Source of the DNA: Promethearchaeota archaeon
GTDB lineage: Archaea; Asgardarchaeota; Lokiarchaeia; Sigyniarchaeales; SOKP01
Assembly (NCBI GenBank): GCA_004524535.1
Contig: SDNY01000094.1
Span: 1-14,597 of the forward strand
Length of the DNA: 14,597 bases
Direction of reading: 5' to 3'
Part shown: piece by piece, positions 1 through 14,597 of the stretch
How the letters are laid out: every line of letters begins with the position of its first letter
Position numbering within the stretch: position 1 is the stretch's first letter
Program-made: the position numbers and the translations under genes
Notes under the pieces: model-generated
The model's input: the letters and a program-made list of their open reading frames with translations, nothing else
Databases searched by the model: none
Told to the model about the DNA's origin: nothing

Positions 1-3000
1 CCGAACGGAACCCAAATAGGAACACCGGATAATATGACGTTTATTGGCGGAATTAATTACAATTATACCTGGAACGTGAATTCATATGAAGCATTGGATA
101 ACTATTATTTCAATATCACCGCATGGGATACCTCGAGCAATGAAGCGAATGAAACACGATATTTCAATATAACCTCACCAGGAGATACGACCGATCCGAT
201 AATAAATATTACATACTATGATGGATATGCTGAATATCTCACAGGTTCAATTGAAGTCAATGTCACAGCATATGATGAGACTTTATTAAGAGAAGTTGCT
301 CCTGTACAAATTATATTCTTCTATCCAAACGGTACTATTATAGCAATTTATAATATGACTCATTTGAGTGGTGATATCTATAACTATACATGGAGTGTGA
401 ATTCTTATTCGCCATATTTTAACTATTACTTCAATATAACAGTATACGATAATAACACTAATCAAGCGTCGGCTATGAGATATTTTAATATAACTGATAA
501 CATCAATCCAAGTATAAATATCAACGAATATGACTCTCAGGCAGATTATGGTACTGGATCTATATTTGTTAACGTAACCGCAACTGATAACCACAAATTG
601 CGAGCTATTAATCCAGTTCAGTTAGAAATATATTATCCGAACGGTACATTATTAGGGATTTACAATATGATATATCAAGGAAATGATATCTATGAATATA
701 TTTGGAATGTTGATAACTATTGGCTTTGGAACAACTATTATTTCATTGTTGCAGCATACGATAATTCAAGTAATTCATATTCTACAGCTCAGACCAAATT
801 CAATATAACAGATACAATATGTCCAAATGTTATCATAGACAGCTACATGGATGAAGGTGAGTATGGTAACGGGAAGATCGAATTATACGCTACGATTACA
901 GATAACCATGCAATACAACTTCCAATCAACATCACCTTTTATTATCCAAATGGAGCTGTTATCGGTATATACGAGATGATTATTCTTGGGAATGACGAGT
1001 ACAAATTTACATGGTCTACCTTAGGTTATGATCATGACTTTAATTATTACTTTATCATCAATGCTTCAGACCCATCAGGAAACTTGAACGAAACAGAAAC
1101 TCGAATATTTAATATTGTAGATTCAGTTAGACCATCAATAACCGTTAATGACTATAATGAGATTGTTGAATATGGAATAGGCGACTTAAACTTAACTGTT
1201 ACAATAACAGATAATTATGGTCTAAACGAAACGAATCCAGTTGTTTTAAAAATTTACAATAGTACTAATGATATTATCTCGCAAGATTTGAATATGATTC
1301 ACTTAAGTGGAGATCTATATTTTTATAGTTGGAATCCAGGAACAACTCCCGTAGGTGATAATTATTACTTTAAAATCACGGCAACTGATAATAACACAAA
1401 TTCACGTACTACTAACAAAAGATCTTTCGATATAATCGATACTGTTAATCCATCGGTTATAATCATCTATAATGATGATGAAGCTGCTTATGGAACAGGC
1501 TCAATTGAAGTCAATATAAGCGCTTATGATAATTATCAATTGAATTCAACTAATCCTGTACAAATAACATTCTATGAAACAGATGGTACGATTATAGTAA
1601 CAGATCTAATGATCTTAATTGGACCAAATTACACCTATAACTGGCTTGCCGATCCTTATTATCAACCTGAACTTAATTACTATTTTACTATTATAGCTTA
1701 TGATTCTTCAGAGAACTCAAACACGACAACACAAGTATACTTTAATATAATAGATGAGATTATACCTATTATTCATGGGGCAAGCTATGAATCTCAAATT
1801 GCCTATACTAATGGAACTCTCACTGTTATCTGCAATATCACCGACAATCATGAAATCGAGTATGTTCAAATATTGCTCTTCGAACCAGATGATACACCAA
1901 TAGGAACATTTTATATGAACGAATCGGGAGACTATTATTCTTTTAGCTGGTTTAATCCAGAAACTTATAATCTTGATATTGATTATTACTACAATATTAC
2001 CGCTTATGATAAATCAGGAAATATCAATAATCCTTTCTGGAAATTCTTTGATATAATCGATATGGGAACGCCTAATATTACTATTACTTATTGGACAACT
2101 GATGTAGAATGGAGTACAGGAACATTTAAAGTAAATGTAAGTATCGAGGAGAATTATCAATTAGACGATGTACTAATTTCACTGTATTATGTAAACGGAA
2201 CTGTATTTGTTATCAATGATACTATGAATCAATGGGGTTCAGATGATAAGGAGTATTCTTATGAATATTTCATGGGTGGAGAACCACTAGAAGGAGGTTA
2301 TCGCTTTAAAATATTTGCGAATGACACGTCGGGTAATTTTGAGGACACTACGTATACGCTATTCGATGTCGTAGATACTGTGAAACCATGGGTATATAAT
2401 GTACAACCAGATGATACACAAGATGATGAATATCCTGGTGAGATTGAAATCACTGTAACTGTGACGGATAATTATAGACTAAGAACTTTTGATCCAGTTG
2501 AAATAACATTCTATTATCCAGGAGGTTCTATCTTAGGAACTTATACAATGAATTCGATTGGTGGAGATAATTATAAATATACTCTCAGTGGATTAAACAA
2601 TTATGCACCAGCTGCGACATATTATTTTACAATTACGGCTTATGATAGTTCATTAAATTCAAATACAACCATCGCACAAAACTTCGAGATATTAGATATA
2701 ATTATATTCCAAGATCTGTATACTTACAAAGACTACATGTTAAAAACGACAAAAGTAAGATATTATCAGAATCCATCGAAATCGAATTATCTAATAGTTA
2801 TATCACCATTAGTTGCTCAGATTGCTCATATTGAAAAGCAATTAAAATTGGGAATAAATCCTAACACGACTTTAGATGCATATAGGCAATCAATCAGAGA
2901 TGCAATTGCAGCCGCATTAGACGCACATCCAAATGCGTATGTTTATATCATGGATTCGGATCTCTATTACACTTATAGTAAATCAGTTATAACTCGTGAT

Positions 3001-5811
3001 TTCAATGGATTTTTACTTTACGCGAAAAGTAATGTATGGGCGAGAGAGAACTTTTATTTCTCGTATTCTGTACTTGGCAATCCAAGAGATTACTATAGAT
3101 ACACTTTTCAAAAATATCAGTATTATATTCGAAATAAAGTGTTACAATTAAAGACCAGTTTTTACGAACATACAAATGTCTTACTTTTAGGTGATTCCCT
3201 CGAGTTTCCAGAATATTGGGTTTATTCCTATTGGGGTGGTAGCTACAGATATTACTTTTCAGACAATTATTATCTCTACTATGGTTCACAAATGTTAGGT
3301 GCTGTTGGTCGATTGCCAATTGAACAAGCAGCGTCATATTTTGCAGAAGTAAAAAATGTTAATTTTGCGAAAATTGCTCATATAGGAGGATATAGGGGAT
3401 CTTATAATTGGAACTATTATAAACAGTATTACTTATTTTACAGACAATTCTATCTTTGGGGCAAAGGATATTCCTATGTTTATTGGGAACCAGATATGCA
3501 ACCTACAACGTCTCGTTTGGCGAACTCGGATTTGATCATTACAGGCTTTAATGGTCATATGTATTATGGACCATGGTATGGAGGAATGGCGTATAATCCG
3601 AATAATATGGATCCTTCAATTATGATGGGATATACAAACGCAATCTCAAACACAATTTATTACGACTTTTCATTAGGAACATTTGTCTCAGCATACGGTA
3701 CTCAAGCGGTAGATAATGGTGTTTCTATTTTAGGTAGTACGGGGGATACATATGTAGTGTCATATACTAATTATTTAGATAGTGCATACATCCAAATGTA
3801 TATTCTTCATGAAATGTTTAGAGGCAGATATTCAACTTTAGGACAAGTGTACAGCGCTGCGATTAATTATTATAAATACTACTGGTTCGTAGCTGAAATT
3901 CGTTTATTAGGAGATCCGGGTCTAGATGTAAGCAGTTTAGATGACCCTGGAGAAGAAGTTTTAGAAGATCTGCCCGAAAATTTTGAAGCTCAGTATTGGA
4001 ACTTAGATTATGGAATTAATGATACAGGACAAGGAGAAATGCTTTATTTCAACATCACAGATAAATATACAACGCCAGGTGTGACGGAAATGATAGCAGA
4101 ACAATCATTTGCATCTGTATTTGGAGGAGACTTAGTTGTACCAACCTTTGTATATTACCTTGAAATGAATAAAAATCAATCACTAGTAGATGTAAAACTA
4201 AAATTAGCGGATAATGTAACAATACCGATAACGAGTCCTATAACACTTGATGGATATCTCCTTACTGAAAATGGTAAAGTCGCAATCCCTAATGTCAACA
4301 TTGAAGAACAGACAACGTATCCAAAAATACAAATTGAGGAGACTGAACTTTCATGGAAACGAGTTTATACCATAACGGTATTTCCAGCGGAATGGAAAGA
4401 GGGTCAACTGGCGTTTATCTGTTCAAGGGATATAAAATTAGAATTTACAATAGAAAACGTTACTTTGGCACCGAACGCTACTCTGAGTTATGAAGAAGTT
4501 GAATTTTCCAAACTCGTTTATTCTACAAAGAATTATACACTTGGATTTAACATCAATAATTTGATCGATAGCACCGAAAACGCCACCATGGTAAATATAA
4601 CGGTTTTAATTCCATTTGATTTGACTATTTTAGATTGTACATCTGGAAATTTAACTATTCAAGAATTATTATGGTGGAATATTACGTGGAACGTTGGAAA
4701 TATTACTTACAGTAAATATTTATTCATTGATTACTTAGCACCTGATGCAATTTCTGATTCATTCGAACGAAATATTACTATAATAGTAGAATATTTCTCA
4801 GAAGGAGGAATAAAGTATAATAAATACAATGTTACTCTAATACTGAAATATTTAAAGGATAATTTAGTCAATCTAAAGTTGGATGATATAGTCATAGAAG
4901 ATATAGCGCAATTTTACGTCTCTGATACTTTAAGCATAGAATTTATTGTCAATAATTCTGGTCATTTAAAAATCAGTAAAATTCAAGTACAGGTTCTTGC
5001 CGATGGTGTAGAAATTTATTCATATACCATTGCTTCGCTTAATCCTGGGTTTTATGTGATATTTGCGATATCCACTTCATTCACTAACGCTGGAGATCAT
5101 GATGTTGATATACAGATAAATGCACAGGCCTTAGGAATCGAATCTAATGAAGTTGATAACTTCTATTCCACTACAATTTCGGTATTAGCTGCTCCAGCGG
5201 GTCCAGGAGGTGTTGCTCCAGCTGGCGGTGGTGGAGGTGGTGGAGGTGGTGAAGAAGAATTTCCGTTCCTAATCCTTTCAATCATAATCATAGCAATAAT
5301 AGGCTGTGTTGTAATAGTCGGAGTGAATGCTGTAAGAAGACGTGGCATGGTTAGCCTCAAAGAGGCAAAAAAAGTAGCAAAAAAAGAAATTGATAAAGAA
5401 ACAGGTATTGAGGTCGAACCAAAGAAGCTAGTTTGTATTGTACATAGGGGTCCTGTAGCGGGTGGGGTCTATATATGTCCTAACTGCCAATCGATATTTT
5501 GTGAGAAATGTGCATTAGCTTTAAAGAAAAAGGGAGAAAATTGCTGGACATGCGATCATGAGATTACTATACCTGGAGCTAAAAAGATTTCTAAGGAAAA
5601 AACAATAGTTAAAGAAAAAGATAACATGAAGAAGAAAAAAATTGTTGCGACTGTAATTCCAGATGGAGAACATAAAAAGAAAACAAAACAAAAAGATGCC
5701 AAATCATCGAAAGCAGATGAACAAGAGAAATCACAGACAAAAGAATCTAAATTTAGAATAAGAGCAAAACTTAAAGATAAAACTCCCGAAAAAGAAGATA
5801 ATGGGAGATAA
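1..5811 (+). CDS. Giant single-pass cell-surface protein, 5'-partial: Ig-like repeats, C25 (gingipain-like) fold lacking Cys, C25-propeptide-like, DUF11-like, CARDB, poly-Gly, TM, cytoplasmic RING-like Zn finger, Lys-rich tail
   Basis: The frame is open from base 1 (PNGTQIGTPDN before the ATG at 34) and starts mid-repeat, so the true start lies upstream. C25 motifs: NYLIVIS (2785), VLLLGD..FP (~3178), SD.YY, VGRLP (3304), NGH (3550-3558), LLGDP (3904). CARDB-like segment 4867-5184 (VNNSG, LNPG, ESNEVDN). Gly9 at 5224-5250. TM at ~5260-5325 followed by RRR. Zn finger at 5434-5553. Confidence 0.9.
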   Translation, partial: PNGTQIGTPDNMTFIGGINYNYTWNVNSYEALDNYYFNITAWDTSSNEANETRYFNITSPGDTTDPIINITYYDGYAEYLTGSIEVNVTAYDETLLREVAPVQIIFFYPNGTIIAIYNMTHLSGDIYNYTWSVNSYSPYFNYYFNITVYDNNTNQASAMRYFNITDNINPSININEYDSQADYGTGSIFVNVTATDNHKLRAINPVQLEIYYPNGTLLGIYNMIYQGNDIYEYIWNVDNYWLWNNYYFIVAAYDNSSNSYSTAQTKFNITDTICPNVIIDSYMDEGEYGNGKIELYATITDNHAIQLPINITFYYPNGAVIGIYEMIILGNDEYKFTWSTLGYDHDFNYYFIINASDPSGNLNETETRIFNIVDSVRPSITVNDYNEIVEYGIGDLNLTVTITDNYGLNETNPVVLKIYNSTNDIISQDLNMIHLSGDLYFYSWNPGTTPVGDNYYFKITATDNNTNSRTTNKRSFDIIDTVNPSVIIIYNDDEAAYGTGSIEVNISAYDNYQLNSTNPVQITFYETDGTIIVTDLMILIGPNYTYNWLADPYYQPELNYYFTIIAYDSSENSNTTTQVYFNIIDEIIPIIHGASYESQIAYTNGTLTVICNITDNHEIEYVQILLFEPDDTPIGTFYMNESGDYYSFSWFNPETYNLDIDYYYNITAYDKSGNINNPFWKFFDIIDMGTPNITITYWTTDVEWSTGTFKVNVSIEENYQLDDVLISLYYVNGTVFVINDTMNQWGSDDKEYSYEYFMGGEPLEGGYRFKIFANDTSGNFEDTTYTLFDVVDTVKPWVYNVQPDDTQDDEYPGEIEITVTVTDNYRLRTFDPVEITFYYPGGSILGTYTMNSIGGDNYKYTLSGLNNYAPAATYYFTITAYDSSLNSNTTIAQNFEILDIIIFQDLYTYKDYMLKTTKVRYYQNPSKSNYLIVISPLVAQIAHIEKQLKLGINPNTTLDAYRQSIRDAIAAALDAHPNAYVYIMDSDLYYTYSKSVITRDFNGFLLYAKSNVWARENFYFSYSVLGNPRDYYRYTFQKYQYYIRNKVLQLKTSFYEHTNVLLLGDSLEFPEYWVYSYWGGSYRYYFSDNYYLYYGSQMLGAVGRLPIEQAASYFAEVKNVNFAKIAHIGGYRGSYNWNYYKQYYLFYRQFYLWGKGYSYVYWEPDMQPTTSRLANSDLIITGFNGHMYYGPWYGGMAYNPNNMDPSIMMGYTNAISNTIYYDFSLGTFVSAYGTQAVDNGVSILGSTGDTYVVSYTNYLDSAYIQMYILHEMFRGRYSTLGQVYSAAINYYKYYWFVAEIRLLGDPGLDVSSLDDPGEEVLEDLPENFEAQYWNLDYGINDTGQGEMLYFNITDKYTTPGVTEMIAEQSFASVFGGDLVVPTFVYYLEMNKNQSLVDVKLKLADNVTIPITSPITLDGYLLTENGKVAIPNVNIEEQTTYPKIQIEETELSWKRVYTITVFPAEWKEGQLAFICSRDIKLEFTIENVTLAPNATLSYEEVEFSKLVYSTKNYTLGFNINNLIDSTENATMVNITVLIPFDLTILDCTSGNLTIQELLWWNITWNVGNITYSKYLFIDYLAPDAISDSFERNITIIVEYFSEGGIKYNKYNVTLILKYLKDNLVNLKLDDIVIEDIAQFYVSDTLSIEFIVNNSGHLKISKIQVQVLADGVEIYSYTIASLNPGFYVIFAISTSFTNAGDHDVDIQINAQALGIESNEVDNFYSTTISVLAAPAGPGGVAPAGGGGGGGGGEEEFPFLILSIIIIAIIGCVVIVGVNAVRRRGMVSLKEAKKVAKKEIDKETGIEVEPKKLVCIVHRGPVAGGVYICPNCQSIFCEKCALALKKKGENCWTCDHEITIPGAKKISKEKTIVKEKDNMKKKKIVATVIPDGEHKKKTKQKDAKSSKADEQEKSQTKESKFRIRAKLKDKTPEKEDNGR
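184..2694 (+). repeat. Eight complete, diverged tandem Ig-like repeats of ~102-107 aa, plus a partial one at 1-183
   Basis: Units start D-x3-P (DTTDP, DNINP, DTICP, DSVRP, DTVNP, DEIIP, DMGTP, DTVKP). They share Y-G-x-G, TDN, V-x-I-x-FYYPNG, M, Y-x-Y-x-W and YYF-x-I-x-AYD-x-S-x-N, and end F-[ND]-I. They carry many N-x-S/T sequons. Confidence 0.9.
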
Positions 5812-5822
5812 TCTAATTATAA

Positions 5823-5838
5823 TTTTTTTTTTATTATT
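5823..5838 (+). terminator. Oligo-T tract, probable archaeal intrinsic terminator of the surface-protein gene
   Basis: A T10 run begins 12 nt after the TAA at 5809-5811. Confidence 0.5.
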
Positions 5839-5940
5839 AACTATCAAAACATTTTAAGTAATCCTCTTCGTAATAAAACAGATCTATTAATCTATTTTTG
5901 ATATTTTTTATTAAATTGTTTTTTGTACTTCTTTGAATAA

Positions 5941-6160
5941 TTAATTTACTTTTTCTTCGCTTAAATATGAAAATTTGCCTTCTGAAGTATATTTGAATAT
6001 ACTCGAATTATCGGCTATATATTTACCCTCTTTAGTATAAATTATTATATTTTTTTTATTATTAAATTTATTATCTTCTAAGAAACAATAGATATTTCTT
6101 AGTTCTTTCCGAAATCTGTCTCGAAATGAATCACAGCAGTATGAACTTAACAATTTACCG
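5941..6160 (-). pseudogene. Possible 3' remnant of an unknown gene (part of track ORF 5941..6204)
   Basis: About 72 open codons in very AT-rich DNA (GKLLSSYCCDSFRDRF...EEKVN*). The first ~15 codons of the track ORF are only the antisense of the + strand fragment at 6164-6298. No family recognised. Confidence 0.3.
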
Positions 6161-6163
6161 TAG

Positions 6164-6298
6164 ATAACTGATGAAGTAGGAAACGATACGCTTAAATGGA
6201 CCATAGAAGAATTAGCTGAGGGCGAGAAAGTCGAATTTGCCTACCAAATCCATGGTAAAGGTGAATATAGACCATCTGAAGCACAACTAGCTTTCTAA
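6164..6298 (+). pseudogene. Headless C-terminal gene fragment, 44 aa, Ig/DUF11-like strands
   Basis: Reads ITDEVGNDTLKWTIEELAEGEKVEFAYQIHGKGEYRPSEAQLAF*. It is preceded by an in-frame TAG (6161-6163) and has no ATG/GTG/TTG start. It is GC-richer than its flanks and followed by a T-rich terminator-like tract. The L-x-W-x-I-x-x-L-x-x-GE-x3-F-x-Y pattern resembles DUF11/Ig-fold strands. Confidence 0.65.
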
Positions 6299-6324
6299 GA
6301 AAAGACAATTTAAATCTAATACTA

Positions 6325-6352
6325 TTTTTATTTTTTGTTTTGTTTTGTTTTT
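6325..6352 (+). terminator. T-rich (TTTTG)n tract, probable terminator of the 6164-6298 remnant
   Basis: tttttattttttgttttgttttgttttt starts ~27 nt after the TAA at 6296-6298. Confidence 0.5.
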
Positions 6353-6480
6353 ACATATTTTTCTTAACTTCAATGAACTTTTTTTAATAATAAAAGCATA
6401 AATTAAATTAGTCAAAATTAAATAATTTCACCCTATTCTCTAAATAATTAATTCTTGATAATTAGCTTTTTGAAAAAATT

Positions 6481-8163
6481 ATGTTAAAGAAATTGTATCA
6501 TCAAAATTGGATTTTTGAGTGCCCAGATGCGGTAATGACTTGTTCTATTTTAAAATGCAATGAGGAAGCATTTTTAATATTTGGGGGACACGATAAAACT
6601 CTCTACCTTATGGATAATGATTTGAGGATATATGATAAGGTATCCTTTGATGGTTGGTGCAGATGTACTTATCCTATAGATTTAGATGGTGATAAATGCG
6701 ATGAAGTATTAGTGGGAACTGGTGATGGACATTTCGTAGTTCTAAAACTAACAATGCCTACATCTGGTTGCGAAACTTCAGAAAACACTATGAAATTAGA
6801 GGGTATCATGAATTATAAGTTAAGCGGTATGGTTAACTGCTGTGCTGCCGGAGATTTGTCTGGTGATAATAATATCGAGTTAATGTTTGGTGGTGAGGAT
6901 AAAACCGTAAGAGTATTTAAAAACGTTTTTTCTGAAAAGCCGTTCTTAACTTTTTATTATGATTCATGGGTAACCGCATGTTGCTTTGGTTATTTAAAGA
7001 TTCCAGAATTTGATAAACCTGTTGCTTCATTATTGGTAGGAACAAGAAATGGTTTACTCCAATTAATTCATATGAAGAATGATAACCCTGAAATTCTCTG
7101 GCAACAAAATGTTTATGCTGAAATTAATGATATAAAAATAGGAGATATAACGAATGATGGCTTAAATGAAATTATTGTAGCCTCAGACGATTCATATGTA
7201 AAAATTTATGATTCTAAAGGGAAAAGAATTAAATTTATATTTATTGAAGAAGTCATTAAGGGGCAAAAAAAAAATCCTAAACGACTAAATCGCCCAAAAT
7301 CACTCCTTATTGAAGATATCGATGGCGATAAAGCAAATGAAATTGTAGTTGGATGTGCAGATGGGACTTTAAGAATTTTTCATAATATAAAATTAAACTC
7401 GAAAGATATTGAGTTAAAATGGAAAACGACAACTAAACTTTCTGCCTCGATTAAAAATATATGTGCTTGTATGAACAAGCAACAAAAAGTAAAAAACATA
7501 ATTTATGGAGGATATGAGCGTACTATTAGAAATATTTCTGATTTTGAATGGGGGAAAAAACCACTTCTTAAAATTCCTATAAAATTTAGAATTCCTCAAG
7601 TTTCTATAAAAGAACAATCAAATCAATCCGAGGAAATTTTGAAAATTAAAAAAGTTCCAACAAACTTGAGGGGATTTATCAAAGAATTGCTTGATAAGCA
7701 AGGATTTTATATGACCTTAGACTTGTTAATTAGCGATTTAATGGACAAGGGTTATACTCGAAAAGAAATCAATGAAGAATTAGAATTCTTAAAAAGTAAA
7801 GGCGCTATGTGCTATGAAAAAGTGGATATAGATGCCTGGAGTTTAGTGAATGAATTGATTGATGAATTGATTAAAACTGAGGCAAATACATCAAAAAAAC
7901 CTCATAAAATCGAAGAAGGTACTACAGAAAAATCTGAAGAACCTGAAGCTTCAACCTCTGATAAAACGGAGGAAATAGATAAGATCATAATTAATATTTT
8001 AAACGAACAGAAAATCATACCAACAAAAGAGGAGTTGGTTTCTTCAGTTGCTTCAAAAGGATATAATAAAGATGCTATTAATCAAAGGATAAATGCTTTC
8101 AAAAATAAAAATAAAATCAAATTTTCAAGAAGCGATCCACGTGGATGGAGTATTGTAGATTAA
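6481..8163 (+). CDS. Cytoplasmic FG-GAP/WD-like beta-propeller protein (BBS2/ITFG2-like motifs) with two C-terminal winged-helix-like repeats
   Basis: Four D-x-[DST]-[GN]-D-x3-E motifs (DLDGDKCDEVLVG, DLSGDNNIELMFGGEDKTVRVF, DITNDGLNEIIVASDDSYVKIY, DIDGDKANEIVVGCADGTLRIF). No signal peptide or TM. Two related ~63-aa units at 7657-7845 and 7969-8160 (L...KGY...I...K.K......WS). Confidence 0.85.
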   Translation: MLKKLYHQNWIFECPDAVMTCSILKCNEEAFLIFGGHDKTLYLMDNDLRIYDKVSFDGWCRCTYPIDLDGDKCDEVLVGTGDGHFVVLKLTMPTSGCETSENTMKLEGIMNYKLSGMVNCCAAGDLSGDNNIELMFGGEDKTVRVFKNVFSEKPFLTFYYDSWVTACCFGYLKIPEFDKPVASLLVGTRNGLLQLIHMKNDNPEILWQQNVYAEINDIKIGDITNDGLNEIIVASDDSYVKIYDSKGKRIKFIFIEEVIKGQKKNPKRLNRPKSLLIEDIDGDKANEIVVGCADGTLRIFHNIKLNSKDIELKWKTTTKLSASIKNICACMNKQQKVKNIIYGGYERTIRNISDFEWGKKPLLKIPIKFRIPQVSIKEQSNQSEEILKIKKVPTNLRGFIKELLDKQGFYMTLDLLISDLMDKGYTRKEINEELEFLKSKGAMCYEKVDIDAWSLVNELIDELIKTEANTSKKPHKIEEGTTEKSEEPEASTSDKTEEIDKIIINILNEQKIIPTKEELVSSVASKGYNKDAINQRINAFKNKNKIKFSRSDPRGWSIVD

Positions 8164-8289
8164 TGCTAGATACTAAAATAATCTTTTAAATTCTACTTAA
8201 AGGATTCAAATATTGTTAAGTTGATGAAATCCCCATTATAATATTATTGAATAAATCTCTGAAGGATGGACTTTCGTTTACTAATTTAT

Positions 8290-8724
8290 CTAAAAAAAAT
8301 ATTCTCTTATTGTATCTTTAAAAGGTTGAAATAAATTAATATCTGTAAAATCTTCATTTTGATATTTTTGAATGAAATTTTCTAAGATCGGAGTTGTTTT
8401 CAGGAAAAATTTCTGCACATTTTTATCTGGGTTTTTTTTTTTCTTTTCAATTAATCCATACATAATAATAGGTTCAGCAGAATTAGCATCTTTACTTTTT
8501 ATTTTTGAGAACTTAAAGACAAACAATATGTTACCACTTTCTAAATATTCCAAATTATTATTATTAAAGGCGCTCTTTGCAAATGTACTAATTGCCGATA
8601 TAAACGCACCTCTTAGATCTTTCTTTTCACCTAAATCTTTTTGAGTTGGTAGTTCTTTAAAGGTGTGACTAACTATGGTAAATCCACGAAGTATGAATCC
8701 AATTTCATAAATTAATTCTTTTAT
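8290..8724 (-). CDS. Longin-like domain protein, 144 aa (paralogue 2), extended from the 87-aa track ORF
   Basis: The frame stays open 57 codons above 8553: IKELIYEIGFILRGFTIVSHTFKELPTQKDLGEKKDLRGAFISAISTFAKSAFNNNN, then LEYLESGN. It aligns end to end with 8838..9263. An in-frame TGA at 8733-8731 leaves ATA (8724-8722) as the likely start. The hairpin, helix (GAFISAISTFA), three strands, helix pattern fits a longin fold. Confidence 0.8.
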   Translation of the reverse strand: MKELIYEIGFILRGFTIVSHTFKELPTQKDLGEKKDLRGAFISAISTFAKSAFNNNNLEYLESGNILFVFKFSKIKSKDANSAEPIIMYGLIEKKKKNPDKNVQKFFLKTTPILENFIQKYQNEDFTDINLFQPFKDTIREYFF

Positions 8725-8788
8725 GGAATTTCACTTTTTTAGAATTTTAAATAATCAAAATATTTCTTAAGAAATAATAAAACAATAT

Positions 8789-8803
8789 TTCTATTTAACT
8801 TTC
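8789..8803 (-). promoter_or_regulatory. Putative BRE-TATA promoter for the 8290..8724 gene
   Basis: The minus strand reads gaaagTTAAATAg about 65-80 nt above the ATA. The support is weak in such AT-rich DNA. Confidence 0.3.
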
Positions 8804-8837
8804 ATCAATATCAAGAAGGAATCTCTTCAATAAATTT

Positions 8838-9263
8838 CTATATTCCATATAATTCAAATTCAAAATCTACAGTTCGATATAATTCATTTGTAAAATCTAA
8901 ATTAGTATATCTTTTAAGGAATAATTCTATTAGAGGTTCTACCTTTTTTAAAAAATATTTAACTTGTTTATCTTGTTTTTTCTTTTTTTCAACCAAACCG
9001 TAAAAGATTAATGGTTCTTTGGAAGGATTATCTTTTGTCTTAATTTCACTAATTTTAAAAATAAATAAAAAATTCCCTGATTCTAAATATTCTAAAGCAT
9101 CATCAGTATAAGTTTTTGAAACGAATAAATTTATTGCACTAAAAAAGGAGCCTCTTAAATCTTTATGTGGCGCAATGTTTTTTTTATTGGGAATTTGTTT
9201 TAAATGGCGATTGACTAAGGTCGTACCTCTGAACACTATTCCGATCTCATGTAGGTACTTCAA
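8838..9263 (-). CDS. Longin-like domain protein, 141 aa (paralogue 1)
   Basis: TTG start. Motifs EIGIVFRG, KDLRGSFFSAINLFV, LEYLESGNFLFIFK, P-LIFYGLVEKKKK and VKYFLKKVEPLIELF are nearly the same as in the downstream paralogue. Confidence 0.85.
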   Translation of the reverse strand: MKYLHEIGIVFRGTTLVNRHLKQIPNKKNIAPHKDLRGSFFSAINLFVSKTYTDDALEYLESGNFLFIFKISEIKTKDNPSKEPLIFYGLVEKKKKQDKQVKYFLKKVEPLIELFLKRYTNLDFTNELYRTVDFEFELYGI

Positions 9264-9351
9264 TTTTTTATCAGATATTCCTTATTATTTAGAATAAAAT
9301 TTTTATTATTTTAATAGGTATATAACTATTTAGTAAACTTGTATTATAGAT

Positions 9352-10068
9352 TTATTTCCTACGAAGTTTTCGATTTAACCTTTTTATTAAATCTTGAGTT
9401 TGAACAACATAAACGAATATTAATTCCATAGCACGCAATGCGGCGTTATGAAGCTTTTCTGACCATCCAGCAGTCGCATCGTCTACTACAAAGACATTAT
9501 ACCCTAAATCAGATGCAATTCTACTAGTATTCTCAACGCACATATGAGTAACAACTCCTGTTACAATTACAGTTTCTATTCCAAGACTTTTTAATTGATG
9601 GTCAAGATCAGTAGAGGAGAAAGTTCCACTAGTAGTTTTTAAAAGGATAACATCGTTTCCTTTGGGAGGCAATTCTGGGATAATTTCGGCATTTTGATTG
9701 TCTTTACTTGGAAAGACACATTCTCCTATTGTTTGCTCAGCATATTTATTGAATATGCGAATATGCTTGGCGTAATCTTTTCGATCTGGTCTATTTGAAG
9801 CAAATTTTGTATAAAAAACTGGAAGGTCATGTGCTTGAAAAAACTCAAGTAATTCTTTGATATTAGGTATAACTATTTTCTCTACTCTGTTTAAAAAATA
9901 TTCAAGCATCCCTGGCGAAAATCTTTCAAATAGTTTAACTACTGGTGAATGTCCTTTGACCTGATAATCTTGCATATCGATTATAATTAACGCACAAGTT
10001 TGCGGATTAATAACGGGTTTTAAACCCCTTCTAACTTTCAGGAACAGGTCTATTTTTTCCTCAGTCAT
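9352..10068 (-). CDS. Isochorismatase-family cysteine hydrolase
   Basis: The Asp-Lys-Cys triad motifs are intact: ALIIIDMQ, K-TTSGTF, GVVTHMCVENT. Also LGYNVFVVDDAT and H-NAAL. Confidence 0.93.
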   Translation of the reverse strand: MTEEKIDLFLKVRRGLKPVINPQTCALIIIDMQDYQVKGHSPVVKLFERFSPGMLEYFLNRVEKIVIPNIKELLEFFQAHDLPVFYTKFASNRPDRKDYAKHIRIFNKYAEQTIGECVFPSKDNQNAEIIPELPPKGNDVILLKTTSGTFSSTDLDHQLKSLGIETVIVTGVVTHMCVENTSRIASDLGYNVFVVDDATAGWSEKLHNAALRAMELIFVYVVQTQDLIKRLNRKLRRK

Positions 10069-10249
10069 TTTAGGTTTTCCACGAATAATATGTTAGGTTA
10101 TAACTTCTTTTAACCATATATAATTTAATATTTTTAAAAATAATTCATAATAAGACTTAAATTTATACAAACGATTAAGATGATTAGGAGAAATTTTATA
10201 TTTTCATAAAAGAAATTGTTAATACTAAAATAGTTTAGTTGATAAGAAT

Positions 10250-11431
10250 ATGGCAGTATTGATTTGGAGTCCTATTGAAAGAGCCTTATGGGGTTTAGCA
10301 ATAGGTATAGGAGTGATTTGTTCTGGATTTTATATCAATAGGGGAGTGAAAAGAGAAAATCGTTGGGAAAAAACCTTGATGACGGGATTTGGAATGTTTA
10401 TTCTTTGTTTATCGCTAGCTAGAATATTTTATTTTCTTGGCGAAATGGAAATTATTGGAGCTTATAAAAACCAAGGATTCTATGGTGACTACTCAAAAGT
10501 TTCTTCAAGTTATGAATTTTACAATAGGATGTATTACTTAGTAGTCGATATAGGTTTAATCTTTTTCTTCTTCCTCTTTGAATCTTACATTAAGCGAACA
10601 AAATTTCTTTTAACAATCGTGAGTGTGGTTATTGTTATAATTATTCAAATACTTCCATTTAATTCTGCATACATGCTACATAATTATCTTTTTTTCCCTT
10701 TTAGTATGCTTATATTTATCATAATGTTTCTTTTATTAGCAAAAAATTCTCAGAGAGAGTTTAAGGCCGTAGCACCTCTAATATTGTCTGGACTAATGAT
10801 GGGTGCTTTAGCGGCAGTATATAGTGGACCAGAATTTAAGGAACTAGGGGTAATCCCATTAGTAATCCCACCTATTCTTTTTACTTTTGCAACACTGCTT
10901 CTCATAGCACCAATAGTAATTGATCCAGAGAATATCTCCGAATCTTTTATTTATGGGGTAATTGGATTTCTTGTTTTTTTTATCGGAATAATGACTATAG
11001 TATTCTTTTATACAACAGCACTTGAGTTGTTTATACCAATTGTGGTAGTAATTACGGTTCTTATTTACTTCTTTTTGAAAATAATAAAGGTGATGAGAAC
11101 TGCTGAAGCTGATAGAATTAAAAATGATGTTCCCTCTGTAATAGGGATGTTCGCTCGACCTAAAAAGTTAACAGAAGAGGAGGTATCAATCTCCAAAGAA
11201 AAAAAAACATGTTTGGTTTGTAAAGGAAGATTGGTCAGAGCTATGTATATCTGCCCAGAATGCAGTACTTTCTATTGTAATAAATGTTCTGACGCATTGG
11301 TGAATTTGGAAAATGCATGTTGGGTATGTGGGACTGCCATTGATGAGTCAAAACCCGTTAAACCTTTTGAGCCAGAGATAAAGGAGAAGAAGGAAAAAGC
11401 TGATAAGGTAAAAAAACAGAAAGGAAAATAA
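10250..11431 (+). CDS. Polytopic membrane protein (~9 TM) with C-terminal C4C4 RING-like zinc finger
   Basis: About nine hydrophobic segments, then RPKKLTEEEVSISKEKKT and CLVC-x10-CPEC-x4-CNKC-x10-CWVC (11210-11329), then a Lys/Glu-rich tail. Confidence 0.88.
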   Translation: MAVLIWSPIERALWGLAIGIGVICSGFYINRGVKRENRWEKTLMTGFGMFILCLSLARIFYFLGEMEIIGAYKNQGFYGDYSKVSSSYEFYNRMYYLVVDIGLIFFFFLFESYIKRTKFLLTIVSVVIVIIIQILPFNSAYMLHNYLFFPFSMLIFIIMFLLLAKNSQREFKAVAPLILSGLMMGALAAVYSGPEFKELGVIPLVIPPILFTFATLLLIAPIVIDPENISESFIYGVIGFLVFFIGIMTIVFFYTTALELFIPIVVVITVLIYFFLKIIKVMRTAEADRIKNDVPSVIGMFARPKKLTEEEVSISKEKKTCLVCKGRLVRAMYICPECSTFYCNKCSDALVNLENACWVCGTAIDESKPVKPFEPEIKEKKEKADKVKKQKGK

Positions 11432-11490
11432 TGCATTTGCACTCAAAAATATAAAACTATATTTATTTAATATTTCTTATTTTAGTTAAT

Positions 11491-12012
11491 ATGTCTGAAA
11501 TAATTGAAAGATTTAACGAAAAAATTAAGATTTTAGAAGAAACTCTACCATCTCTCAAAGGAGAGATTAATTGTTGTGCCCTTACTTTAACGACTGTTCT
11601 TGAAATTCTTGGCATACCAGAATTACAAAGTTTTTATTTTAATAATCTTGCTGTTCCACTTGCGGGAGGTTTTGGTGGTTTTAAGTCAGAAAAAGGTTGG
11701 AATGGCCCATGTGGTGCTGTCTGTGGGGGATGTGCCGCCATAGGAATAATTATAGGGGGTCAAAAAAAACTTAAATTTAGAGATCATATGAAAGTTTATC
11801 AAAAAGCAGCGACTTATGCCCATAATTTCGAAAAAGAATTTGGAAGCGTTGCTTGCAAAGATTTATGCGGCACAGATTTTAGCGATTTGAATTCTATTAA
11901 TCTTTATATGAAAAATAAAATATGGGAAAAACAATGTTATAAATATGTGGTATTTGGCGTAGACCAAGTAAAGAAACTAACATCGCTCGACCTAAAAAAG
12001 AAATGGCAATAA
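11491..12012 (+). CDS. C_GCAxxG_C_C family putative redox-active protein
   Basis: NCCA, GGFGG, GPCGAVCGG, FEKEFGSVACKDLCG and the C-terminal KQCYKYV match the family's cysteine pattern. Confidence 0.88.
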   Translation: MSEIIERFNEKIKILEETLPSLKGEINCCALTLTTVLEILGIPELQSFYFNNLAVPLAGGFGGFKSEKGWNGPCGAVCGGCAAIGIIIGGQKKLKFRDHMKVYQKAATYAHNFEKEFGSVACKDLCGTDFSDLNSINLYMKNKIWEKQCYKYVVFGVDQVKKLTSLDLKKKWQ

Positions 12013-12204
12013 ATTGCTATGCTCTTATATCAATGTTTTAAAAAAAAAGCCAAATACTTATATTTTTTTATTCTCTCAATAATTTTAATAAAATTCTAAT
12101 TTCAAAATTAAAAATTTTTATACTAATAATGCCTAAATTTTATTATAATTATAATTTTAAAATCTAAAAAATTTTTAAATCACTATTAGAAAAGGGGTAA
12201 GAAG

Positions 12205-12447
12205 ATGGCTAATGATGAAAGTCGTAAGTGTCCCTACTGTGGTGCGCTCCTGCGACACCCATATTGGCAACATATACAGTCAAACCACCCTGGAGAATAT
12301 TCTAAAAACGAAACATGGATACAGCTTTATAAGGATTATTGCTCAATGGGGATGTCACATGATATGAGCGTTATGGTCATTGCTGAACTGTTTAATCAAT
12401 CTAATGCTGATGTCGAATCTTACTTAAAGGAGAGTAAAGTAATTTAG
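12205..12447 (+). CDS. Small C2H2-type zinc finger protein, 80 aa
   Basis: CPYC-x9-H-x4-H (CPYCGALLRHPYWQHIQSNH) followed by a helical C-terminal half. An SD-like AAGGGGT lies at 12192-12198 and a TTTTTAAA TATA-like box at ~12172-12179. Confidence 0.82.
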   Translation: MANDESRKCPYCGALLRHPYWQHIQSNHPGEYSKNETWIQLYKDYCSMGMSHDMSVMVIAELFNQSNADVESYLKESKVI

Positions 12448-12650
12448 CTAGAATTTCTACCAAAAAATCTACTTTTATAATAATCACTATTTTTCTCTAT
12501 ATCATCGATAGGATCATTAAAGTCTGTGATATTAATTTTAAAAGAATTAATTTTAAAATCTAAGTTCTTATAAATATCATTAATGCGTCTAACGTATTGC
12601 GGATTAAATAATATACTTGAAACATCATTAAAATGAGGTGTCTTTATCAT
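12444..12650 (-). CDS. Hypothetical 68-aa ORF or gene remnant
   Basis: An open frame in very AT-rich DNA that overlaps the convergent C2H2 gene by 4 nt. No motif recognised. Confidence 0.3.
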   Translation of the reverse strand: MIKTPHFNDVSSILFNPQYVRRINDIYKNLDFKINSFKINITDFNDPIDDIEKNSDYYKSRFFGRNSS

Positions 12651-12885
12651 TTCATGACAATCCTTAGAATGCTAAAATTAAAAATAATTGACCAATAGAA
12701 ATCCAGAATGATAAAATAGCAATTATCGGTAAATTATTTGAAAAAATACGACGTTGAATAAATAATAAAAATTACCTTCACTTATTTTTAATTATAGGAT
12801 AAAATAGCCTGAGAATCCCATTTACACTAATATTTTTTTTCATTATTAATATTAATTAGAATAAAATGCAAAAATCAGAAAAATA

Positions 12886-13512
12886 TTGAATTTAAATCAG
12901 ATTCATATAACCTTTAACAGTAGAGAAGATTATAGAATACTAACACCTATTCTAAATCAAATTCCACATAAACTTTATTATTTCACTGCTGAAATTAAAA
13001 GCACTGGCCAAAAAGATGAACATTTAGACTTTTTTAATAAAAATTCGTCTTTTTTGAAAGAGAAGATACCTAACTTAATAATTATCCAAAAAGAAGTTGA
13101 TTATACCGATTATATTGAAATTATACAAGAATTATCAAAAATAATAAAAAAAGAGAAGGGAACTAATCCAAATTGCGAATTTTTTATAAATATAGGTACC
13201 GGCTCTAAAATTACCGCTATCGCTTCTACAGAAGCCGCAAGATTATGGAATTGTAAAGCTCTATATGTCCACTCGACTAAATATGACCCATTGACTAAAG
13301 GAGCAAGACATAAGGGTGAAATGATAATCAAATATCCCCCTATTTTTCCCGCTCAAAAACCAATGAAAAAACTTATTAAGGTCTTAAAAATTATTGATAA
13401 CGCAATAAAAGAGCAATTGTCGCTGGTTGGAGATTTTATGTCGGCTTGGAGAATATACAAATGTTGGTGCAAATCGGACTGCTGGGATGGGCGTGTTACG
13501 TTATTATCCTAA
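12886..13512 (+). pseudogene. DUF6293 / CARF-like (HFX_2341, Csa3-like) regulator, C-terminally truncated; the last ~32 codons are out-of-frame cas6 DNA
   Basis: Rossmann/CARF-like pattern: IHITF...RILTPI...KLYYF...DYIEIIQELSKII...FFINIGTGSKITAIASTEAA...ALYVH...PIFP...P...IKVLKII. The expected winged-helix domain stops after its first helix (~13410). The DNA then turns GC-richer and the translation becomes atypical (WRIYKCWCKSDCWDG). Confidence 0.75.
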
Positions 13513-13552
13513 GAAATATCTTTCCGAAGACGATTTATTGAGAAATGAGTAA
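13409..13552 (+). pseudogene. cas6: 3' remnant of CRISPR endoribonuclease Cas6 (last ~47 aa)
   Basis: The alternative + frame reads KSNCRWLEILCRLGEYTNVGANRTAGMGVLRYYPKKYLSEDDLLRNE*. L-x-x-L-[AG]-EY-x-x-VG-x-x-RT-x-GMG matches the Cas6 C-terminal glycine-rich loop (GhGxxxxxGhG, first Gly replaced by Asn). An in-frame TAA at 13406-13408 lies immediately upstream. Confidence 0.85.
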
Positions 13553-13633
13553 TTTATTTAATCCTATAAAGTAGGTTTTTGGTTAATAATAAGTAAATTA
13601 TTATATTGAAAAAAGCATAGACTAATTAAACAT

Positions 13634-13648
13634 AAAGTATATATTTTT
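13634..13648 (+). promoter_or_regulatory. Putative BRE-TATA promoter of the toxin-antitoxin pair
   Basis: aaagTATATATtttt lies ~25-35 nt upstream of the ATG at 13671, which would fit a leaderless or short-leader transcript. Confidence 0.35.
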
Positions 13649-13670
13649 AACATATCATATTGAGAAAACT

Positions 13671-13916
13671 ATGACCACACCGAAAAAAAAAGAGGAAAAA
13701 GGCATACATCAATTGGGAGGAGACGAAAATCTATTTTTTGATCTATCACAGGAAATTATAATGACCTCCCAAGAAGCAAAACTTATGGAAAAAAGCTTAA
13801 AACGGATGAATATTAATGATAAGGTCAAAAATTTTTCTAAATCTAACCATCAATTTTATAAAAAATTGAAAAATAATAATTTTATTATTTCATTAGAAGA
13901 ATTAGAGAAATTATAA
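13671..13916 (+). CDS. Putative antitoxin (81 aa) of a GNAT toxin-antitoxin module
   Basis: A small gene 14 nt upstream of the GNAT toxin, on the same strand. QEIIMTSQEAKLMEKSL loosely resembles the toxin-binding half of DUF1778/TacA antitoxins. Confidence 0.55.
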   Translation: MTTPKKKEEKGIHQLGGDENLFFDLSQEIIMTSQEAKLMEKSLKRMNINDKVKNFSKSNHQFYKKLKNNNFIISLEELEKL

Positions 13917-13930
13917 AAGGAAATTCTAGT

Positions 13931-14434
13931 TTGACAAATCTAGAACTAAAAGATTTAAACGAATCTGCAAATTCAGATAAATTTTCATGTGGAGAAGAGA
14001 AAATAGACTTTTTCTTAAAAGACCTTGCTAAATTTAATCAAAAAAATAAATTTTCAAGAACTTATATATTTACTAAGGAAGAAAATAACGAAATTATTGC
14101 ATTTTTTTCAATTTTAGCTTCACAATTAAACACTGGTGATACTCGAATCTTCGGAATTGATAAAGTACCAGTTATATTATTAGGTAGATTAGGTGTAGAT
14201 GTCAATTACCAAGGGAAAAATTTCGCGGAAGTTATGATAAGAATTGCTATTGAAAAGGCTTTAAAAGTAAGCAAAATAATAGGTTGTCGTTTACTATTAG
14301 TGGAAACATCTTTGAAGATGAAATCTTACTATCTTGAAAGACTATCCATAAACTTCAAATTGTTTAGAGATAAGAAAGAAACTTCAATTATATATATCGA
14401 TTTATTAGAGTATGAGCTTGGGTTCAAAATATAA
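13931..14434 (+). CDS. GNAT-family acetyltransferase toxin (TacT/AtaT-like)
   Basis: FSCG...IDFFLK..A..NQ....SRTY, IIAFFSI, PVILLGRLGVD..YQGKNFA and A..VS..IGCRLLLVE are characteristic of tRNA-acetylating GNAT toxins. TTG start. Confidence 0.88.
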   Translation: MTNLELKDLNESANSDKFSCGEEKIDFFLKDLAKFNQKNKFSRTYIFTKEENNEIIAFFSILASQLNTGDTRIFGIDKVPVILLGRLGVDVNYQGKNFAEVMIRIAIEKALKVSKIIGCRLLLVETSLKMKSYYLERLSINFKLFRDKKETSIIYIDLLEYELGFKI

Positions 14435-14465
14435 CTCTTATATATAAGTAAGAAAAAAACTCCTT

Positions 14466-14481
14466 GCGAACTAAAGTTCGC
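14466..14481. repeat. 16-bp palindrome GCGAACT-AA-AGTTCGC
   Basis: Perfect 7-bp inverted arms with a 2-nt centre, 32 nt downstream of the GNAT stop. Confidence 0.7.
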
Positions 14482-14510
14482 TTCTAATCACAAAACTTTT
14501 TTTCCTTGAA

Positions 14511-14597
14511 CTTAATTTGAGAGCATTCGCTAGGTATGGTAATCTAATTACCTGCCTGCGACCCTCTAGCACCAATGCAACCCACTCTCTAATTAAG
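14511..14597. other. GC-richer, nested self-complementary segment at the window edge (structured RNA, mobile-element end, or 3' end of a minus-strand gene)
   Basis: Arms cttaatttgagag / ctctctaattaag pair at 12 of 13 positions. Inner pairs are gcatt/aatgc, gctag/ctagc and ggtaat/attacc. GC is 38 of 87 bases. Confidence 0.4.

Follow-up and report, generated by a model that had tools for sequence, protein, structure and literature searches.

A divergent gingipain-fold domain with asparagine at both catalytic columns in a predicted giant surface protein of a Promethearchaeota archaeon

The host protein and its domain layout

The window analysed here is a stretch of 14,597 nucleotides from a Promethearchaeota archaeon (assembly GCA_004524535.1, contig SDNY01000094.1) and represents an entire contig of that genome. 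The ORF listing contains one long ORF at positions 1..5811 of the + strand, on which all the features described below also lie; its 5′ end is open, as the contig starts inside the ORF. The product of 1936 amino acids (P0001) has a single putative transmembrane (TM) helix and is predicted to be a giant type-I surface protein anchored in the membrane. Its N-terminal part consists of nine tandem Ig-like repeats of about 105 aa each (1..2700), recognised by the spacing of an NYYF-type motif (aa 34, 141, 245, 348, 454, 559, 661, 766 and 873) and by a Pfam match to Ig_TMM62, which scored 29.7 bits when the repeat region was scanned by itself. The repeats are followed by a C25-like domain of divergent gingipain fold (clan CD; aa 926–1319, 2776..3957), by a middle region of about 310 aa (3958..4899) that is conserved within the protein family described below and matches no Pfam family, and by a CARDB domain (PF07705; aa 1634–1723, 4900..5169; E = 7.8e-8, 32.9 bits). 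A Gly-rich linker, encoded by a GGT/GGA tandem repeat (5223–5251), precedes the predicted TM helix (aa 1754–1778, 5260..5334), where hydropathy exceeds 3 across 19 aa. Beyond the helix lies a Cys-rich zinc-finger-like module of seven Cys plus His (5434..5565), predicted to be cytoplasmic, and then a Lys-rich tail. The module bears a weak likeness to RING and B-box domains, with all Pfam matches below threshold (ANCHR-like_BBOX, E = 0.0073; zf-RING_2, E = 0.023) and with ESM Atlas scores of 0.81–0.85, which serve as leads only. The genome of this archaeon also encodes actin and profilin, which marks it as Asgard-like.

The gene is intact, with no stop or frameshift through 1936 codons at a G+C content of 30.5%. 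Positions 2764–3960 were recovered with no differences, at a depth of 49, in the Logan assembly of a sequencing run (X1) that is probably the source sample. Therefore, the domain with its two asparagines at the catalytic columns, described below, is not an assembly slip. A second run, from a marsh metagenome (X2), yielded two 151-nt contigs at a depth of 2, with 19 and 13 differing letters; one was 90–95% alike and the other less than 90%, and neither covered a codon of the catalytic dyad. These contigs hint at a relative of roughly 90% identity. A third run (X3) yielded no matching sequence.

An earlier note on this DNA, made from its letters alone, had described a Cys-free C25-like domain at 2785–3924 from a series of scaffold motifs. 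All of these motifs are present in the ORF at the positions reported: YLIV (2788–2799), LLLGD (3181–3195), SDNYY (3259–3273), VGRLP (3304–3318), NGHM (3550–3561), IYYDFSLG (3655–3678), ILGS (3727–3738), TLG (3835–3843) and LLGDP (3904–3918). The 380 residues encoded there (aa 929–1308) indeed contain no Cys. This absence alone is unremarkable, because the ectodomain is Cys-poor throughout and a stretch of this length should hold only about one Cys; P0001 has 12 Cys in 1936 aa, seven of them in the zinc-finger-like tail. For this reason the missing Cys was rejected as evidence in its own right.

Fold and family of the C25-like domain

The domain belongs to a family composed of the window protein and nine homologues (P0002–P0008, L035 and L036), one of which is labelled in its source as a "hypothetical protein, Methanosarcinales archaeon". 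The members share a cassette of about 870 aa comprising the C25-like domain, the middle region and CARDB and/or DUF11 domains; those sequences that include the C-terminus also have a TM anchor. In BLASTP, aa 909–1795 of P0001 aligned collinearly with aa 396–1264 of P0002 (35% identity, E = 1e-140), and phmmer gave E-values of 3.9e-61 for P0002 and of 4.5e-14 to 2.4e-8 for P0003–P0006. Within the C25-like domain, the window protein is 24–36% identical to the nine homologues. The N-terminal modules vary, with LamG in P0002, VWA in P0004 and P0005, and beta-helix repeats in P0007. None of the homologue sequences examined showed a Cys-rich tail, and no BLASTP alignment with six homologues extended to the tail of the window protein (aa 1812–1853).

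Standard sequence searches did not recognise the domain. The Pfam profile for C25 peptidases, PF01364 (curated cut-off 23 bits), gave no match to P0001 or to the isolated domain at E-values up to 1, and no C25 family was named by Pfam or NCBIfam for the whole protein or for the domain alone. When the six-frame translation of the genome was searched with PF01364, contigs C7 and C53 were found and the window was not. Among PDB sequences, neither phmmer with the domain nor hmmsearch with the family profile retrieved a C25 chain, the best match being an unrelated viral NS-S protein (E = 2). BLASTP of the domain against the two C25-like proteins of the genome gave scattered short matches and no collinear one; the best (E = 0.007) lay outside the C25 domain of L001, the protein encoded on C7. 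The best PF01364 score in the family was a sub-threshold match of the homologue P0003 (19.4 bits, E = 6.7e-4), covering the part from LLLGD to VGRLP.

These null results from Pfam, NCBIfam and the PDB sequences, together with an AlphaFold2 (AF2) prediction from the single sequence that reached a pLDDT of only 31.9, would fit a reading in which the C25 likeness is accidental, produced by short motifs within a low-complexity, Tyr-rich sequence whose real fold is different. However, an AF2 model built from a family-only alignment of 10 sequences, from which canonical C25 sequences were left out on purpose in order to keep the fold test free of them, had a mean pLDDT of 69.1 and a pTM of 0.81, and matches the fold of the gingipain catalytic domain, which is characterised by a large central β-sheet with N- and C-terminal subdomains. 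A Foldseek search of the PDB ranked three RgpB chains first (E-values between 9.4e-8 and 7.7e-7) and Kgp next. VIA-align gave Z scores of 26.1 (4ief_B), 25.8 (1cvr), 24.5 (6i9a_A) and 24.4 (4rbm) for RgpB and Kgp entries, the first two for RgpB and the third for Kgp, over 293–298 residues at an rmsd of 3.1–3.5 and 13–14% identity, spanning model residues 4–399. The scores for other clan CD folds were at most 16.3 for separase, 13.4 for Craspase and 9.6 for caspases. Such matches to four gingipain entries, obtained with a model that had received no canonical C25 input, bring the chance-motif explanation close to refuted and uphold the C25 fold call of the earlier note.

Profile comparisons point in the same direction. 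With hhalign, the family profile (A3) matched a profile (A2) built from 31 genuine C25 domains of relatives with a probability of 70.5% (E = 3.9e-5), pairing GwHG with aGHG, sC with aC and LLGDP with LLGDP. The probability in local mode was modest (67–70%), which counts against the fold call, but the global mode gave 96% (E = 2e-9), and the extended and global alignments were collinear from LLLGD to LLGDP. The paired motifs were LLLG with VLLxG, FSDxxY with TDxYYA, VGRLP with VGRxP, ILGS with IGxIGA, and LLGDP with LLGDP, and this collinearity in the extended alignment to the 31 domains shows that the order of the motifs is not a coincidence. The sub-threshold PF01364 match of P0003 and a weak match of the family profile to a canonical C25 gene in another genome (G282, E = 2.5e-4) also favour the C25 assignment. 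In the ESM Atlas, the best match of the domain scored 0.95 with 176 shared features and belonged to a Peptidase_C25 cluster; C25-only clusters accounted for 23 of the 30 matches, and one more combined C25 with a CWB2 domain.

The family is small, rare and patchy in the genomes searched, and canonical C25 is common in the same phylum. Among 60 genomes of the lineage, the family of P0001 was found in one, the genome of the window itself (G000), and canonical C25 in 53. The survey of Asgard homologues proposed earlier thus came back empty: two family profiles (A1 and A3) detected no member either in 59 relatives or in the 398 further genomes of the phylum that were searched, where the sole weak match (G282, E = 2.5e-4) was a canonical C25 gene. 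A word-indexed protein search with aa 900–1340 returned the query alone, a family-profile search of proteins of near lengths returned only P0006, and a scan of genome contigs revealed no distinct locus.

Residues at the catalytic columns

The catalytic His column of the domain is occupied by Asn1184 (AAT, 3550..3552), the N of GFNGH, and the catalytic Cys column by Asn1213 (AAC, 3637..3639), within PSIMMGYTNAIS. Both placements agree among four alignments and both profile–profile comparisons, in which the two residues face the invariant His and Cys of the 31 C25 domains; in RgpB, this His is that of GHG and this Cys is Cys244. Alignment with the closest homologue, P0002, is free of gaps for 37 residues from DLI to the Cys column. 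All nine homologues carry the dyad in motifs of the form x[W/Y]HG and [S/T/P]C, and both columns are likewise His and Cys in 31 of 31 canonical C25 domains. The earlier note had located the His motif NGHM correctly and had taken the His within it as the catalytic one; this residue, His1186 (CAT, 3556..3558), lies at +2 from the catalytic column, at a position where the homologues carry N, S or D.

In the model, the two asparagines (N263 and N292) lie three residues beyond the ends of consecutive strands (E257–260 and E285–289). According to a review of the clan, the clan CD dyad is located where the strands that correspond to caspase β3 (for the His) and β4 (for the Cys) reach their C-terminal ends (PMC4357240). 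The strand-end positions match this location and thus support the presence of Asn at the dyad sites. The active-site loops of the model are of low confidence (pLDDT below 50 at residues 262–276 and 298–309), and the placement of Asn1184 and Asn1213 at these sites in three dimensions, which rests on the alignments and the secondary-structure positions, is a probable one. The same review describes, in its account of RgpB, an S1 pocket formed by Asp163, Gly210, Gly212, Gln282 and Trp284 (PMC4357240). In the alignment, Gly1185, directly after the His column, is kept in the window protein.

Asn at both dyad columns leaves no canonical cysteine-protease chemistry possible. The alternative that the domain is a working hydrolase with a non-canonical site, in which His1186 would serve as the base and Ser1224, Thr1212 or Ser1216 as the nucleophile, draws on the surviving His two residues from the catalytic column, on the position of Thr1212 and Ser1216 at either side of Asn1213 and on the well-preserved scaffold. 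However, every one of the nine homologues has N, S or D in the His1186 column. The homologues that bear the Cys also have T, S or P at −1 and an invariant Ser at +3, so that Thr1212 and Ser1216 are scaffold residues and not replacements. Ser1224 (TCA, 3670..3672), the Ser of IYYDFSLG that had been put forward as a possible unusual nucleophile, lies 11 residues downstream of the Cys column. Its loop is variable, the aligned position being K, S, W, G, V or E in the homologues, and falls in the low-confidence stretch 298–309 of the model; this branch of the earlier proposal is not supported. We know of no clan CD enzyme in which Ser or Thr replaces the Cys. A hydrolase of this type is very improbable, and exotic chemistry using His1186, Thr1212 and Ser1216 near the dyad columns is unlikely. 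Self-cleavage of the Asn-lyase type at Asn1213 was also considered and was dropped, as no feature supported it.

Outside the dyad, the scaffold is largely intact. Of 48 columns that are invariant in the homologues, 40 are retained in the window protein, including the buried motifs LLGD, EFPE, FSD..Y, GR and LLGDP, and both dyad columns are among the eight that changed; if eight of the 48 had changed at random, the probability of including both would be about 0.025. It could be argued that the domain is functionless and decaying, and survives only because it forms a passive in-frame spacer between the N-terminal repeats and the membrane anchor, since both catalytic residues and six further invariant columns are altered, the composition has drifted (Tyr 14.8%), the identity to the nearest homologue is just 35–36%, and no orthologue was found among the other eight genomes of the genus searched. 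A drifting segment of 390 aa, however, would be expected to lose its motifs, its fold and its open frame. Retention of the 40 columns, the pTM of the model and an AT-rich gene of 1936 codons with neither frameshift nor stop speak against decay, which we regard as unlikely.

Pseudo-protease interpretation and comparison with known systems

Taken together, the domain is most probably a divergent gingipain-fold pseudo-protease, which would now serve the surface protein in a structural or ligand-binding capacity. Clan CD homologues that are not peptidases keep the fold and have one or both dyad residues replaced; here the fold is kept and both are replaced. The earlier note had offered inactivity as one of two possibilities on the grounds of the missing Cys; Asn at both dyad columns, against His and Cys in all nine homologues, supports it as far as sequence can tell and makes a stronger case than the note did, as both dyad positions and not the Cys alone are replaced. 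Our explanation joins the observed fold, homology, residue replacements and intact ORF to a presumed role of the retained ectodomain module, of which the Tyr content of the domain, about double that of the homologues (14.8% against 5.2–7.7%), is the sole hint in the direction of binding. In such a role, the domain could bind peptides, or domains next to it, and leave them uncut. The nine homologues, judged by their His/Cys dyads, may be active proteases, and any self-processing that these perform would be absent from the window protein or supplied in trans, for which the canonical C25 enzyme of the genome is a candidate. A more elaborate scenario, in which P0001 is a transmembrane receptor whose Tyr-rich non-cutting ectodomain is coupled through the TM helix to the cytoplasmic RING/B-box-like zinc finger and relays binding at the outside to a ubiquitin-like or other zinc-finger-mediated process within the cell, is speculative and rather improbable.

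The closest characterised relatives in structure are RgpB and Kgp of Porphyromonas gingivalis (MEROPS C25, clan CD; 1cvr, 4ief, 4rbm, 6i9a), which share with the window domain the two-subdomain α/β fold over about 295 residues and the order of the scaffold motifs (VLLxGD, xDxYY, VGRxP, LLGDP). The proteins are also alike in a secreted or surface location and in having β-sandwich domains after the catalytic domain. Unlike the gingipains, the window domain has no PF01364 match and has Asn at both catalytic positions, and its model contains an N-terminal helical insert (helices H15–54). The His motif of its family is one residue longer (G-W/Y-H-G against G-H-G). The window protein is anchored at its C-terminus by a predicted TM helix in an archaeal host, whereas gingipains are type IX-secreted. 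Within the same genome, the canonical archaeal C25 protein L001 (716 aa) belongs to the same clan and fold family and is likewise a surface protein, anchored by a hydrophobic segment at its C-terminus, but it scores 183.9 bits against PF01364 and keeps both GHG and DAC.

Clan CD pseudo-proteases are known mainly from the eukaryotic cytoplasm. c-FLIP, the caspase-like domain of Raptor and the pseudo-protease domain of separase have kept the fold, lost catalytic residues and been reused for binding or scaffolding. All three reside inside eukaryotic cells and belong to families C14 and C50, while the window domain is C25-type, archaeal and predicted to be extracellular, and would thus add an archaeal extracellular case. 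A literature search for gingipain pseudo-proteases found none, the term being used only for the unrelated CspA. What is new is a divergent subfamily of C25 in which one member is dead; the principle is not new, because pseudo-enzymes are common.

It is routine to count the C25 peptidases of sediment archaea, Promethearchaeota among them, as a sign of extracellular protein degradation (10.1101/2025.03.11.642519). The family described here bears on such counting, as an entire C25-like subfamily escapes the standard profiles. It also illustrates that membership of the fold does not equal activity, one member having a largely intact scaffold and neither catalytic residue. P0002, with its His and Cys, and the window protein, with Asn at both columns, form a natural matched pair for studying non-cutting roles of a tethered gingipain fold.

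Protein architecture and residue composition

The window is a complete contig. A single ORF with an open 5′ end occupies its first 5811 bases on the plus strand, is intact across 1936 codons and has a G+C content of 30.5%. Its 1936-aa product (P0001) comprises, in order, repeats, a pseudo-protease domain, a middle region, a CARDB domain, a Gly-rich linker, a TM helix and a cytoplasmic tail. The N-terminal part (window 1–2700) consists of nine Ig-like tandem repeats of about 105 aa each. TRF found no tandem repeat in the DNA of window 1–2700, and the nine copies are therefore old and diverged. Many N-x-T/S sequons (NIT, NVT, NYT) occur in these repeats. The domain itself (window 2785–3924) corresponds to aa 929–1308 and is followed by the middle region of about 310 aa, which has no Pfam family, the CARDB domain (aa 1634–1723; Pfam, E = 7.8e-8) and the TM helix (aa 1754–1778). 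Behind the helix lies a cytoplasmic Cys-rich module of the pattern C-x13-C-x2-C-x4-C-x2-C-x10-C-x2-C-x-H (window 5434–5565; aa 1812–1853), and a Lys-rich tail extends up to window 5808. The module shows weak, sub-threshold likeness to RING, B-box and C1 fingers (Pfam E = 0.007–0.05), and its ESM Atlas matches (scores 0.81–0.85) include Promethearchaeota RING-finger clusters. The Cys-rich tail was not seen in the homologue sequences examined, and no BLASTP alignment against six of them covers aa 1812–1853. The gene 3′ of the ORF (window 6481–8163, plus strand) encodes a 560-aa beta-propeller (PF23743; E = 5.9e-25), which matches BBS7, BBS2 and ITFG2/FG-GAP-type propellers, families best known from eukaryotes.

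The earlier note had described the 380 residues of the domain as free of Cys, and no Cys was indeed found in aa 929–1308. P0001 has only 12 Cys in 1936 aa, seven of which lie within the C-terminal zinc-finger-like tail, and a segment of this length should contain about one; the missing Cys is therefore uninformative alone. Tyr accounts for 15.3% of the 380 residues, and for 14.8% of the 399-residue segment used for modelling (window 2764–3960) versus 5.2–7.7% in nine homologues. These Tyr residues are concentrated near the former active site and in the loops that separate VGRLP from the former His strand. A loop enrichment of this kind could fit a binding surface, although it proves nothing.

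Evidence for a gingipain fold

Each of the C25 scaffold motifs listed in the earlier note is present in P0001 at its place. At the level of routine sequence annotation, however, the fold call made from them fails. In a Pfam search of the whole of P0001, CARDB was the sole family, and the domain alone gave nothing at E up to 1. NCBIfam returned nothing for P0001, nor did phmmer against all PDB chain sequences for the domain. When all six frames of the genome were searched with the Peptidase_C25 model (PF01364), the window was not among the matches, and the domain stays outside PF01364 by the family's own cut-off. One match was a genuine C25 gene, located on contig C7 (positions 760–2910, minus strand; 183.9 bits) and encoding an apparently intact canonical protein of 716 aa with GHG, DAC and a C-terminal hydrophobic anchor; the other was a very weak C25-like protein of 417 aa ending in ILGDP on contig C53 (1024–2277, minus strand; 16.6 bits). 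BLASTP of the domain against these two proteins gave no collinear match.

These failures are what a chance resemblance to C25 would produce, but structure, profile–profile comparison, sequence bridges and language-model features together support the gingipain fold and make such a coincidence extremely improbable. AlphaFold2 run on an alignment of ten family members, without any canonical C25 sequence, gave a mean pLDDT of 69.1 and a pTM of 0.81 (pLDDT 31.9 from the single sequence). Foldseek against the PDB placed chains of the Porphyromonas gingivalis gingipain RgpB (1cvr and two of 4ief) first to third, with E-values of 9.4e-8 to 7.7e-7, followed by the gingipain Kgp and then by Craspase, separase and a caspase. 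VIA-align gave Z-scores of 26.1 (4ief_B), 25.8 (1cvr), 24.5 (6i9a_A) and 24.4 (4rbm) over 293–298 residues (rmsd 3.1–3.5; span, model residues 4–399), while other clan CD folds reached at most 16.3 (separase), 13.4 (Craspase) and 9.6 (caspases). In hhalign, the family aligned through its C-terminal half with 31 genuine C25 domains from this genome and its relatives, in all of which His and Cys are invariant (probability 70.5%; E = 3.9e-5). A lower alignment threshold extended this match collinearly from LLLGD to LLGDP, and global mode raised the probability to 96% (E = 2e-9). Sequence bridges were provided by the homologue P0003, which scored below the PF01364 threshold (19.4 bits; cut-off, 23 bits) across the LLLGD-to-VGRLP part, and by a weak match of the family profile to a canonical C25 gene of another genome of the phylum, G282 (E = 2.5e-4). 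The best ESM Atlas match (score 0.95) shared 176 of 256 features with a Peptidase_C25 cluster; 23 of 30 matches were C25-only clusters and one more combined C25 with a CWB2 domain.

Replacement of both catalytic residues

Four MAFFT alignments place a His in x-[W/Y]-H-G and a Cys in [S/T/P]-C, each in all nine homologues. In hhalign, these columns match the His and Cys that never vary in the canonical C25 set, and the profile of that set aligns its two residues with the His of GHG in RgpB and with Cys244 of the same protein. The RgpB His is chain residue 211 counted along the alignment; PMC4357240 gives His221/Cys244. In the window, the family alignment puts Asn1184 (AAT; nt 3550–3552, plus strand) at the His column and Asn1213 (AAC; nt 3637–3639, plus strand) at the Cys column. 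From DLI to the Cys column, 37 residues align with the closest homologue, P0002, free of gaps and sharing G, P, N, P-S, G and T, so that the assignment of the columns is independent of gap placement. PMC4357240 states that the clan CD dyad lies where the strands corresponding to caspase beta3 and beta4 end, on their C-terminal side. Both Asn lie three residues past the ends of consecutive strands of the model (residues 257–260 and 285–289), and this predicted placement fits the rule.

The His of NGHM, the His motif of the earlier note, is not at the catalytic position: His1186 lies two residues beyond the catalytic column, where homologues have N, S or D. At window 3550–3558, F-N-G-H stands opposite Y-H-G-N of P0002, and H and N look swapped around the conserved Gly. 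The Ser of IYYDFSLG, put forward as an unusual nucleophile, is encoded by a TCA codon at 3670–3672, but this residue (Ser1224) comes 11 residues after the nucleophile column, in a loop that is variable (K, S, W, G, V or E at the Ser1224 column of the homologues) and has a pLDDT under 50. We therefore regard a non-canonical hydrolase as very unlikely.

The loss was set against 48 family-invariant columns, defined by one residue common to all homologues present, with at least eight of nine present. The window retains 40. Four changes are conservative (I997, F1036, L1062 and V1237) and four are not (N1002, S1246 and both dyad columns). The chance of both dyad columns being among randomly placed changes is about 0.025, a rough figure since columns are unequally constrained. 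Ser1246 (window 3736–3738) replaces the Asn of G-N-T, invariant in all nine homologues, and is the only other non-conservative change when Asn1002 is left aside; the column of Asn1002 holds Tyr in all eight homologues present, one partial homologue being gapped. A decaying passive spacer could also have lost its dyad and such residues, but this reading is unlikely, as the scaffold is largely retained and the gene is uninterrupted.

A Logan contig of the run X1, probably the source sample, matched nt 2764–3960 at depth 49 with no differences; the Asn codons are thus not one assembler's slip. Two 151-nt contigs (depth 2) of a marsh metagenome run, X2, lie over window 3157–3305 and 3803–3952. They differ from it in 19 and 13 letters, one being 90–95% alike and the other below 90%, and cover no dyad codon. 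They hint at a relative in another habitat.

Possible role, relatives and distribution

The window thus encodes, within an intact surface-protein gene, a gingipain-fold domain in which both residues of the dyad are replaced and most of the scaffold is retained. We infer that the domain no longer cuts and probably has a structural or binding role in the ectodomain. If active members process themselves or their neighbours, this step would be absent here, or another protein, such as the canonical C25 encoded on contig C7, would provide it in trans. The domain would work like the pseudo-proteases of clan CD. It is homologous to MEROPS C25 at the fold level but departs from it in three of the features tested, namely the score threshold of the profile and the two dyad residues, His and Cys. 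Papers on C25 in archaea found by literature searches treat it as an active extracellular peptidase (for example, 10.1101/2025.03.11.642519). No account of an inactive gingipain homologue like this one emerged from a thin literature search, and a match for "gingipain" with "pseudoprotease" applies the latter word to an unrelated protein.

With the domain as query, phmmer retrieved six proteins from a set of 1.84 billion representatives (E up to 0.001), the query included: P0002 (36% identity; E = 3.9e-61) and P0003 to P0006 (E = 4.5e-14 to 2.4e-8). A profile search of longer proteins added P0007 and P0008, and a metagenome scan, which also picked up the P0002 and P0004 contigs (L034 and L037, respectively), added L035 and L036, for a family of ten with the window's member. 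BLASTP aligned aa 909–1795 of P0001 with aa 396–1264 of P0002 (35% identity; E = 1e-140). Since this homology extends beyond the domain, the conserved unit is a cassette of about 870 aa comprising the C25-like domain, the middle region, CARDB and the TM helix. The N-terminal modules vary: Ig-like repeats in the window, LamG in P0002, VWA in P0004 and P0005, and beta-helix repeats in P0007. The metagenome contig that carries P0002 resembles the window in its G+C content (30.9%), and one homologue is labelled by its source as from a Methanosarcinales MAG.

Canonical PF01364 genes were found in 53 of 60 genomes of the lineage, the present one counted. The window's family was found in this genome alone among the 60 and, the weak canonical-C25 match aside, among 399 searched across the phylum, many of these genomes being incomplete. 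Actin (441.5 bits) is also encoded in the genome, as is profilin, whose 30.7 bits exceed the cut-off; this fits the assumption of an Asgard-type archaeon.

Follow-up and report, generated by a model that had tools for sequence, protein, structure and literature searches.

Near the right end of a contig from a Promethearchaeota archaeon, an open reading frame (ORF) that starts like a DUF6293/CARF-like regulator ends without the DNA-binding domain of that family, and the DNA behind it reads like cas6 in another frame. This locus raises the question of whether it is the scar of a deletion between two genes that flank CRISPR-Cas clusters, as an earlier note on this DNA had proposed, and whether either of the two gene remnants could still work. 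The window, that is, the whole stretch of DNA analyzed, is contig C25, which has 14,597 nt and belongs to a 3.66-Mb metagenome bin (198 contigs, 30% G+C). The features discussed here are the following.

12439 to 14597, unstranded: left part of a strain-specific island, which continues after an assembly gap in contig C195, positions 1-2023
12886 to 13512, forward strand: current open frame of 208 aa with a TTG start and a chance stop, made of a CARF stub and 34 out-of-frame residues from cas6 DNA
12886 to 13408, forward strand: 5' part of the regulator gene, first 174 codons, with a complete CARF (Rossmann-like) domain and linker helix (PF19810, profile and AF2 model)
13409 to 13413, forward strand: junction, with a possible 5-nt microhomology AAGAG; cas6-derived from 13409, regulator-derived perhaps to 13413
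13409 to 13552, forward strand: 3' end of cas6, last 47 codons and stop, with the glycine-rich loop GANRTAGMG, of the Promethearchaeota type I kind
13671 to 14434, forward strand: an 81-aa ORF and a 167-aa GNAT-like ORF (weak Acetyltransf_1 match, E 3.9e-4), a toxin-antitoxin-like pair
14425 to 14597, unstranded: repeat at the contig end, which broke the assembly; it matches C51:1-172 on the opposite strand at 95% identity

A truncated regulator followed by the 3' end of cas6

Residues 5-133 of the 208-aa product matched PF19810 (HFX_2341_N, formerly DUF6293) in Pfam with an E value of 3.8e-14 and 53.6 bits, above the curated cut-off of 30 bits, and there were weak sub-threshold matches to the CARF families Card1 CARF, Cas_APE2256, Csm6, and Csx14. 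The Pfam search gave no match of the ORF to the winged helix PF22665 (DUF6293_C), which the 268-aa relative from genome G013 has at residues 153-264 in addition to PF19810. A profile made from 12 relatives matched the window at positions 5-178 of 270 only (E 9.8e-86), and full-length orthologues in sister genera, which are 262-275 aa long, share 57-66% identity with the first 174 residues of the window's copy. The winged-helix domain had been said to be lost at about position 13410, and the homology indeed ends at codon 174. DUF6293 homologues do not naturally stop at this point: all relatives in two alignments (17 in one, 18 in the other) extend ~90 residues past the end of the window copy's homology, and none of them ends there. 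As PF22665 is missing and no remnant of the lost part was found elsewhere in the island, the window gene is a truncated member of the DUF6293 family, i.e., a pseudogene.

The AF2 model of the full-length G013 protein (pLDDT 90.9) has a Rossmann-like domain (residues 1-150), a linker helix (161-177), and a winged helix (192-263). Searching the PDB with this model using Foldseek returned nothing but CARF proteins and the related 1xmx structure, and the two-domain Csa3 entries 6wxq, 2wte, and 6w11 matched it over the whole chain. In the model of the window ORF, built with the same set of relatives, residues 1-150 had block pLDDT values of 70-97, mostly ~90, and the tail (150-208) had values of 45-69. 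The top PDB matches of this model were all CARF proteins or the related 1xmx, with an rmsd of 3.3 over 144 columns for Csm6 (6tug). The N-terminal domain of the window ORF is thus predicted to have the CARF (Rossmann-like) fold. The gene itself is a Csa3-like DUF6293/HFX_2341 regulator cut after the linker helix and before the DNA-binding domain.

The frame at 13409-13549 translates as KSNCRWLEILCRLGEYTNVGANRTAGMGVLRYYPKKYLSEDDLLRNE, and its 47 residues end before the stop codon with ...GEYTNVGANRTAGMGVLRYYPKKYLSEDDLLRNE. This frame has no start of its own and is out of frame with the upstream ORF. The fragment alone matched the last part of PF10040 (CRISPR_Cas6; model positions 67-88 of 89) with an E value of 0.001 and 20.2 bits, below the Pfam cut-off of 25 bits, which the full-length Cas6 of G013 passes at 29.9 bits. 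Comparison with individual Cas6 proteins gave clearer results. Positions 13409-13543 aligned with residues 244-288 of the 290-aa G013 Cas6 at 71% identity (E 8.4e-18), and a profile of Cas6 from 16 relatives matched the fragment at positions 245-289 of 290 (E 2.1e-25). When 5.8 billion proteins were searched, 38 of the 44 candidates had E values of 1e-5 or lower; all 38 were Cas6-like, 37 carry PF10040, several are named Cas6 in their source, and the best identities were 92% and 88%. The DNA of the fragment is 80% identical to cas6 of L043 and L042, and the amino-acid identity reaches 88% (L045). Its stop codon is placed as in the cas6 genes of the relatives, and no stop interrupts the 47 codons. 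Hence, the stretch 13409-13552 is, as judged by homology, the 3' end of cas6 lying out of frame behind the truncated regulator, and the earlier note was right to read the Cas6 glycine-rich loop in it. Of the Cas6 protein only positions 245-289 of 290, the last 16%, are left, and no other pieces of cas6 were found in the island or the window genome. Lacking a start and both RRM-like domains, the fragment cannot be an enzyme.

The junction and its presence in the reads

DNA alignments with the relatives trace the regulator to 13406-13408 and the start of the cas6 sequence to 13409-13415. The codons of the relatives read GCA ATA AAA GAG on the regulator side and TAT AAG AGC AAT TGT on the cas6 side, suggesting that AAGAG (13409-13413) could have come from either parent and would then be a 5-nt microhomology; this takes the relatives' codons in place of those of the true parents. 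The earlier note had pointed instead to GCAAT, and this word is present twice, at 13402-13406 and 13413-13417. However, a repeated 5-mer occurs in 20% of the contig's 24-nt windows, so the two copies are at chance level and form no meaningful repeat. We rejected GCAAT as the junction repeat; AAGAG, where the relatives place the overlap, is the likelier candidate.

The genome is a metagenome bin, and two unrelated metagenome sequences might have been joined at a short shared word. Contigs of run X1, the probable source sample, bear on this. A 6952-nt Logan contig with a depth of 50.6 covers 12000-13438 without a mismatch, passing the junction by 30 nt, and a 1070-nt contig with a depth of 45.6 covers 13409-14478. 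The 30-nt overlap between them (13409-13438) is a branch point in the assembly graph common to a third X1 contig (6217 nt, depth 48.8), in which the 30-mer is preceded by sequence coding for YDYKFVNQDY, the body of an intact cas6. From 13409 on, this third contig matches the window exactly, and ahead of that position the two are unlike. The X1 contigs break at 13409-13438 because they share this 30-mer with the intact-cas6 contig, and the genome is a bin of 198 contigs; both points speak for an assembly artefact. Against an artefact, the contig with the regulator stub enters cas6 by 30 nt with no mismatch at a depth of 50.6, and the depths on both sides agree (50.6 and 45.6). Every 31-mer across 13408/13409 is therefore represented in the reads, and the fusion to a cas6 tail is real, whichever tail follows the 30-mer. 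We regard a mis-join as extremely improbable: a second assembly, made from what is probably the source run, contains the junction as well. It confirms coverage across the junction at the level of contigs and draws on the same data, not on independent ones. Runs X2, X3, and X12 contained only short, mostly diverged pieces, none of which crosses the junction, and speak neither for nor against it.

Genomic setting and origin of the scar

Synteny with the congeners G008 (91-95% identity), G005, and G002 (~80%) breaks off at 12433-12438 and is taken up again at C195:2023-2084. Only ~20-50 nt separate the two flanks in G005 and G002. The synteny break and these compact sites place the scar within a genome-specific island of at least 4.2 kb. 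The 81-aa and GNAT-like ORFs are cargo of this island outside the scar, and a DNA copy of the pair (13671-14434) with 68% identity is located at C152:20501-21050. The C195 part of the island has a weak PIN and MazE-like pair, on both sides of which stands a 40-nt sequence duplicated from the 3' end of the adjacent gene. Part of the repeat at 14425-14597 also occurs at C144, and the repeat has about threefold depth in X1, its depth being high in X2 and X12 as well. As possible integration targets we found no tRNA genes or Rfam families in the window, with one sub-threshold snoRNA-like match (E 0.87), and the direct or inverted repeats around the scar that might mark element ends were only AT-rich pairs with 70-93% identity, which we took for chance.

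The earlier note had proposed looking through the genome for orphan arrays, cas10, and cas3, and none were found in the metagenome bin. The window genome (G000) had no match for Cas1, RAMPs, Cmr2, Csm1, or Cas7 (PF05107), and ten other proteins of the cas locus of G054 had no match in it by tblastn. A k-mer scan found no CRISPR arrays; the four candidates it returned were all coding tandem repeats and were rejected, and the 37-nt repeats of the relatives were unmatched in this genome at up to 8 mismatches. Within the genus, this cas6 or regulator was found in none of the 8 other genomes and Cas1 in none of 9, several of which are incomplete, so that the genes are better called not found than absent. 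The X1 sample contains the intact cas6 homologue outside the genome bin at about the same depth (48.8) as the window contigs. Since this genome was binned from a metagenome and the sample contains an intact cas6 of like depth, these results do not establish an organism without CRISPR-Cas.

The strain-specific island and a genus in which no cas genes were found suggest that the cluster or the scar was probably imported horizontally. The deletion could even have happened elsewhere, with the scar forming in a donor and arriving passively on an island that moves or recombines. The island is missing from three congeners with a compact site, it carries the GNAT-like pair and the PIN/MazE-like pair with its 40-nt duplication, cas genes were not found in those genomes of the genus that were searched (Cas1 in 0 of 9, cas6 in 0 of 8), and run X2 from another study has a 258-nt contig 99% identical to 12761-13018. 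On the other side, neither an integrase nor an attachment site nor element ends could be identified in the island, whose content is incomplete due to the assembly gap. We hold a donor origin to be possible and give it tentative weight; it would alter the place of the deletion and not the nature of the scar.

CARF-wHTH genes and cas6 are known to flank cas operons, as the earlier note pointed out, and this can be seen in this lineage. In 7 related genomes and 1 metagenome contig (G013, G051, G048, G054, G023, G062, L080, and contig L071), DUF6293 genes of one clade adjoin a cas locus or stand at its edge, in L080 as a tandem DUF6293 pair next to cas3, cas5, and cas7. Eleven other distinct DUF6293 loci share a conserved neighborhood of metK, (HTH-CBS), DUF6293, and a gene for a 335-aa protein. 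In the window genome this metK housekeeping slot (C98) has no DUF6293 gene. The regulator stub is nearest to the pair from G102 and G062 (66% and 64% identity) and groups with them and G054 at an SH-aLRT value of 83 in a weakly resolved tree; the cas6 tail is nearest to Cas6 proteins of genus g11 (88% and 86%), to which G102 and G062 belong.

Both genes share a contig in six relatives, and the order needed for the fusion, with the regulator first and cas6 last on the same strand, is present in one of them (G062). In G013, G051, and G048, which belong to one genus, cas6 is directly upstream of the regulator, and in G048 an array follows. The genes are divergent in G054 and G023, the G023 copy having an in-frame stop, and the closest metagenome contig, L071, has cas6 first. 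The cas6 locus of G054 comprises genes for Cas7, Cas5, Cas3, Cas4, Cas2, and Cas1 and an array, and its Cas7 belongs to TIGR02590 (Csh2), type I-B. In G062 the regulator (C24:75389-75892) and cas6 (C24:36833-37693) are both on the reverse strand. The window aligns to both ends of the interval between them, and the equivalent points are 38,414 nt apart. This interval contains a HEPN/nucleotidyltransferase pair, a Csm6-like CARF-HEPN protein, two Cas_NE0113 proteins with a transposase fragment, a type III effector set of Cas10 and three RAMP proteins, an array of ~100 units of a 37-nt repeat over 7.5 kb, and the type I operon genes for Cas4, a Cas8-like CXXC protein, Cas7, Cas5, and Cas3.

The scar is a real product of illegitimate recombination. 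As G062 has the regulator, 38.4 kb of CRISPR-Cas genes, and cas6 in this order on one strand, a single deletion could give the exact junction, and one large deletion in a G062-like progenitor is the simplest account, which we consider probable without holding it firmly. The progenitor would have had the Csa3-like DUF6293 regulator and cas6 at opposite edges of a CRISPR-Cas cluster on the same strand, as in G062. The regulator would have broken just past the linker helix, at codon ~175, and this end would have been joined to a break at codon ~245 of cas6, probably via the few bases of the AAGAG microhomology, and everything between the two breaks would have been lost, for which the equivalent in G062 is 38.4 kb; we infer the single event and the size and content of the loss from this one layout. 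The cluster, or the ready-made scar, probably came by horizontal transfer. Neither stub has decayed, suggesting that the event was recent.

The layout of G062 thus allows for the claim of the earlier note that one deletion removed everything between the two genes, possibly a whole cas module, and other observations do not favor it. The needed order occurs in only one of the six same-contig relatives and not in L071, which also has cas6 first. The congeners have a compact empty site, and neither cas6 nor the regulator (0 of 8) nor Cas1 (0 of 9) was found in the genus, so that the full cluster may never have stood in the window genome. Short-word blastn and tblastx comparisons of the scar's flanks with the 58.9-kb region of G062 and other cas loci matched only the two stubs; as the similarity does not go beyond them, the flanks do not confirm a cluster in place. 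The 5 other same-contig relatives and L071, in which cas6 is first or divergent, fit better with an origin in several steps, in which an inversion that cut both genes or an unequal crossover with tandem duplication in a progenitor with cas6 first or divergent genes was followed by further deletions. Reasoning from the layout of G054, an inversion there would join the N-terminal part of the CARF gene to the cas6 tail on one strand. However, at least two events would be required, and a search with profiles in six frames found neither the cas6 head nor the winged helix at the regulator's C-terminus in C25:12001-14597 or C195:1-2300 (best E 0.2). The nearest relatives of the regulator, in G062 and G102, also have other arrangements. 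We consider the multi-step origin unlikely and prefer the single deletion; homology of the flanks backs neither route.

Fate of the stubs and comparison with known systems

The regulator stub has lost its DNA-binding winged helix and ends with 34 nonsense residues. Most likely, both stubs are dead. The alternative is that the CARF-only ORF works, either as a stand-alone ligand binder, i.e., a cyclic-nucleotide sponge, or as a dominant-negative partner of an intact, distant Csa3-like paralogue encoded on C185 of the window genome (257 aa, with PF19810 and Csa3_N). Its CARF core is complete: the 174 codons contain no stop, every invariant residue of the family is kept up to I164, the model is confident, and it matches ligand-bound CARF structures. 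The end branch of the window regulator (0.26, with a median of 0.19 in the tree) is not lengthened, and the intact paralogue would provide a partner. However, the cas6 stub, which is not translated, has been preserved to the same degree, and the preservation of the stubs therefore points to recency rather than selection. The ORF starts with TTG and ends in a low-confidence nonsense tail of 34 residues, the search of the genome found neither Cas10 nor another known synthase of cyclic oligoadenylates, and none of the RNA runs contains this stretch of the window. We consider a working CARF protein very unlikely, and slighter still is the chance that a CARF-only protein is made from the island and acts as a soluble cyclic-nucleotide sink or as a poison subunit for the C185 paralogue. 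If it were true, it would be a CARF 'sponge' of natural origin in an Asgard archaeon. In the preferred reading, from which we infer the loss of function of both genes, the scar is ordinary gene decay that left a Csa3-like pseudogene and a cas6 remnant, both of known kinds. The 208-aa ORF should not be annotated as an intact 'DUF6293 family protein'. The locus offers a cleanly resolved case in the Asgard archaea (Promethearchaeota) of how a composite CRISPR-Cas cluster may vanish by one microhomology-mediated deletion, and a response of the DUF6293 protein to cyclic oligoadenylate could be sought in G062-like loci.

Csa3 (Csa3a) of Saccharolobus solfataricus (PDB 2WTE, 6W11, and 6WXQ) is a CARF-wHTH transcription factor that binds cA4. 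The full-length relative of the window's regulator has the same two-domain plan (Foldseek E 8e-7 to 1e-5, target-normalized TM-score 0.51-0.57), and the window stub matches the CARF half. The sequence identity is only 8-11%, the window copy is without the wHTH domain, and ligand binding is putative here. The closest known counterpart of the cas6 fragment is Cas6 (PF10040) of Promethearchaeota type I loci, with whose C-terminus, loop, and stop its 47 codons align end to end. The loci of these relatives also encode Cas7, Cas5, Cas3, Cas4, Cas1, and Cas2. Of cas6 itself the window keeps only the tail.

HFX_2341 of Haloferax mediterranei, with an HHpred similarity to Csa3a of 99.74%, is described as a global repressor; when it is over-expressed, every cas gene tested in a type I-B system is repressed (Turgeman-Grott et al. 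2024, PMC11434293). According to the same source, it is vertically inherited and has homologues also in species without CRISPR-Cas (PMC11434293). It shares the N-terminal PF19810 with the proteins studied here, of which the full-length ones also carry the C-terminal winged helix PF22665; the window copy differs in being truncated and lacking the DNA-binding domain, and the present clade in that some of its copies directly adjoin cas6, cas3, or a type III module. The link between DUF6293 and CRISPR regulation drawn in the earlier note is therefore backed by adjacency in this lineage and is not new, being in print for haloarchaea (PMC11434293). The gene neighborhoods support this published proposal of cas regulation from a second archaeal phylum. 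Among publications on Asgard archaea, CRISPR-Cas, and Csa3, judged by title and the start of the abstract, we found none on such a scar.

The relative G019 has a second, independent orphan cas6 tail, which lies beside a mini-array of two repeats.

Degraded or lost CRISPR-Cas loci, with cas pseudogenes and orphan arrays, are common in prokaryote genomes. The scar described here resembles them in that two stubs of edge genes are left and everything between them is gone. It differs in that the breakpoints are kept within ~5 nt and one relative shows what the lost content may have been.

Copies of cas6 and DUF6293 genes outside the scar

In the probable source sequencing run of the window (run X1), a 6.2-kb contig outside the genome bin carries an intact homologue of cas6, with an exact 30-mer (13409-13438) in common with the window. 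The depth of this contig in the run was 48.8, compared with 45-51 for the window's contigs. A CRISPR-Cas locus that was missed by binning may still be present in the organism or in a sister strain.

The other gene of the scar encodes a DUF6293 regulator, and in 11 related loci a DUF6293 gene lies in a slot between metK and a gene for a 335-aa protein. The same slot was located in G000, the genome bin of the window:

C98:22100-30945 (locus L099), DUF6293 housekeeping slot of G000, 6.6 kb long

There is no DUF6293 gene within this slot; besides a 782-aa ORF and a 444-aa membrane ORF, it contains a second copy of the metK N-terminus (76 aa). Two more damaged DUF6293 copies were found among the relatives (L017:772-1434 in G013:C50 and L046:6086-6886 in G023:C36); in one, the C-terminal part is represented by no more than a 156-aa ORF, and the other has an in-frame TAA. 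Accessory DUF6293 copies seem to decay commonly.

Other elements of the island and the window

The strain-specific island around the scar continues, beyond an assembly gap, on contig C195 of G000, and contains the following features:

Window 13671-14434, two ORFs, the first of 81 aa and the second, GNAT-like, of 167 aa
Window 14425-14597, terminal repeat of the contig, matching the start of C51 in opposite orientation at 95% identity, part of it also on C144
C195:1091-1130 and 2099-2138 (locus L098), 40-nt direct repeat, copies 87.5% identical, duplicating the 3' end of a 97-aa gene

The 40-nt repeat brackets a weak PIN (166 aa) and MazE/AbrB-like (75 aa) pair, an arrangement that resembles a target duplication flanking an inserted toxin-antitoxin module. 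The 81-aa and GNAT-like ORFs may form a toxin-antitoxin pair as well, and a DNA copy of them, 68% identical, is present on C152:20501-21050. Depth over the terminal repeat of the contig is about threefold in run X1 and is also high in runs from a different sample and a different study. This repeat includes a short hairpin, GCGAACTAAAGTTCGC, and gave no match in tRNA and Rfam comparisons.

Two proteins encoded in the window have similar cytoplasmic C-terminal tails rich in cysteine (C..C ... CP.C ... FC/YC.KC ... CW.C):

Window 1-5811, surface protein of >1,936 aa with many NxT/S repeats
Window 10250-11431, multi-pass membrane protein of 393 aa

These tails resemble a shared zinc-ribbon or RING-like module.

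Possible CRISPR repeats

Relatives G054 and G062 have arrays of 37-nt repeats, and one site in the half of the island on C195 is similar to these:

C195:1188-1224 (locus L098), minus strand, possible solo CRISPR repeat

The site is identical to the G054 and G062 repeats at 26 of 37 bases and at 20 of 22 in the 3' end. It is the sole site in the G000 genome that fits the core pattern with ≤2 mismatches, where we estimate that ∼0.4 would be expected, and as best full-length repeat match it is tied with one other site. The likeness is only suggestive of a solo CRISPR repeat.

A second, independent orphan tail of cas6 occurs in another genus, in genome G019 (C227, L054:2884-3188); it spans 40 codons, with 73-76% identity. 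Directly upstream of this tail, a palindromic, G+C-rich repeat with the core CCCCACGCATGTGGGG occurs twice, with a 32-nt spacer in between, and this arrangement looks like a two-repeat mini-array. Its repeat type is unlike the 37-nt repeats in the arrays of the relatives.
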